From positions 3,109-67,108 of the forward strand of contig CAVSMB010000003.1 of the NCBI GenBank assembly GCA_963728925.1: 64,000 nt of DNA. The letters run 5' to 3'. Both the position numbers and the translations under genes were made by a program. Source of the DNA: an uncultured Actinomycetes bacterium (lineage in GTDB: Bacteria > Actinomycetota > Thermoleophilia > Solirubrobacterales > Solirubrobacteraceae). Under the pieces are notes generated by a model that saw nothing but the letters and a program-made list of their open reading frames with translations, was not told where the DNA came from and made no database searches. Positions within the stretch are counted from its first letter, which is position 1. Every line of letters begins with the position of its first letter. This document shows, one piece after another, positions 1 through 64,000 of this stretch.

Positions 1-698
1 TCGCGCAGCGAGCGCAGGCTGTCGGTGAAGCGATCGCCGCCGACCGGGTCGAGCACGACGTCGACTCCCCCATCGCTCAGCTCGACCGCCTGCTCGCGCC
101 ACGCGCCGTCGGAGCGCACCACCTCGTCGGCCCCGGCCTCGCGAGCGATCGCCTCCTTGTCGTCGTTGGACACGACGGCGATCACGAGGCTCGCCCCGAG
201 CCCCTTGGCGACCTGGATCGCCGCCGTCCCGACGCCCCCCGCGGCGCCGTGGACGAGCACACGCTCGCCCGCCGCGAGCCGCCCGCGGAGCTTCAGGGCG
301 AAGTAGACGGTGTGGTAGTTGAGGATCAGCGATGCGCCCTGGGCGTCGTCGAGTGAGTCGGGCATCCCGAAGGTCATGAAGGCCGGGGCGACGGCCACCT
401 CGGCCCACGCGCCCAGAGCCGTGAAGGCCGCGACGCGGTCGCCCTCGCGCAGCCCCGAGCCCTCGGGGGCCGAGCGCACGACACCGGCCACCTCGACCCC
501 GGGAACGAAGGGAAGCTCGGGCTTGAACTGGTAGAGCCCGCGCGTCTGGAGCACCTCGGGGAAGGAGACGGCGGCGCAGCTCACGTCGACGAGGACGCCC
601 TCGCCGGGCGTGAGCGAGTGGCTCGGCCCGGGTTCGGGCACGTCGACGACGCGCACCGCCTCGGGGCCGGTGAGCTCTGAGATCTGGACGGCTCGCAT
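1..698 (-). CDS. NADPH:quinone oxidoreductase / MDR-family zinc-type dehydrogenase-like protein; 3' end runs off the window
   Basis: Hand translation of the minus strand from ATG (696-698): MRAVQISELTGPEAVRVVDVPEP...PFVPGVEVAGVV...ERVLVHGAAGGVGTAAIQVAKGLGA (Rossmann GxGxxG of the Qor/MDR family). Absent from the ORF track because no stop lies inside the window. Confidence 0.8.
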   Translation of the reverse strand, partial: MRAVQISELTGPEAVRVVDVPEPGPSHSLTPGEGVLVDVSCAAVSFPEVLQTRGLYQFKPELPFVPGVEVAGVVRSAPEGSGLREGDRVAAFTALGAWAEVAVAPAFMTFGMPDSLDDAQGASLILNYHTVYFALKLRGRLAAGERVLVHGAAGGVGTAAIQVAKGLGASLVIAVVSNDDKEAIAREAGADEVVRSDGAWREQAVELSDGGVDVVLDPVGGDRFTDSLRSLR

Positions 699-709
699 CG
701 CAGGGCTCC

Positions 710-1948
710 TCAGGCGGCGGCAGTCGGGACGGGCTCCTCGCGCCGGTGGCGGCGGAGCTCCTGGCGGGCGATCGAGAGCTTGTGGACCTCGTCGGGCCCG
801 TCGGCGAGCCGCAGCGTGCGCATGTGAGCCCACATGGCGGCGAGCGGGGTGTCGTCCGAGACGCCGGCGCCGCCGTGGACCTGGATGGCGCGGTCGATGA
901 TCTTCAGGGCCACGTTCGGCGCCGCGACCTTGATCGCCGCGATCTCCGTACGCGCGTGGCGGTTGCCCACCGTGTCCATCAGCCACGCGGTCTTCAGGGT
1001 GAGCAGGCGCACCATCTCGAGCTCGATGCGCGCCTCGGCGATCCAGTCGCGCACGTTGCCGCGCGAGGACACGGGCTGCCCGAAGGTCTCGCGCTCGTCG
1101 GCGCGGCGGCACATGAGCTCTAGCGCGCGCTCGGCCGCGCCGATCGCGCGCATGCAGTGGTGGATGCGCCCCGGGCCGAGCCGCGCCTGGGCGATGAGGA
1201 AGCCGGCTCCCTCCCCCGCGATCAGGTTGGAGGCCGGCACGCGCACGTCGGTGAAGGACACCTCGCCGTGGCCCTGGGCGGTGTGGTAGCCGAAGACCGA
1301 AAGGCTGCGGACGACCTCTACCCCCACCGTGTCGAGCGGGACGAGGATCATCGACTGCTGCTGGTGGGTGGCCGCCTCGGGGTCGGTCTTGCCCATCACG
1401 ATGAGCACGCGGCAGTGGGGATGGAGCGCTCCGGTCGTCCACCACTTTCGTCCGTTGAGCACGTACTCGTCCCCGTCGCGCTCGATGCGCATGCGCACGT
1501 TCGTGGCGTCCGAGCTCGCCACGTCGGGCTCGGTCATCGCGAAGGCCGAGCGGATCTCGCCGTCGAGCAGCGGCGCCAGCCAGCGGTCCTGCTGCTCGGG
1601 CGTGCCGAACTGGTGCAGCACCTCCATGTTGCCGGTGTCCGGCGCCGAGCAGTTGCAGGCCTCCGAGCCGATCAGCGTGCGCCCGAGCTGCTCGGCGAGC
1701 GGCGCGTACTCGAGGTTCGAGAGCCCGGGCCCGTGCTCGGGGTCGGGGAGGAAGAGGTTCCACAGCCCGCGCGATCGCGCCTCCTCCTTGAGCTCCTCGA
1801 TCACCGGGGCGTGGGCGTGCGGGTCGCCGGCGGCGCGCATCTGGTCGCGGTAGGCGACCTCGGCCGGGTACACCCGCTCGTCCATGAACGCCTGGAGACG
1901 CTCACCGAATTCCCGCGAACGGGAGCTGGGCTCGAAGTCCATCACCAC
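710..1948 (-). CDS. acyl-CoA dehydrogenase family protein
   Basis: 412-aa track ORF. The N-terminus ([18 protein letters not shown]) and C-terminus ([34 protein letters not shown]) are typical of FadE/ACAD10-11-like enzymes. Confidence 0.9.
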
Positions 1949-2014
1949 TCCTTGATGCGATCGTGTGCCAGACGGGTAGCAGTACCACTTGACGTCCGGA
2001 CAAGAAGGGTCGTG

Positions 2015-2176
2015 ATGGCGAACTTCCCAGAACTGCTGACCGAGGCTGCGGCCGAGTACCCCGACCGGGTCGCGCTCAAGCTCGACGACGCGGAGGTGAG
2101 CTACGCCGTGCTGGACCTCCCCAAGGGGCCCACGGGCAAGATCCTCAAGCGCGAGATCGAGCCACCCGAGCGCTGA
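2015..2176 (+). pseudogene. remnant of an AMP-dependent acyl-CoA synthetase (in-frame internal deletion, 53 codons left)
   Basis: Tail of track ORF 1157..2176. [34 protein letters not shown] (typical ligase N-terminus) joins directly to [19 protein letters not shown] (typical C-terminal PKxxxGKIxRRE motif). About 450 aa of the family are missing. Confidence 0.6.
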
Positions 2177-2184
2177 CCGGCTCG

Positions 2185-3237
2185 ATGGCCGACGAGCCCT
2201 CGAGCGAGGCGACGCTGCGCCTGGACGACGGCGCGCGCGTCCTCGTCCGGCCGATCCGCCCCGACGACCGCGATGCCGTCGCCGCCGGCTTCGAGCGGCT
2301 GAGCCCGGAGTCGCGCTACCGGCGCTTCTTCTCGGCGGTGCCCGAGCTGACCTCGCGCGAGCTCGACTACCTGACCCAGGTGGACCATCACGACCACGAG
2401 GCGCTCGTCGCCGTCGACGAGGAGGGCGAGGGCGTGGCCGTGGCGCGCTTCGTGCGCGTCGGCGACGACGTAGCCGAGCCCGCGATCGTCGTGGCCGACG
2501 ACTGGCAGCAGCGGGGGCTGGCGCGAATGCTCCTCGACGCGCTCGCGCAGCGTGCGCGCGAGGAGGGTGTCCACCGCTTTCGCGCGCCCGTGCTGGCCAC
2601 CAACGACGCGGCGATAAGGGTCCTCTCGGGGCTCGGGGACACGACGCGCACCTCGCTGGGCCGTGAGGTCGAGCTGATGGTCGCGCTGCCCGAGGACGAA
2701 GGCGCCGGGCGCGCGCTGGTCGAGCTGCTGCGCGCAGTCGCGGCGGGCACGGTGCGGCCCGCGCGCACCCTGCTCGCGCGCCTCGGGCCAGCGCCGCGGC
2801 CGGCGCCGGTGCCGCTGCGCGAGCTGACCAACGCGATCCTCGTCGGGACCGACGGCTCGCCCGAGGCGTCGCTGGCGGTGGACCGCGCGGCCGGCCTCGC
2901 CGTGGTCTGGGGCTCGACGGTCCACCTCATGGCCGCTCACCGCCCGCTGCTCGACGACGGCACGGAGGCCGGCGAGCACCTCGCGGCGACCGCGTCCTAC
3001 CTCGCCGAGCGCGGGCTCGACGTGCGCACCCACGTCCGGCGCGGCGACCCGGCCGCCTCGCTGGTCGACATCGCCGCCCACGAGCAGGTCGCCCTCGTGG
3101 TCGTCGGCGCGACGGGCCGCAGCGGCGCCACACGGCGGATGCTGGGCAGCGTGTCCGACAGCGTCGCGCAGCGCGCGCCGTGCAACGTGCTGATCGTCCG
3201 AGACGGCGAGCCCGTCGGGCGGGACGAGAGCGGCTGA
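2185..3237 (+). CDS. Pat-like GNAT acetyltransferase domain fused to a universal stress protein (USP) domain
   Basis: The N-terminal half carries [12 protein letters not shown] and [18 protein letters not shown] (GNAT/Pat-type acetyl-CoA site). The C-terminal half carries [11 protein letters not shown]...[34 protein letters not shown] (UspA ATP-binding-type motif). Confidence 0.8.
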
Positions 3238-3258
3238 GCGGCGATGGCGCCGCTCGCG

Positions 3259-4122
3259 TCAGGAAGGGGAAGGGACCGCGAGGATCGCGTCGCCGCGGCG
3301 GATCGTGCCCGAGCCGACGACGTCGGCGCGCAGCCCGCCGCGATGCACGAGCGCACGCAGGATCCCCGGCCGAGTGAGCCGCTCGAGGTGCGCGCACGGC
3401 TCGCAGCGGCGTGCGCCCACGCACTCGACCGCGCCGACGGTGAAGCGCCGCCCTATGAGGTCGTCGAGCCGCAGGCCCTCGGTCACGAGGTTGCGCCGCG
3501 CGTCGACCGCTCCGATCCCGAGCTCGTCGAGCACCTCGCCCTCGACCAGCGTCAGGTCGCGGCCCTGACCGTCCCAGGCCGAGAAGGTCCCGGCCCCCCG
3601 GGCGTAGCGGTCGCCCTCCAGGCCCCGGGCGGCGACCGCATGGGCCTCCTCGAGAACGGTCATCGGCGCCTCGGCGCGCGAGGCGACGAGGATGGCCCGG
3701 ACGCGTCCTGTGAGCTCGGCCGGCTCTTCGGGGGCGGGCACGGGCAGGGCGACGGTCTCGAGCGGGTCCAGCGCGGCGACGACGGAGCCCTCGACCCGCG
3801 GCTCGGCGGCGGCGCCGGGCCGCCCCAGCGGATCCCACACGATCCCCGAGGGAACGCCGAACATCACCACCGCCGGGCGGCTCCCGTCGGCGGCGCCGAG
3901 CCGCGCGATCCACGGACCGGGCCACTCGAACCGCGCCGGCGCCGTCACCGGCACGAGCCCCAGGCCGCGGCCGGCGAGCCATTCCCGCCGGGCGCGCCCG
4001 GCGTCGCCCCGCGCCGGCGCGGGGACGATCGCCGGGTCCAGCTCGAGGATCGAGGCCAGGCACGCCGCGAACGAGCACACGTCGGCCGGCGCCGGGCCGG
4101 GCGGAGCGAGAACCTCGAGCAC
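3259..4122 (-). CDS. MOSC domain-containing protein with an N-terminal domain of unknown function
   Basis: The C-terminal 140 aa (GLEGDRYA...RNLVTEGLRLDDLIGRRFTVGAVECVGARRCEPCAHLERL...GGLRADVVGSGTIRRGD) match the MOSC beta-barrel with its conserved Cys. Confidence 0.75.
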   Translation of the reverse strand: MLEVLAPPGPAPADVCSFAACLASILELDPAIVPAPARGDAGRARREWLAGRGLGLVPVTAPARFEWPGPWIARLGAADGSRPAVVMFGVPSGIVWDPLGRPGAAAEPRVEGSVVAALDPLETVALPVPAPEEPAELTGRVRAILVASRAEAPMTVLEEAHAVAARGLEGDRYARGAGTFSAWDGQGRDLTLVEGEVLDELGIGAVDARRNLVTEGLRLDDLIGRRFTVGAVECVGARRCEPCAHLERLTRPGILRALVHRGGLRADVVGSGTIRRGDAILAVPSPS

Positions 4123-4190
4123 GCCACCACCGTACCCCGGGTGCGGGTGCCGGCGGAGGCGATCGCCGCCGCCGCCCGCCTCGTATTCCC

Positions 4191-4766
4191 GTGATGAACG
4201 CCGCTGCCGTCGACCTCGACCGCTGGCTCGCCGACCCGGTGGTGCGCACGCACCACCGCCGCGACGCCGCCGCGACGCCCGACGCGCTGTGGCGGGCGGC
4301 GTCCTCGTTGCGGCTCGAGGAGACGCGGACGCTCGGGCGCCTCGTGCGCTGGCGCATCCCGGACCTGGCCGAGGGACTGACGTTCCGGGAGCTCTTCCGG
4401 GGCTACCCGTTCGTCGTCCTCGACGAGGGTGAGCGCTGGTCGCTCTCGGGCCTCGCGGGAAGGATCTGGACGCTCGACCGGGACTACGCCTCGCTCGACG
4501 GGCCCTCCGACTTCCGCCGGTGGGACGAGCCCGGGACCGTGCGCGTGCTCTTCGCCCATTGGGTGGTCCCCGCCGGCAACGGTGGCGCCGCGCTGCACAG
4601 CGAGGGGCGCGTGGAGCCGGTCGACCGCGGCGCGCGCGTCCGGCTGCGCGGGCTGTGGACGCTGGTGGGCGTCTTCGAGCGCCTCATCGGCGCCGAGCCT
4701 CTGTCCCTCGCTGCCCGGCGCGCGGAGCGCCGCCCGACGGGCGCCGCCTCGCCGGTCTCGCGCTAG
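4191..4766 (+). CDS. hypothetical protein (possibly SRPBCC/DUF2867-like)
   Basis: 191-aa ORF with non-biased composition, and the only coherent frame in this interval. No motif that I can name with certainty. Confidence 0.55.
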   Translation: MMNAAAVDLDRWLADPVVRTHHRRDAAATPDALWRAASSLRLEETRTLGRLVRWRIPDLAEGLTFRELFRGYPFVVLDEGERWSLSGLAGRIWTLDRDYASLDGPSDFRRWDEPGTVRVLFAHWVVPAGNGGAALHSEGRVEPVDRGARVRLRGLWTLVGVFERLIGAEPLSLAARRAERRPTGAASPVSR

Positions 4767-4960
4767 GTCCGCCGCCGGCGGCTCCGACCGCCGGCCTCGC
4801 CGGTCTCGCGGTCGCCCCAGACCGGCCAAACCCGCCGCCCGCCTCGCCGGGGCCACCGCCCGGCCGGGCGGCGCTTTCCGGCCTCGCTTGCCATAGGTAC
4901 GGATCATAGTTTACACTCGCCCGGCAAAGTATGATCCATAGTGATGAGAAAGAGGACGAC

Positions 4961-6190
4961 ATGTACGACGCGATCGTCGTCGGCGCGCGCTGCGCCGGCT
5001 CGCCGACGGCAATGCTCCTGGCGCGCGCGGGCCACCGCGTCCTGCTGGTCGACAAGGCCGACTTCCCGAGCGACACGCTCTCGACCCACTACATCCACCA
5101 GCCGGGCGTGGCGTGCCTGCACCGCTGGGGGCTCCTGCCGGAGATCGTCGACTCCAACTGCCCGCCGATCCGCTCCTACACGCTCGACGTCGGCCCCTTC
5201 GCCCTCCGAGGTGAGCCGCCGCCCGCCGGCGAACTCGCGGACGCCTACTCCGTCCGCCGCACGATCCTCGATCGCGTGCTCGTCGAGGCGGCCGAACGAG
5301 CAGGGGTCGAGATGCGAACGCGGTTCGCCGTCGAGGGACTGGTCACCGAGGGCGACCGCGTCGTCGGCGTTCGCGGGCGGACGGCCGGCGGCCCGCCGGT
5401 GACCGAGCGGGCCAGGATGGTCATCGGAGCCGACGGCAGGTTCTCGCTGGTCGCCCGCGCCGTCGACGCCCCGGCCTACGACGTGCAGCCGGCGACGACC
5501 TGCGCGTACTACACCTACTGGCGCGGGGTCGAGATGGAGGGCGCCGAGCTCTACTCGCGGCCCGGCCGGATGATCGTCGCCGCCCCCACCAACGACGGCC
5601 AGGTCCTGACCATCGCCTTCTGGCCACTCAGCGAGTTCAAGCAGGTCCGCTCCGACATCGAGGGCAACTTCCGCGAGGTGCTCGAGCTCGCCCCGGGCCT
5701 CGCCGAGCGGATCCGCCACGGGAGGCGCAGCGACCGCTTCCGCGGGACGACCCAGCTCGACAACTACTTCCGCCGCCCCTACGGCGACGGATGGGCGCTG
5801 GTCGGCGACGCCGGCTACCACAAGGACCCGATCCTGGCCCTCGGAATCGCCGACGCGTTCCGCGACGCCGAGCTCCTGGCCGACGCGGTGGACGCCGGCT
5901 TCTCCGGCCGGCGACCGCTCGCCTCGGCGCTCGCCGGGTACGAGCGACGCCGCAACGAGACGGCGGCGTCGGGCTTCGAGGCCACGATCCAGTTCGCCCG
6001 GCTCCAAGCGCCCGCGCCAGAGAGGCAGGAGCTCTTCGCCGCCCTCCTGCACGACCAGGAGGAGACGAACCGCTTCTTCGGCACCTTCGCCGGAACCGTC
6101 CCGGCCGCGGAGTTCTTCGCGCCCGAGAACGTCGCGCGGATCGTCGCCGGCGGCGCCGAGGCCGGCGCGGAGATGGCCGCCGTGCACTAG
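4961..6190 (+). CDS. FAD-dependent oxidoreductase / monooxygenase (geranylgeranyl reductase-like)
   Basis: MYDAIVVGARCAGSPTAMLLARAGHRVLLVDK is a dinucleotide-binding GxGxxG fold, and GDAGYHKDPILALG is the FAD-binding GD motif. I moved the start to the ATG preceded by GAAAGAGGA (the track ORF starts at 4931). Confidence 0.85.
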   Translation: MYDAIVVGARCAGSPTAMLLARAGHRVLLVDKADFPSDTLSTHYIHQPGVACLHRWGLLPEIVDSNCPPIRSYTLDVGPFALRGEPPPAGELADAYSVRRTILDRVLVEAAERAGVEMRTRFAVEGLVTEGDRVVGVRGRTAGGPPVTERARMVIGADGRFSLVARAVDAPAYDVQPATTCAYYTYWRGVEMEGAELYSRPGRMIVAAPTNDGQVLTIAFWPLSEFKQVRSDIEGNFREVLELAPGLAERIRHGRRSDRFRGTTQLDNYFRRPYGDGWALVGDAGYHKDPILALGIADAFRDAELLADAVDAGFSGRRPLASALAGYERRRNETAASGFEATIQFARLQAPAPERQELFAALLHDQEETNRFFGTFAGTVPAAEFFAPENVARIVAGGAEAGAEMAAVH

Positions 6191-6220
6191 GAAGCGGGTT
6201 GCGCGCGGGGCTGCCAGGAG

Positions 6221-6234
6221 CGAACATGTGTTCG
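6221..6234 (+). promoter_or_regulatory. LexA (SOS/Cheo) box, perfect palindrome CGAACATGTGTTCG
   Basis: Matches the Gram-positive/actinobacterial consensus CGAAC-N4-GTTCG exactly. It overlaps the dinB start codon (GTG 6228). Confidence 0.8.
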
Positions 6235-7409
6235 TGTCGAATGAGGCCACGATCCTCCACGCCGACCTCGACGCCTTCTTCGCCTCGGTCGAGCAACGCG
6301 ACGATCCCCGCCTGCGTGACCGGCCTCTCATCGTCGGGAGAGGCGTCGTGCTCGCGGCGAGCTACGAGGCGCGGACGCACGGCGTCCGCTCGGGGATGGG
6401 CGGCGCGCGGGCCCGGGCGCTGTGCCCGCGCGCGGTCGTCGTCGAGGCGCGGTGGTCGGCCTACGTGGAGGCGAGCACGGCGGTGTTCGACGTCTTCGAG
6501 CGGACCGCGCCGCGCGTCGAGCGGCTGTCGATCGACGAGGCGTTCCTCGACGTCGACGGGCTGGAGCGGATCTCGGGCACGCCGGAGGAGATAGCCGTCC
6601 GCCTGCGGCGCGAGGTCCTGGAGCGGGTTGGCCTCTCCATCACCGTCGGCGTGGCCAGGACGAAGTTCCTCGCCAAAGTCGCCAGCGGCGTGGCCAAGCC
6701 GGACGGCCTGCTCGTCGTGCCGCCCGAGCGGGAGCTCGCGTTCCTCCATCCCCTTCCCGTGCAACGCCTGTGGGGCGTTGGCCCCGCCACCGCCTCCAGG
6801 CTCCACCGCCTGGGCGTCGCCACCGTCGGACAGGTCGCCAGGCTCGACGAGGCCGCGCTGGTCCGCGCTCTGGGGCGGGCGACCGGCCGGCAGCTCCACG
6901 CGCTCGCCCACAACCGCGACCCGCGGCCGGTGCGGCCGGCGCGCCGCCGGCGTTCGTTCGGGGCGCAGTCCGCGCTGCGCCGGTCGTCGAGAACGCCAAG
7001 GGCGCTCGACGCCGTGCTGCTCGCGCTGGTCGACCGCGTCACCCGGCGGATGCGCGCCCGCGGGCGCGTCGGGCGGACCGTCGTCCTCCGCCTGCGCTTC
7101 GACGACTTCTCACGCGCGAGTCGCTCGCGCACCCTCTCCGCGCCGACCGCGGCCACGACGCCGATCCTCGCGACGGCGCGGGCGCTGCTGCGCGCGGCCG
7201 GCCCGCTGATCGCCCGCAAAGGGCTCACCCTGGTCGGAGTGACGGTCGCCAACCTCGACGGCGGCGGCCCGGTCCAGCTCGAGCTCGCGCTGGAGGGTCT
7301 CGGCCACGACGCCCTGGACGCCGTGCTGGACGAGGTTCGCGACCGGTTCGGCTCGGCGGCCCTCACCCGCGCCGCCCTGCTCGGATGCGACGCGAGCATG
7401 ACGGACTGA
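6228..7409 (+). CDS. dinB: DNA polymerase IV (Y-family translesion polymerase)
   Basis: ILHADLDAFFASVEQRDDPRLRDRPLIVG...SIDEAFLDV...ITVGVARTKFLAKVASG...P.QRLWGVGP are canonical DinB motifs. Confidence 0.93.
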   Translation: MFVSNEATILHADLDAFFASVEQRDDPRLRDRPLIVGRGVVLAASYEARTHGVRSGMGGARARALCPRAVVVEARWSAYVEASTAVFDVFERTAPRVERLSIDEAFLDVDGLERISGTPEEIAVRLRREVLERVGLSITVGVARTKFLAKVASGVAKPDGLLVVPPERELAFLHPLPVQRLWGVGPATASRLHRLGVATVGQVARLDEAALVRALGRATGRQLHALAHNRDPRPVRPARRRRSFGAQSALRRSSRTPRALDAVLLALVDRVTRRMRARGRVGRTVVLRLRFDDFSRASRSRTLSAPTAATTPILATARALLRAAGPLIARKGLTLVGVTVANLDGGGPVQLELALEGLGHDALDAVLDEVRDRFGSAALTRAALLGCDASMTD

Positions 7410-7464
7410 GGACGGTTCGCGCGCCGAACGCGTTCTCTCCCACCGGGGCGTAGCATCGCGGGCG

Positions 7465-8757
7465 GTGGCCGAAGACGAGCAGCCGCAGGGCGGGGCGCCG
7501 CACGAGGAGCCGGCTCCCGGCGGGCAGCCCCCGACCGGCGCCCAGCCCGGAGACGGCGCCGCTCCCGGTCCCGGCGCCCAACCCGGAGACGGCGCCGGCG
7601 CGCCCAGTGCCGCAGGTCCGGTCGCGCCGGCGCCCGCACGCGGCGCCTTCAGCACGCGCGGCCTGCCCGATCCCCTGGCGATCCTGCGGGTGGTCCTCAT
7701 CGTCGTCGCCGTCGTGCTCGTCCTCTACGTCATCTACCTGCTTCGCCAGCCTCTCGGCTGGATGGTCATCGCCGCGTTCATCGCCGTCGCGGCCTCGGGG
7801 CCGGTCGGGATCCTCAACCGCCACATGCGCCGCGGGCTGGCGATCACGATCGTCTACCTCGGGATCGTCCTCATCCCGCTCGGCATGCTTGCGGTGCTCG
7901 TGCCGCCGATCGTCGACCAGGTCGGGAACCTCGCCAACAACGCGCCCTCCTACGCGAACGACATCAACGACTTCGCCCAGCGCAACAAGCGCCTGCAGGA
8001 GCTCGACGCCAAGTACGACCTCACCACCAAGGTCCAGGAAGCGGCGGCGGACCTGCCGTCGAAGATCGGCGATGCCGCCGGGACGCTCGCAGACCTCGGC
8101 GCCGGCCTCATCGCCAGCCTCTTCGCGGCGGTGACGATCCTCATCCTGAGCATCTTCATGCTCGGGGCCGGCCCGCGCTGGCGGGCGGCGTTCCTTCGCG
8201 CGCACCCACCCGAGCGCGCCGACGCCCTGAACCGGCTCTTCGACCGGATCAGCGCGGCGGTCGGCAACTACGTCCTCGGCGCGCTGCTGCAGGCCTTGAT
8301 CGCCGGAGTGACGAGCTGGATCGTCCTGCTCATCCTGGGCGTCCCCTACCCGCTCGCCCTCGCGCTCGTGATCTTCGTCCTCGACCTGATCCCGCTGGTC
8401 GGCGCGACGATCGGCGCGGTGCTCGTCGGCGTGGTGACCGTGTTCCAGGACTTCCCCACCGCGACGATCGTCTGGGCGGTGTGGTCGATCGTCTACCAGC
8501 AGATCGAGAACAACCTCATCCAGCCGCGCATCCAGGCCCGCCAGGTCCAGGTCGAGCCCTTCTTCGTGCTCGCGTCAGTGCTGTGCGGCAGCGCGCTGTT
8601 CGGGATCATCGGCGCGTTGCTGGCGATTCCCGCCGCAGCCTCGATCCAGATCGTCATCCGCGAGTACCTGCGCTACCGCGGCGGCCGGCTGCGCGCCCCC
8701 AACGCGCGCGAGGCGGAGCTCGGAAAGGGCCAGGCGCCCGCGCCCGTACCGGACTGA
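7465..8757 (+). CDS. AI-2E family transporter (PerM/YhhT-like permease)
   Basis: Multi-TM protein with the family C-terminal signature VLDLIPLVGATIGAVL...YQQIENNLIQPRIQ...LLAIPAAA. The N-terminus is a Pro/Gly-rich low-complexity tail. Confidence 0.88.
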   Translation: MAEDEQPQGGAPHEEPAPGGQPPTGAQPGDGAAPGPGAQPGDGAGAPSAAGPVAPAPARGAFSTRGLPDPLAILRVVLIVVAVVLVLYVIYLLRQPLGWMVIAAFIAVAASGPVGILNRHMRRGLAITIVYLGIVLIPLGMLAVLVPPIVDQVGNLANNAPSYANDINDFAQRNKRLQELDAKYDLTTKVQEAAADLPSKIGDAAGTLADLGAGLIASLFAAVTILILSIFMLGAGPRWRAAFLRAHPPERADALNRLFDRISAAVGNYVLGALLQALIAGVTSWIVLLILGVPYPLALALVIFVLDLIPLVGATIGAVLVGVVTVFQDFPTATIVWAVWSIVYQQIENNLIQPRIQARQVQVEPFFVLASVLCGSALFGIIGALLAIPAAASIQIVIREYLRYRGGRLRAPNAREAELGKGQAPAPVPD

Positions 8758-8764
8758 CCCCAGC

Positions 8765-9180
8765 TCAGCAGGCGCGGGTGAGCCCCTCCTGCACCGTGCT
8801 GGCGAGCAGGTGGCCGTCGCCGTCGCGCATCTCCCCTCGGACGAGGGCCTGCCCGCCCGCGGACGAGGGCGACACCGAGGTGTAGAGGATCCAGTCGTCC
8901 ACCCGGAAGGGCGGTGGAACCCACATGGGCCAGCCTCGATCACGCCAGGAGGGTTCTCGGACGGCGGCGGCGTGATGTGGTGGAACTCGAGATCGTCGCC
9001 TGGCGCTCCCAGGAGCGCGTAGGGCGCTTCGGACCGGGCCAGGCTGTCGGACGCCGGGACCTGGGGCGAGGGGTCTGGTGATCCAGCCCGGGCTGACGAA
9101 CCTGGAACGACGCCGCCAGCGTGAAGATGACGGCGCCGTGCTGGATGGCACGTCGAGGAGTCGCCGGATCGTCCCCAGGA
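8765..9180 (-). pseudogene. decayed acyl-CoA thioesterase II (TesB-like) gene
   Basis: Pieces lie in three minus-strand frames. AIQHGAVIFTLAASFQVRQPGLDHQTP compares with E. coli TesB [23 protein letters not shown]. GFHRP / MWVPPPFRVDDWILYTSVSPSSAGGQALVRGEMRDGDGHLLASTVQEGLTR compares with MWFHRPFNLNEWLLY...[21 protein letters not shown]. The N-terminal third and an internal block are missing. Confidence 0.6.
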
Positions 9181-9213
9181 GGGCCCTCGCCTTCGCTCTG
9201 AGCCGGTGCCGGC

Positions 9214-9600
9214 CTAGCGGTAGACCTGGAAGCCCGTGTGGCCGTGCGAGGAGCGCAGGGCGAACTGCCGCCCGGTCCGGGTGAGCAGTCCGCCGCGCAG
9301 CGGGCCGATGTCCCAGCCCTGCTCACGGAAGTCCGCGCGGTTGGCGTCGTAGAGCCAGCTGCGCAGGACGTGGAAGGTCTCCGAGCAGCTCGGGATCGTC
9401 GAGCGCGAGCTCGAGAAGTTGTTGCGCCGGTAGGTGCCCGCCCGCGGGAAGCCGGCGACCGGATCGGCCTTCACGACCCGGAAGGTCGGGCACTTGTTGA
9501 CGAAGGGGGCGGCCGACGCCGCGCCCGGGGCCAGCGCAGCGCCGGCGGCGGCGAGCGCGGAGACGGACGCAAGCGCGGCGAGACGGGGACGGATCCTCAT
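9214..9600 (-). CDS. small secreted protein of unknown function
   Basis: The internal ATG at 9600 is preceded by AGGAGGAA. MRIRPRLAALASVSALAAAGAALAPGAASA looks like a Sec signal peptide, and the mature part contains 2 Cys. Confidence 0.6.
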   Translation of the reverse strand: MRIRPRLAALASVSALAAAGAALAPGAASAAPFVNKCPTFRVVKADPVAGFPRAGTYRRNNFSSSRSTIPSCSETFHVLRSWLYDANRADFREQGWDIGPLRGGLLTRTGRQFALRSSHGHTGFQVYR

Positions 9601-9740
9601 GGGGGGAAGTTCCTCCTGAACAGTCGAGGCGAGCGACGACGGAGTTCGCCGCCGACGCGATACTCCCTGTCGTGCACGGCGAGCACAACTCGCGGACCCT
9701 GACATCCGTCCACGTCCAAGGCGAGACGGGCTGAGCGGCG

Positions 9741-10334
9741 GTGGACCCGACCACCGCCCTGGGGAGCGTCTTCGCGGCCTTCGGGCTCTCCGGCGCCGCG
9801 GGCCTGAACGCGTGGTTGCCGCTGTTCATCACCGGCCTCGCTCATCGCCTCGGCTGGATCGATCTCGGCAGCCCCTACGACCAGCTCTCCAGCACCCCGG
9901 CGCTCGTCCTCCTGGCGATCGCCTTCGCCGCCGACTTCGTCGGCGACAAGGTGCCGGCGGTCGACCACATGCTCCATGCTGTCGGCGTCGTGGTCCACCC
10001 CGTGGCCGGGGCGGTGCTCTTCGCGGCGCAGACCGGCGTGGCGGGCGACATGGATCCCGGCGTCGCGCTTCTGGCCGGCGCGATCATCGCCGGGTCGGTT
10101 CACGCCGGGCGCGCGACGGCGCGGCCGGCCTCCACCGTGACGACTGCCGGAGCCGGCAATCCGGTGCTGTCGCTGATCGAGGACGTCGCGTCGCTCGTCC
10201 TGACCGTGATCGCCTTCCTCCTCCCCGTTCTCGCGTTCGTCCTCGTCGCGGCCGTGCTCGTCGCGCTCGCGCTGTCCGCTCGCGCCCTGTGGCGCCGCCG
10301 CCGCCAGCGCGACCGCCTGGACCCGGCCGCCTGA
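9741..10334 (+). CDS. DUF4126-like integral membrane protein
   Basis: GLSGAAGLNAWLPLFITGL...ADFVGDKVPAVDH...AGSVHAGRA pattern and 4-5 TM segments, as in the DUF4126 family. Confidence 0.75.
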   Translation: MDPTTALGSVFAAFGLSGAAGLNAWLPLFITGLAHRLGWIDLGSPYDQLSSTPALVLLAIAFAADFVGDKVPAVDHMLHAVGVVVHPVAGAVLFAAQTGVAGDMDPGVALLAGAIIAGSVHAGRATARPASTVTTAGAGNPVLSLIEDVASLVLTVIAFLLPVLAFVLVAAVLVALALSARALWRRRRQRDRLDPAA

Positions 10335-10362
10335 CCCCGCGGCGCCGGCCTTGACCAGCGTG

Positions 10363-10376
10363 CGAACATATGTTCG
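10363..10376 (+). promoter_or_regulatory. LexA (SOS) box, perfect palindrome CGAACATATGTTCG
   Basis: Exact CGAAC-N4-GTTCG. It abuts the ATG (10377) of the 105-aa ORF, and a TTGACC hexamer lies at 10351-10356. Confidence 0.75.
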
Positions 10377-10694
10377 ATGACGTCGCAGGGGTCGCCCTAC
10401 AGCCGCTTCGAGCGCGCCCTCGCGACCGGCAGCCTCACGCTCATCTCCGCCGCCGCGGCCGAGCTGCCCCGCATCACGCTGCGCGATGCCCTGCGCATCT
10501 GCCGCGCGGTGAGCGGGCGCGACGACGACGCGTTCGAGCGCGCGGCCGTGCGCTGGATCGGCCGCTTCTGCCACGAGCACCGCGCGATCGGCCTCGAGGA
10601 GGTCGCCGCAGCAGCCGCCGCCTTCCGCGAGATGCCGGCCCGTCCGGACGATGCGGCCGCCGAGCTCGCCGCGCTGATCGCTCGGCGAAGGTGA
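10377..10694 (+). CDS. hypothetical 105-aa protein, putative SOS-regulated
   Basis: Track ORF MTSQGSPYSRFERALATGSLTLISAAAAELPRITLRDALRICRAV...; predicted all-helical with no TM segment. No family recognised. Confidence 0.6.
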   Translation: MTSQGSPYSRFERALATGSLTLISAAAAELPRITLRDALRICRAVSGRDDDAFERAAVRWIGRFCHEHRAIGLEEVAAAAAAFREMPARPDDAAAELAALIARRR

Positions 10695-10703
10695 AGCCGG
10701 GAG

Positions 10704-11096
10704 CTAGTCCTCGTCCGGCCCGACGGGCCGCGAGGCCGACGAGGAGGGCGTGACCTTGCCCTTCTGCTCGGAGGTGCGCTCGAGCGGCTCCTGCTCCTCG
10801 GCCCGGTCCTCGAGGGCTGCGCGGTCGTCGGGCTCGCCCTGCTCGTCCTCGTCCTCGTCCTCGGCCTCGACCGCTTCGTTCAGGTTGTGCTCGGGGTCGC
10901 GGACGCCCTCGGCCTCCAAGCGCGCGACCTCCTCGGCCGAGGGCTTCTCGACCTCGGTGGTGGCCTGCAGCAGCATGGCGGCGACCGCGACGATGGCCGC
11001 GATCAGCACGAGCGCCGCGAGCACGGCGAAGACCCAGCCCCCGCCGGCCACGGCGACGACCAGCAGCACGATACCCAGGCCGGCGCCGCCCAGCAC
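10704..11096 (-). CDS. membrane protein with a highly acidic C-terminal tail (start uncertain)
   Basis: Two TM helices (LGGAGLGIVLLVVAVAGGGWVFAVLAALVLIAAIVAVAAMLL) are followed by EAEDEDEDEQGEPDD. The frame stays open upstream to 11339, but the first canonical start that does not overlap the upstream gene is GTG 11096. Confidence 0.45.
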   Translation of the reverse strand: MLGGAGLGIVLLVVAVAGGGWVFAVLAALVLIAAIVAVAAMLLQATTEVEKPSAEEVARLEAEGVRDPEHNLNEAVEAEDEDEDEQGEPDDRAALEDRAEEQEPLERTSEQKGKVTPSSSASRPVGPDED

Positions 11097-11227
11097 GAGC
11101 AGGAAGCGCGCCGCGCCCAGCGAGGCGAACCACCCGGGATCCGAGGGACGGCGCTCGCCGGCCGGTCTCGGCCATCGTCCAGCGGCTACCCACCGCCGTG
11201 GGCGGGCAAACGGCGCGCTGGCGCGCC

Positions 11228-11644
11228 TCAGAATCCGCGGTGCTCGCGGCGCACGTTGGCCCGCTCGCTCGTCCCGAGATGCCGCGCGACGGTGAGGCCC
11301 GCCGCGGTGATCCCGGCCGCGCCGAGCAGCGCCATCCATGCCCCGGTCGAGAGGCTCGTGTCGTCGGGGACCGACGGCGGCGGGTCGATGACCTGCACGA
11401 GGATGATCAGGAAGGCGATCCCCCCGACCAGGGGAAGCACGCGCGCCTCGCGCGGCCAGCCGTCACCGAGCGCGGCCGCGGCGCAGGCGCCGAAGGCGTA
11501 GACAGCCGCGGCGGCGATGAGGAGGTCGAGGATCTCGAACGCCGTCCAGCCGCTCACCCCCGGGCTCCACCACTCGACGAACAGGCTCACGAACAGCAGC
11601 AGGCCGGCGGCGAGCCCGCCGGCGGCGACGGCACGGTACGGCAT
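11228..11644 (-). CDS. 4-TM membrane protein of unknown function
   Basis: 138-aa ORF with hydrophobic segments LAAGLLLFVSLFVEWW, ILDLLIAAAAVYAFGACAAAAL, LPLVGGIAFLIILVQVI and WMALLGAAGITAAGL. Confidence 0.6.
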   Translation of the reverse strand: MPYRAVAAGGLAAGLLLFVSLFVEWWSPGVSGWTAFEILDLLIAAAAVYAFGACAAAALGDGWPREARVLPLVGGIAFLIILVQVIDPPPSVPDDTSLSTGAWMALLGAAGITAAGLTVARHLGTSERANVRREHRGF

Positions 11645-11675
11645 CGCTCCTCCTTCGGCGCGGGACGCGCGAACC

Positions 11676-12074
11676 CTACCGCCGCGACAGGCGCGCGAAC
11701 CCGAGCGCCATCACGACGTTGCCGGCTCCCGTCAGCCACAGCCCCCGCCCGCGCCCCGGGCCGCGAGATCGCCGGCGAGCGCGACCACAGCGCGTCGGTG
11801 GCGATCTCGGTCGCGCGCAGCCACGCGAGCGCCCACCAGTCGCGAGGCTCTCCACGCGCCGCGGCGACGTCGTGCGCGCCCGCGAAGGTCAGCCAGATCG
11901 GCCCGCAGCGCGGAACAGCTCGCGGGCGTCGCCGGACGGCGGGTCGTGGCCGAGCGCCCGCAGGGTGGCGTCGGGAGCCGCGATGGCGCCCGTGCCGAGA
12001 CACAGGTCGAAGACGACCATGCCGCGGTTCAGAGCGCGCAGGCCGGCGGAGGCGTCCATCGCGCGAGCGAGCAT
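11676..12074 (-). pseudogene. frameshifted small membrane-protein gene (unknown family)
   Basis: Coherent peptide pieces lie in three frames: MLARAMDASAGLRALNRGMVVFDLCLGTGAIAAPDATLRALGHDPPSGDARELFRAAG / PIWLTFAGAHDVAAARGEPRDWWALAWLRATEIATDALW / GLWLTGAGNVVMALGFARLSRR-stop. At least two frameshifts are needed to join them. Confidence 0.35.
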
Positions 12075-12141
12075 ATCCGGGCCGCGGGCTCGCGGAGATC
12101 GCGCGCGGACTCGCGGAATCACCATCTAGACTGGCCCGGGC

Positions 12142-12777
12142 ATGCCGCCGAAGCAGCGCCAGATCAAGATCGAGCAGAAGAGCGCGCTGGCCGCGATGGA
12201 GCGGCTGGAGACCCGCTCCGACGAGGAGCTCGCGGCCGAGACGAAGTTCCGGGCCGCGGCGCAGGCGATCCTCGGCGCGCGCGCGGCCGAGCGCTACGAC
12301 GCCAAGGCCTCGCGGGCCCACTTCCAGAAGGCGATCGCCGCCTCGCGCCCGCAGGAGCGAATGCAGCTTCGGCGCATGGCCAACGCCTCGCTCGCGCTGG
12401 CCGAGCGCCGCCCCGACGACCTCAAGGAGGCCGTCGAGCGGCTCGGCCAGGCCCCGCCCAGCGGTCGCCAGCTGCTCGCGCTGCGCGTCATGGGCCTCGT
12501 CGTGCCGCCGCCGGGCTCGAGCATCTGGGTCCGCCTGCGCGGCTGGGCGACCATCCTCGGCATCGTCGTCGCGCTGCTGGCCATCGGCCTCGGCATCGTC
12601 GAGCTCGTCTCGCTGCCCTTCGGTGGCGTGAGCGTCGCCGGCGGGCTGCTGCTCGGGGTGGTCGTCGTCGCGGCGGCGCTCGGCCTGCTCGCCCTGTTCG
12701 GCCGGCGCCGGCAGAAGCGCGCCCAGGCCAAGCGCGCGGCCGCCGGCCCACCAGGCGGCGGCCGCCGAAGTCAGTAG
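12142..12777 (+). CDS. hypothetical protein with a helical N-domain and two C-terminal TM helices
   Basis: 211-aa ORF ending in WATILGIVVALLAIGLGIVELV and GGLLLGVVVVAAALGLLALF followed by a basic tail. Confidence 0.6.
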   Translation: MPPKQRQIKIEQKSALAAMERLETRSDEELAAETKFRAAAQAILGARAAERYDAKASRAHFQKAIAASRPQERMQLRRMANASLALAERRPDDLKEAVERLGQAPPSGRQLLALRVMGLVVPPPGSSIWVRLRGWATILGIVVALLAIGLGIVELVSLPFGGVSVAGGLLLGVVVVAAALGLLALFGRRRQKRAQAKRAAAGPPGGGRRSQ

Positions 12778-12780
12778 CCC

Positions 12781-13524
12781 TTAGCCCGCGCGGATCCGCA
12801 CCCGCGAGATGACCACGGGCTCGGCCGGCTGCTCGGTCTGCGGGTCCGAGCGGATCTCGCCGATGTGCTCGACGACGTCGAGCCCCTTGGTCACCCTTCC
12901 GACCACCGCGTAGTCGGCCGGCAGCGAGAACGGCGGGCCGCTGGCGTCGTCGGCCGTGACGATGAAGAACTGGCTGCCCGAGGTGCCGGGCGCCTCGGTC
13001 TCCGTCTTGGCCATAGCGACGGTGCCGCGCGTGTAGCGCGTGGTCGCCGGCGGCGGCTCGACCACGGAGTAGCCCGGGCCGCCCGAGCCGTCGCCACGGG
13101 GGTCGCCCCCCTGGATCACGAAGCCGGACGAGATCCGGTGGAAGTCGAGCCCGTCGTAGAACCCGCGGCGCGACAGCGAGGCGAACGAGGCGGCGGTCCG
13201 GGGAGCGCGCTTGGTGTCCAGGGCGATGGTGAACGCGCCACAGGAGGTGCTCACCACCGCCGTCCACGTCCGCTTAGCCGCTAGCTCGCCCTTGGGCCTG
13301 GGCACCGCGCGCTCGGGCCGTGGGCGCGGACGAGCGACCTTGCGACAGGAGACGGTTCGGGCCGCGGGTGGCGCGCCGGCAGAGGTGGTGGCCTGCGGCG
13401 TGCTCACGGACGAAGCCTGCGAGCTGGAAGCAGCGCCGCCACCGCCCGAGCCGCAGCCGCCGGCGAGCACCGCGAGTGCGGCCGGCACGAGAAGGACGGC
13501 GAGCGGGCAGGCCGGGCGTCGCAC
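12781..13524 (-). CDS. peptidyl-prolyl cis-trans isomerase (cyclophilin type), lipoprotein
   Basis: Lipobox LAVLAGGC, and cyclophilin core FYDGLDFHRISSGFVIQGGDPRGDGSGGPGY...GTVAMAKT...GSQFFIV. Confidence 0.9.
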   Translation of the reverse strand: MRRPACPLAVLLVPAALAVLAGGCGSGGGGAASSSQASSVSTPQATTSAGAPPAARTVSCRKVARPRPRPERAVPRPKGELAAKRTWTAVVSTSCGAFTIALDTKRAPRTAASFASLSRRGFYDGLDFHRISSGFVIQGGDPRGDGSGGPGYSVVEPPPATTRYTRGTVAMAKTETEAPGTSGSQFFIVTADDASGPPFSLPADYAVVGRVTKGLDVVEHIGEIRSDPQTEQPAEPVVISRVRIRAG

Positions 13525-13548
13525 GGCGGCGAAGCATAATCAGCGCCC

Positions 13549-14355
13549 GTGCCCCTCTCGCCACTCGTCCGCCGCTACGACCACGTGCTGCTCGACCTCG
13601 ACGGCTGCGTCTGGGTGGGCGACGAGCCGACGCCCCGGGCCGCCGAGGCCGTAACGGCGATCCGCGAGGCCGGCAAGGGCGTCGCCTTCGTCACCAACGA
13701 CACGCTGATGAACGTCGAGGAGTACGTCCGCAAGCTGTGGCGCCTGGGGTTCCGCGCCTCGCTGGAGGAGGTCGTCACGGCCGGGGCGGGCCTCCAGTTC
13801 CGGCTCGCCGAGCGCGGCGGGGGCAGCGCGTTCGTCATCGGCAGCCAGGCCGTCTTCCGCCACGTCGAGATGGCCGGGTTGCGCATCGTCAACGGGACCG
13901 ATCTCGCACCCCGCGCCGACGTCGTCGTCGTCGCGCGCGACGACGCCCTGGACTACGCCGCGCTGCGGACCGCCGTGCAGGCGGTGGCGCGCGGCGCCGC
14001 GCTCGTCGGCGCGAGCCGCGACCCGAGCTTCCCGATGCCCGACGGGCCATGGCCGGGATCGGGCGCGCTGCTCGCCGCGGTCGAGTACGCGACCGGGCGT
14101 GTCGGCGCCACGGTGGGAAAGCCCGAGCCCGACCTGTTCATCACCGCACTGGACCGGCTCGGCCCGGGCCGCGCCCTGGTGATCGGCGACCGCCTGGACT
14201 CAGACCTCGCGGGCGCGCGCGCGGCGCAGCTCGACGGCGCGATCGTCCTGACCGGCGCCACCGACCGCGCCGGCGCCCAAGCCGCGGCGGATCCGCCCCC
14301 GGTCGCGGTGGCCGACACCCTCGCCGAGCTCGTGCTCGACGCGGAAGGGGGCTGA
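13549..14355 (+). CDS. HAD-IIA family hydrolase (NagD-like sugar phosphatase)
   Basis: VLLDLDGCVW (DxDG nucleophile motif), FVTNDT, GKPEP and VIGDRLDSDL motifs. Confidence 0.85.
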   Translation: MPLSPLVRRYDHVLLDLDGCVWVGDEPTPRAAEAVTAIREAGKGVAFVTNDTLMNVEEYVRKLWRLGFRASLEEVVTAGAGLQFRLAERGGGSAFVIGSQAVFRHVEMAGLRIVNGTDLAPRADVVVVARDDALDYAALRTAVQAVARGAALVGASRDPSFPMPDGPWPGSGALLAAVEYATGRVGATVGKPEPDLFITALDRLGPGRALVIGDRLDSDLAGARAAQLDGAIVLTGATDRAGAQAAADPPPVAVADTLAELVLDAEGG

Positions 14356-14358
14356 GCG

Positions 14359-14640
14359 ATGCGCAAGCGCACCCACCACAAGCACTCCTCGAGCAAGGGC
14401 TACCGGCGGCTGCTCGACGCGCTCGCCGCCCACGAGGCGGTCCACAGCGTCGCGACGGGTCGCGTGAAGCCGCGCATGGGCTCGGGCCGCCCCGTCGCCG
14501 CGATCTCCAAGGTGCGCCCGGTGACCTCCGGGCTCTCGATCACCATCAACACCGACGGCGCGGTGATCGACGCCTACGTGGTCACCGACCGGCCCGACGA
14601 GGTCGCCGCGTTCATGCGCGAGCAGGGGTGGGCTCGGTGA
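14359..14640 (+). CDS. hypothetical 93-aa protein
   Basis: Track ORF placed tightly between the HAD hydrolase and lipid kinase genes. Its stop overlaps the next start (GTGA). Confidence 0.5.
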   Translation: MRKRTHHKHSSSKGYRRLLDALAAHEAVHSVATGRVKPRMGSGRPVAAISKVRPVTSGLSITINTDGAVIDAYVVTDRPDEVAAFMREQGWAR

Positions 14641-15512
14641 GTCGCCGTGTCGCGCTGATCTACAACCCCTCGGCCGGCGGGGGGCGTGCGGCGCGCCGGG
14701 CCCCGCGCGTGGAGGCGACGCTCGCCGCCCTCGGCCTCCCCGTTCGAGCGGTTGCCACCGACCACCTGGAGCACGCCGAGGAACTGGCGCGCGAAGCTGC
14801 CGCCAACGGCGAGATCGCCGCCGCGCTGGGCGGCGACGGGCTGGTCGGCCGCGTGGCCGGCGCGCTGCGGGGCACCGACGGGCTGCTGGCGATCCTCCCC
14901 GGCGGGCGGGGCAACGACCTCGCGCGCGTGCTCGGGATCCCCTCCGATCTGACCCAGGCCTGCCGGGTCGTCGCGGAGGGGACGCCGACGCCGCTCGACC
15001 TGGGCGAGGTCGGTGGGCGCACGTTCATCGGGATCGCCAGCTGCGGCTTCGACTCGGACGCCAACCGCATCGCCAACGAGTCGCCCTCGCGGCTCGGCAA
15101 CCTCGTCTACGCCTACGGCGCCCTGCGCGCCCTGGTCGGATGGACGCCGGCGGATTTCGAGGTCGAGCTCGACGGCGAACCGCTCCGCTACCGGGGCTGG
15201 AGCCTCGCGGCGGCGAACTCGAAGGCCTACGGCGGCGGCATGTTCCTCGCCCCCGACGCGCGGCTCGACGACGGGCTGCTCGACGTCGTGATCGTGCACG
15301 AGTCCACCAAGCGCCACTTCCTCGCACAGCTCCCGAAGGTGTTCAGGGGGACCCACGTCGGCGACGCGCACTTCGAGGTCCGCCGCGCGAAAGAGGTTGT
15401 TGTCAGCGCCGATCGTCCGTTCGCGCTGTACGCGGACGGCGACCCGATCGCGCAGCTGCCGGCGACGATCCGCGCCGTGCCGGCCGCGGTACGGGTGCTG
15501 CTCGCCCGATGA
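14637..15512 (+). CDS. diacylglycerol/lipid kinase family protein (YegS/LCB5-like)
   Basis: C-terminal 292 codons of track ORF 13320..15512 starting at GTG 14637: RVALIYNPSAGGG...ALGGDGLVGRV...ILPGGRGNDLARVLGIP...YGGGMFLAPDARLDDGLLDV. Confidence 0.88.
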   Translation: MSRRVALIYNPSAGGGRAARRAPRVEATLAALGLPVRAVATDHLEHAEELAREAAANGEIAAALGGDGLVGRVAGALRGTDGLLAILPGGRGNDLARVLGIPSDLTQACRVVAEGTPTPLDLGEVGGRTFIGIASCGFDSDANRIANESPSRLGNLVYAYGALRALVGWTPADFEVELDGEPLRYRGWSLAAANSKAYGGGMFLAPDARLDDGLLDVVIVHESTKRHFLAQLPKVFRGTHVGDAHFEVRRAKEVVVSADRPFALYADGDPIAQLPATIRAVPAAVRVLLAR

Positions 15513-16243
15513 CCGGGCCGCCGGGGGCCGCCGTGGTCTGGCACGACCTCGAGTGCGGCTCCTATCGAGCCGACCTGCCGCTCTGGTCGCAGCTCGCCCG
15601 CGAGCACGGCGGCCGAGTGCTCGACGTCGGCGCCGGCGCCGGGCGGGTGAGCGTCGAGCTCGCCCGGGAGGGGATCGAGGTGGTCGCTCTGGATCGCGAC
15701 CCCGAGCTGCTCGGCGCGCTCGAGCGCCGCGCCCGGGGCCTCCCGCTCACGGCCGTGCTGGCCGACGCCCGCGACTTCTCGATCCCCCGTCGCTTCGGCC
15801 TGATCATCGCGCCGATGCAGACCGTCCAACTGCTCGACGGCCCCGCCGGGCGCGCCGCCTTCCTGCGCCTCGCGCGCGCCCACCTCGCGCCGGGCGGCGT
15901 GCTCGCCGCCGCGCTCGCCGAGGACCTGGAGGACTTCTCGGCCGACCTGCCGCTGCCGCCGGCCGACCTCGCCGTCCTGCACGGCTGGACGTGGCGCAGC
16001 CAGCCGACGGGCCTGCGCACCGACGGCGCCCGCGTCGCGCTGGAGCGCCTGCGGGAGGCCGTCGCGCCCGACGGCGCCTGCACGGTGACCCGCGACGTCG
16101 TGCACCTCGACCGCGTCGACGCGGACACGCTCGAGGACGAGGGAGCGTCGGCCGGGCTGCGCGTGCTCCCCCGCCGGGTCGTCGACGCGACGGAGGAGCA
16201 CGTGGGCAGCGCGGTGGTGCTGCTGGGGGCCGGCGCTACTTGA
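15509..16243 (+). CDS. class I SAM-dependent methyltransferase
   Basis: The ATG at 15509 overlaps the previous stop (ATGA). Motif I is RVLDVGAGAGRVSVELA. Confidence 0.8.
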   Translation: MTGPPGAAVVWHDLECGSYRADLPLWSQLAREHGGRVLDVGAGAGRVSVELAREGIEVVALDRDPELLGALERRARGLPLTAVLADARDFSIPRRFGLIIAPMQTVQLLDGPAGRAAFLRLARAHLAPGGVLAAALAEDLEDFSADLPLPPADLAVLHGWTWRSQPTGLRTDGARVALERLREAVAPDGACTVTRDVVHLDRVDADTLEDEGASAGLRVLPRRVVDATEEHVGSAVVLLGAGAT

Positions 16244-17201
16244 GGTTGTTGGCGGCGAGGAACGCGCCCGCCACCTCCGCCGGCTGCTTCTTCTCGGTCT
16301 GCACGGCCGCGTTCATGCTGCGGATCGCCGGCTCGGTGAGCAGCCCGTTGACCTTGTTGACGACGGCCATGAACGCCGGGCCGCCGAGCGCCTGGTACTT
16401 CGGCTTGTTGATCACGAACAGGACGTTCTGGAAGCCGAACACGCCCTTGGGGTCCTTGAGGATCGTGTACTTGTTCGAGGCGAGCTGGGCGTCGGTGGTG
16501 AACACGTTGGCCGTGTCGATGTCGCCCTTGTCCAGCGCCGGGTACTGCAGGCCGCTGGCGAGCTGCTTGAACACGCCGTTGTCGATCCCGTAGACCTTCT
16601 TGATGCCCGCGAAGCCCACCGCGCGGTCCTTGAACTCCGGCCGGGCGCCGAGCGTGAACGTCTTGAGCTTCTTGAGGTCGGGAAGCGACGTGAGGCCGTT
16701 CTTGGCCCCGTAGGCCTTGAGGACCGCGATTGCGTCGACGTCCTCGAAGGGCGTCGGGTTGCTGGTCGCCTGGCCACGCCCGGCGTAGAACGCCTTGGCC
16801 AGGGCCGTCGTCTTCGCGGCGCTGCCCGTCAGCGTGTCGTCTCCCTTCACCGTCGCGACGGTCTCTCCCGTGTACTCGGGGTAGGCGTCGATCTTCCCGC
16901 TCGTGAGGGCCTTGTCGACGATCTCCGTCGCGCCGATGTTGCTCTTGACGGTGACCGTGTAGCCCTTGGCGCGCAGCGCCTGGGCGTAGAGCTCGCCGAG
17001 GATGAACTCCTCGGGGAAGTCCTTGGTTCCGATCGTGAGCCCGGGCTTGCCCTTGCCCGGCTGGTCCGAGCTCGCCTGCGACGAGCCCGTGTCCGAGCTG
17101 CTGCTGTCGTCGCTGCCGCATCCCGCCGCGACGAGCGCGACGAGCGCGACGATCCCGGCCGCGAGCAGCGCGAGCAGCCTTCCCTTGTGTCTGGCGTGCA
17201 C
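16236..17201 (-). CDS. glycine betaine/choline-type ABC transporter substrate-binding lipoprotein
   Basis: Lipobox VAAGCGSD, and OpuBC/OpuCC-like core (KDFPEEFILGELYAQAL...GKIDAYPEYTG). Confidence 0.88.
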   Translation of the reverse strand: MHARHKGRLLALLAAGIVALVALVAAGCGSDDSSSSDTGSSQASSDQPGKGKPGLTIGTKDFPEEFILGELYAQALRAKGYTVTVKSNIGATEIVDKALTSGKIDAYPEYTGETVATVKGDDTLTGSAAKTTALAKAFYAGRGQATSNPTPFEDVDAIAVLKAYGAKNGLTSLPDLKKLKTFTLGARPEFKDRAVGFAGIKKVYGIDNGVFKQLASGLQYPALDKGDIDTANVFTTDAQLASNKYTILKDPKGVFGFQNVLFVINKPKYQALGGPAFMAVVNKVNGLLTEPAIRSMNAAVQTEKKQPAEVAGAFLAANNLK

Positions 17202-17247
17202 TGAACGTTCCTCCTCTGTGTGGTTGAGCGTGAGGCGTCTCTCGGGG

Positions 17248-17958
17248 TCAGCTGCGACCTGCGATGACGGCGACGTCGTCGACCTGGGCGCCCGTCGCCG
17301 GCACGAGACCCTGCATCTCGGGCGCGACCTTGATGCCGCGAGGCGTCACCAAGCGCTGGACGATGGCGAACAGGCCGTCCACCGCGAAGGCGAGGACGAC
17401 GACGACGAGCGTCGCGGCGATGACGCCCACGAGCTTGTAGGACGGCTGGTTGAGGATGATGTCGCCGAGCCCGCCGCCGCCGGCGATGGCCGCCAGTGGC
17501 GCGGTGGCGATGATGTAGACCGACGCGGTGCGCACGCCGGCGAAGATCAGCGGCCACGACAGGGGTAGCTCGACCCCGGTCAGGACCTGACGCTCGGTCA
17601 TGCCCATGCCGCGCGCCGCCTCGACCGCGTCGGGGTCCACGTTGTCCACGGCCGTGAAGGAGTTGGTCAGGATCGGCGGGAGCGCGAGGGCCACGAGCGC
17701 GACCTGGACGTTGATCACGCTGAGGCCGAGGAACGCCAGGCTGATGGCGATCAGCGCGAGGCTCGGCAGCGCCCGGAAGACGTTGGAGACGTTGATCGCG
17801 ACGAAGGAGCCAGCGTGACGGTGGCCGAGGAAGATCCCGAGCGGCAGCGCGACCACCAGCGAGATGAGGAGCGCGGTCGCCGAGATGCCGAGGTGGGAGA
17901 TCGTCTTCTCGAGAAGCAGGCTGGCGTTGTCCGCGAAGAAGCTGATCAGCTGGCTCAT
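17248..17958 (-). CDS. osmoprotectant ABC transporter permease
   Basis: C-terminal 237 codons of track ORF 17248..18699 (MSQLISFFADN...). BPD-transporter EAA-like loop AVEAARGMGMTERQVLTGVELPL. Confidence 0.88.
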   Translation of the reverse strand: MSQLISFFADNASLLLEKTISHLGISATALLISLVVALPLGIFLGHRHAGSFVAINVSNVFRALPSLALIAISLAFLGLSVINVQVALVALALPPILTNSFTAVDNVDPDAVEAARGMGMTERQVLTGVELPLSWPLIFAGVRTASVYIIATAPLAAIAGGGGLGDIILNQPSYKLVGVIAATLVVVVLAFAVDGLFAIVQRLVTPRGIKVAPEMQGLVPATGAQVDDVAVIAGRS

Positions 17959-18683
17959 GTCGCGCGCCTCCTGGCCCGCGCCCACGGCGTGGTGAAGCGC
18001 TGGACCAGGACGATCAGCACGTCCGCGATCAGGGCGAGGAGGATCGCGAGGATGCTCGCGGCCACGAACTCGGTGTTGGCCCCCGACTGGATCGCGCTGA
18101 AGATGGGCGCGCCGAGGCCCAGCGGCGTGATGAAGGCCGCGATGGTGGCGAGCGAGATCGTCGTCACCGTCGCTACCCGGACCCCGGCGATGATTGCCGG
18201 CATGGCCAGCGGCAGCTCCACCCGCCACAGCGTCTGGCGACGCGTCAGCCCCATCCCCGTCGCCGCCTCCTTGACGTCGTCGGGGACGTCGTGGAGACCG
18301 GTGAGCGTGTTGCGGAAGAGGATCAGCAGCGTGTAGGAGACCAGCGCGATCTCGATGCTCAACCAGCCGATCCCGGTGATCGGCACCATGATCTGGAAGA
18401 AGGCGATGCTCGGGATGGTGTAGAAGAGCGCCGAGAGGTTGGCGAAGGGCAGCTCGAAGCCGCGGCGGCGATGGGCGATGAGCGCCGCGGTGAACGCGAT
18501 GGCGAAGCCGATGACCATCGCGATCAGCGTCATCCGGATGTGCTCCCCGACACGGGGGAGGAAGCGCTCGTCGAAGTTGTCGACGAACCAGTGGAAGCAG
18601 AACTTCCCGTTGGTGCGGATGCACTCGTCGCCCCGCCCGAAGTTCGGGATGACGGGACCCTGCTGGGCCAGGACCGCGCTCAC
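17955..18683 (-). CDS. osmoprotectant ABC transporter permease
   Basis: 242-aa ORF with EAA loop VKEAATGMGLTRRQTLWRVELPLAMP. It has 4-bp overlaps with both neighbours. Confidence 0.88.
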   Translation of the reverse strand: MSAVLAQQGPVIPNFGRGDECIRTNGKFCFHWFVDNFDERFLPRVGEHIRMTLIAMVIGFAIAFTAALIAHRRRGFELPFANLSALFYTIPSIAFFQIMVPITGIGWLSIEIALVSYTLLILFRNTLTGLHDVPDDVKEAATGMGLTRRQTLWRVELPLAMPAIIAGVRVATVTTISLATIAAFITPLGLGAPIFSAIQSGANTEFVAASILAILLALIADVLIVLVQRFTTPWARARRRAT

Positions 18684-19711
18684 GCGACCGCTTCCTCACG
18701 GCCCGAGGCGAGCAGCCGGCTGACCGCGTCGAGGGTCAGGTAGCCGCGCACCTCGCCGTCCTCGTCACGCACGACGAGCGCGCTCGCCCCCTCGGTCAGC
18801 ATCAGCGAAAGCGCGTCGCGCAGGGTGACGTCGCTGTCGGCCTCCGCGTGACGAGCCCCGTTCGCGCTCGGCGCCTTGAGCAGCTCGATGTCGGCCAGCC
18901 GGCGCAGCCCGAGGCGCTTGAGCCCGCGGTCCGCGCCGACGAAGTCGGCGACGAAGTCGTCGGCCGGGTTGGCCAGGATCGCCTCAGGAGTGTCGAACTG
19001 GGCGAGCTTGCCACCGTGGCGCAAGAGGCAGATCCGATGCCCCATCGTGATCGCCTCGTCGATGTCGTGGGTGACGAAGACGACCGTCTTGCGCACCTCG
19101 CGATGCAGGCGCAAGAAGTCGCTCTGGAGCTTCTCCCGGGTGATCGGGTCGATCGCACCGAAGGGCTCGTCCATGAGCATCAGCGGCGGGTCGGCGGCCA
19201 TCGCGCGAGCCAGCCCGACGCGCTGGCGCTGGCCGCCTGAGAGCTGGGCCGGATAGCGCCGCGCGTAGTCGTCGGGGCTGAGCCCCACCAGCTCGAGCAG
19301 CTCGCGCGATCGCTCGCGGATGCGCGGCTTCTTCCAGCCGAGCAGCCGCGGGACGGTTCCGATGTTCCCTTCGACCGTCATGTGCGGGAAGAGCCCGATC
19401 TGCTGGATGACGTAGCCGATCCCGCGGCGCAACTCGGTGAAGTCGAGGTCCTTGACGCTCTGCCCGTCGATGGTTATGTCGCCCTCGGTGATCGAGATCA
19501 GCCGGTTGACCATCTTCATCGCTGTCGTCTTGCCCCCACCGGACGGGCCGATGAGCACGCAGATCTCGCCGGCCGGGACGGTGATCGAGAGGTCGTCGAC
19601 CGCCGGCTGCGGATTGTCGCCGTAGCGCTTGGTGACGTGATCGAAGACGATCTCGGCCGCCTGCGCCTGCGACGACGGCCCCTCGGACTGGGCAGAGTCA
19701 GGTGAAGTCAA
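18680..19711 (-). CDS. osmoprotectant ABC transporter ATP-binding protein with C-terminal CBS pair (OpuCA/ProV-like)
   Basis: Walker A GPSGGGKTT, signature LSGGQRQRVGLARA and Walker B LMLMDEPFGAID, with a C-terminal CBS-like region. Confidence 0.92.
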   Translation of the reverse strand: MTSPDSAQSEGPSSQAQAAEIVFDHVTKRYGDNPQPAVDDLSITVPAGEICVLIGPSGGGKTTAMKMVNRLISITEGDITIDGQSVKDLDFTELRRGIGYVIQQIGLFPHMTVEGNIGTVPRLLGWKKPRIRERSRELLELVGLSPDDYARRYPAQLSGGQRQRVGLARAMAADPPLMLMDEPFGAIDPITREKLQSDFLRLHREVRKTVVFVTHDIDEAITMGHRICLLRHGGKLAQFDTPEAILANPADDFVADFVGADRGLKRLGLRRLADIELLKAPSANGARHAEADSDVTLRDALSLMLTEGASALVVRDEDGEVRGYLTLDAVSRLLASGREEAVA

Positions 19712-19741
19712 GAGGCGTCCCCCTCCTAGGGAACGGAAATT

Positions 19742-20182
19742 CTACCCGCTGGACCCGAAGCCGCGTGCCCCCCGCTCGCTCCCCGCGAGCTCCTGGGCCT
19801 CGGCGACGGGCGCCAGCTCCACCCTGACGACGACGAGCTGGGCGATCCTGTCGCCCACCTCCACGGTGAACGTGTCCCGGGGGTCGGTGTTGAGCAGCAG
19901 AACCCGCACCTCCCCGCGATAGCCGGCGTCGATGAGTCCTGGCGCGTTGGCGATGGTGATCCCGTGACGGGCGGCGAGACCCGAGCGCGGGAGCACGAGG
20001 CCTGCGCAGGCCGTCGGGATCTCGACGGCCAGGCCGGTGCCGACCGACGCCCGGTCCCCCGGGCGCAGGCTCGCCGCCTCGGCCGCAGCGAGGTCGAGTC
20101 CGGCGTCGCCGTCGTAGGCGCGGACCGGAAGGGTGGCGTTGCCTGAGAGGCGGCGGACGCGCAGCGGCGAGGCCCCGCTCAC
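19742..20182 (-). CDS. dut: dUTP diphosphatase
   Basis: AYDGDAGLDL, PRSGLA, GLIDAGYRGE and ERGARGFGSSG motifs. Confidence 0.93.
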   Translation of the reverse strand: MSGASPLRVRRLSGNATLPVRAYDGDAGLDLAAAEAASLRPGDRASVGTGLAVEIPTACAGLVLPRSGLAARHGITIANAPGLIDAGYRGEVRVLLLNTDPRDTFTVEVGDRIAQLVVVRVELAPVAEAQELAGSERGARGFGSSG

Positions 20183-21492
20183 GCGCGCGCGTCGACCGCG
20201 TAGCGCTCGTAGCGCTCGGCCAGGGCGGCGGGCAGGCGGGCCGAGACGCGCACGCCGTCGGCCGTCTCCTCGCGCTCGAGGTCGCCGGCGACCTCGTGGA
20301 GCTCGGCGAGCCGCCCGCCCTCGTCGTAGGGCACGAGCAGCTCGACGGGCCGCAGCAGGCGGTCGAAGGCCGTAGCGACCCGCTCGCGCAGAGCGTCGAG
20401 CCCTTCGCCCGTCTCGGCCGAGGCGAGCACCGCCCGCGGGTGGCGGAAGCGGATCTCGCGACGGCGCTCCTCGTCGAGGAGGTCGGCCTTGTTGAGCACG
20501 AGCAGCCTCGGCGTGGCGCCGGTGCCGATCTCCTCGAGCACGTCGTCGACCGCCCGGACCATGTCGCTGAGCTCGTCCTCGGGGGCCGAGGCGTCGACCA
20601 CGTGCACCAGCAGGTCGGCGAGCGTGGTCTCCTCAAGGGTGGCCGCGAACGCGTCGACGAGCTGGTGGGGCAGCTTGCGGATGAAGCCGACGGTGTCGGT
20701 GACCAGGTACGCGCGCCCGTCGTGGCGCATCGTGCGGGTCGTCGGGTCCAGGGTGTGGAAGAGGCGGTCGCGGACCCCGACGTCCGCGCCCGTCAGGGCG
20801 TTGAGCAGCGTCGACTTCCCGGCGTTGGTGTAGCCGGCGAGGGCGATCCGCGGCAGGTGCGCGCGCTCGCGCTCGCGGCGCATCGTGCCCCGATGGCGCC
20901 CGACCTCGCGCAGACGGCGCTTGAGCGCCGAGATGCGGTCGCGGGCGAGCCGGCGATCGGTCTCGATCTGGGTCTCGCCCGGGCCCCTGGTGCCGATGCC
21001 GCCGTCGATGCGGCCCGCGCCCAGGCGCTCGAGGTGGGTCCACAGGCCGCGCATGCGCGCGAGGTTGTACTCGAGCTGGGCGAGCTCGACCTGGAGCTTG
21101 CCCTCGGCCGTGTTGGCGTGGCCGGCGAAGATGTCGAGGATGATGGCCGTCCGGTCGATGACCGGGATCCCCAGCTCGGACTCGAGGTTGCGCTCCTGGC
21201 GCGGGCTGAGCTCGTCGTCACAGGCGACGACGTTGGCGTCGGCGCTCTGGAGCAGCGCCTTGAGCTCTGAGAGCTTGCCCGAGCCCAGGTAGGTGTTGGG
21301 GTGGGGCTGGTCGCGGTGCTGGACCAGCTCGCCGACGGAGGCGACTCCGGCCGTGCGCAGCAGCTCGCGCAGCTCGGAAAGGTCGTCGCCCTCGCGCAGC
21401 GCCGCGATGAGGACGGCCCGCTGCCGGGCCCTGCCCTGCTCTCTGTTGCCGTTGCGCGTGGGCGCGCTTCGTCCGTTGCGGCTGCGATTCAA
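20179..21492 (-). CDS. hflX: GTPase HflX
   Basis: HflX N-domain (YLGSGKLSELK) and G-domain GYTNAGKST...DTVGFI...NKADL. Confidence 0.93.
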   Translation of the reverse strand: MNRSRNGRSAPTRNGNREQGRARQRAVLIAALREGDDLSELRELLRTAGVASVGELVQHRDQPHPNTYLGSGKLSELKALLQSADANVVACDDELSPRQERNLESELGIPVIDRTAIILDIFAGHANTAEGKLQVELAQLEYNLARMRGLWTHLERLGAGRIDGGIGTRGPGETQIETDRRLARDRISALKRRLREVGRHRGTMRRERERAHLPRIALAGYTNAGKSTLLNALTGADVGVRDRLFHTLDPTTRTMRHDGRAYLVTDTVGFIRKLPHQLVDAFAATLEETTLADLLVHVVDASAPEDELSDMVRAVDDVLEEIGTGATPRLLVLNKADLLDEERRREIRFRHPRAVLASAETGEGLDALRERVATAFDRLLRPVELLVPYDEGGRLAELHEVAGDLEREETADGVRVSARLPAALAERYERYAVDARA

Positions 21493-21547
21493 GTCACTCC
21501 CATTGTAGTGGCGAGGACGACGCCGACCCCGACGTAGACTCGCGCCC

Positions 21548-22135
21548 GTGCCCCACCTGATCCTCGGCCCCCACCTGCGCTACGTCGGCGAGCACGAGGC
21601 GACCATCTGGGTCGAGACCGACGAGCCGTGCGAGGTCGAGGTGCTCGGGCGCCGCGAGCGGACGTGGCGCGTCGGCGCGCACCACTACGCGCTCGTGACG
21701 GTCGACGGCCTGCAGCCCGGATCGAGCACCCGCTACGAGGTCGCCCTCGACGGCGAGCGGGCGTGGCCGCCGGAGGGGGCCGACTTCCCGCCCTCAGTGA
21801 TCCGCACCCTCGATCCGCGGGCGACCGTCCGCCTCGCCTTCGGGTCCTGCCGGGTGAGCCTGCCCCACCACCACCCCTACTCGATGCGCAAGGACCACGA
21901 CGCCCGCGGCCGCGAGGTCGACGCGGTCTACGCGCTCGCCATGCGCATGCGCTCAGGGCCCCACGAGCGCTGGCCCCACGTGCTGCTCATGCTCGGGGAC
22001 CAGGTGTACGCCGACGAGACCTCGCCCGGCGCCCACGGCTTCATCCGCGGCCGGCGCGACACCTCTATCGAGCCGGGGCTGCAGGTCTCCGACTTCGAGG
22101 AGTACACACGCCTGTACTACGACGCCTGGAGTGCT
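21548..22135 (+). pseudogene. 3'-truncated PhoD-like alkaline phosphatase family gene
   Basis: About 196 aa match the family N-terminus up to LMLGDQVYADETSPGAHGFIRGRRD...DFEEYTRLYYDAWS. The frame then runs into the antisense of dapL. The metallophosphatase core (about 350 aa) is absent. Confidence 0.6.
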
Positions 22136-22182
22136 CGGTCGAGCGCGAGCTGGACCGAGCCGGCAGGCCCGCGGCCACCGCG

Positions 22183-23349
22183 TCAATCGCGCAGGCTGCC
22201 CAGCCGCTCGACGGCTTCTTTGAGGCGGGCATCGGGGGTAGTGAGGGAGATGCGGAACCAGCCCTCGCCGTGCGGGCCGTAGGCGCCGCCCGGCGAGATC
22301 ACCACGCCGGTCTCCTCGAGCACGTGCTCGCAGTAGGCCGCCGACGACGGGTAGCCCTCGGGGATGGGCGCCCAGACGTAGATCGTCGCCCTGGGCGCCT
22401 TGACGTCCACGCCGGCGTCGCGCAGCGCGGCGACGACGGCGTCGCGGCGACGCTGGTAGGTCCCGCACATCTCGGCGACCTCGCCGTCCCCGTCGGGCGA
22501 AAGCGCGGTGATCCCGGCGAGCTGGACCGCCTCGAAGAGCCCCGAGTCGACGTTGGACTTCAGGCGCCAGTACTCGGAGATCGCCTCGGCGTTGCCGACG
22601 ATCGCGCCGCAGCGCCAACCGGTCATGTTGTAGCCCTTGGAGAGCGAGAAGACCTCGACGCCGACCTCGCCGGCGCCAGGCGTCTGGAGGAACGACGGCG
22701 CGCGGTAGCCGTCGAAGGTGATCTCGCTGTAGGCGTTGTCGTGGACCACGAGGACGTCGTGCTCGCGGGCGAAGGCGACGACGTCCTCGAAGAAGCCGTC
22801 GGGCACCACGGCGCCGGTCGGGTTGTTCGGGTAGTTGAGGTACATGAGGCGGGCGCGCTCGAGCGCCCCGGCGTCGATCGCACCGAGGTCCGGGACGAAC
22901 CCGCGCTCGGGGTCGAGCGGCATAAGGACGGGCTCGGCGCCCACGATCAGCGGCCCGCCGGTGTAGACGGGGTAGCCGGGGTCCGCCGCCAGCGCGACGT
23001 CCCCAGGGTCCAGGAAGGCGAGGTTGAGGTTGAAGATGCACTCCTTGGCTCCGAGGACCGGCATCACCTCGCTCTCGCGGTCCAGGCGCACGTCGAAGCG
23101 GCGCTCGTAGAAGTCCCCGACGGCCTCGCGGAAGTCCGCGCGCCCGCGATTGGACGGGTAGCGGTGGGTCTCGCGCTCGCTCACCGCCTCCTGCATCGCC
23201 TCGACGATCAGGGCCGGCGTCGGGTGGTCGGGGTCGCCGATGCCCAGGCTGATGACGTCGACGCCCGCCTCGCGCTTGGCGGCGACCTTGCGCTCGAGCT
23301 CGGCGAACAGGTAGGGCGGGATCCGTTCCAGGCGCTTGCTCGGCTTCAT
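22183..23349 (-). CDS. dapL: class I/II aminotransferase, probable LL-diaminopimelate aminotransferase
   Basis: MKPSKRLERIPPYLFAELERKV...YLNYPNNPTG...FSLSKGYNMTGWRCG (PLP Lys). Its start overlaps the dapF stop by 4 bp. The symbol rests on family resemblance plus context. Confidence 0.75.
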   Translation of the reverse strand: MKPSKRLERIPPYLFAELERKVAAKREAGVDVISLGIGDPDHPTPALIVEAMQEAVSERETHRYPSNRGRADFREAVGDFYERRFDVRLDRESEVMPVLGAKECIFNLNLAFLDPGDVALAADPGYPVYTGGPLIVGAEPVLMPLDPERGFVPDLGAIDAGALERARLMYLNYPNNPTGAVVPDGFFEDVVAFAREHDVLVVHDNAYSEITFDGYRAPSFLQTPGAGEVGVEVFSLSKGYNMTGWRCGAIVGNAEAISEYWRLKSNVDSGLFEAVQLAGITALSPDGDGEVAEMCGTYQRRRDAVVAALRDAGVDVKAPRATIYVWAPIPEGYPSSAAYCEHVLEETGVVISPGGAYGPHGEGWFRISLTTPDARLKEAVERLGSLRD

Positions 23350-24197
23350 GGGCGGTCGATCTCCTCGATGAACTCGTCGCTGAGCTCGCCCCGGTAGACG
23401 GGCACGGCCCAGCCGGTCAGCGTGACGTGCAGATCCTCCTCCACCGCGACCTCGAGCTCCCCGCCGTCGAGCCGCACGGTGACGGGGCTGTCGCCTCCGC
23501 GCAGGACGTGGGCGACGGCGGCGCCCGTCGCGCCGGTCCCCGAGGAGAGCGTCTCCCCCACCCCGCGCTCGAAGATCCGCGTGCGGACGGTCTTCGCGTC
23601 CTGCACGTGCGAGAAGGAGACGTTGGTGCGATTGGGGAACAGCCCCGAGCGCTCGATCGGCGGCCCGAGGACGCCGAGGTCGAGCTCCTCGAGGCCCTCG
23701 CCGACGAGGATCGCGCACTGCGGGTTCCCGACGGAGACGTGCTGGAAGCGCCACTCGCGGCCGTCCGCCTCCACCGTCCCCGTCCCGTCCTCGGGGCCCT
23801 GCGGGTAGTCCTTGGAGCGCATCCGGGCGCGGCCCATGTCCACGCGGCACGTGGCCGGCCCGGTGATCGTCGGCCTGATCTCGCCCGCCGCGGTCTGGAT
23901 GGAGAAGGTGTCGACGTCCGTCCAGCCCCGGCGGCGCAGGTAGAGGATCGCCTCGCGCGCGCCGTTGCCCGACAGCTCGGCCTCGGAGCCGTCGGGGTTG
24001 AAGATCCGCACGCGGGCGACGAAACCGCGTTCGTCGGGAGGCTGCAGCAGCAGCACCCCGTCGGAGCCGACGCCCGTGTGCGGCGCGCAGATGCGGCGGA
24101 CGCGCTCGGCGGTGAGCTCGAAGGGCAGGTCGTCGCGCTCGACGATGACGTAGTCGTTGCCGAGCGCCTGCCACTTCTCGAAGGGGACGGCGGCCAT
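23346..24197 (-). CDS. dapF: diaminopimelate epimerase
   Basis: FEKWQALGNDYVIV...FNPDGSEAELSGNGAR...ERGVGETLSSGTGA. Confidence 0.93.
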   Translation of the reverse strand: MAAVPFEKWQALGNDYVIVERDDLPFELTAERVRRICAPHTGVGSDGVLLLQPPDERGFVARVRIFNPDGSEAELSGNGAREAILYLRRRGWTDVDTFSIQTAAGEIRPTITGPATCRVDMGRARMRSKDYPQGPEDGTGTVEADGREWRFQHVSVGNPQCAILVGEGLEELDLGVLGPPIERSGLFPNRTNVSFSHVQDAKTVRTRIFERGVGETLSSGTGATGAAVAHVLRGGDSPVTVRLDGGELEVAVEEDLHVTLTGWAVPVYRGELSDEFIEEIDRP

Positions 24198-24210
24198 GCG
24201 GTCGCGGACC

Positions 24211-25113
24211 TTAGAGGAGCTCGAGGATCCGGCGGGCGACGTCCTCGGGTCCGCGGCGGGTCACGTCGATGACGTGGACGCCCGAGAGCTTGCGCATCCA
24301 CGCGAGCTGGCGCCGCGCGTACTGCCGCGTGCGCCGCTTCATCGCCTCGACGTCGCCCGCACGCAGCTCGCTGAAGCCCAGAGCCTTGCGCGCGGTCGGC
24401 GAGGCTCCGGCGGCGGCGGCCTCGCGCACCTCCTCGGCCGCACCGGCGGCGACCATCTCGTCGACGCGAGCGTCGATGCGCTGCACGAGGGCGTCGCGGC
24501 GCATGGTCAGGCCGACGAGCACGGTCGGACGGCGCGTCTCGGCGGTCCACAGCTGCGACTCGCCGCCGGGCTGCTCGAGCACACCGGCCTCGAGCAGCTC
24601 GAGGCCGCGGACCACGCGGTGACGGTCGTTGGGGTCCACGCGACGGGCGGCCCACGGAGCGCGGCGCGCGAGCTCTGCGTGCAGCTCGCGCGGCCCGCGC
24701 TCCTCGAGGTCGCGCGCGAGCCGCTCGCGCGTCCCGGGCGGGGGCGCCGGGCGCAGGTCGAGATCGGCGAGCGCGGCCCGCAGGTAGAGGCCGGTGCCGC
24801 CGACCACGATCGGCCGGCGACCCTCCTCGAGCAGCGCGTCGATCTCCGTGTGGGCGCGCTCGGAGTACTGGGCGACCGAGAACGTCGCCTCGACGGGCAC
24901 GATGCCGACGAGCCGGTGCTCGAGCGCCGCCCGCTCGTCGTCGCTCGCCGCGCCGGTCAGCACGCCGAGCCCCTCGTAGACCTGGAGCGCGTCGGCCGAG
25001 ACGGCCACCGGGTCCTCGCCGCGCTCGCGCAGCAGCGCAGCGAGCGCGATGGCCACGGCGGTCTTGCCGATGGCGGTTGGGCCGAACAGGGCGACCACGG
25101 CGAGGTCGGGCAT
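24211..25113 (-). CDS. miaA: tRNA dimethylallyltransferase
   Basis: P-loop LFGPTAIGKTAVAI, followed by SADALQVYEGLGVLT. Confidence 0.93.
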   Translation of the reverse strand: MPDLAVVALFGPTAIGKTAVAIALAALLRERGEDPVAVSADALQVYEGLGVLTGAASDDERAALEHRLVGIVPVEATFSVAQYSERAHTEIDALLEEGRRPIVVGGTGLYLRAALADLDLRPAPPPGTRERLARDLEERGPRELHAELARRAPWAARRVDPNDRHRVVRGLELLEAGVLEQPGGESQLWTAETRRPTVLVGLTMRRDALVQRIDARVDEMVAAGAAEEVREAAAAGASPTARKALGFSELRAGDVEAMKRRTRQYARRQLAWMRKLSGVHVIDVTRRGPEDVARRILELL

Positions 25114-25135
25114 CGCACGGGAGTATGGTCATCGC

Positions 25136-26293
25136 ATGGTCCGGATCGGGGCTGGCCTGTCCACCACGCCGGACGCCCGCGTCGGCGCCATCGAAGCGGC
25201 GACCTGCGCCCGCGAGGGCCTCGCGGGCGAGCACGCCGACCTCGTCGCCGTGTTCGCGTGCGGAGCGCACCTCGCCGCGCCCGAGGCGACGCTCGAGGGC
25301 ATCCACGAGGCGCTGATGCCAAGGCACGTGGTCGGCTGCGGCGCCGGCGGCGTGCTCGCCCGCGGCCGCGAGATCGAGGGGGGGACGGCTGTCGCGGTGT
25401 GGGCGGCGGCGCTGGGCGGCGGAAGCGCCGAGCCGTTCCACGCGAGCGCCACGCGCGACGAGGAGGGTGTCAGCGTGTCGGGGATGCCCGACCTCGAAGG
25501 GGCGTCGGCCGCGGTGCTGCTCGCCGACCCCTACTCCTTCCCCACCGACGGCGTCCTGCGCGACCTCGCCGAGAGCGTGCCGGGCGTGCCGATCGTCGGC
25601 GGCCTTTCGAGCGCGCGGACGCTCGACGGCGCGGGCGCGCTGTTCTGCGGCGACCGGCTGGTCGAGAGCGGCGCGGTGGGCGTGCGCCTCGACCGCGTGG
25701 ACGTGCTTCCCTGCGTGTCGCAGGGCGCAGCGCCTTTCGGCCCGGAGATGACGATCACCGCGTCCGAGGGCCACGTCATCCACGAGCTGGCGGGCAAGCC
25801 GGCGCTCGAGCGCGTGCGCGAAGTGGTCGAGGCGCTCGAGGTGGACGAGCGCGACATGGTCGCCCACGGGCTCCTCGTGGGCATCGTCACCGGCGAGGCC
25901 AAGCCCGATTACGGGCGCGGCGACTTCCTCGTGCGCAGCCTGATCGGCGCCGACCCGGCGCGCGAGACCATCGCCGTGGGGGCGACGGTGCGCGAGGGTC
26001 AGGTCATCCGCCTTCACGCTCGCGACGCCGGCTCGGCCGACGACGACCTGCGTGAGTCGCTCGACGTCCGCGCCCGCGCGCTCGGCGGTCCCGCCGCGGG
26101 CGCGCTGGTCTTCACCTGCAACGGCCGCGGGCAGGCGATGTTCGACGAGCCTGACCATGACGCCGGCACGCTCGAGGCTGCGATGCCGGGCACGCCGGCG
26201 GCGGGCTTCTTCGCTGCCGGAGAGATCGGGCCGGTGGGGCCCGAGAGCTACCTCCACGGGTTCACCGCGACGGTCGCCCTCTTCGCGGCGTAG
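25136..26293 (+). CDS. FIST N/C domain-containing sensor-like protein
   Basis: In-frame ATG 25136 of track ORF 25049..26293. The layout (GLSTT..., VFTCNGRG..MF...D...FFAAGEIGPVG...LHGFTA) is typical of FIST_C. Confidence 0.78.
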   Translation: MVRIGAGLSTTPDARVGAIEAATCAREGLAGEHADLVAVFACGAHLAAPEATLEGIHEALMPRHVVGCGAGGVLARGREIEGGTAVAVWAAALGGGSAEPFHASATRDEEGVSVSGMPDLEGASAAVLLADPYSFPTDGVLRDLAESVPGVPIVGGLSSARTLDGAGALFCGDRLVESGAVGVRLDRVDVLPCVSQGAAPFGPEMTITASEGHVIHELAGKPALERVREVVEALEVDERDMVAHGLLVGIVTGEAKPDYGRGDFLVRSLIGADPARETIAVGATVREGQVIRLHARDAGSADDDLRESLDVRARALGGPAAGALVFTCNGRGQAMFDEPDHDAGTLEAAMPGTPAAGFFAAGEIGPVGPESYLHGFTATVALFAA

Positions 26294-26297
26294 GCCG

Positions 26298-27089
26298 GTG
26301 CGGCTCGGCGGCGCTCGCACGCTCGTGACCGGCGCCACGGGGGGTCTCGGGCACGCGATCGCGCGCGCGCTCGCCGCGCGCGGGGCGAGGCTGGTGCTCA
26401 GCGGCCGGCGGGCCGACGTGCTCGAGCCGCTCGCCTCCGAGCTGGGCGCGGAGGTCATCGCCGCCGACCTCGCGCAGCGCGAGGCGGTCGCGCGGCTCGC
26501 CGAGCGAGCCGGCGCCGTCGACGTGCTGGTGGCCAACGCAGCGGTCCCCGCCTCCGGGCGCCTCGACGACTACACCGAAGAGCAGATCGACCGCGCGCTG
26601 GACGTGAACCTCCGTGCGCCGATCGTGCTCGCCCGCCGCCTGGGTGACGGGATGGTGGCGCGGCGCTCGGGCCATCTGCTGTTCGTCTCCTCCCTGTCGG
26701 GCAAGGTCGCCAGCTCGGGCTCGTCGCTGTACTCCGCGACGAAGTTCGGCCTGCGCGGCCTCGCGATGGGCCTGCGCCAGGACCTGCGCGACGAGGGCGT
26801 CGGGGTCTCGTGCGTCTTCCCGGGGCCGATCGCCGACGCGGGGATGTTCGCCGACACCGGCGTGCAGCTGCCGCGCTTCGCCGGGCGCCGCGGGCCCGAG
26901 GACGTCGCGGCCGCGGTGGTGCGGGCCATCGAGCACGACCGGGCCGAGATCGACGTGGCGCCCCTCCCCCTGCGCCTGGGCGCCGCCGCGGCGGGCGCGG
27001 CGCCGTCGGCGGTCGTGCGCCTGCAGCAGCGGCTCGGGTCCGACGCGATCGCGCGCGACGTCAGCGAGGCCCAGCGGAAGAAGCGCTAG
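26298..27089 (+). CDS. short-chain dehydrogenase/reductase (SDR)
   Basis: GTG 26298. TGATGGLGHAIA cofactor motif, NAAV, and catalytic YSATKFGLRG. Confidence 0.88.
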   Translation: MRLGGARTLVTGATGGLGHAIARALAARGARLVLSGRRADVLEPLASELGAEVIAADLAQREAVARLAERAGAVDVLVANAAVPASGRLDDYTEEQIDRALDVNLRAPIVLARRLGDGMVARRSGHLLFVSSLSGKVASSGSSLYSATKFGLRGLAMGLRQDLRDEGVGVSCVFPGPIADAGMFADTGVQLPRFAGRRGPEDVAAAVVRAIEHDRAEIDVAPLPLRLGAAAAGAAPSAVVRLQQRLGSDAIARDVSEAQRKKR

Positions 27090-28257
27090 GGCGAGGCTCG
27101 GCGGGCGGCGCGTCGCTCGCCGTCACATGGTGGATCGCCATCAGCACCTCGTCGGCCAGCCGTGGGCCGTCGGAGGCGAGCTGCGGGGTGGCGAGGATGC
27201 GCACGACGACCTCGTCGCCGTCGACCTCCTCGAGCACGATCCGCGGCCTGCCGCGGGTCGGGACGGTGACGCGCTCGTCGAGCAGGTCCTGCACGTCGCT
27301 CGGGTTCACCCCGACGCGCAGCCGCGCGCGCAGGTCGACGGAGTCGGGCTCGCGCAGCGGCGTGATGGACTGCGCCAGGACGGCGCTGTTGGGCACCATG
27401 TGCGTGTCCTCGCCGTCGGCCAGGACGGTGTAGAGCAGGCCGAGCGAGCTCACGACGCCCTCGACGGCGATGCCGCCGCCCTCGAGCTTTACGCGCTCCC
27501 CGACCCGGAAGGGCCGCGCGCTGAGCAGCACCATCCCGGCGATCAGGTTGCCGAGCGTCTGCTGGGCGGCGAGGCCGATGATCACCGCCGTGAAGGCGCC
27601 GCCGACGGCGAGCGATCGCAGGTCGAGCCCCGCGATCCGCAGCGCGACGAGCAGCGAGATGCCGACCGTGGTCAGGCGGATGATGAAGCCGAATGTCCCG
27701 GCCGTCCCGGGATCCATCCGGCGGAAGAGGTTCGGGGCCATCGCGCGCCCGATGTCCCGGGCCAGGGCCCAGCCGAGGACCACCAGCGCGATGACCGTGC
27801 CGATGCGGACCTCGCGATCCCAGTCCGGGCCGAAGATGCTGTCGCGGTAGCCGTACACGAGCAGCACCGCGGTGAGCAGCGGGACGATGACGAAGATCTG
27901 GCGGCGGGCCTTGCGGGCCTCCTTCTGGCTGAGCTGCTTTGAGAGCCCGGCCTCCTCCCAGGCGTGACTTCGGGTCGCGAACATGTCGCGGACGTGGCTG
28001 GGGGTGTTGCGGCGAAAGACGCTCATCGGCTCGTCGACCCACCACGCCTGGCCGTCGGGATCCTGGCCGGGCTCTTCAGCCCCGGGTCTGCGCGCGTCGC
28101 CGTCGGGGTCGCGCGGCACGTCGCCGCCGGGAACGCGCGACGCCGGCTGCCGTCCTGCCGGCGCAGTAGCCGGGTGGGTCTCCGACGATAGCGGCTGCGC
28201 GCCGCCAGCTTCTCGAGGCGCTCGTGGGGCGGGATCGCGGTCGCCGGGCATGCTCAA
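27061..28257 (-). CDS. mechanosensitive ion channel (MscS family) protein
   Basis: TM3/beta-domain signature GGAFTAVIIGLAAQQTLGNLIAGMVLLSARPFRVGERV. The N-terminal start is uncertain (long charged leader). Confidence 0.85.
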   Translation of the reverse strand: MSMPGDRDPAPRAPREAGGAQPLSSETHPATAPAGRQPASRVPGGDVPRDPDGDARRPGAEEPGQDPDGQAWWVDEPMSVFRRNTPSHVRDMFATRSHAWEEAGLSKQLSQKEARKARRQIFVIVPLLTAVLLVYGYRDSIFGPDWDREVRIGTVIALVVLGWALARDIGRAMAPNLFRRMDPGTAGTFGFIIRLTTVGISLLVALRIAGLDLRSLAVGGAFTAVIIGLAAQQTLGNLIAGMVLLSARPFRVGERVKLEGGGIAVEGVVSSLGLLYTVLADGEDTHMVPNSAVLAQSITPLREPDSVDLRARLRVGVNPSDVQDLLDERVTVPTRGRPRIVLEEVDGDEVVVRILATPQLASDGPRLADEVLMAIHHVTASDAPPAEPRPSASSAGPR

Positions 28258-28362
28258 GCCTCCCAGCTCTCCCTGATGTTCACGACGGTGTCGGCGACCA
28301 TCGACTGGCTCCCTTGGTCGGTCCTGTGAGGCTTACCCGCAGCTGTCGGGCGCACGCCACCA

Positions 28363-30486
28363 TCAGAAGAGTGACCCCTGGCGCGGCGGAGCGGGCGCTG
28401 AGGGCGGCCGGCCTCGATCGTCGCCACCCTCCCACAGGCTCTGGGACGCCGCCCCTTCGTGGCCGGCGCTCTCGGGTGCCGGGTCGCGCTCCCTGGCCCC
28501 GCGCAGCGGCGTCAGGCACCCGCCGGTCTCCCGCGCGCCGCGGGGACGGACCAGGGCCGAGAGGCGCTCGCGCTCGGCCTGCGGGGCGTAGGCCCCGCGG
28601 CGGTAGAGCTCCTCGTAGCGCGGCACGAGGTCGGGGCGCTGGGCGCGCAGCCAGTCGAAGAAGATCCCGCGCACCTCCCCGCGCAGGTGCAGAGCGATCC
28701 CGCCGACGTGCGTCGCCCCGGCCTCCGCGCACAGGTCGAGGATCTCTGCCACCTGCTCGGGCGCGTCGTTGACGCCGGGCATCAGCGGCGCGACGAGGAC
28801 TCCCGTCGGGATTCCGGCGCGGTTGAGCTCGGCGACCGCCTCGATCCGCGCGCGCGGGTTCGGCGTCCGCGGCTCGGTGGCACGCCACGCCTTCTCGTCG
28901 AGGGTCGGGATCGACAGGTTCGCGGTGAACCCGACTCGCGCCGCAAGCTCCTTGAACAGCTCGATGTCGCGCAACAGCAGCGGTGACTTCGTGAGCACGG
29001 AGCACGGCGTGTCGCTGTCGCGCAGCGCAGCCCAGATGTCGGGCATCAGCCGGTAGCGCGACTCGACCCACTGGTAGGGATCGGTGTTCGTCCCGATGGC
29101 GACGTGCTCGCGCCTCCACCCCGGCTTGGCCAGCTCCACCCGCAGCACCTCGGGCGCGTTGACCTTGACGACGATCTCGCGCTCGAAGTCCCGACCGGCG
29201 TCCATGTCGAGATACGTGTGGGTGGGGCGAGCGAAGCAGTTGTGGCTGATCACGCCGTTGGCGATGAAGTCCCCGGTGCCCGTCGTGATGTCGTAGAGCG
29301 GCATCTCCACGCCGAGCGGCTCGACGGAGATGACCCCAAGCCGAGCGTCCGACTTGACCGCCATACCGTTGATCGTCCGCTTGCGGGTGATCGCGGGGTC
29401 CACGGTGTGGAAGAACCGAAGACGCTCGCGCAAGCCGCCGCGGAGCCGGACCACGCGGAGGCCGTTGGCCAGGCCGGGGTCCTCGAGCGCGAAATCGAAG
29501 TCCAGAGCCTCGAGGCTCTCGACAATCATGCGGATGATCGCCATATCTGTATTCGAAATCCGGAATATGCCTTGGCTGTGGCTTCCCTCGGCGTCGTAGA
29601 TGCCGGCCAGGAACCCCTTCCGCCAGTCGTCGCTGGGCGACCACGGCCAACGGATTGCATCGACGATTCGCGTTACACGAGTGGCCCCCCTGGCGCGGAT
29701 GGCCCACACGGGCTCGAACCGGCCGTGCGCGCGCTGAAACAGGTATTCGCCGGTCTCGACCGCGATGTCGCGGAGGTACGCACGGATCCTGAGCAAAGCC
29801 TCGAAGTCGACCAGAGCCAGGCGGGACGCGTTCGAGGCGCGGCCATCCGAGGGTTTCGTCCTGACATGACCATCTCCGCGCACCGTCCCGCAGAGGTATC
29901 CACGCCGGTAGTCGTCGCTCTCCTCAGGAGCTGCAGCGAAGCCTCCCGTACCGACCAGCCCGTTGTTCGTCGTCAGATACGGTCGCTGCAGCGGGCCGCC
30001 CATCGAACCGGTGACGTACTTCCAACCACGATCGCTCAGGAAGCGGTGGTCCCCGCTCGCGATCAATTCGGTTCCGTCTTCGACGATGATCCTGTGCGCG
30101 GGTTTCGTCGTTGACCAGTGCGCGTGAACTGTCGTCGTCACGTACCGTCGGTGTCGACCCACGCCCACGGTTCCCACTACGCCGTCGCCGGCGCGAAGAT
30201 CTCGAAGTGCCTTCGGCCGGCCATCCGCCATCAGGATCGGCGTGTCGCCGCCCATACAGAACACGCATGCATGGCTGCATCCCCTGTACGGGTTGATGGT
30301 CCACCGGAAGGGCATCCGGGAGGCCTTGGGAACGCGGTTGAGTGCCGACTTGGCCCGCACTTCGTAGAAGCGGGTGTCCAGCGCCTCGGGCGCGTCGAAG
30401 GTGCGGACCACCGCGGGCTCGCGGTAGCCCGGCAGAGTCCGCGCCTCATCGGCCTCGACGAGCAGGTTGTCCCAGCGCACGAACAC
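28363..30486 (-). CDS. radical SAM protein of the SplB/Rv2578c (COG1533, DNA repair photolyase-annotated) type, interrupted by an intein
   Basis: Exteins read ...RWTINPYRGCSHACVF / CFARPTHTYLDMDAGRDFEREIVVK...TNTDPYQ...LTKSPL..., restoring a CX3CX2C motif once residues 77-416 are removed. Confidence 0.88.
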   Translation of the reverse strand: MFVRWDNLLVEADEARTLPGYREPAVVRTFDAPEALDTRFYEVRAKSALNRVPKASRMPFRWTINPYRGCSHACVFCMGGDTPILMADGRPKALRDLRAGDGVVGTVGVGRHRRYVTTTVHAHWSTTKPAHRIIVEDGTELIASGDHRFLSDRGWKYVTGSMGGPLQRPYLTTNNGLVGTGGFAAAPEESDDYRRGYLCGTVRGDGHVRTKPSDGRASNASRLALVDFEALLRIRAYLRDIAVETGEYLFQRAHGRFEPVWAIRARGATRVTRIVDAIRWPWSPSDDWRKGFLAGIYDAEGSHSQGIFRISNTDMAIIRMIVESLEALDFDFALEDPGLANGLRVVRLRGGLRERLRFFHTVDPAITRKRTINGMAVKSDARLGVISVEPLGVEMPLYDITTGTGDFIANGVISHNCFARPTHTYLDMDAGRDFEREIVVKVNAPEVLRVELAKPGWRREHVAIGTNTDPYQWVESRYRLMPDIWAALRDSDTPCSVLTKSPLLLRDIELFKELAARVGFTANLSIPTLDEKAWRATEPRTPNPRARIEAVAELNRAGIPTGVLVAPLMPGVNDAPEQVAEILDLCAEAGATHVGGIALHLRGEVRGIFFDWLRAQRPDLVPRYEELYRRGAYAPQAERERLSALVRPRGARETGGCLTPLRGARERDPAPESAGHEGAASQSLWEGGDDRGRPPSAPAPPRQGSLF
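29239..30258 (-). mobile_element. 340-aa class-1 intein with a LAGLIDADG homing-endonuclease domain
   Basis: Block A CMGGDTPILMADG; block B GTELIASGDHRFL; LAGLIDADG motifs YRRGYLCGTVRGDGH and KGFLAGIYDAEGSH; blocks F/G PLYDITTGTGDFIANGVISHN followed by +1 Cys. Codons verified at both junctions (aca 30256-30258 = Cys77; gtt 29239-29241 = Asn416). Confidence 0.85.
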
Positions 30487-30493
30487 ATGTTCC
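30480..30493 (-). promoter_or_regulatory. LexA (Cheo-type) box CGAACACATGTTCC
   Basis: Fits CGAACRNRYGTTYC at all 14 positions, with one arm mismatch relative to a perfect palindrome. It overlaps the GTG start (30484-30486) of the radical SAM gene. Confidence 0.65.
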
Positions 30494-30532
30494 CACTCGG
30501 TTCAAGCGGGGATGGCGCGGCACGACGTTCCC

Positions 30533-31717
30533 TAGTGGTGGGTCTTGGAAGTGGTGTTGGTCATGCGGCGAGCGGCTTGCCGGTGTAGGTCCAGGCGAAG
30601 GGTTTGGCGGTGAGGTTGTAGTGCTCGACGAAGGTGAGCATTTGGACGGCGAGGTCGTGGGGGCTGGTGAACTGCCCGTGGCGGAGCAGGCGGCGGGCGA
30701 GGATCGAGAAGAACATCTCGACCTGGTTGAGCCACGAGGCGTGCTTGGGCGTGAACACGAAGCGCCAGCGCGGGTGCTCGTCCAGCCATGCCTCGACGGC
30801 CTGGGTCTTGTGCGTGGAGAGGTTGTCGAGCACGGCGACGACCTGCCGGCCGACGGGGATCTCGGCGTCGAGCTGGTCGAGGAAGGCGATGAAGTTCCAC
30901 TGGTTGCGGGTGGGGGCGGTCATCCCGGACACCTCGCCGGAGTGCACCTGCAGGGCGGCGAACAGGTTCTGGGTGCCGTTGCGCAGGTACTCGCTGTCGC
31001 GCCGGGCGGGACGCCCGGGCGCCGGGAGCGTGTCGCGGCGCGCCGGTTCGCGCGCCGCGATCGAGGTCTTCTCGTCGACCGAGACGACGATCGCGTTGGC
31101 GGGCGGGTCGACGTAGAGGCCGCAGACTTCGGCGGCCTGGGCGTCGAACTCGGGGCCGAGCTCGCTCATCACCCACTGCTCGGTGACGTGCGGACGCAGG
31201 TCGGCTTCGGCGAGGATTGCCTGGGCGCGCGAGGCCGACATGCCGACCTGCTCGGCCAGCTCGGCCAGCGTCCAGCGCTCGCGCCGCACCCCGCCTTCGG
31301 TGTCCGGCGGCCGGGTACAAGCCAGCGCGATCAACCGCGCGCGGACCGCTTGATCATGCGTCAGCGGCCGCCCCGACTTGGGCCGGTCATGCAGCCCGTC
31401 AAGCCCTTCGCGCTCGTAGCGGGCGCGCTGACGACGCGCGGTCTCCGGCACACACCCGACGCGCTCAGCGATCTCGCCGGCCGGCCGGCCGTCGGCGGCC
31501 AGCAGCACGATCTGCGCGCGCTCTACCAGCCGCCGCTCAGCCGTGCGCGAGTTGGCCAGCTTCTCCAGCACCGGCCGGTCCTCCGCCGCAACCTCGATGC
31601 ACTTCGCATGCGCCGCCACGTTCGCCTCCATCGTCGCCCAACCAGAACGACAAGGCGATTCACCCACACCCCAACAACCTCCTGCAAGTGCCACAGAACT
31701 TGCAGGACCGACCACTA
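30533..31717 (-). mobile_element. IS630-family insertion sequence, copy 1 (with TA target duplication)
   Basis: Imperfect terminal inverted repeats TA-GTGGTGGGTCTTGGAAGT (30533-) and the reverse complement of ACTTGCAGGACCGACCAC-TA (-31717), matching in 16 of 19 positions, enclose a single DDE transposase gene. Confidence 0.85.
30561..31631 (-). CDS. IS630 family transposase
   Basis: MEANVAAHAKCIEVAAEDRPVLEKLANSRT... with N-terminal HTH, then DDE region VSVDEKT...VLDNLSTHKT...HASWLNQVEMFF. Internal ATG of track ORF 30561..32150. Confidence 0.9.
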   Translation of the reverse strand: MEANVAAHAKCIEVAAEDRPVLEKLANSRTAERRLVERAQIVLLAADGRPAGEIAERVGCVPETARRQRARYEREGLDGLHDRPKSGRPLTHDQAVRARLIALACTRPPDTEGGVRRERWTLAELAEQVGMSASRAQAILAEADLRPHVTEQWVMSELGPEFDAQAAEVCGLYVDPPANAIVVSVDEKTSIAAREPARRDTLPAPGRPARRDSEYLRNGTQNLFAALQVHSGEVSGMTAPTRNQWNFIAFLDQLDAEIPVGRQVVAVLDNLSTHKTQAVEAWLDEHPRWRFVFTPKHASWLNQVEMFFSILARRLLRHGQFTSPHDLAVQMLTFVEHYNLTAKPFAWTYTGKPLAA

Positions 31718-32230
31718 GGCGTACACCCCGTCCAGCCACGCCTTGAGCGCCGCCTCGCGCGCCGCAGCGTCGACGCCGTCCGTGAACGCGTGCGCGCTCA
31801 TCCCGACGACGCTGCCGAAGTGGTTGCGCCCGAAGAAGCGGTACAGGCCGTCGTCGGTCCGGACGCCGAGGAACTCCGGCGTGGAGTAGTCGATGACGCC
31901 GTCGAGCGTGCCGGCGTCGCCGAGCGACGCATGGACCGCATCGCCCACGCTCGCGTCCGCGGACACGCCGAGTGCGGCGCGCAGCGCCTCCATCGCGTCC
32001 GGCGTTCCGGCGGCCTCGGGCCCCTCGATGCCGGACGACGGCTGGCCGACGTACGTGACCCCGCGGCCGTTGAAGTGCTCGAGGTACTGCCCGAGCGTGT
32101 GGAGGTAGAAGTCCGTGTGGGCGCCGATGGCGTCGTACTGGTCCTCCCACCCGTCGGCGAGAATCCCGCTGTGGACGTAGCGCAGGTGCGCCGTGCCGCC
32201 GTCGCGGGCCTCGCGAGGCGCGCGCTCCAA
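31715..32230 (-). pseudogene. 5'-truncated SRPBCC (Aha1-like) domain protein gene
   Basis: It begins inside the family-conserved stretch (DGGTAHLRYVHSGILADGWEDQYDAIGAHTDFYLHTLGQYLEHF). The usual ~100-aa N-terminal SRPBCC part is missing and miaB ends 26 bp upstream. Its TAG stop shares the TA duplicated by IS630 copy 1. Confidence 0.5.
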
Positions 32231-32236
32231 GACGAG

Positions 32237-32264
32237 CGCGCTCAGGCCGCCGCGCTCAGGCCGC
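32237..32264. repeat. 14-bp tandem duplication (CGCGCTCAGGCCGC x2) spanning the miaB stop codon
   Basis: Read directly: cgcgctcaggccgc cgcgctcaggccgc, followed by a partial cgcgc. Confidence 0.8.
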
Positions 32265-33593
32265 CGCGCCGGCGAGCAGCGAGGCCTCGCCGGCGAGCGT
32301 CTGGCTCGTCGCGCTGGTGATGCGAACGTCGACGAGGTCGCCGGGGGCGGCGAGGCCGTCGAAGTTCACGACCTTGTTGTGGCGCGAGCGGCCGCGCAGG
32401 CGCGAGGGGTCGGTGCGCGAGGGGCCCTCGACGAGCACCCCGAGCGTGCGTCCGACGAAGCGCTGCGCGCGCTCGTGGGCCCGGCGCTGGACGACCTCGA
32501 CAAGCCGCTCCATGCGCGCGACCGCGACCTCGTGGTCGACCCGGCCGTCGAGCGTCGCCGCCTCGGTCCCGCGCCGCGGCGAGTAGATGAAGGTGAAGGC
32601 GCCGTCGTAGCCCACCTCCTCGCACACCTCGAGGGTCTGCTCGAAGTCCGCCTCGGTCTCCCCCGGGAAGCCGACGATCACGTCGGTGGTGATCGCGCAG
32701 TCGGGCACGTGCTCGCGGATCAGCGCCACGCGGTCGAGGTAGCGCTCGCGCGAGTAGGTGCGGCGCATCGCCTTGAGGATCCGCGAGGACCCGGCCTGCA
32801 GCGGCAGATGGACGTGCTCGCACAGCGACCGCAGCCGCGCGTGCGCGAGGACGACGTCCTCGCGCATGTCCTTGGGGTGCGGGCTCGTGTAGCGCAGGCG
32901 CTCGAGCCCGTCGATCGCGTCCAGTCGCTCGAGGAGCTGCGCGAAGGAGCAGGGCGGCGCGCCGCGGCGCCCGAGATCGCGGCCGTAGGCGTTGACGTTC
33001 TGGCCCAGCAGGGTCACCTCGCTCACGCCTTCGCGCACGAGCGCCTCGACTTCGGCGGCGAGCTCCTCGGCCGAGCGCGAGACCTCTCGCCCGCGCGTCG
33101 AGGGCACGATGCAGTAGGAGCAGCGCATGTTGCAGCCCACGCTGATCTGCACCCAGCCCTGGAAGTCGCGGGCCCGCTTGGCGGGGAGGTGGCCGGTGAA
33201 GCCCTCGAACTCGAAGAAGCCCTGGGCGGTGAGCGAGTCCGAGGTCAGGAACTCGGCGAGCTTGTGCACCTGGCCCGGGCCGAAGGCGACGTCGACGAAG
33301 GGGAAGCGGCGGAAGACCTCCTCCTTGACCGACTGCGCCCAGCACCCGCCGACCCCGATCACCGTGCCCGGCCGGTCGCGCTTGAGCCGCCGGGCCTCCC
33401 CGAGGTGGCCGATGAAGCGCTCGTCGGCCTTCTCGCGGATCGAGCAGGTGTTGAAGAGTATCAGGTCGGCCTCGTCGCGTGCCGGCGCCTCGGCGTACCC
33501 GAGCGACTCGAGCATGCCCTTCATGCGCTCGGAGTCGTGCTCGTTCATCTGGCAGCCGAACGTCGTGAGGTGGTAGCGCAGCACGACGGCCAA
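32256..33593 (-). CDS. miaB: tRNA (N6-isopentenyl adenosine(37)-C2)-methylthiotransferase
   Basis: YHLTTFGCQMNEHDSE (UPF0004 domain), radical SAM VSVGCNMRCSYCIVP, and a TRAM C-terminus. The start is TTG 33593 or GTG 33584. Confidence 0.92.
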   Translation of the reverse strand: MAVVLRYHLTTFGCQMNEHDSERMKGMLESLGYAEAPARDEADLILFNTCSIREKADERFIGHLGEARRLKRDRPGTVIGVGGCWAQSVKEEVFRRFPFVDVAFGPGQVHKLAEFLTSDSLTAQGFFEFEGFTGHLPAKRARDFQGWVQISVGCNMRCSYCIVPSTRGREVSRSAEELAAEVEALVREGVSEVTLLGQNVNAYGRDLGRRGAPPCSFAQLLERLDAIDGLERLRYTSPHPKDMREDVVLAHARLRSLCEHVHLPLQAGSSRILKAMRRTYSRERYLDRVALIREHVPDCAITTDVIVGFPGETEADFEQTLEVCEEVGYDGAFTFIYSPRRGTEAATLDGRVDHEVAVARMERLVEVVQRRAHERAQRFVGRTLGVLVEGPSRTDPSRLRGRSRHNKVVNFDGLAAPGDLVDVRITSATSQTLAGEASLLAGAAA

Positions 33594-34020
33594 GGGTACC
33601 CCGGCCGCCGTGCCCGCTCCCGGAGAGCGGTCAGTTGTCGATGACCGTGTAGTGGAAGGTGACCGGCGGCAGGTCGATGGCCGCGGCGCCCACGTTGCAG
33701 ACGACGACGCGGATGAAGCCGTTGGCCACTGCGGCCTGGCCGTAGACCGTGACCGCTGCGGCAACCGGGTTGTAGTCGGCCCGTGGCGACACGGTGACCT
33801 GGTCGGTCGTCGTTGCGCCGGGTACGACCGGCGTCGCGTAGTCGCAGGCCCCGGCGCCGATGTTCGGGAAGTCGATGGAGACCGTGCCCGAGGCCTTGCC
33901 GATGTCGACCCCGTCGAGCGTGCCGTTCGTGACCTCGTCGCCGGAGACGGAGTTCGGGCCGAGCTCAGAGGCTCCGATCGCGGCCGAGGCGATGTCGGCG
34001 GCGGTCAGGGTCTCGGTGGC

Positions 34021-34170
34021 GACCTTCGCGCTGGTGACGCTGCCGGCGGCCAGCTTGGGATTGGTGACCGAGCCGTCGGCCAGCTTGGGGGTGGACACGG
34101 AGCCGTCGCCCAGCTTGGGATTGGTGACCGAGCCGTCGCCCAGTTTCGTCGTGGTCACCGAGCCGTCGAG
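34021..34170 (-). repeat. five tandem 30-bp units encoding decapeptide repeats (K-L-x-D-G-S-V-T-x-P)
   Basis: Units at 34051-34080 and 34111-34140 are 29/30 identical. Those at 34081-34110, 34141-34170 and 34021-34050 are diverged copies. Confidence 0.85.
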
Positions 34171-34220
34171 GATCTGCGCGAGCTGCGCCTTCAGCGCGGG
34201 ACTGAGATCGACAAGGCCGA

Positions 34221-34234
34221 CCCCCCCCCCCCCC
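34221..34234. repeat. homopolymer C14 (G14 on the coding strand)
   Basis: Counted directly: a-cccccccccccccc-g. Confidence 0.95.
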
Positions 34235-34513
34235 GTCGAGGAGGTCGATGGACTTCACGCCGTTGTCCGTGAGGTCGACCGAGGCGACCTGGCCGTTCTT
34301 GATGATCTTGGACGTGACGGTGTTCTTCTTGAGCTTCGGGGCCTTGGCGTAGCTCTGGCCGCCGAGGGCGACGAACAGCGCGAGGAACGCGAAGAGCAGG
34401 GCCAGCGGGTGCAGACTGCGCGCCGGCAGCTGTGCGATGCGGGACATGGTGGTCCTCCTGGGGTCGTGGGAGCGCATCGAACCCCACAACCGGCCAGGCA
34501 CCCGGGACTTACG

Positions 34514-35986
34514 TCACTTCGCGTAGTCCACGGCGCGCGACTCGCGGATCACCGTCACCTTGATCTGCCCCGGGTACTCGAGCTCCTTCTCGATCTCGCG
34601 CGCGATGGCCTGGCTCAGGAGCACCGCGGTGTCGTCGTCGACGGCGCCGGGCTCGACGATGACCCGGATCTCCCGGCCCGCCTGCATGGCGTAGACCTTG
34701 TCGACGCCGTCGTGGCGGGTGGCGATCGCCTCGAGCTCGCGCAGCCGCTTGACGTAGTGCTCGAGCGACTCCCCGCGGGCGCCCGGGCGGGCGCCCGAGA
34801 GCGCGTCGGCCGCCTGGACGATGACCGCCTCGATGGTCTGGGGCTCGACCTCGTTGTGGTGGGCCTCCATCGCGTGGGCGACCGCCTCCGTCTCGCCGTG
34901 GCGGCGAGCGAGGTCGCCGCCCACGAGGGCGTGCGGCCCCTCGATCTCGTGCGAGACCGCCTTGCCGATGTCGTGCAGGAGCGCGGCGCGGCGGGCGGTC
35001 TTCGCGCTCGCCCCCAGCTCGTCGGCCATCATCGCCCCGAGCTGCGCGCACTCGACCGAGTGGGCGAGCACGTTCTGGCCGTAGCTCGTGCGGAAGCGCA
35101 GCCGACCGAGGACCCTCACGAGCTCGGGGTGCAGGCCCTGGACCTTGGCCTCGAAGGCCGCCTGCTCGCCCGCTTCGACCATGCGCTGGTCGAGCTCGGA
35201 CTTCGACTGGTAGAACATCTCCTCGATGCGGGCGGGGTGGATGCGGCCGTCCTGCAGGAGCTTCTCGAGGGTGAGGCGGGCGACCTCGCGACGGACGCCG
35301 TCGAAGCCCGACAGCACGACCGCGTGGGGCGTGTCGTCGACGATGAAGTCCACGCCGGTCAGGTTCTCCAGGGCGCGGATGTTGCGACCCTCCCGGCCGA
35401 TGATGCGACCCTTCATGTCGTCGGAGGCGAGCTGGACGACCGACACCGTCGTCTCGGCGGCGTGGCCGGCCGCGAGGCGCTGCATGACGACGCTGAGGAT
35501 CGAGCGCACCCGCCGCTCGGCGTCGCGCTTGGTCTCCTCCTCGACCCGGCGGACGATCCGCGCGCTGTCGTGCCGAGCCTGGTCCTCGACCTCGCGCAGG
35601 AGCACCTGCTTGGCCTGCGCGGCGCTCAGGTGGGAGACCCGCTCGAGCTCGCGGAGGTGCTCGCGCTTGCGCTCCTCGACGGTCGCCCGGACGCGCTCGA
35701 GCTCGCGCGTCCGGTCCTCGAGCGATCGCTCGCGCCGGGCGACCTCTGAGAGCTTGGCCTCCAGCGACTCCTCCTTCGACAGCGCCCGCTCCTCCATGCG
35801 AGCGAGCTCGGCGCGCCGCTCGCGCAGCTCGTCGTCGATCGCCGCGCGGTCGACGCCCGCGATCGTCGCGGGCGCCCCGGCGGGGCCCGTCGAGGCCGTC
35901 TGGGCGACCGAGCCCGTCCGCCGCAGCAGGACGGCGCCGCAGACGACGCCCACCGCCAGGAGTGCCGCCGCGATCACGATTGCCAT
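34514..35986 (-). CDS. rny: ribonuclease Y
   Basis: N-terminal TM anchor, coiled coil, KH domain (GRIIGREGRNIRALE) and HD domain (LLHDIGKAV). Confidence 0.93.
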   Translation of the reverse strand: MAIVIAAALLAVGVVCGAVLLRRTGSVAQTASTGPAGAPATIAGVDRAAIDDELRERRAELARMEERALSKEESLEAKLSEVARRERSLEDRTRELERVRATVEERKREHLRELERVSHLSAAQAKQVLLREVEDQARHDSARIVRRVEEETKRDAERRVRSILSVVMQRLAAGHAAETTVSVVQLASDDMKGRIIGREGRNIRALENLTGVDFIVDDTPHAVVLSGFDGVRREVARLTLEKLLQDGRIHPARIEEMFYQSKSELDQRMVEAGEQAAFEAKVQGLHPELVRVLGRLRFRTSYGQNVLAHSVECAQLGAMMADELGASAKTARRAALLHDIGKAVSHEIEGPHALVGGDLARRHGETEAVAHAMEAHHNEVEPQTIEAVIVQAADALSGARPGARGESLEHYVKRLRELEAIATRHDGVDKVYAMQAGREIRVIVEPGAVDDDTAVLLSQAIAREIEKELEYPGQIKVTVIRESRAVDYAK

Positions 35987-36267
35987 GAGTGTCCTCTCTC
36001 CACGGGCCCGGAGGGTGGCCCGAGCCCGGTCAGCTCTGTCGGTTGCGGTGCGACGACCGGGCCGTGCGAGAACACGGTAGGGATGACGGTGGCGGCGCCG
36101 TGCCGCCCTTCAGGCTGAGGCTAGAGGCGTCTGCGGTTCGGGTGTTTGGAAGCCGTCAACTGAAGGTGCCGTAAGGAAAGTGTGATGATTTGCTGGTGAA
36201 AAGGCCCTCACGGGCCCGGTCAATATCGCGTCTTTCGATCATACGACCGGTCGGTGGCCCGCGCAAA

Positions 36268-36281
36268 CGAACGCATGTTCA
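36268..36281 (+). promoter_or_regulatory. possible degenerate LexA box CGAACGCATGTTCA
   Basis: 13 of 14 positions match CGAACRNRYGTTYC. It lies in the rny/methyltransferase intergenic region, 108 bp upstream of GTG 36389. Confidence 0.35.
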
Positions 36282-36388
36282 CCGTCGTGCCAGGCGGGCC
36301 CTCTCGTTCCGTCGTTCGCCCGAGCCGCAAAGGAGAGCCGTGGGCTCCATGAGCGCTGGATCTTCCGTCAGCCGGGAGAAAGAACACC

Positions 36389-37195
36389 GTGGACGTCGAG
36401 GTCGTCAAGCAGCAGCAGCGGAGGATGTGGTCGGTCGGCGACTTCCCCGACGTCGCCCGGACGATCGAGCCGGCGTCGCGCGCGGTGCTCGAGGCGGTCG
36501 CCGTGCAGGACGGGCAGCGGCTGCTCGACGTGGCGACCGGCACCGGCAACCTGGCGATCCCCGCGGCGCTGGGCGGCGCGCACGTCACCGGCCTGGACCT
36601 CACCCCCGAGCTCTTCGAAGTCGCACGGGCGCGAGCGGCCGATGCCGGCGTGGTGGTGGAGTGGCTCGAGGGCGACGCCGAGGACCTCCCATTCCCCGAC
36701 GCGAGCTTCGACCGCGTCACGTCGGTCTTCGGGGCGATGTTCGCGCCGCGCCACGAGCTGGCCGCCTCAGAGCTCGTCCGCGTGACGCGCTCGGATGGCG
36801 GCGCCTTCGGGGTCGCGGCGTGGACGCCGGAGGGCCTCAACGGCGAGATGTTCAAGGTGGTCGGGCGCGCGATGCCGGCGCCACCGCCCGATGCCGTCCC
36901 GCCGCCCCTCTGGGGCAACGAGGAGCACGTACGCTCGCTGTTTCCCGGCGTCGAGCTCGACCTGACCCGCCGGACGCTGACCTGGGAAGCGGAGTCGCCC
37001 GAAGCGTGGGTCGCCTACAACGAGCGCGTGCTCGGCCCGACCATCCTGGCCAAAGCGGCGCTCGAGCCCGCCGGGCGCTGGACGGACGTGCGGGGCGAGT
37101 TCGTCGAGCTCTACGAGCGCCACAACCAGGCCGACGACGGGACGCTGCGCGCCGAGGCCGAGTACCTCGTCACGGTGGGCCGCCCGGCGGCCTGA
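36389..37195 (+). CDS. class I SAM-dependent methyltransferase
   Basis: Motif I RLLDVATGTGNLAIPAA, then acidic EGDAEDLPFPDASFD and SVFGAMF. Confidence 0.82.
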   Translation: MDVEVVKQQQRRMWSVGDFPDVARTIEPASRAVLEAVAVQDGQRLLDVATGTGNLAIPAALGGAHVTGLDLTPELFEVARARAADAGVVVEWLEGDAEDLPFPDASFDRVTSVFGAMFAPRHELAASELVRVTRSDGGAFGVAAWTPEGLNGEMFKVVGRAMPAPPPDAVPPPLWGNEEHVRSLFPGVELDLTRRTLTWEAESPEAWVAYNERVLGPTILAKAALEPAGRWTDVRGEFVELYERHNQADDGTLRAEAEYLVTVGRPAA

Positions 37196-37234
37196 GCGGC
37201 TGGGCGCGCGGCGCGAACTCGATGCGCGGACCTC

Positions 37235-37290
37235 CACCCGGCATCTCGGCCGGCTTGACGGACACCCGGCATCTCGGCCGGCTTGACGGA
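37235..37290. repeat. 28-bp perfect tandem duplication (CACCCGGCATCTCGGCCGGCTTGACGGA x2)
   Basis: Read directly. It is followed by a partial third start, CACC. Confidence 0.9.
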
Positions 37291-37341
37291 CACCGTTAGG
37301 GACTACTGGCGAGCTCGCTTGCGCCAGCACACGCAGGACTC

Positions 37342-38481
37342 CTACGCACGAGCTGCGACTCGATCCAGGGCGGCCGCGAGGCGTCCTTCCGGCCCTCTAT
37401 GTCGTGATGCGTTGATTCGTGCGCAGTAGCGGGCGATCGAGTCGAGAATTTGGTCGGCGGTTTTGGTCCAGACGAATGGTTTGGGGTCGTCGTTCCAGGT
37501 CTCGATCCAGGTGCGGATGTCGGTGTTGAGTGCCCGGACGGAGCGGTGCGCGCCGCGTTTGAGCAGCTTGCTGGTGAGCTCGGAGAACCAGCGCTCGACG
37601 AGGTTCAGCCACGACGAACTGGTCGGGGTGAAGTGCAAGACGAAGCGCGGGTGCGCGGCCAGCCAGCGTTGGATGGCCGGTGTCTTGTGGGTCGAGGAGT
37701 TGTCGAGCACGACGTGGACGTCAAGGTCGGCGGGGACCTCGCGCTCCAGCGTGGCCAGGAACCGCTTGAACTCGACCGCGCGGTGGCGTGAGTGCAGGCG
37801 CCCGATGACCTTGCCGGTCGTGAGGTCCAGCGCGGCGTAGAGACTCGACGTGCCGGCGCGCTTGTAGTCGTGGGTGGCGCGTTGGGGAGTGCCGGGCAGC
37901 ATCGGCAGGATCGGCGCGGTCCGGTCAAGCGCTTGGATCTGGGATTTCTCGTCGACGCAGAGCACGACGGCGCGTTCGGGCGGGTTGAGATAGAGCCCGA
38001 CGACGTCGCGGACCTTCTCGATGAACTGCGGATCCTTGGAGAGCTTCCATGTGTCCTGGCGGTGTGGTTGAAGCCCAAAGGCCTTCCAGATCCGCAGCAC
38101 GGCGGACTGGGTGAGCCCGACCTCGCGCGCCATCGAACGCGTCGACCAGTGCGTCGCGTCCTTGGGCGTGGTCTCCAGCGTGCGGACGACGACCTCCTCG
38201 ACCTGCTCGTCGGTGATCGTGCGCGGGCGCCCCGGCCGCGACTCATCGAGCAGCCCGTCGAGCCGCTGCTCAGCAAACCGGGCGCGCCACATCCTCGCCA
38301 TGTTGCGCGAGACCCCAAGCCGCTCGGCGATCTCGGTGTTCTTCAGGCCGTCGGCCGCAAGCAGGACAACCCGCGAGCGCTGCGCGAGCGCCTGCGCGCT
38401 CGTTCGCCGCCGCGTCCACGCCTCCAACTGCGCGCGCTCGTCATCGGACAACTCAATCGCAACAGCAACATTCGATGGCAT
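37342..38481 (-). CDS. IS630 family transposase (ORF reads through the left IR into flanking DNA)
   Basis: HTH N-terminus and DDE region LCVDEKSQ...VLDNSSTHKT...SSSWLNLVERWF. The last ~19 codons lie outside the inverted repeat. Confidence 0.9.
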   Translation of the reverse strand: MPSNVAVAIELSDDERAQLEAWTRRRTSAQALAQRSRVVLLAADGLKNTEIAERLGVSRNMARMWRARFAEQRLDGLLDESRPGRPRTITDEQVEEVVVRTLETTPKDATHWSTRSMAREVGLTQSAVLRIWKAFGLQPHRQDTWKLSKDPQFIEKVRDVVGLYLNPPERAVVLCVDEKSQIQALDRTAPILPMLPGTPQRATHDYKRAGTSSLYAALDLTTGKVIGRLHSRHRAVEFKRFLATLEREVPADLDVHVVLDNSSTHKTPAIQRWLAAHPRFVLHFTPTSSSWLNLVERWFSELTSKLLKRGAHRSVRALNTDIRTWIETWNDDPKPFVWTKTADQILDSIARYCARINASRHRGPEGRLAAALDRVAARA

Positions 38482-38528
38482 AACCCCCTCATGCCCCGCT
38501 GCGCACCATTTAACGCATCACGACACTA
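37398..38528 (-). mobile_element. IS630-family insertion sequence, copy 2 (unrelated to copy 1)
   Basis: Imperfect ~35-bp terminal inverted repeats: TA-TGTCGTGATGCGTTGATTCGTGCGCAGTAGCGGG (37398-) against the reverse complement of the right end, TA-G-TGTCGTGATGCGTTAAATGGTGCGCAGCGGGG (-38528). Confidence 0.8.
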
Positions 38529-38663
38529 GGACTGGCTGCGCACACGCGCCGGCGAGGCGTTCGCGGTGCGGCGCGATCTGGAGCTGTACGGCGTCTCCTG
38601 CCACCCTCGGGGCTTCCTCCAGCGTCGGAGCGGCGGCGCCCGGCAGAACCGCGCTCGCGACGA

Positions 38664-39143
38664 CTAAGCGCTCCGCTCGTGCTCCCGGATCGCCTCGTGA
38701 GCGAGCTCGAGGTCGTCCCCACGGCGGACGAGGAGGCCGAGCGCGCGGCCTCGGTCACGGTCCTCGCGTGGCGCCGCCGGAAAGCGACGCCGCAGGAGCT
38801 CGAGCGCGGCCTCGCGCTCCTCGTCGAGCGTCCGGGCGTCGAGGGCCGCGCGGACGTGCCCCGGGGCGACGCCCGCGATCAGCAGGCGCTGCTCGATGCG
38901 GTCCGGCCCCCAGCCGTCGAGCGCCCGGCGATCCTCGGCGAAGCGCCGCGCGTAGCCGGCGTCGTCGACGGCCCCCTGATCGCGCAGCGCCGCGAGCGCC
39001 TCGTCGATCAGCCCCGGCTCGACCTTGCGGCCTTCGAGGTGGCGGCGGACCTCCAGCTCGGTGCGCTCGCGCCGGGCGAGCGACCGGTAGGCCAGGTCGA
39101 GGACGTGGCCGAATGAGTCGAGCGCCTCGGTCGACACTTGCAA
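38664..39143 (-). CDS. recX: recombination regulator RecX
   Basis: Three-helix repeats (LAYRSLARRERTELEVRRHL...GAVDDAGYARRFAEDR) immediately downstream of recA. GTG 39137 is a possible alternative start. Confidence 0.88.
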   Translation of the reverse strand: MQVSTEALDSFGHVLDLAYRSLARRERTELEVRRHLEGRKVEPGLIDEALAALRDQGAVDDAGYARRFAEDRRALDGWGPDRIEQRLLIAGVAPGHVRAALDARTLDEEREAALELLRRRFPAAPREDRDRGRALGLLVRRGDDLELAHEAIREHERSA

Positions 39144-39190
39144 GCCTCCCTGCCGCGCGCCCGTCCGCCCCCCGGTCGCCCCGGTCGGCC

Positions 39191-40288
39191 CTAGGCGGCC
39201 TGGCCGTCGAGCGCGGCGAGCTCGGGCGGCTGCTCGCCGTCGGCGTGCTCGATGGGCTGGACGAGGTCGCGATCGATGCCCAGCGCCTCGTAGACCTTGC
39301 CCTCGATCTCCGCGGCGATCTCCGCGTGCTCGTCGAGGTAGGCCTTCGCGTTCGCGCGCCCCTGGCCGATCCGCTCATCCCCGTAGGAGAAGAACGAGCC
39401 CGACTTGGACACAATGCTGTGCTCGAGGCCGAGGTCGAGAATGCAGCCCGAGCTCGAGATCCCGCGGCCGAACTCGATGTCGAACTCCGCCTGGCGGAAA
39501 GGCGCGGCGACCTTGTTCTTGACCACCTTGACCCGCACGCGGTTGCCGACCGCCTCGGTGCCGTCCTTGAGCGTCTCGATGCGCCGGATGTCCAGGCGCT
39601 GGGACGAGTAGAACTTCAGCGCGCGGCCGCCGGGCTGGGTCTCGGGCGAGCCGAACATCACCCCGACCTTCTCGCGGATCTGGTTCGTGAAGACGCAGAG
39701 CGTGCCGCTGCGGTTGAGGTTGCCGGCCAGCTTGCGCATCGCCTGGGACATCATCCGGGCCTGGACGCCGACCGTCTGGTCGCCCATCTGCCCCTCGAGC
39801 TCGGCGCGCGGGGTCAGCGCTGCGACCGAGTCGATGGAGACGACGTCGACCGCGCTCGAGCGGATCAGCATGTCGGCGACCTCGAGCGCCTGCTCGCCGT
39901 AGTCGGGCTGGGAGACGAGCAGCTCGTCGATGTCGACGCCGATCCGCTGCGCGTAGAGCGGGTCCATGGCGTGCTCGGCGTCGATGAAGGCGCACACGCC
40001 GCCGAGCTTCTGCGCCTCGGCGAGGATGTGGTAGATCAGCGTCGTCTTGCCCGACGACTCCGGGCCGAAGATCTCGACGATCCGCCCGCGCGGCACCCCG
40101 CCGATGCCGAGCGCGAGGTCGAGCGACAGCGCACCGGTCGGGATCGCGTCGACCCGAACCTGGGCGCCGGGGTCGCCCATCCGCATGACCGTCCCCTTGC
40201 CGAACTCGCGCTCGATCTGGGCGAGCGCGCCCTGCAGCGCAGCATCGCGCGCCTTCGCGGTCTTGTCCTGCTCGGTCGTCGTCGCCAT
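39191..40288 (-). CDS. recA: recombinase RecA (no intein)
   Basis: KGTVMRMGD...[15 protein letters not shown]...FIDAEHA...[26 protein letters not shown]. Confidence 0.97.
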
Positions 40289-40413
40289 TGCTTCCTCTCG
40301 GTTCTTCTCGTCGAGTCCCGCACGCTAGGCCGGAGCGCGGACGGAACGGGACGCTAGAGCGAGAGGTGTGACAGGGGCGCGCAGCGCGGTGACGAGAGTG
40401 CCGCACCAGGGCC

Positions 40414-40448
40414 GCTCAGCCGCCCTGGCCGCGCCAGGGCGGCTGAGC
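40414..40448 (-). terminator. 15-bp perfect stem hairpin directly after the htrA stop (probable intrinsic terminator without a U-tract)
   Basis: GCTCAGCCGCCCTGG-ccgcg-CCAGGGCGGCTGAGC. The htrA stop codon is at 40451-40453. Confidence 0.55.
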
Positions 40449-40450
40449 CC

Positions 40451-41614
40451 CTACGGCTGCTGCTGGGTGGTCTGGCTCTGCTTCGGGCGATCGGCGAGCG
40501 TGACCGTCAGCGTCGTGCGCTTGGAGTCGCGCAGGACCTCGACGCGGGCCTCGTCGCCCGGCTCGAGGCTCGCGATCGCGGTCGCGACGTCGTCGGGCTG
40601 CTTGACCGCCTTACCGTTGACCGAGACGATCACGTCGCCGCCGCGGCCGTTGGGCGCCACCGCGCGGATGCCCGCCTGGTCGGCCGGGCCGCCCTGGACG
40701 ACCGAGCCGACGAGCGCGCCGTCGGTCACCGAGAGGCCGAGCTCCTTGGCGATCTCCGGGGTCACGTCGGCCGTCGAGACGCCGAGGTAGGCGCGCTTGA
40801 TCTCGCCGTTGCGCTCGAGCGCGGGCACGACCTGCTTCACGGTGTTGACGGGGATCGCGAAGCCCACGCCGCTGTTCGAGTCCGAGCCGTTGGTGGCGAT
40901 CTGCGCGTTGACGCCGATCACGCGGCCCTGGCCGTCCAGCAGCGGCCCGCCCGAGTTGCCCGGGTTGATCGCCGCGTCGGTCTGCACGACGCCGTCGATG
41001 GAGAAGCCGTTGGGCGAGCGGACCGTGCGGTCCAGCGCCGAGACGACGCCCGTGGTCAGCGAGCCGTCCAGGCCGAACGGGCTGCCAATGGCGACGGTCG
41101 GCTCGCCGACCCGCAGCTTGGAGGAGTCCCCCAGCGTCACCGGCTTGATGCCGCCCTTCACCTTGTCCGGGTCGATCTTGAGGAGGGCGACGTCGGTCGA
41201 TGGGTCGGTCCCGAGCACCTTCGCGGGGATCGGGTCCTGCTTCTCGCCGAAGCGGACCGTCACCGTCGTCGCGCGGTCGACCACGTGGTCGTTGGTGACG
41301 ACGCGGCCCTGGTCGTCGATGACGAAGCCCGAGCCGGTGCCCCCGCCACCGCCGCCGGTCAGCGGGTTGCCCCCGCCCGTGCGCGACTCGACCTGCACGA
41401 CGCCGGGCGAGACCTTGGAGTAGATGTCGGCCACACTCGAGTTGCGCGGCAGCGGAGCGGCGGGCGCCTGCGTGCCCGAGGACGTCAGCGGCGCGGAGGA
41501 CGAGGACCCGCCGTCGTCGCGATCGAAGACACCGGTGACGGCGAGGGCGACGACGGCCACCAACGCCACCGCGAGAAAGCCCGAGAGGGCGGCGAAGGGC
41601 GAGTGCTTGGACAT
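40451..41614 (-). CDS. S1C (HtrA/DegP-like) serine protease with PDZ domain
   Basis: N-terminal TM anchor, catalytic TNDHV / DVALLK / GNSGGPLLD, and a C-terminal PDZ domain (GALVGSVVQGGPADQAGI). Confidence 0.9.
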   Translation of the reverse strand: MSKHSPFAALSGFLAVALVAVVALAVTGVFDRDDGGSSSSAPLTSSGTQAPAAPLPRNSSVADIYSKVSPGVVQVESRTGGGNPLTGGGGGGTGSGFVIDDQGRVVTNDHVVDRATTVTVRFGEKQDPIPAKVLGTDPSTDVALLKIDPDKVKGGIKPVTLGDSSKLRVGEPTVAIGSPFGLDGSLTTGVVSALDRTVRSPNGFSIDGVVQTDAAINPGNSGGPLLDGQGRVIGVNAQIATNGSDSNSGVGFAIPVNTVKQVVPALERNGEIKRAYLGVSTADVTPEIAKELGLSVTDGALVGSVVQGGPADQAGIRAVAPNGRGGDVIVSVNGKAVKQPDDVATAIASLEPGDEARVEVLRDSKRTTLTVTLADRPKQSQTTQQQP

Positions 41615-41758
41615 GACGGCCAGGGTAGGAGGGCCGGCTAAGGAGTCGCTAAGCGTTGTTGAACGGCGCGTTCAACGCGCGCGAGGGCCCCGGCGGGGTG
41701 CGCAGTCGCGCGCGGGCGAACGGCAGCGACGAAGGGAGGGTGGCCCCGGCCGAAGCGA

Positions 41759-41785
41759 TCGACTCAGCGGGGTGCGCTGAGTCGA
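41759..41785 (-). terminator. 11-bp perfect stem hairpin in the thpR-htrA intergenic region (terminator or regulatory RNA structure)
   Basis: TCGACTCAGCG-gggtg-CGCTGAGTCGA, about 146 nt downstream of the thpR stop on the minus strand. Confidence 0.35.
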
Positions 41786-41930
41786 CAGGAATAATTGCCC
41801 TCAAGTCAGCACACCCCCCAGGATCGCCGCCTGACGTTGGGCCCTCCCTCCCCCTCGCCCGACGCTGTAGACGTTCGCGGCGCCTAACACTCGGGCGTCC
41901 GCCGACCCGCCGCGCCGCCGCCCACCCACC

Positions 41931-42515
41931 TCACAGCCCCCTGCGCGCGAGCACCTCATACGTCGCCCCCGCCGCGGTCGGGCGCGAGCGGTAGAGGGTC
42001 ACGGCGGCGCCGTCGAAGCGAAGCGGCGACGGCGGGCCGGGGCGGTCGCGGTGAAGGTCCCGGCGCGCGGCGCCGCGCACCCTCGCGACGGTGAGGTGCG
42101 GGAAGAACTGCCGGCGCTCGGGCTCGAAGAACGCGCCGGCCACGAGCGCGTCGGAGACGGCCGAGTGCAGGCTCGCGCACGCCTCGCCGGCGTCCTCCAC
42201 GGCGAGCGCGAGCAGTCGCGGGCCCCGGCGCGGGAGCCACACGGGCTCGCCCAGGCCCAGCCCGGGCACGGCCGCTGCGACGCCGGTCGCGGCCGTCGCG
42301 ATGTCCTGCACATCGCCGAGCTCTCGCCACCCGAGGAAGCACAACGTGACGTGCAGCGCCTCGCGCGCGACCGGACGCAGGTGGGGCATCCGCGCCAGCT
42401 CGCGCGCCTGCCAGTCGGCCACCGCGTCGCAGACGTCCTCGGGAGGGTCGAGGGCGACGAAGAGTCGCGCCCGACCGGTGGCGGCGTTGCGACCGGTGCC
42501 GCCGGCGGCGCTCAC
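41931..42515 (-). CDS. thpR: RNA 2',3'-cyclic phosphodiesterase (2'-5' RNA ligase family, ThpR/LigT)
   Basis: Two HxTx motifs (LHVTLCFLG and PHLTVARV). GTG 42515 overlaps the cinA stop (GTGA). Confidence 0.82.
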
Positions 42516-43855
42516 GAGCGCGTCTGCTCGGCCTCCGGCCCCGCACCCCAGCTGACGTCGGACTCGCCCAGCGCCAGCCGGCGGATGAGGTGCATCGCCA
42601 CCGTGGTCGAGCGCTCGCGCACGTCGGCGCGGTCGCCCGGCAGGAGCACCGAGCGCGTTAGCCGCTCGCCCGCGCGGGTCGCCACCGAGAAGCACACCGT
42701 CCCGACCGGCTTCTCCTCGCTGCCGCCGCCGGGCCCGGCGACGCCGGTGATCCCGACCCCCAGCTCGGCGCCGAAGCGGTCGATCGCGCCATCGGCCAGC
42801 AGCGCGGCGACCTCGGTCGACACAGCCCCGAAGCGCTCGACGAGCTCAGCCGGCACGCCGGCGAGCGCGGTCTTGGCCTCGTCGGCGTAGACCACCAGCC
42901 CGCCGAGCACGAAGGCCGAGGATCCCGGCCGCTCGGTCAGCCGCGCGGCGAGCAGCCCGCCCGTGCACGACTCCGCCGTCGCGATGCTGCGCCCCGCGAG
43001 CAGGCCCGCGACCTGCTCGTCGATCGTCGTCCCGTCGGTGGAGAAGATGGTGTCGGCGTGGCGCTCGGCGACCCGCTGGGCGAACGTGTCGTAAACCACC
43101 TCGTCCTCGGGGCGGTAGGTGGTCGCGATCTCGATCTCGCCGCGGCGCAGGCACGTGGTGATCTCCAGCGGCGCCACCTCGACGCCCTCCTCCTCGAGCG
43201 CCCGCAGGGTCGCGGCGATCTCGGACTCGGGGATGCCGAACAGCCGCAGGATCCCCTGACGCAGCTGCGGCGGGTCGCCGATCGCCGAGCGGAAGGCCTC
43301 GGTGCGCACCGCCTCGCGCCACATCGGCTGCAGCTCGCGGGGCGGCCCCGGAAGAACGACGACGGTCGGGGCCTGCGCGCCCGGCGCCGGCGGGACGACG
43401 AGCCCCGGCGCCGTGCCGACCGGCTCGAGCACCGTCGCGCCCTCGGGGACGACCGCCTGCTTGCGGTTCGAGGCGCGGATCGCCTCCTCGTCGAGGTGTG
43501 GCCAGCGCTCGCGCAGCGGGGCGAGGATGCGCCAGATGCGCTCCTCGAGGCCTTGGTCGAGGACGAGCTCCCGGCCTGCGAACTCGCTCACGATCTGCGC
43601 GGTGAGGTCGTCGGCGGTCGGCCCCAGCCCGCCGCTCGTCACGACCACCGCCAGGCCCTCGCGCGCCATGAAGTCGAGCACCGCCCGCATGTCCTCCGGG
43701 CGATCGCCGACCACAATGATGTGTGCGAGGTCGACGCCGAGCTCGCGCAGGCGCTCGCTCAGCCACGGCCCGTTGCGGTCGGAGATGATGCCTGTCAGGA
43801 CCTCGGTGCCGGTGACCACGACGCCGGCGCGCGGGCCGGCGCCGCCTCCGGTCAC
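42512..43855 (-). CDS. cinA: competence/damage-inducible protein CinA (MoCF-like domain plus PncC NMN amidohydrolase domain)
   Basis: [21 protein letters not shown]...[15 protein letters not shown]...[16 protein letters not shown]...[13 protein letters not shown] 43855 inside track ORF 42512..44512. Confidence 0.9.
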
Positions 43856-44631
43856 TGGCACGTGGGCCCCTGGGTGGTCGGGATCTCGCGCGCGCGGCCC
43901 GCCGCGATCGAGTAGGACACGGCATCGGCCCGGTCGGGCACGTCGATGCTCTTGTCGTTCACGCGAACGACGACCGACCCGTTGCCCACCGTGAGGGTGA
44001 AGCGCTTGGAGCGGAAGGTCCTCGACGGCTGGCCCGGGGTGAGGTTCTGGCCGTTGACCACGGGCCGGTCGCGTGCGTCGACGAGGCACGCGAAGACGAC
44101 GCCGGTGGGGACGAGCTTGACGCGGACCACGCGGCGTGCGGCCGCCCGCTCGCGCGCCGCCTTGGCACGGCGCTTCTCGCGCTTGCGCGCGGCGCGCTCC
44201 TGCTTCGCGTTGGTCTCGGTCGTCTGCGCGGGCGTGGTGGTCCGGTCGTCGCCCTGCATCCCGATGATCGCGAAGAGCACGAGCAGGGCGACGATGATGG
44301 CGGCGACGATCCACCCGCGCGGCACCCGCGGCGGGCGCGGCGACTTGCGACGGGCGTCGAGGTGCGGGGTGATCGGAAGCTGGTCGAGGTCGGAGGGGCG
44401 CTCGTGCTGGCGCTTGTACTCCTCGAGCAGCAGCGTGACGTCGAGGCCCAGGTACTCCGCGTAGGTCCGCAGGAAGCTCTTGACGTAGGTGGGGCCGGGC
44501 AGCAGGTCCCACTCCTCGTTCTCGAGCGCCCGCAGGTACTTCGCGCGGATCTTCGTCGCCGACTCGACCTCGGGGATGTCGATCTTCGCCCGCATGCGCG
44601 CGTCGCGCAGGGTGATGCCGATGTCGGCCAT
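43852..44631 (-). CDS. RodZ-like protein (HTH domain, TM segment and DUF4115)
   Basis: [57 protein letters not shown], a single TM helix, and a C-terminal beta domain. Confidence 0.8.
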
Positions 44632-44676
44632 CGCCGGCCTAGGCTACCGAGCGCAATTCGCGCTGCCGGGAGGCGC

Positions 44677-47226
44677 TCACTCGGGCTCGTCGACGCCCAC
44701 GGGCTCGGCCTCGGACGCCCGCGCCGGGCGGCCCGCGCCGCGCTCGGCGAGGTTCGCGAGTACCCGCGGGACGTCGGCCTCGGTGATGAGGACCTGCCGT
44801 GGCTTGGACCCCTCGTAGCCCGAGATCACGCCCCGCCGCTCCAGCATGTCGATGAGCCGGCCCGCGCGCGTGTAGCCCAGCCGCAGCCGGCGCTGGAGCA
44901 TCGAGGTGGACGCCGTCTGCATCTCGGCGACGAGCCGGATCGCGTCGTCGAGAAGCGGGTCCTCGTCGGGGTCCATGCCGTCCTCGTCCCCTCCAAGCCC
45001 GTCGTCCTCGCTCTCGACCTCCTCCAGCAGCTCCTCGCGGAAGTCCGGCTCGCCCTGGCGACGCCAGAAGTCGGTGAGCTTCTCGATCTGGGCCTCGTCG
45101 ATGTACGCGCCCTGGATGCGCTGCAGGCGCGAGGTGCCGATGGGCGAGAAGAGCATGTCGCCCTGGCCGAGCAGCGACTCGGCGCCGTTCTGGTCGAGGA
45201 TGACCCGCGAATCGGTCTGCGAGGAGACCGCGAAGGCGATCCGCGAGGGGACGTTGGCCTTGATCATGCCGGTGATGACGTCAACGCGCGGGCTCTGGGT
45301 CGCGAGCACCAGGTGGATGCCCACTGCGCGCGCCTTCTGGGCGAGGCGGATGATCGAGTCCTCGACCTCGGCGGGCGCGACCATCATCAGGTCGGCGAGC
45401 TCGTCGATGACGCACAGGACGTAGGGCAGCGGCGCCTCGCCGCGTCGCTCGCGCGCGCGGTTGAGCTCGGGCAGGCTGCGCGTGCGGGCCAGCGACATCA
45501 TCCCGTAGCGCTCCTCCATCTCCTTCACGAGGTTGGCAAGCGCGTTGGCGGCCTTGCGCGGGCTCGTGATGACCGGGGTGATGAGGTGCGGGATCGACTC
45601 GTAGTGGTTGAGCTCGACCTGCTTGGGGTCGACGAGGACGAGGCGCATATCACGCGGCGTTGCGCGCAGGAGGATGCTCGAGAGCATCGCGTTGATGCAG
45701 CCCGACTTGCCCGCGCCGGTGGTGCCCGCGACGAGGATGTGCGGCATCTTCGTGAGGTCGGCCCCTATCGCCCGCCCGGCGACGTCCTTGCCCAGCCACA
45801 CCCCGAGCGGCGAGTAGTCCTCGGGCGGGTCCTGCCACACATCGCCGAGGTGCACGATGCGCCTCCGCGCGTTGGGAACCTCCACCCCGACCGCCTGCTT
45901 GCCGGGGATCGGGGCGAGAATGCGGATATCGGTCGCGGCCAGCGCGTAGGCGAGGTCGTCCTTGAGATTGGCGACCTTGGCCATCTTGACCCCGGGCGAG
46001 AGGCGCAGCTCGTAGCGCGTGATGTGCGGGCCGGCGACCGTGCCGACGACCGTCGCGTCGACCCCGAAGTGGCCGAGTCCCTCCAGCAGCTGAGCCGCGG
46101 TGCGGGCCTGACCCGACGTGTCCGGGCGCGCCGCCTCGCCCCTGGACCGGGTGAGCAGCCGCGGGTTCGGCACCTTCCAGACGAAGTCCTCCGCGTCGGT
46201 CACCGAGGCGCGGTAGCGGCCCTGAGGGGTCAGCGCCATCTGCTCGGGCTGGGCGGCGGGGCCGGCGGGGGCCGCCTCGAGCTCGGGGACTTCCCCGGCG
46301 TGGGCCGTGCCGCCGGCGGGCGCGTCCTCGCCGGCCGGCTCGGCGTCGCCGGAGAGGGCGATGGTGGGCTTCTCGCCGGTCCCCGGGTCGTCGCCGGAGA
46401 GGGCGACGGTCGCCTCCTCGCCGGCGGCGGGGTCGTCGTCGCCGTAGAGGTCGGGGTAGCGGTCGCGCCCGTCGAGCGATGGCGCCTCGACGTGGGTGGC
46501 CCGCACCACGAGCTCAGCGGTGTCGAGGTCGGGCGGCTCGAGCCCCTCGTCGCCGTCGTCCGCCTCCGCGCGACGCCCGCGCTCGGCGCGGCGCAGGGCG
46601 GCGAGAGCGGGTGACGAGCGCCGCAGGCGGCGCGAGGTGCTCACCACGTGCGATCCCGTCGCATTGACCGCGCTCGCGACGGTCGCGCCGGTCAGCAGCA
46701 GCGCGCCGACCGCGAAGAGGAAGGCGGCGAGGATGTGGGTTCCCGTCGTTCCCAGGAGCGAGGACGCCGCCCAGTAGAGACCCTCCCCCACCGCGCCCGA
46801 ACGCACCCGGAAGACGTCGGGGTCGAAGGCGCTCACGCGAACCGGGTCGTGGGGCCCGAGCCCCAGCGTTCCCGCCGCCAGGGCGAGCGCCATGGCGGCC
46901 GCGACGCACAGCACCCCGGTGCGCAACGGGCGGCGGGCCGGGAGCACGGGTCGCAGCGCGATGAGCGTCCCGGCCGCCACCAGGGCGGCCGGGACGACGT
47001 AGGCGAGCACGCCGAGCAGCCAGCTCAGCCCTTCGTGCAGGCCGTCGCCCGCCCGCCCGCCGGCCCAGCCCAGGTAGAGCACGCAGGCGAGGAAGATCCC
47101 CAGCGCGACGAGTCCCAACCCGATGACGTCGAGCTGGCGCTGCTCGAGCACGGGCAGGCGCAGCGCAAGCGCCGTGGAGAGGCGCTCTCGGACTCCGGAA
47201 CGTGCGGGCTTGCGTGGGCGCGCCAT
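44677..47226 (-). CDS. ftsK: DNA translocase FtsK/SpoIIIE
   Basis: N-terminal TM domain, a Pro/Gly/Asp-rich linker, motor domain VAGTTGAGKSGCINAM...CVIDELADLMM, and a gamma winged-helix domain (MLQRRLRLGYTRAGRLID). Confidence 0.95.
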   Translation of the reverse strand: MARPRKPARSGVRERLSTALALRLPVLEQRQLDVIGLGLVALGIFLACVLYLGWAGGRAGDGLHEGLSWLLGVLAYVVPAALVAAGTLIALRPVLPARRPLRTGVLCVAAAMALALAAGTLGLGPHDPVRVSAFDPDVFRVRSGAVGEGLYWAASSLLGTTGTHILAAFLFAVGALLLTGATVASAVNATGSHVVSTSRRLRRSSPALAALRRAERGRRAEADDGDEGLEPPDLDTAELVVRATHVEAPSLDGRDRYPDLYGDDDPAAGEEATVALSGDDPGTGEKPTIALSGDAEPAGEDAPAGGTAHAGEVPELEAAPAGPAAQPEQMALTPQGRYRASVTDAEDFVWKVPNPRLLTRSRGEAARPDTSGQARTAAQLLEGLGHFGVDATVVGTVAGPHITRYELRLSPGVKMAKVANLKDDLAYALAATDIRILAPIPGKQAVGVEVPNARRRIVHLGDVWQDPPEDYSPLGVWLGKDVAGRAIGADLTKMPHILVAGTTGAGKSGCINAMLSSILLRATPRDMRLVLVDPKQVELNHYESIPHLITPVITSPRKAANALANLVKEMEERYGMMSLARTRSLPELNRARERRGEAPLPYVLCVIDELADLMMVAPAEVEDSIIRLAQKARAVGIHLVLATQSPRVDVITGMIKANVPSRIAFAVSSQTDSRVILDQNGAESLLGQGDMLFSPIGTSRLQRIQGAYIDEAQIEKLTDFWRRQGEPDFREELLEEVESEDDGLGGDEDGMDPDEDPLLDDAIRLVAEMQTASTSMLQRRLRLGYTRAGRLIDMLERRGVISGYEGSKPRQVLITEADVPRVLANLAERGAGRPARASEAEPVGVDEPE

Positions 47227-47291
47227 GGGCTGGCTCGTCGAGCGTCCTTCGACGCCCGGCCGTCCTCCCCTCCCCCCGGTACGATCGCGGC

Positions 47292-47981
47292 GTGGACGTC
47301 TCCTACGACCGCCCGCCGCGCGTGCTCGTCGTCGAGGACGACGAGGACATCGCGCTGGTCGTGCAGCGCATGCTGCGCGCCGAGGGCTACGAGACCCGGG
47401 TGGCCGCCGACGGCGACGCCGCGCTCGAGGACGCGCGCGGCTTCCTCCCCGACCTCGTGATCCTCGACCTCGGCCTCCCCGGCCGCGACGGCATCGAGGT
47501 GGCCCGCGAGCTGCGCGGCCGCGACGACACGCCGATCCTCATCCTCACGGCCCGCGACGCCGTGGAGTCGCGCGTCGAGGGGCTCGACAGCGGGGCCGAC
47601 GACTACCTCGTCAAGCCCTTCGACCGCCAGGAGCTGCTGGCCCGTCTGCGGGCGATGCTGCGCCGCCGCCCGCCGCGCGGGTCCGCGCCGCTGCAGGTGG
47701 GCGACCTGAGCCTCAACCCCGACACCCACGAGGTGCGCCGCCAGGAGCGCGCGGTCGATTTAACCCAGCGTGAGTTCGAGCTGCTGGAGTACCTCATGCG
47801 CAACGAGCGGATCGTCATCTCGCGTCAGCGCCTCCTCGACGAGGTGTGGGGCTATGACCCCTTCTCCATGACGAACACGATCGAGGTGTTCGTGTCCAAT
47901 CTTCGACGGAAGCTGGAAGCCGGTGGCGAGCCGCGACTCCTCCACACGATCCGCGGCGCGGGCTACGTTCTCCGCGCTTAG
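47292..47981 (+). CDS. OmpR-family response regulator
   Basis: RVLVVEDDEDIA...DLVILDLGLPGRDG...DDYLVKPF, with winged helix LTQREFELLEYLM...IRGAGYVL. GTG 47292 within track ORF 47202..47981. Confidence 0.9.
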   Translation: MDVSYDRPPRVLVVEDDEDIALVVQRMLRAEGYETRVAADGDAALEDARGFLPDLVILDLGLPGRDGIEVARELRGRDDTPILILTARDAVESRVEGLDSGADDYLVKPFDRQELLARLRAMLRRRPPRGSAPLQVGDLSLNPDTHEVRRQERAVDLTQREFELLEYLMRNERIVISRQRLLDEVWGYDPFSMTNTIEVFVSNLRRKLEAGGEPRLLHTIRGAGYVLRA

Positions 47982-49434
47982 GCGCCCGCGGGTCCCGGTC
48001 CCGCGACTGCCCAAGCCGCTCGACCGCCTGCCCATCCGGCTGCGGCTGGCCGTCGTGTCGGCGGGGCTCACGCTGGTCATCCTGCTCGCCTTCGCGCTCG
48101 TGGTGGGCACGCTGACCACGCGACGCATCCGCGGCGACTTCAATTCAGACGTGCGCAGCGGCGCCGACAAGGTCGCCCGCTACGTCCCACTGACCCAGGT
48201 CAACCGCGAGGCGAGATGCGAAGGTCGGCCCGACCGCCTCGGGGCCAATGCGGTGGTTCGCGTGGTCACCCTCGACGGCACCTACGTCTGTGGGGAGAAG
48301 TCGATCGACTTCGGCCCGCCAACGCCGGAGGCGGTACAACGCTCCGGCTACCGGGTCGAGTCCCGCTTCCTGCGGTCGATCGACCAGCCCGGCCTCACCG
48401 CGTGGTTGCAGTTCGCCCGGCCGGTGTCCGACGTCAACGAGACGATCAGCCGCGTCCGCTTCCTGCTCGCTCTCGGGGTGCTCGGCGGCGCCGCGCTCGC
48501 CTTCCTCGCCGGCCTGGCCATCGGGCGGCGCGCGATGGCGCCGATCGCCGAGCTCACCGCCACCGCCCGCGACATCGAGCGCACGCGCGACCCGTCCCTC
48601 TCGGTCCCCCACCCGCGGGCCGACGACGAGGTCGCCGAGCTCGCGCGCACGCTCGAGGGGATGCTCGGGGCGCTGGACGCCTCGCGCTCGGACACCGAGG
48701 CGATGCTCGGCCGCCAGCGCGAGTTCGTCGCCGACGCGTCGCACGAGCTGCGCACCCCGTTGACCAGCGTGCTGGCCAACCTCGAGCTGCTGACCGAGCA
48801 GCTCGAAGGCGAGGAGGAGGAGGCTGCGGCCTCCGCCCTGCGCTCCGCGCAGCGCATGCGCCGCCTGGTGGCGGACCTGCTGCTGCTCGCGCGGGCGGAC
48901 GCCGGCCGCTCCGCCCGCCACGTGGCGGTCGACCTGGGCGACGTGCTCGTCGAGGCCGCCGCCGAGCTCGAGCCGGTCGCCGTCGACCACCGGCTGTCCC
49001 TCGACCCGGCACCGGCCCCTGTCGCCGGCGCGCGCGACGAGCTTCACCGCCTGGCGCTGAACCTCTTGGAGAACGCCGTTCGCCACACGCCGCCGGGCAC
49101 GCGCGTGCGCGCGCGTACCGGCGTGCAGGACCGCGACGCAGTGCTCGAGGTGACCGACGACGGTCCGGGGGTCCCGCCAGCCCTCGCGCCGCGCATCTTC
49201 GAGCGCTTCGTGCGTGGCGGCGGCGAGCGCGCGGGCAGCTCGGGCCTGGGGCTGGCGATCGTGCGGTCGGTCGCCGAGGCGCACGCCGGCACTGTGACCC
49301 TCGACGCACCCGTCGCGGGCGAGGGCGCGCGCTTCGTCGTGCGGCTGCCAGCCCTAGCGGGCCAGAGCGGAGCAGACCCCCGCTTCGAAGACGGACCGCA
49401 GGAGCTTGAAGGTCTTGGGTCGGACCTCCGCTGA
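47923..49434 (+). CDS. sensor histidine kinase (HAMP-HisKA-HATPase_c); start uncertain
   Basis: H-box FVADASHELRTPLTSV, N-box LLENAVRHTP and G-boxes DDGPGVP / GSSGLGLAIV. The annotated ATG overlaps the regulator gene by 59 nt, and the tail overlaps the convergent hydrolase gene by 81 nt. Confidence 0.85.
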   Translation: MASRDSSTRSAARATFSALRRPRVPVPRLPKPLDRLPIRLRLAVVSAGLTLVILLAFALVVGTLTTRRIRGDFNSDVRSGADKVARYVPLTQVNREARCEGRPDRLGANAVVRVVTLDGTYVCGEKSIDFGPPTPEAVQRSGYRVESRFLRSIDQPGLTAWLQFARPVSDVNETISRVRFLLALGVLGGAALAFLAGLAIGRRAMAPIAELTATARDIERTRDPSLSVPHPRADDEVAELARTLEGMLGALDASRSDTEAMLGRQREFVADASHELRTPLTSVLANLELLTEQLEGEEEEAAASALRSAQRMRRLVADLLLLARADAGRSARHVAVDLGDVLVEAAAELEPVAVDHRLSLDPAPAPVAGARDELHRLALNLLENAVRHTPPGTRVRARTGVQDRDAVLEVTDDGPGVPPALAPRIFERFVRGGGERAGSSGLGLAIVRSVAEAHAGTVTLDAPVAGEGARFVVRLPALAGQSGADPRFEDGPQELEGLGSDLR

Positions 49435-50514
49435 GAGCTGGGTGTTGGCCGAGACGACGATCGAGCGGGTTCCGTCGGCCGTCGCTGCGATGAACTGGGT
49501 ATAGCCGAAGATGTTGCCTGTGTGCCCGTACACGACGCCGCAGCGGGTCGTGTAGCGGAATATCGCCAGGCCGGCGTCGGTCCGGCCGGGACCCGGCGGC
49601 TCCGAGAAGCCCGGGACCCAGCGCCGCTGCGCCGCGCGCGTCGAGGGCTTCAGGAAGCGCGGGCCGGCGTAGGCCCGGATAAAGCGCGCGAAGTCGTCCT
49701 GGGTCGTCACCTCACCACCGGCCGCCCACAGATAGTCGGCGTTGACGACCTCGGAGAGGTCCTCGCGCTTGCCCTTCGAGGGCGCGTCGTAGCCGGTCAC
49801 GAACGGCGTGGGCTGCCGGTAACCCGTCGGCAGCGAGGTGTTGCGCATCCTCAGCGGGTCGAACACGCGCGCGGAGAGCTCGTCGCGCAGGGTGAGGCCG
49901 GTGGCCGCCTCGATCATCAGGCCGCCGACGATGTTGTCGGTGTTGCGGTAGTCGTAGCGCGAGCCCGCGGTGAAGTCGAGCGGCGCGTTCCCGAGCCAGG
50001 TGACGAGCTGCAGCGGCGCGACCGGCGCCCTGGGCCGGTTGATCAGCGCGTCGATGATCTCCTGCGACGCGGTGTACTCCGGCAGGCCGCTGCGGTGCTG
50101 GAGGAGCTGGGCGAGCGTGATCCGCCCCCACGCGGCGGGCAGCGCGGGGAGCAGCTCGCCGATCGTGTCGTCGAGCGAGAGCACGCCGGCGTCGACGAGC
50201 CTGAGCGCAGCGGCGCCCATCATCGCCTTGCCGGTCGACGCGGTGCGCAGGTGGTCGGACGGGCGAAACCGCCGGCCGGTTCGCAGGCTCGCCACGCCGC
50301 GGGTGAGAAAGCGCCTGCCCGAACCACGCTGGACGAGGGCGGCGACGCCCGGCGGGCCGTCGGCGTCGCGCACGACCCGCGCCAGCGCCGCGTCCAGCGC
50401 CGCGTCGGCCTTGGGCCGTGACGGCGGCGAGGCGGCCGGTGCGGAAGGGGCGAGCGCGGCGAGGCCGAGGGCGGCGCAGGCCGCGACCAGGACGGAGCGG
50501 CGGCTGGAGGACAT
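49354..50514 (-). CDS. secreted serine hydrolase (beta-lactamase / D-Ala-D-Ala carboxypeptidase family)
   Basis: Signal peptide MSSSRRSVLVAACAALGLAALAPSAPA, SxxK motif ASTGKAM and YRNTDN (YxN). Confidence 0.85.
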   Translation of the reverse strand: MSSSRRSVLVAACAALGLAALAPSAPAASPPSRPKADAALDAALARVVRDADGPPGVAALVQRGSGRRFLTRGVASLRTGRRFRPSDHLRTASTGKAMMGAAALRLVDAGVLSLDDTIGELLPALPAAWGRITLAQLLQHRSGLPEYTASQEIIDALINRPRAPVAPLQLVTWLGNAPLDFTAGSRYDYRNTDNIVGGLMIEAATGLTLRDELSARVFDPLRMRNTSLPTGYRQPTPFVTGYDAPSKGKREDLSEVVNADYLWAAGGEVTTQDDFARFIRAYAGPRFLKPSTRAAQRRWVPGFSEPPGPGRTDAGLAIFRYTTRCGVVYGHTGNIFGYTQFIAATADGTRSIVVSANTQLSAEVRPKTFKLLRSVFEAGVCSALAR

Positions 50515-50637
50515 GGCGAGCGAGCCTATAGCGGTCGCTGCGGGATCTGCGGGAACCCGGCGCGAGACCGCGCGTGGCCGCGCCGAGAGCCAGTGGGGGC
50601 GCGGGCGAGGCGCCGGCGGGGGCCGCCGGGGCGAGCT

Positions 50638-52302
50638 CTAGACCTCGACGACGACCGGCAGCACCATCGGCCGGCGGCGCAGGCGCTCGTAGACGAAGGC
50701 GGCGAGGTCGTCGTGCAGGAGCTCCTGGAGGAGGTCGATCTCGCGCACCTCCTCGCGCGCTGCGCGCTCGAGCGACTGCTCGACCGCGGTGCGGATCTCG
50801 TCGAGCATGCCGTCGCCGTCCTGGAGGAAGGGCACGCCGCGCAGGATGACCTCGGGGTCCACCACCGACTGCCCGGACTGCTCGGAGATCGTCGCGACGA
50901 CGATGAAGATGCCATCCGCGCTGAGCATCCGGCGGTCGCGCAGGGCGACGTCGGCGGGGTCGCCGATGTCGACCCCGTCGACGAAGATCATCCCGGACTG
51001 CTCGCGCTCGCGCCAGCGCGCGCCGCGCTCGTCGATCTCGAGCGGCAGGCCGTTCTCGCCCCGGAAGATCGCGTCGGGCTCGACGCCGACCGCCTCGGCG
51101 AGCTGGGCGTGCAGGCGGATGCGCCGGTGGTCGCCGTGGAAGGGGAAGACGTACCGCGGCCGCGTGAGGTTGAGCATCATCTTCAGCTCGTCGGCGTACC
51201 CGTGGCCGGAGGCGTGGACGGGCGCGTCGCGGGTCGTGACGACGTCGCAGCCGATGAACGAGAGGCGGTCGATCGTCTCGTTGACCGCGCGCTCGTTGCC
51301 CGGGATCGCCGTGGCCGAGAAGACCACCGTGTCGCCCGAGTGCAGCTCGACGACGGGGTGATCGCGGTGCGCCATGCGACGCAGAGCCGAGAGCGGCTCG
51401 CCCTGGGAGCCCGTCGAGATGATCACGAGCCGCTCGTCGGGGAAGTCGTCGATCTCGCGCGGCGCGACGAGCATCCCCTCGGGCACGTCGATGTGCCCCA
51501 GCGAGCGGCCGATGTTCACGTTCTTACGCATCGAGCGACCGACCAGCGAGACCTTGCGCCCGAGCGCCGCGGCGGCGTCGACGGCTTGCTGGACGCGGTG
51601 GATGTTGGAGGCGAAGCACGTGACGACGATGCGCCCGTCGCAGCGCGCGAAGACCTCCTCGAGGTGGGGCCCGACACCCGACTCCGAGGGCGAGGTGCCC
51701 GGGCGGTCCGCGTTGGTCGAGTCGCCGCAGAGCACGAGCAGGCCCTCGCCCCCGAGCTCGGCCAGGCGGGCGAAGTCGGCCGGCTGGCCGTCGACCGGGG
51801 TCTGGTCGAACTTGTAGTCGCCCGTGACGAGCGCCGTGCCGAGCGGCGTGTGCAGCGCGACCGCGGACGCGTCGGGGATCGAGTGCGTCATGTGAACGAG
51901 CTCGATCCCGAAGGGCCCCACGTCGACGCGCTCGCCCGAGCCGAGCGACTCGAGGGCCACGTCGCGCAGCTTGTGCTCGTCGAGCTTGGAGCGCGCCATG
52001 GCCATGGTCAGGGCGCCGCCGTAGACGACCGGCACCTTGTCCTGGCCCAGCTCGCGCAGCACCCAGGGCAGGGCGCCGAGGTGGTCCTCGTGGCCGTGGG
52101 TGACGACGATCGCCTCGATGTCGTCGGCGCGCTCACGCAGATAGGCGAAGTCGGGCAGGACCAGGTCGATGCCGAGCATGTCGGCGGTCGGGAAGCGCAG
52201 CCCGACGTCGACCACGACGATCCGGCCGTCGAGCTCGAAGACCGTCATGTTCTTGCCGATCTCCCCGATCCCGCCGAGCGGGAGGATGCGCAGCGGGGTC
52301 AC
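50638..52302 (-). CDS. rnj: ribonuclease J
   Basis: LRILPLGGIGEIGKNMT...VVTHGHEDHLGALP (metallo-beta-lactamase/beta-CASP). GTG 52302 overlaps the dapA stop. Confidence 0.93.
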   Translation of the reverse strand: MTPLRILPLGGIGEIGKNMTVFELDGRIVVVDVGLRFPTADMLGIDLVLPDFAYLRERADDIEAIVVTHGHEDHLGALPWVLRELGQDKVPVVYGGALTMAMARSKLDEHKLRDVALESLGSGERVDVGPFGIELVHMTHSIPDASAVALHTPLGTALVTGDYKFDQTPVDGQPADFARLAELGGEGLLVLCGDSTNADRPGTSPSESGVGPHLEEVFARCDGRIVVTCFASNIHRVQQAVDAAAALGRKVSLVGRSMRKNVNIGRSLGHIDVPEGMLVAPREIDDFPDERLVIISTGSQGEPLSALRRMAHRDHPVVELHSGDTVVFSATAIPGNERAVNETIDRLSFIGCDVVTTRDAPVHASGHGYADELKMMLNLTRPRYVFPFHGDHRRIRLHAQLAEAVGVEPDAIFRGENGLPLEIDERGARWREREQSGMIFVDGVDIGDPADVALRDRRMLSADGIFIVVATISEQSGQSVVDPEVILRGVPFLQDGDGMLDEIRTAVEQSLERAAREEVREIDLLQELLHDDLAAFVYERLRRRPMVLPVVVEV

Positions 52303-53159
52303 GCGGCGGCGGGACGCAACAGCCCGTGGCGCTCGAGCACCTCTCGCACCTGGGCCTTCTCGCCCTCGGCGGCCTCGACGATCGGCAGGCGCACGCCCCC
52401 GACCTCGACGCCGAGCAGGTTGAGCGCAGCCTTGGTGCACGCCGGGCTGGCGGTGAGGAACAGCACGCGGTAGACGTCCTGGAGCGAGGCGTCGATCTCC
52501 GCGCGCCGCTCGGGGTCGTCGACCATGTGACGCATCTGCTCCCCCACGACGTGGCTGGCGACGAGGATCCCGCCCGCGCCGCCCAGGTCGAGCGTGCGGG
52601 CCAGGGAGGCGTCGTTGCCGGCGTAGAGGTCGAGGCCGTCGATCGGCGCGAGGTCGTCGTCGTTGGCCTGCTTGACCGCTTCGACACCGTCGATCTGGGC
52701 GAGCTCGGAGAGCAGCTCCGGCGGCATGTTGGTGCCGGTGCGCTGCGGGATGTTGTAGAGCACGACCGGCTTGTCGGTCGCGCGCGCCACCTCGGTGAAG
52801 TGGGCCACGATCCCGCGCGGGCTCGGACGGTTGTAGTACGGCGTGACCGAGAGGATCGCGTCGGCGCCCAGCTCGGTGGCCCGCTCGGTGAGGTGGACGG
52901 CGTGGCGGGTGGCGTTGGACCCGGCCCCCGCGACGACCGTCGCGTGGTCGCCGACCTCGCGGACGGCCAGCTCGATGAGGCCGAGCTGCTCCTCGTCTGA
53001 GAGCGTCGGCGCCTCGCCGGTCGTCCCGCACACCACGAGCCCGTCGGAGCCGTGCTCGAGCAGATGGTGCATGAGCCGCACGGCAGCCTCGTCGTCCACG
53101 CGCCCGTCTGCGTCGAACGGGGTGACCATCGCGGTCAGGATGGCGCCGAGCCCGGCCAT
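52299..53159 (-). CDS. dapA: 4-hydroxy-tetrahydrodipicolinate synthase
   Basis: AILTAMVTPFDADGRVD...VVCGTTGEAPTLS...TPYYNRPS...LYNIPQRTG...GVEAVKQA (active-site Lys). Confidence 0.93.
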   Translation of the reverse strand: MAGLGAILTAMVTPFDADGRVDDEAAVRLMHHLLEHGSDGLVVCGTTGEAPTLSDEEQLGLIELAVREVGDHATVVAGAGSNATRHAVHLTERATELGADAILSVTPYYNRPSPRGIVAHFTEVARATDKPVVLYNIPQRTGTNMPPELLSELAQIDGVEAVKQANDDDLAPIDGLDLYAGNDASLARTLDLGGAGGILVASHVVGEQMRHMVDDPERRAEIDASLQDVYRVLFLTASPACTKAALNLLGVEVGGVRLPIVEAAEGEKAQVREVLERHGLLRPAAA

Positions 53160-53893
53160 GGCGTGGAGGGTAGCCGACCGCCCCGACGCCGGGCCTGGCG
53201 GCCGGCCCCCGGTGACGGGCCACCCGCACCCAGCCGGTGCAGGCCCCACGCCAGCAGGGCGAGCAGCGCGAGGGTGATGGCGAGGACGGCGCCGTAGGCG
53301 AGCGCGGCGAGGCCCGCAGGGGCGGTCTTCTGCTCGCGCTGCAGGATCTCGTGGTCGGCGACGAAGGGGCGCGTGAAGGACGCAGGCGCCGCAACGCCCT
53401 TCGCGGGGATCGCGGGGTCGTCGGGCAGGTAGAGCGGGACGGCGGTGAGCGAGCGGCCGTGGTGCAGGCGGATGAGCGTCTTCCAGCTTCCGTGCACCGG
53501 GACGGGCTCGGGCGTGCGGTAGACGCCCGGTCCGACGCGCTGCAGGCGGTCGACGACCAGGCCGCCGCCCCGCCAGGCGGTGGCGGTGAGCCACTCGGCG
53601 CCCTGCGCGGCGTCGCGCGGGGTCAGCCTGACGGTCGCCGTCGCCGTGCGGTCCGGGCCGGCCGTCGCGTCGTCCAGGGTCACGGCGGCGCGCACGCCGC
53701 GGTCGGAGGGCTTGTCGAGCGCGAACCCGGCCAGCGCGGCGATGGCGACGGCGGCGCGCGGAATCGAGCCGCCGGCGCGCGGGTCGGTGCGCAGCCGCGT
53801 CCCGATCCAGGCGCCGAGCACACCGGCGGCGATGGCCATCGGGATCGCGAGCAGCGCCTCGGGGAAGAGCGCGGCCGGCCACGGGATCGGCAT
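53135..53893 (-). CDS. membrane protein of unknown function, probably the 3' part of a larger 5'-deleted gene
   Basis: Coherent coding (VPVGLAAEWAWSHVFMPIPWPAALFPEALLAIPMAIAAG...) extends up to ~53945, where it collides with an oppositely oriented gene remnant. ATG 53893 is the first usable start. A C-terminal TM helix is present. Confidence 0.5.
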   Translation of the reverse strand: MPIPWPAALFPEALLAIPMAIAAGVLGAWIGTRLRTDPRAGGSIPRAAVAIAALAGFALDKPSDRGVRAAVTLDDATAGPDRTATATVRLTPRDAAQGAEWLTATAWRGGGLVVDRLQRVGPGVYRTPEPVPVHGSWKTLIRLHHGRSLTAVPLYLPDDPAIPAKGVAAPASFTRPFVADHEILQREQKTAPAGLAALAYGAVLAITLALLALLAWGLHRLGAGGPSPGAGRQARRRGGRLPSTPWPGSAPS

Positions 53894-53950
53894 GAAGACG
53901 TGCGACCACGCCCATTCGGCGGCGAGGCCGACGGGTACGGCAAGGGCCGG

Positions 53951-54462
53951 GGCGGGGAGCTGGTCTACGACGTCACCGTCCCGGCCGGCGGGCGCACCGA
54001 CGTCTGGTTCGCCGTGGGCGGCTCGGAGTCCGGCGCCGACGGCGCCCGCGTCGAGCAGGCCGGAGCCATGCCCGAGATCGCGTCGCCGACGCCGCTCGAC
54101 GGCGACATCCTCAACCGGCCCTTCAACGAGCGGCCGATGGTGCTGGAGGCGTGGGGCAACTACGGGACCGCGTGACCCGTCGTGCACCAGCAGCTCGGCG
54201 TGCGGCCCGATCTGGGCCGTGGCCGCCTCGAGGTCGTCCCCCAGCTGCCGGGCGCCGACGCAATCGGCGGCCGGGACATCCGGCTCGGCGACCTCGGCAG
54301 CGTCGACGTCTCCGCGCGGCCCTCAGGCACCAAGCGCTACGTCACGACAGTCGGCGCCTATGCGCCGGTGGCGCTGCGGATCGCGCACCCAACCGCGGGT
54401 TCGAGGTCACCGTCCCCGCGGCCCCCGGCGAGGTCCACACGCTCACCGTGCGCGTGGCCTGA
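53951..54462 (+). pseudogene. remnant of a large glycoside-hydrolase-like (amylo-alpha-1,6-glucosidase/GH15-like) gene
   Basis: GELVYDVTVPAGGRTDVWFAVGGSESGADGA joins to MPEIASPTPLDGDILNRPFNERPMVLEAWGNYGTA-TGA-PVVHQQLGVRPDLGRGRLEVVPQLP...ALRIAHPTAG-(frameshift)-FEVTVPAAPGEVHTLTVRVA. So there is an internal deletion, an in-frame TGA at 54173-54175 where the family has Trp, and a frameshift near 54400. Confidence 0.6.
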
Positions 54463-54514
54463 GCGCGCCGGCCGGGCTCTCGGGCCCGTCTCCGGCACCG
54501 CCCGCGGACAGGCG

Positions 54515-54853
54515 TCAGGGGGCGAGCGGGTCTCCGCTGGTCATGCGCGGCGGCTCGCCGGAGTCCTCGCGCGGCGGCGGGTCGGTCGACTCGTCCGGCG
54601 GCGGACCACCCTGCGGGGTCGCCGGGGAGGGCGGCGCCGGCGGCGGCCCGGGGGCAGGCGCCGACGGCGGCGACGAGCCGGGGACGCCCTGCTGGGGCAC
54701 GCTGGGCGCGGCGGTGGAGCCGCCCGGAGGCGGTGGGGCGGCCGGCTGCTTCTGGAGCTCGTCGAGCTTCTGCTGGGCCTGCTTGGCGTAGTCCTTGGCC
54801 TTCTCGACGTCGAGCCGCTTCGCGGCGTCCTTCGCCTTGTCCAGGAATCCCAC
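54515..54853 (-). CDS. small protein with an N-terminal amphipathic helix and a proline-rich tail
   Basis: GTG 54853 is preceded by GAGGAGA. (M)GFLDKAKDAAKRLDVEKAKDYAKQAQQKLDELQKQ is followed by a P/G/S-rich low-complexity region. Confidence 0.5.
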   Translation of the reverse strand: MGFLDKAKDAAKRLDVEKAKDYAKQAQQKLDELQKQPAAPPPPGGSTAAPSVPQQGVPGSSPPSAPAPGPPPAPPSPATPQGGPPPDESTDPPPREDSGEPPRMTSGDPLAP

Positions 54854-54890
54854 GTGCGGTCTCCTCGCGGTCAGGTCGGGAGCCGCCCAG

Positions 54891-55412
54891 TCAAGCGTCT
54901 TCAGGTGAGGAAGGCAAGCGTCGCGGACGATCCGGGGTCCACTCGAGCGCCGCCAGCGGCGTGAGCATGCCGTGGCGCTCGTGTGGTGGCTTCGGCGGCT
55001 CGGCACGGTACTCGCGCCTCGGCGTCGCGACGACGTGCTCGACCGGCACCCCGGTCATGCGCTCCAGGCGCCTCGGGACGTCGATGCGCAGCCACCGCGA
55101 CGCCCCGGTCGGAAGCGTCGCCACGACGACCGCGTCGAAGCGGGCCGGGTCCCACGCCTCCTTGACCGCGGTGACCGGGTCGGAGTCGCCGACCTCGCCC
55201 GAGGCCTCGATGCCCGCCGCGCGGAGCCGTTCCAACGCCTCGGCGAGGTTCTGCTCGGCCGGCTCGCGGCCTGAGGGCGCGTCGGAGCGGTAGGGAGTGG
55301 TGGGCACCACCAGGTGCACGACGGCCTCCGAGCGCTCGCCGAGGTGGTTGAGCAGCTCGTCGGAGGGCGCCGTCTGGTTGGCGATGACGAGCACGGTCCG
55401 CCTCCACGTCAT
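54891..55412 (-). CDS. conserved hypothetical protein (USP/Rossmann-like fold suggested)
   Basis: RTVLVIANQTAPSDELLNHL...HLVVPTT...GEVGDSDPVTAV...FDAVVVATLPTGASRWLRIDVPRRLERMTGVPVEHV. I recognise this pattern from uncharacterised actinobacterial proteins. Confidence 0.6.
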   Translation of the reverse strand: MTWRRTVLVIANQTAPSDELLNHLGERSEAVVHLVVPTTPYRSDAPSGREPAEQNLAEALERLRAAGIEASGEVGDSDPVTAVKEAWDPARFDAVVVATLPTGASRWLRIDVPRRLERMTGVPVEHVVATPRREYRAEPPKPPHERHGMLTPLAALEWTPDRPRRLPSSPEDA

Positions 55413-55469
55413 GTGCTGCCTCCTTGGGGTCCTCGGTTCCCGACCGAGGGTACTCCTCGAGACGGGCTC

Positions 55470-56129
55470 CTAGCCCAGGAGGTGCTCCAGACCGACGACC
55501 GGCGAGCGGTCCAGGCCGGGCACGCGACGCACCGCGAGCAGCACGCCGGGCATGAACGAGACGCGGTCGATCGAGTCGTGGCGGATGGTCAGGGTCTGCC
55601 CCACGTCCCCGAGAATGACCTCCTGGTGGGCGACGAGGCCGGGGAGGCGCACGGAGTGGACGGGCGGCGGCTCGCCACCGCTCGCCTGGGCCATCAACGC
55701 GGCCGTCCGCGCCGCGGTTCCGCTGGGCTTGTCGAGCTTGCCGTCGTGGTGCAGCTCGACGATCTCGGCGCGGGCCATGTGGCGCGAGGCCTCGGCGGCG
55801 AAGCGCATCATCAGGACCGCGCCGATGGCGAAGTTCGGCGCCACGAAGACGTTCGCGCCCTCCAACCCCTCGAGCGAGGCGAGGTCGAAGCCGGTGGTGC
55901 CGATGACGACGTGGACGCCCGCGGCCACGCACGTCCGGGCGTTCTCGAGCGCCTGGTAGGGGACGGTGAAGTCGACGACGACGTCGGCGTCGCCGAGAAC
56001 GTCGTCCAGCGCCGTGTCGAGCCGCGGGTCGGCGCGGCCGGTGAGCTCGAGGTCGTCGGCGCCCTGCACCGCCTCGCAGACCGTCTCCCCCATGCGGCCC
56101 GCGGCTCCGGCGACGGCGACGCGGATCAT
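55470..56129 (-). CDS. dapB: 4-hydroxy-tetrahydrodipicolinate reductase
   Basis: MIRVAVAGAAGRMG...VVIGTTGF...APNFAIGAVLM...EIVELHHDGKLDKPSGTA. Confidence 0.9.
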   Translation of the reverse strand: MIRVAVAGAAGRMGETVCEAVQGADDLELTGRADPRLDTALDDVLGDADVVVDFTVPYQALENARTCVAAGVHVVIGTTGFDLASLEGLEGANVFVAPNFAIGAVLMMRFAAEASRHMARAEIVELHHDGKLDKPSGTAARTAALMAQASGGEPPPVHSVRLPGLVAHQEVILGDVGQTLTIRHDSIDRVSFMPGVLLAVRRVPGLDRSPVVGLEHLLG

Positions 56130-57403
56130 GCGCCGGCGAGCGAGGAAGAGACCGGCTCGAGGGCCGAGCGGAAGCGAGCCTCATCGTTGCCCACCCCGGC
56201 CGCGGAGAGGCGGTCGGGGGCGAAGAGCTCGCGCGCGAGCTCACGCAGGTCGTCGAGCGAAACCCCGTCGATGCGCTCGATGAGCTCGTCGACCGAGAGC
56301 ACCGGCACGCCGTTGATGATCGACACACCGAGGCGGCTCATGCGCGTCGCGGTCGACTCCAGCGAGAGCACCGCGCGGCCCTTGACGTTCTCCTTGGAGC
56401 GCTCGAGCTCCTCCTCGGTCGCCGGCTCCGCGACGAGCCGGTCGAGCTCTGACCCGACCACGCGCATCGCCTCGTCGAGGTTGTCCGCGCGCGTTCCGAG
56501 GTAGAGGCCCACCTGCCCGGTCCCTGCGTAGCCGTTGGAGAACGAGTAGACGGCGTAGGCGAGCCCGCGCTTCTCGCGCACCTCCTGGAAGAGCCGGGAG
56601 GACGACGTCCCTCCGAAGATCCCGTCGAGCACGCGCAGGGCGAAGCGGCGATCGTCGTCGCGCGCGAGCCCCGGGGCGCCGAGGCACACGTGGACCTGCT
56701 CGGTCGCCTTGGCGGCGAACACGACCCGCGGGGCGAGCGGCGGGACCCCACCGTCGCTCGGGGCGTCCACCTCGGGCCACGAGGGGACTGCGTCCTGCAC
56801 CATCGCGACGAGCGCGTCATGGTCGACCGAGCCCGCCGCCGCGACGACGACGTTGCCGGGGCGGTAGCGCACCCGGTGGAACGCCGCGATCGCCGGCACC
56901 GGGGTGTCGGCGATGACCTCGGCGCGCCCGATGATCGCGCGGCCCAGCGGATGGTCGCCGAAGACCGCTTCGCCGAGCACGTCGAAGACCTTCTCCTGGG
57001 GCTCGTCCTCGTACATCGCGATCTCCTCGAGCACGACCTCGCGCTCGGGCTCGATGTCGCGCAGAGCCGGCGCGAAGACCATGTCGCTCATCAGGTCGAA
57101 GGCCCGCGGGAGATGGCGGTTGAGCACGCGCGAGTAGACCGAGGTAGTCTCCTTGCCCGTCCCCGCGTTCAGCTCGGCGCCCATGCCGTCGAAGATCTGG
57201 TCGATCTCCTCGGAGGCGAAGCGCGCCGTGCCGCGGAACAGCAGGTGCTCGAGCAGGTGCGAGAGCCCGGCCTCAGGCTCGCGCTCGGAGCGCGAGCCCG
57301 TCCCGATGAAGAAGCCCAGCGCCGCGGAGCGGACGCCGGGCATGGCCTCGGAGGCCACCCGGACGCCAGACCGCATCTCGGTCAGTCGGTGCGCGTCGTC
57401 CAC
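56126..57403 (-). CDS. M16-family zinc peptidase (PepR-like)
   Basis: Inverted zinc motif GLSHLLEHLLFRGT...E. It sits between pnp and dapB, as in other actinobacteria. Confidence 0.9.
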   Translation of the reverse strand: MDDAHRLTEMRSGVRVASEAMPGVRSAALGFFIGTGSRSEREPEAGLSHLLEHLLFRGTARFASEEIDQIFDGMGAELNAGTGKETTSVYSRVLNRHLPRAFDLMSDMVFAPALRDIEPEREVVLEEIAMYEDEPQEKVFDVLGEAVFGDHPLGRAIIGRAEVIADTPVPAIAAFHRVRYRPGNVVVAAAGSVDHDALVAMVQDAVPSWPEVDAPSDGGVPPLAPRVVFAAKATEQVHVCLGAPGLARDDDRRFALRVLDGIFGGTSSSRLFQEVREKRGLAYAVYSFSNGYAGTGQVGLYLGTRADNLDEAMRVVGSELDRLVAEPATEEELERSKENVKGRAVLSLESTATRMSRLGVSIINGVPVLSVDELIERIDGVSLDDLRELARELFAPDRLSAAGVGNDEARFRSALEPVSSSLAGA

Positions 57404-57418
57404 GCCGGCCCGCGCCGC

Positions 57419-58090
57419 CTACGCGCGGTCCGGGTCGCGGTCGCGGGGGCGGCCGCCATCGCGACCCTCACGCCCGCCGCGGCCACGGTCTCGGTCGCGG
57501 CCGTCGCGACCGCCACGGCCGCGCCCGCCGCCGTCGCGGCCGCGGGGCCCGCGGTCGCCGGTGCCGATCGAGGAGAGCTCCTCGGCCGACTTGCCGGCGA
57601 CGTCGGGGTCCTCGGCGAGCCGCAGGCCGATGCGACCGCGCTCCTTGTCGACCTCGATGACGCGGACCTTGATCTCGTCGCCCTTGTTGAGCACGTCCTC
57701 GACCGTCTCCACGCGCTGGCCGGGCGAGATGTTGGAGATGTGCAGCAGGCCGTCGGTGCCCTTGGCCAGCTCGACGAAGGCGCCGAAGGTCGTCGTCTTG
57801 ACGACCTTGCCGTCGAACTCGTCCCCGACCTCGACCTCCTTGGTCATCGTCCGGATGCGGTCGACGAGCGCGTCGGCCTGGGTGCCCGTCTGGGCGTAGC
57901 CGATGATGTGGCCGTCGTCCTCGATGGTGATCTGCGCCTCGAACTCCTCCTCGAGCGCGCGGATCGTCTCGCCGCCCTTGCCGATGACCAGGCCGATCTT
58001 GTCGGTGTCGATCATGATCGAGGAGATCCGCGGGGCGAAGGGGCTCGCCCGAGCGGGCACGGCCACCGAGGCGTTCACCTGGCTGACCAC
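57419..58090 (-). pseudogene. pnp: 5'-truncated polynucleotide phosphorylase gene; the intact ORF encodes only KH + S1 domains plus an RG/RD-rich tail
   Basis: SPFAPRISSIMIDTDKIGLVIGKGGETIRALEEEFEAQITIEDDG (KH) and VGDEFDGKVVKTTTFGAFVELAKGTDGLLHISN (S1) match the last ~200 aa of PNPase. Both RNase PH domains (~540 aa) are absent, and the upstream DNA encodes an unrelated L,D-transpeptidase remnant. Confidence 0.75.
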
Positions 58091-58229
58091 CGGATGTAAG
58101 CGATCGGGCTCGCCGCGGGGTCGACCGCGGGCGGCGCGCTCGCCGACGCGTGGGCGGGCGGCGGGTTCGCCGCGGCGGCGGCCGCGGCCGGGGTGGCCGC
58201 GCTCGTCGCGCGCGCCGGGGCGGGCACGC

Positions 58230-59019
58230 TCAGGCGATCGTGATCGGCGTGCCGACGGGCATGAGCCGCGCGAGCCGCACCACGTCGGCGTTGCGCAGGC
58301 GGATGCAGCCGTGGGAGACGCGCCCCGGGAGCAGGCCGGGCTGGTTCGTCCCGTGGATGCCGACGAAGCCGCCGCCCGGCCAGTCGGTGAGCGTGGTCGA
58401 GCGCGCGCTCGTGCCGAAGGCGACCGGCCCGTAGACGGGACTGGCGTACGCGGTCACCCGGTCGCGGACGTAGAAGGAGCCCGCCGGGGTCGGCGTGCCG
58501 GGCTGGCCGATGCCGATCGGGGCGCGCAGGACGGGACGGCCGTCGCGCAGAAGCGTGAGGCGCGGCCCGGCGGCGGTCGACCATGAGGCGCGTGCGGACG
58601 GTGCCGTAGCCGCCGAGGCCCGAACGCGGGATCCAGCCCACGGCCCGCCCGAGGACGGGCAGACGCGCGCGCACCCACGTCCGCCCGCGGCGGTCCTGCG
58701 TGCGCGCGAGGACGAGGACGAGGTTCGTGGTGCCCTCCGGGGTGCGGCGGTCGAGCGTCGCGACCGCAGGGGCGCCGGCGTCGGGGCGCGCGCGGGCCAC
58801 GACGCGGTCGCGGACCGGAGCCCAGGTCGACAGGTCGCGCTCGTGGCCGAGCGCGGGGGCGCGGCGCGCGAGCCCGGGCTGCGTCGGTCCGGAGAGGGCG
58901 CGAGGCGGCCAGGGGCTTCATCGGCGCCGCGGGCGCGTCCGGGCGCGCCACGACGACGCGACGCTGCTCACCGTGGCCGCCAGCGCGGCGGCCGCCAGCG
59001 CGGCTCGCGCCGCCGTCAT
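58230..59019 (-). pseudogene. disrupted L,D-transpeptidase (YkuD domain) gene
   Basis: Signal peptide MTAARAALAAAALAATVSS, an in-frame TGA at 58918-58920, a frameshift near 58570-58582 (MVDR / AAGPRLTLLRDGRPVLRAPIGIGQPGTPTPAGSF), and catalytic end IHGTNQPGLLPGRVSHGCIRLRNADV. Confidence 0.65.
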
Positions 59020-59052
59020 CCCGTGAACTTCGGGCGCCCCTTCGCTTCGTGG

Positions 59053-59628
59053 TCATGACGAAGCGCGTGCGGGCGACGATCCGTGACCTGGCGCGCCGGT
59101 CAGGGGCTCGTCGAACGCGCCTTGCACCGGGCTCGCATTCGCCAGCCGGCGGATCCAGGCGGCGTGGCGCGCCTCGACGGAGTGGATGGAGAGCGCCGAG
59201 GACAGGTAGGCCCGCGACGTGATCCGCGGCGCCTGGCCCTTGTAGGCGGCGACCGCGAGGTCCTCGAAGGCCACGGCCGTCCGGCGGAACCTCGGCCCTC
59301 GGTCGCGCCGCCGAAGTCGAAGCGCGGCCGCTTCGGCGCCTGGAGCCGAGCGCGACGCGCAACGCCTTGACGTGCGCGCGCTCGTGCGCGCCGACGATCC
59401 GAGCCTGGCGCGCGAGCCCGCCTGGAGGACCTTGTTGCGCTCGACCTCCGTGTAGAAGACGGCCTGCAGCTCCTCGAGCAGCAGCGCGAACGAGAGGATG
59501 GCCACGTCGCGGCGGTGGCCCGCGCCGTCGGCGGCGAAGGCCGCCGGCGCGCCGGCGGCGGCGCCGAGCAGCGCCGCCCCGCCGAGGGCGGCGGCGCGGA
59601 GGGCCTCGGCACGGGTCGAGCCGTGCAT
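59053..59628 (-). pseudogene. frameshifted ferritin-like (Ferritin_2/DUF4439-type) secreted protein gene, copy B
   Basis: DVAILSFALLLEELQAVFYTEV... / ARIVGAHERAHVKALRVALGS / KRPRFDFGGATEG / AVAFEDLAVAAYKGQAPRI...IHSVEARHAAWIRRL are spread over three frames. Confidence 0.55.
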
Positions 59629-59695
59629 GACGCCCAGCGCCTCCTCGAGGGCCCCGTCGGCGTCGACGCGGCGAGGACGAGGTCGCGGTGGTCGC

Positions 59696-60299
59696 TCAGC
59701 CGACCTCGATCCCCAGCGCGCGGACCTTGTCCGGGCCGTCCTGGAGCGACACGCCGACGTCCACCGCGGCCGGAGCGGGACGGCGCCCGCGACGTCGCGG
59801 ATCCAGACCGCGTGACGGGCCTCGACGGAGAGGATTGTCGCGACGGCGGCGAGCGTCTTGGGCGTGAGGTTCGGGCCCTGCCCGTTGAGCATGGCCAGCC
59901 CGACGTCCTCGAGCTGCTGGGCGGTCTTGACGAAGGCATCGCTGTCGGCGGTCGTGTCCCGAACGAGAGCCGGCCCGGCGGCTTCGCGGAGCGCCCCAGC
60001 GCCTTGCGGATGTACGCGGCATGCGCGCGCTCGTGGCCGCCGACGACCTGGGCGAACCTGCGCCGCTCGCCGGTGAGCTGCGCTCGCTTCAGCGCGTCGC
60101 GTAGAAGGCGGCCTGCAGGTCCTCGAGGACGAGGGCTGCGGCGAGGATCTGCTTGTCCTGCGCCGCGGACAGCCTGGACGCGCTGGGCGAGGGCGCCGCG
60201 GCGAAGACGGCCGCGCCGCCCGCAGCCGCTCCGGCGCCGGCCGCCGCGCGGCGCAGGAACGTCCCGCGCGTGAGGCCGTCGGCGTGGTGTCGATTTCAT
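59696..60299 (-). pseudogene. frameshifted ferritin-like secreted protein gene, copy A (Tat-type signal)
   Basis: [22 protein letters not shown] (twin-arginine-like) / QDKQILAAALVLEDLQAAFY / LTGERRRFAQVVGGHERAHAAYIRKALG / DSDAFVKTAQQLEDVGLAMLNGQGPNL...ILSVEARHAVWIRDVAG / VSLQDGPDKVRALGIEVG require at least 4 frame changes in ~600 bp. Confidence 0.55.
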
Positions 60300-60354
60300 G
60301 GTGTGACGATATGCCCAGAATCGGGTTCGGCTACCCCGTCGTTGGTCCAGGATC

Positions 60355-61406
60355 GTGTCGCTACGCTCGCGCGCCGATGATTTCGGAGCGCATCGTCACG
60401 ACCCGGAGCGCAACCGCGCGCTGCTGGCCCGCCAGCGGCTGCTCGAGCGCCCGGCGCCCCCGCTGCCGCGGGCGCTCGAGCACATCGGCGGCATCCAGGC
60501 GCAGTACGCGCCGTCGATGTACGTCGGGCTGTGGTCGCGGCTCGCGGGCTTCGAGCGCGACGAGCTGACCCGCGCGCTCGAGCGGCGCACCGTCGTCCAG
60601 GGGACGCTCGCTGCGCTCGACGATCCACCTCGTCTCGCGCGACGACTACTGGGCGCTGGCGCTCGCGGTCCGCGAGCGCCCGCCGGGCGTGGTGGCTGCG
60701 GCGCTCCGCGACGGCCCGACGCGAGGAGGAGATGGCGGCCGCCGCGCGAACTGCGCGCGGCGCTCGCGCGACGGGCCGCTGCCGCGCAAGGAGGTCGAGG
60801 GCTGATCGGCACGGGCGCGGCACGCCGCGGGATCGACGCCTGGATCGACCTCGTGCGCGTGCCGCCGTCGGGGACCTGGGAGCGCCGGCGCGCGGACCTC
60901 TTCGGGCCGCCGAGGACTGGATCGGCCCGGCCGGCGAGGCCGCGGCGCGGCGCCGGAACTGCTCGTGCGCCGCTACCTCGGCGGCTTCGGGCCGGCGACG
61001 CGCGCCGACGATCGCGAGCTGGGCGGGCACGGGCTGCGGCGCGTCGCGCCGCGCTCGACGCGGATGGACCTGCGCCGGTCCGCGCCGAGGACGGCGCGAG
61101 CTGCTCGACCTCCGCGCGCGCCGCTGCCGGACCCCGGCACGCCCGCGCCGGCGCGGTTCCTGCCGACCTGGGACGCGACGCTGCTCGTCCACGCCGCCGC
61201 GCCCGCGTGCTGCCCGAGGAGGACCGCCCGCGGATCTTCACCACGCAGACGCCGCAGTCGCTGCCGATGTTCCTCGTCGACGGCACCGTGGCGGGCACGT
61301 GGCGGGTGCGCGGCCGCTCGAGCTCGAGCCCTTCGGCCGGCTCTCGCGGGCCGCCCGCGCCGGGCTCGCCGACGAGGGCGAGCGCCTCGCGGAGCTGCAC
61401 GCGTGA
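60355..61406 (+). pseudogene. frameshifted winged-helix DNA-binding domain protein gene (YcaQ/DUF1006-like, interstrand-crosslink glycosylase family)
   Basis: ERNRALLARQRLLERPAPPLPRALEHIGGIQAQYAPSMYVGLWSRLAGFERDELTRALERRTVVQGTL, then family-like pieces in other frames (AWWLR..., IDAWIDLVRVPPSGTWERRRADLF, LLDLR..., SLPMFLVDGTVAGTWRV, LELEPFGRLSRAARAGLADEGERLAELHA). Confidence 0.55.
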
Positions 61407-61481
61407 CGCTCGGCCCCGCGCGGCCGCCGGCCCGCGCGCCGATCGCCGGCGCGCGCGTCGCCTCGAGCCCGCCGACCCGCC

Positions 61482-62069
61482 GTGCACGCCGGCGACCTCT
61501 TCGCCGCCGGCCACGACGGCCGCGACCCGTCCCTCTGGGACTACCTGCCGAACGGGCCGTTCGCCGACGCGCGCCGGCTTCGCGCGTGGCTGGAGGGCAT
61601 GGCCGCCTCGGAGGATCCGCTGTTCTTCACGATCGTCGACAAGGCCACCGGGCGGCCGGAGGGCATGTGCAGCTACCTGCGGATCACGCCCGAGCACGGC
61701 GTGATCGAGATCGGGCACATCTGGTTCTCGTCGACGCTGCAACGCACGGCTGCGGCCACCGAGGCCATCTACCTGCTGGCCCGCCTGGTCTTCGACGACC
61801 TGGGGTACCGGCGGCTGGAGTGGAAGTGCGACGCGCTGAACGAGCCCTCCCGGCGGGCCGCCGACCGGCTCGGCTTCACCTTCGAGGGCGTGTTCCGCCA
61901 GCACCTGGTGATCAAGGGCCGGAACCGCGACACGGCCTGGTACGCGATGCTCGACAGGGAGTGGCCCGGCGTGGAGCGGGCGTTCGAGGCGTGGCTGGAC
62001 CCGGGGAACTTCGACGACGCGGGACGTCAGCGCACGGCGCTCGAGCCTGGGCGGAAGGGGTCGGCGTAG
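61482..62069 (+). CDS. GNAT family N-acetyltransferase (RimJ/RimL-like); N-terminal ~25 codons appear frameshifted off
   Basis: IEIGHIWFSSTLQRTAAATEAIYLLARLVFDDLGYRRLEWKCDALNEPSRRAADRLGFTFEGVFRQH. The upstream frames contain the expected ...IAGARV.LEPADP... leader but out of frame. Confidence 0.7.
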   Translation: MHAGDLFAAGHDGRDPSLWDYLPNGPFADARRLRAWLEGMAASEDPLFFTIVDKATGRPEGMCSYLRITPEHGVIEIGHIWFSSTLQRTAAATEAIYLLARLVFDDLGYRRLEWKCDALNEPSRRAADRLGFTFEGVFRQHLVIKGRNRDTAWYAMLDREWPGVERAFEAWLDPGNFDDAGRQRTALEPGRKGSA

Positions 62070-62131
62070 AGCGCGACGGTCGCGAGCCCGATCGCCGCGC
62101 TCAGCGCCAGCGGCAGCGCGACGTCTGCCCG

Positions 62132-62716
62132 CTAGAGCACCGCGCCGACGACCGCGCCGAGGAGCATCGTGGCCACGACGACGATCCGGCGCGCGGTGCC
62201 GGCGCCCGAGCGGCCCGCGAGCGGCGAGTCGGAGGCCAGGCCGGTCATCGTGAGCGTCACGACCGTGGTGGTGAGGTCCGGGACGCCGAGGCGCCGCACC
62301 ATCGCTGTGCGCGCGCCGAGCGCAGAGGCGACGAACGCGATGACGACGCCGGCGGCGCCCGTGCCGCCCCGGGGATCGGCCAGCGCGGCGATCGCTGCGG
62401 CGACGGCGAGCAGCGCCGTCTCGACGGCGAGCGCGCGGACAAGCCCGCCCTCGAGGCGGCCGGCCACGACGGCGCCGCACAGGAAGGCGCCGAGCGAGAC
62501 GAGCGGGGCGAGAACCGGCAGCCCCTCGGCGCCGCCGACCCCGAAGCCGAGGAGGACGACGTTGCCGGTCATGTTGGCGGTGAACACGCGTCCGAGCCCG
62601 AGGAAGCTCGCCGCGTCCACGAGACCGGTGCTGAAGGTGAGCGCAAGCAGCGCGAGCGCGAGGGGGTGGCGCAGGCTCGCGGCGGCCTGGGCGCGTTCCT
62701 CGTCGCCGGCGGTCAC
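62132..62716 (-). CDS. YoaK/DUF1275 family membrane protein, ending at a TAG that appears premature
   Basis: FSTGLVDAASFLGLGRVFTANMTGNVVLLGFG is the family signature. After the TAG (62132-62134) the same frame continues RADVALPLALSAAIGLATVALYA, which looks like the missing last TM helix. Confidence 0.65.
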   Translation of the reverse strand: MTAGDEERAQAAASLRHPLALALLALTFSTGLVDAASFLGLGRVFTANMTGNVVLLGFGVGGAEGLPVLAPLVSLGAFLCGAVVAGRLEGGLVRALAVETALLAVAAAIAALADPRGGTGAAGVVIAFVASALGARTAMVRRLGVPDLTTTVVTLTMTGLASDSPLAGRSGAGTARRIVVVATMLLGAVVGAVL

Positions 62717-62722
62717 GACCGG

Positions 62723-63651
62723 CTAGGCGGCCGCGGCCACGCCGGCGTCCGCGAAGTGCGAGGCGGCGTCGTGCAGTCGCGCGAGCATCGCGGCCACCGC
62801 GCCCGCCGGCTCGCGAGCGGCCACGGCGACGATCCGCCGCACCGGGGCGCGACCGCGCACCGGCCGCACGACGACGTCGTCGCGCTCCGCGGCGAGCCCC
62901 AGGCCGGGCACCAGCGCGACGCCCATCCCGCTGGCCACGAGCCCGACGATCGCAAAGTAGTCGTCCGACCCGTAGAGGACGTCGGGCTGGAAGCCCGCCT
63001 GTGCGCACGCCCGCAGGACGATGTTCGAGTCCCGGCAGGTTCCGCGAAGCCCGACCAGCATCCAGCCCTCGTCGCAGAGGTCGCCGAGCGCGACGGCGGG
63101 GCGGGCCGCCAGCGCGTGGCCCGCCGGCAGGGCGACGTAGAGCTCGTCGTCGAGGAGGTGCTCGACGAACAGGTCGGAGAAGTCGGGCTCGTCGAGCAGG
63201 CCGCCCTCCTCGGCGAGGACGAGCTCGAACTCGCCCCGGCGCAGCGCGGGGACGGCCTCGGGGGGGTCGAGCAGCGTCAGCTCGGCCGTCACCGCCGGGC
63301 GCTCGCGCGGAACGCCGCGAGGGCTCGCGGGACGATGGTGCCAGCGGCCGTCGAGAAGGCCGCGATCCGCACGCGGCCGCGCGCCTGCGTCGTCAGGTCC
63401 TGCAGCTCGGCCTCGGCCTCGGTCAGCTCGGTCAGGATCCGCTCCGTGCGGCGCACGAGCACCTCGCCGGCCGGCGTCGCGCGAACGGCGCGCGGAGAGC
63501 GCTCGAGCAGCGCGACCCCGACCTGGCGCTCAAGGCGCGCGATCTGCTGGGAGACGGCGGGCTGCGTGTAGGCGAGCGCCTCGGCCGCGGCCGAGAACGA
63601 GCCGCGTCGTACGACCTCGCGGAGGACCTTGAGGAGCCGTAGGTCGTCCAT
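62723..63651 (-). pseudogene. LysR-family transcriptional regulator split by a frameshift
   Basis: HTH half 63289-63651 (LLKVLREVVRRGSFSAAAEALAYTQPAVSQQIARLE) ends ...AAFRASARR-stop. The effector half 62723-63292 starts (V)TAELTLLDPPEAVPALRRGEFELVL in another frame. A single 1-nt indel near 63295-63310 would join them. Confidence 0.75.
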
Positions 63652-63735
63652 GCGCGCAACTTATCAACGGCGCACGACGGGATCATGCACGGTTATGCTG
63701 CGACCGTCGTCCGCCGGCCGGTAGCGTCCGCGCCC

Positions 63736-64000
63736 GTGCTCGCCCGCCTGCTGCTCGTCGCGCTCGCCGCCGTGGCCGCGGTCGTCGCCGTCCAGCAGCT
63801 GCGCCACGACCACGGGTGCAAGACGCTCCTGAACGACATCGCCAAGGGGCCGGCCGCGAACATCGACGGCCTGGCGGCGAAGACGCTCGACCGCTGTGGC
63901 GACCCGCGGGACCGCGTCGTCATCGTCGCAGCGCTCGTGGCCCGCAAGAAGCGCGCCGACGCGGTCGCGGTCGTGCGGCGGATGACCGCGGCGAACCCCG
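63736..64000 (+). CDS. hypothetical membrane-anchored protein, 3' end outside the window
   Basis: Hand translation from GTG 63736: (M)LARLLLVALAAVAAVVAVQQLRHDHGCKTLLNDIAKGPAANIDGLAAKTLDRCGDPRDRVVIVAALVARKK... Divergent from the LysR gene, and not in the track because there is no stop in the window. Confidence 0.4.
   Translation, partial: MLARLLLVALAAVAAVVAVQQLRHDHGCKTLLNDIAKGPAANIDGLAAKTLDRCGDPRDRVVIVAALVARKKRADAVAVVRRMTAANP

Follow-up and report, generated by a model that had tools for sequence, protein, structure and literature searches.

A probable LAGLIDADG intein directly before the third cluster cysteine of an Rv2578c-type radical SAM gene from an uncultured Solirubrobacteraceae bacterium

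The DNA analysed here (the window) is a stretch of 64,000 nucleotides from an uncultured Solirubrobacteraceae bacterium. It contains a radical SAM gene with an insert in its iron-sulfur cluster motif and, upstream of it, an insertion sequence. The reading frame reported for this gene in a preliminary description of the DNA is present and uninterrupted (28363-30486, minus strand, 2124 nt, 707 aa). L001 denotes a syntenic metagenome contig. The features of the locus are the following:

28363..30486, (-): precursor gene, an Rv2578c/COG1533-type radical SAM protein plus its putative intein; 707 aa and a stop codon, GTG start, from the open reading frame list
30259..30486, (-): N-extein, aa 1-76, terminating in C70-S-H-A-C74-V-F, which holds the first two [4Fe-4S] ligands; 89% DNA identity to L001 6059-6298
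29239..30258, (-): putative intein, aa 77-416, HINT splicing domain and LAGLIDADG homing endonuclease; NF038136 positions 76-334, missing exactly from L001, with Foldseek matches
30220..30258, (-): intein block A, CMGGDTPILMADG, with the first nucleophile Cys1 (C77) in CMGGDTPIL; seen in the sequence, with TIGR01445 and Hom_end_hint matches below cut-off at 77-150 and 77-117
30037..30075, (-): intein block B, GTELIASGDHRFL, S144-x-x-H147 (S-G-D-H); family consensus SGDHRFL
29863..29910, (-): first LAGLIDADG motif, YRRGYLCGTVRGDGHV, GYLCGTVRGD205G, predicted catalytic D205; G-D invariant in the cross-family alignment, I-DmoI-like fold
29581..29625, (-): second LAGLIDADG motif, WRKGFLAGIYDAEGS, GFLAGIYDAE300G, predicted catalytic E300; Pfam LAGLIDADG_3 at aa 288-329
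29239..29298, (-): intein blocks F and G, LYDITTGTGDFIANG-VISHN, last residues His415-Asn416; TIGR01443 at 397-417
28366..29238, (-): C-extein, aa 417-707, opening with the +1 Cys C417 (third cluster ligand) and FARPTHTYL, followed by what remains of the radical SAM barrel, with a low-complexity tail
28366..28380, (-): QGSLF, the last five residues of the host protein; QxxLF ends 230 of 240 homologues
30531..31719, (-): IS630-family insertion sequence, separate from the intein, with 36-nt imperfect terminal inverted repeats and DDE_3 and HTH domains

Membership of the host protein in the radical SAM superfamily is indicated by a match of the precursor to Pfam Radical_SAM PF04055 (54.2 bits, cut-off 29.5) and by a CX3CX2C motif near the N-terminus of the spliced protein (C70-x3-C74-x2-C77, spliced numbering). 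Scores against the more specific models lie close to their thresholds. The whole precursor reaches 697.1 bits against NCBIfam NF038136 (E 2.1e-209, profile positions 1-567 of 574), 2.9 bits under the curated cut-off of 700, and the spliced extein reaches a near-threshold 405 bits against NF038135, the Rv2578c family radical SAM protein (profile positions 1-310 of 317, cut-off 430). Judged by its sequence, the host protein is a divergent Thermoleophilia branch of the Rv2578c family. It had been described as an SplB-type DNA repair protein. This label is valid at the COG level only, because the spore photoproduct lyase equivalog TIGR04070 is unmatched (13.9-15.4 bits, cut-off 400). By sequence, a phmmer search of the PDB with the precursor returned nothing, and a profile of the spliced extein returned a single ribosomal protein, which was discarded as spurious. 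The AlphaFold model of the extein is poor (mean pLDDT 55) and no functional conclusion is drawn from it; this low-confidence model weakly resembles generic radical SAM barrels in Foldseek (TM about 0.3), with spore photoproduct lyase absent from its top 50 matches. The C-terminal QxxLF is conserved in the host family. Rfam and tRNA scans of the 64-kb window found nothing. An adjacent MiaB motif lies at about 33110-33157 of the window.

Both junctions of the insert are exactly as first described. With a slash at the junction, the N-terminal one reads NPYRGCSHACVF/CMGGDTPILMADG and the C-terminal one DFIANGVISHN/CFARPTHTYL. The insert thus comprises residues 77-416 (window 29239-30258, 340 aa, 1020 bp) and interrupts CSHACVF/C directly after F76, ahead of the third Cys. 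Its removal restores the contiguous motif CSHACVFCFARPTH, which matches intein-less homologues, and the junction peptide predicted for the spliced extein is SHACVFCFARPTH. By sequence, the +1 Cys (C417) indeed occupies the position of the third [4Fe-4S] ligand.

A natural empty site is found in L001, which lacks exactly these 1020 bp and whose host protein is 93% identical, the Cys codon (TGC/TGT) being the point at which the alignment continues in frame; its empty-site sequence is TATCGAGGATGCAGTCATGCGTGCAAGTTCTGTTTTGCTCGCCCCACCCACACCTACCTC (L001 6266-6325). Alignment with intein-less homologues, at identities of up to 93%, gives the same exact boundaries. All of the 120 best full-length homologues carry a 329-347-aa insert at CxxxCxx/C...SHN/CFARP, as would be expected if the segment were a fixed, non-splicing accessory domain of this radical SAM branch, such as a DNA-binding LAGLIDADG module that has been domesticated. 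Domesticated LAGLIDADG folds are known from other proteins, and WhiA is among the Foldseek matches. However, 117 of 239 close homologues, the closest one (93%) included, do not have the segment; its absence has exact boundaries and leaves the motif restored, so it is not a normal domain across the family. Moreover, Cys1, the His-Asn pair and the +1 Cys are invariant among intein-bearing relatives, and a retained insert would put 340 residues between the third cluster ligand and the first two. We consider such a domain extremely improbable.

The class-1 intein blocks of the first description were all found, namely Cys1 (C77), S144 and H147, H415-N416 and the +1 Cys C417, as were both LAGLIDADG motifs with their acidic residues D205 and E300. 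Cys1 and the block B Ser and His are invariant across inteins of different host families in a cross-family alignment; the LAGLIDADG motifs and acidic residues are conserved within the family and across host families. The usual residue in block B is Thr, and His is common in block F. Here block B has Ser and block F lacks the His; since both features are conserved in the family, they are probably of no consequence. Taken alone, the insert matches the intein portion of NF038136 (positions 76-334) with 238 bits (E 2.3e-70), and the C-extein resumes at position 335. Among general models, Pfam LAGLIDADG_3 (PF14528) is matched at 28.2 bits (cut-off 22.5). The intein/HINT models gave a divided answer: TIGR01443 is matched at 18.2 bits (cut-off 15.6), and Pfam Intein_splicing, Hom_end_hint and TIGR01445 stay below cut-off.

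The AlphaFold model of the precursor has medium confidence, with pLDDT of 70-90 for the greater part of the intein. The top PDB matches found with it by Foldseek are the endonuclease-bearing inteins 7qsu, 1vde, 1ef0 and 1dq3 (E 1e-12 to 1e-9); a further match is the BIL/HINT domain 6y75. I-DmoI chains align over about 185 columns with a target-normalised TM-score of 0.63-0.70 and an rmsd of about 4.3 A; global TM-scores are low because the model is multi-domain. According to this model, the insert has a HINT fold and an I-DmoI-like alpha-beta-beta-alpha-beta-beta-alpha double-domain endonuclease fold. The systems best matched by the modelled intein are PI-SceI, TliVMA, PI-PfuI and I-DmoI. The first three share with it a HINT splicing domain and a monomeric double-LAGLIDADG endonuclease, whereas all four differ by their low identity (12-18%), their other hosts (V-ATPase, ribonucleotide reductase) and their other target sites.

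An exhaustive phmmer search with the intein gave 269 cluster representatives at E<=1e-30, the survey of matches covering the best 150 of 2030, and the nearest 50%-cluster representative is about 58% identical. Compared by extein, the closest relatives (93.5-83%) carry no intein, and the best among those with an intein reaches 83% identity. In a set of 239 proteins, 66 have a nearest neighbour that differs from them in carrying or lacking the intein. The same site in actinobacterial genomes holds a full intein, holds a mini-intein (153-196 aa) or is empty: 25, 4 and 21 loci respectively, a sample and not a census, the junction regular expression having left 30 of 80 genome loci unresolved. The three kinds of allele and the mixed intein status of neighbours are, at the level of sequence comparison, signs of mobility. 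The neighbour-joining intein tree carries no support values and is indicative only.

Base composition is a weaker guide. The insert had been described as AT-richer than its flanks, and this as fitting horizontal invasion. The lower GC is real: the intein has a GC of 0.652 and a GC3 of 0.806, against 0.733 and 0.924 in the C-extein and a GC of 0.732 in the whole window. Ranked by GC among all 1020-bp windows of the 64 kb, it falls within the bottom 0.5%. Since the deficit recurs in the same direction at 27 of 29 homologous loci, it is weak evidence for recent invasion in this genome, and we rejected it as proof.

The IS630 element ends 45 bp upstream of the precursor start codon, is absent from the syntenic L001 and may affect expression of the precursor gene. 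Together with the mini-inteins at the same site, which indicate that endonuclease loss occurs in the family, and with the length of this intein (340 aa, a few residues below the 343-347 typical of relatives), it could point to a decaying or inactive copy: an intein that splices or is merely tolerated, with a dead endonuclease or in a gene silenced by the upstream element, and persisting by vertical descent only. On the other hand, the 2124-nt frame is intact, the LAGLIDADG acidic residues and the splice-junction residues are all present, and no gap interrupts the conserved motifs when the endonuclease region is aligned with relatives from several host families. A decaying copy is thus an unlikely explanation.

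We conclude, with a probability of about 0.93, that the insert is a class-1 intein of canonical type whose homing endonuclease has two LAGLIDADG motifs, and that it sits directly before the third Cys of the CX3CX2C motif of an Rv2578c/COG1533-family radical SAM gene. The splicing steps that we propose are those of the established intein pathway. Cys77 would carry out an N-S acyl shift at the F76-C77 bond, and Cys417 (+1) would attack the resulting thioester to give a branched intermediate. Cyclisation of Asn416, assisted by His415, would then free the intein, and an S-N shift would link F76 to C417 and regenerate CSHACVFCFARPTH. The spliced 367-aa enzyme is expected to bind its cluster via C70, C74 and C417. 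The free 340-aa intein would act as a site-specific endonuclease on intein-less alleles, with a target around TGC GTG TTC/TGC TTC GCT CGC CCC, and a cut at an empty allele would lead to copying in of the intein gene (homing). L001 is a natural empty-site allele that could be used directly as a homing substrate.

A literature search found no experimental splicing or cleavage for any member of the Rv2578c/COG1533 intein family; we infer splicing of this copy, cutting by its endonuclease and inactivity of its precursor. As the +1 nucleophile is a metal ligand, the host enzyme would probably be unable to build a correctly arranged [4Fe-4S] cluster until it is spliced. A dependence of enzyme activity on splicing, already put forward in the preliminary description, can thus soundly be expected. 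The locus would be a clean textbook case of a +1 nucleophile that doubles as a catalytic metal ligand.

In the unspliced precursor, C70 and C74 are followed by the intein Cys1 (C77), which itself supplies the last cysteine of an uninterrupted CX3CX2C string. The sequence is thus compatible with cluster or metal binding by the precursor, which may take place. In this respect, it is tempting to add conditional splicing to the canonical model, without replacing it. Cys74 (-3) and Cys77 form a CxxC that, with Cys70 and Cys417, makes a four-thiol site; a disulfide formed in an oxidising environment, or a metal or Fe-S cluster bound by the precursor, would block the first acyl shift, and the oxygen-labile enzyme would mature only in a reducing state. 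The contiguous cysteine string of the precursor is in line with this idea, and a Cys at -3 is necessarily present in every intein at this site. But any intein at this site creates the CxxC, which is therefore no sign of selection for regulation, and we hold conditional splicing as a tentative and rather improbable addition.

Support for conditional splicing also comes from an intein in another radical SAM enzyme, MoaA. The Pyrococcus abyssi MoaA intein is likewise class-1 with a Cys at -3 and Cys1, and control of its splicing activity by the native Cys-3/Cys1 disulfide has been described experimentally (Callahan et al. 2011, via PMC3922620, PMC10663303). This intein differs in being archaeal and in having another host family, and it is likened to ours by its Cys-3/Cys1 geometry, not by insertion site or intein homology. 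Splicing of the SufB intein of Mycobacterium tuberculosis has been proposed to respond to oxidative stress. The SufB intein, whose splicing has been studied kinetically (PMC8891592), is also actinobacterial and its host also belongs to iron-sulfur metabolism, but SufB is a cluster-assembly scaffold and not a radical SAM enzyme, and its insertion site is no cluster ligand. The two intein lineages are unrelated as far as tested, SufB giving no match in profile searches.

The intein-bearing gene family is already known: NCBIfam NF038136, "intein-containing Rv2578c family radical SAM protein", has an intein at the same profile position. Moreover, Table 1 of Novikova et al. 2016 (PMC4760082) gives 48 inteins in actinobacterial SplB/COG1533 proteins. 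NCBI applies the NF038136 name to a Solirubrobacteraceae protein (P0113) that is 66% identical to the window protein. With the NF038136 family the window protein shares its architecture, host family, insertion point, intein lineage and phylum. The window protein differs from the NF038136 family in its score just under the cut-off, in the distance of its intein from the nearest cluster representative, and in its origin in the Thermoleophilia/Solirubrobacterales branch and not in mycobacteria-like actinomycetes. As the family is already catalogued, the case is an ordinary one; the window intein is one more member of it, and annotation pipelines name it already.

Full-length relatives of the intein, with 31-50% identity across all 340 aa and hence also in the endonuclease, are found at CxxxCx[YF]/C...HN/C in other hosts: DUF5131/"radical SAM mobile pair A" proteins, B12-binding radical SAM enzymes, PA0069-like and other radical SAM proteins, and radical SAM genes of viral contigs. 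A literature search found no paper discussing an intein at a radical SAM cluster motif. We put forward, as a speculative proposal of low probability, that one intein lineage homes to the cluster-binding loop and not to one gene, that its superfamily-wide, phage-borne spread is undescribed, and that the Cys(-3)/Cys1/Cys(+1) triad makes its splicing redox or Fe-S dependent. If so, these inteins would gate oxygen-labile radical SAM enzymes in general at the post-translational level, including an SOS-linked and possibly clamp-tethered repair enzyme. Inteins cluster in P-loops, and one lineage that tracks the cluster loop of radical SAM proteins through unrelated families and into phages would parallel this. 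The cluster-loop inteins could also provide a family of Cys-rich junctions for redox- or metal-controlled splicing. A tblastn search of GenBank phages with the intein gave no match at 1e-5, and matches to the intein are present in IMG/VR viral contigs.

The open reading frame at 28363-30486 (-) is real and unbroken, with a GTG start and a 707-aa product, and the insert lies where the preliminary description had placed it (window 29239-30258, residues 77-416). The junctions in the product read ...NPYRGCSHACVF/CMGGDTPILMADG...DFIANGVISHN/CFARPTHTYL..., the segment between the slashes being residues 77-416. The splicing and endonuclease residues are as follows.

C77: Cys1, first splicing residue of the intein
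S144-x-x-H147: block B
aa 193-208: LAGLIDADG motif 1, catalytic D205 kept
aa 288-302: LAGLIDADG motif 2, catalytic E300 kept
H415-N416: end of blocks F and G
Cys417: +1 Cys, start of the C-extein

In the Pfam scan, LAGLIDADG_3 was found at residues 288-329 (28.2 bits; cut-off 22.5) and Radical_SAM in the C-terminal part of the precursor (54.2 bits), and generic splicing-domain models matched in the expected places with scores below their cut-offs. Modelled in full by AlphaFold2, the precursor has a mean pLDDT of 64 (medium confidence), most of the intein lying between 70 and 90. Compared with the PDB by Foldseek, the model comes closest to inteins that bear an endonuclease, namely TliVMA, PI-SceI, PhoVMA and PI-PfuI (E 1e-12 to 1e-9), and the endonuclease core is best matched by I-DmoI (target-normalised TM-score 0.63-0.70). 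The insert is thus a class-1 intein whose homing endonuclease is of the monomeric double-LAGLIDADG type: the splicing residues and both LAGLIDADG motifs of the earlier reading are all present, and the fold is intein-like.

Whether this site had been catalogued, a question left open before, can be answered positively. NF038136, the NCBIfam model for intein-containing Rv2578c family radical SAM proteins, matches the precursor decisively (697.1 bits, E 2.1e-209; curated cut-off 700). Insert and spliced extein were also each scanned on their own. The insert alone corresponds to profile positions 76-334 (238 bits, E 2.3e-70) and the C-extein picks up at 335, so the NF038136 intein sits at exactly the same insertion site. 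NF038135, for the same host family in spliced form, scores 405 bits with the spliced extein (curated cut-off 430). As both cut-offs are narrowly missed, an automated pipeline might give this protein only a generic label. The window intein belongs to an already known, curated family, and a Solirubrobacteraceae homologue (P0113, 66% identical) already carries the NCBI name intein-containing Rv2578c family radical SAM protein. Novikova et al. 2016 (PMC4760082) count SplB (COG1533), with 48 inteins, all from Actinobacteria, as one of the leading intein hosts in bacteria. A search of open-access papers found none on the position of the intein within the cluster motif.

With the precursor as query, all 120 best matches (63-72% identical, about 690 aa) carry an insert of 329-347 aa at CxxxCxx/C...SHN/CFARP, as would a normal domain of the family. 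That reading fails on a wider set: 117 of 239 homologues have no intein, 121 a full one and one a mini-intein. The spliced extein as query retrieves intein-less proteins of 330-390 aa with up to 93% identity. The closest intein-less protein is encoded by the JGI metagenome contig L001, which shares the gene order miaB, radical SAM gene, mscS, SDR, FIST, miaA, dapF and onwards. Its DNA matches window 30495-30256 and then passes straight to 29239-27112, lacking exactly the 1020 intein bases, and its frame is uninterrupted across the empty site (...TGCAAGTTC/TGTTTTGCTCGCCCC...). The nearest extein relatives of the window protein (93.5-83%) are all intein-less, the best intein-bearing one is 83% identical, and 66 of the 239 proteins have a nearest neighbour of opposite intein status. 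Among species-representative genomes, same-site inteins occur in Solirubrobacterales and Acidimicrobiales and in Lentzea, Amycolatopsis, Pseudonocardia, Saccharothrix, Geodermatophilus, Cryobacterium, Microbacterium and Antribacter; inteins of intermediate length (283-292 aa) are seen in Amycolatopsis and Saccharothrix. The same scan yielded empty alleles and mini-inteins of 153-165 aa. Same-site mini-inteins with most of the endonuclease gone belong to other Solirubrobacterales and Thermoleophilaceae (genome contigs L044, L047, L049 and L050, 153-165 aa; protein P0236, 196 aa). Full, mini and empty alleles side by side are what is typically seen where inteins pass through a homing cycle of invasion, endonuclease decay and loss.

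The insert had been described as richer in AT than its flanks, and it is: its GC is 0.652 (GC3 0.806), versus 0.733 (0.924) in the C-extein and 0.732 in the entire window, which places it in the lowest 0.5% of the window's 1020-bp windows. Horizontal invasion in the sense of recent arrival in this genome does not follow, since the intein is lower in GC in 27 of 29 homologous loci. The deficit is a recurrent property of this intein, compatible with mobility or weaker codon selection.

By the established class-1 pathway, C77 would form a thioester, C417 would attack it, N416 would cyclise, and F76 would be joined to C417, regenerating CSHACVFCFARPTH. This is the sequence present in intein-less relatives, so removal of the intein does restore the contiguous motif, as had been proposed. 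C417 doubles as splice nucleophile and third [4Fe-4S] ligand. As the first two ligands lie 340 residues away from C417 and the remainder of the barrel, the earlier proposal that enzyme activity would require splicing is reasonable. A point absent from that proposal is that the precursor already has a contiguous C70-x3-C74-x2-C77, whose last Cys is the intein's own Cys1. C74 and C77 form a Cys(-3)/Cys1 CxxC, the pair also found in the Pyrococcus abyssi MoaA intein, in which a native Cys-3/Cys1 disulfide governs splicing (PMC3922620, PMC10663303). By this analogy, redox- or metal-conditional splicing would be a plausible extra property, although we consider it rather unlikely. The CxxC is an automatic outcome of the insertion site.

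Used by itself as query in an exhaustive phmmer search, the intein matches 2030 cluster representatives at E<=1e-3 (269 at E<=1e-30). Among the matches listed, 39 representatives have both junctions readable, and the junction is CxxxCxx/C in 35 and a damaged motif in three. The remaining one, the B12-binding radical SAM host P0275, has its intein one cysteine earlier (SRGCPYR/C...HN/CNFC), ahead of the second cluster ligand and not the third. Many hosts of related inteins are not Rv2578c-type: they include DUF5131/"radical SAM mobile pair A" (one fused to ParB_N), B12-binding, PA0069-like and other radical SAM proteins. Their inteins are 35-50% identical to ours across all 340 residues and collinear through the endonuclease. 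Other-family hosts with the intein at CxxxCx[YF]/C are P0260, P0268, P0275, P0283, P0291, P0298, P0300, P0324, P0343, P0347, P0363 and P0367. NCBIfam holds no specific model for such hosts, and their intein parts match NF038136 best. In a neighbour-joining tree (no support values), Rv2578c-hosted inteins form one clade and the rest are inteins of other hosts with host families intermixed. Full-length relatives (31-42% identity) occupy the same motif position in phage radical SAM genes of IMG/VR viral contigs L082-L090, and L091 carries a more distant intein in a QueE-like motif (CNLRCEW/C.../CDT); GenBank phage genomes searched with the intein gave no match. From these same-position inteins in several host families and viral contigs, the lineage seems to track the cluster loop throughout the radical SAM superfamily, in the way that P-loops attract other inteins. 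The putative splicing/Fe-S coupling and this cross-family, phage-associated spread are the residual novelty.

Regarding the host, the SplB part of the earlier SplB/Rv2578c assignment holds at COG level only: the enzyme is not a spore photoproduct lyase proper (TIGR04070, 14-15 bits versus a cut-off of 400). The spliced-family profile matched no solved structure by sequence, and the low-confidence extein model resembles generic radical SAM barrels only. What ties the host to DNA damage is indirect: in M. tuberculosis, LexA binds the Rv2578c/Rv2579 region, whose induction is RecA-dependent (PMC3381160), and SplB-like radical SAM genes are also found in SOS-type neighbourhoods (PMC3765255). In 230 of 240 Rv2578c-family homologues (P0001-P0240), intein-bearing or not, the protein ends exactly in Q-x-x-L-F, preceded by a variable Pro/Arg-rich linker. 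In the window this end is encoded at:

28366-28380 (-): C-terminal QGSLF

It resembles a C-terminal pentapeptide of the kind that binds the beta sliding clamp. Taken with the LexA ChIP peak at M. tuberculosis Rv2578c (PMC3381160), this suggests that the enzyme acts on DNA at the clamp.

The surroundings contain the following features.

16236-19711 (-): glycine-betaine-type ABC transporter cluster (binding protein, two permeases, ATPase with CBS-like tail)
30531-31719: IS630-family element, 36-nt imperfect terminal inverted repeats
31631-30561 (-): its transposase, about 356 aa
31715-32230 (-): 171-aa ORF, flanked by miaB and the IS630 element
32256-33764 (-): miaB, motif GCNMRCSYC/IVP at about 33134
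37342-38481 (-): another IS630-family transposase, 379 aa, distinct from the first (38% identity)
39191-40288 (-): recA, 365 aa, adjoining recX, no intein

The first IS630 element, missing from L001, ends 45 bp upstream of the GTG start of the intein-bearing gene and could alter that gene's expression. The 171-aa ORF matches nothing in Pfam and is missing from L001; it could be a gene peculiar to this lineage, a remnant or a spurious ORF. The adjoining miaB likewise encodes a radical SAM protein and has no intein; as 26 of 48 DNA positions around its third Cys codon agree with the invaded site, it would serve as a natural specificity control. RecA is described as a frequent intein host in Actinobacteria (PMC4760082). 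The second transposase gene, also missing from L001, is part of a ~1.5-kb block of low GC flanked by recX and a methyltransferase gene. The ABC transporter cluster, its function predicted from translations, lies in the window's other markedly low-GC stretch (GC < 0.68).
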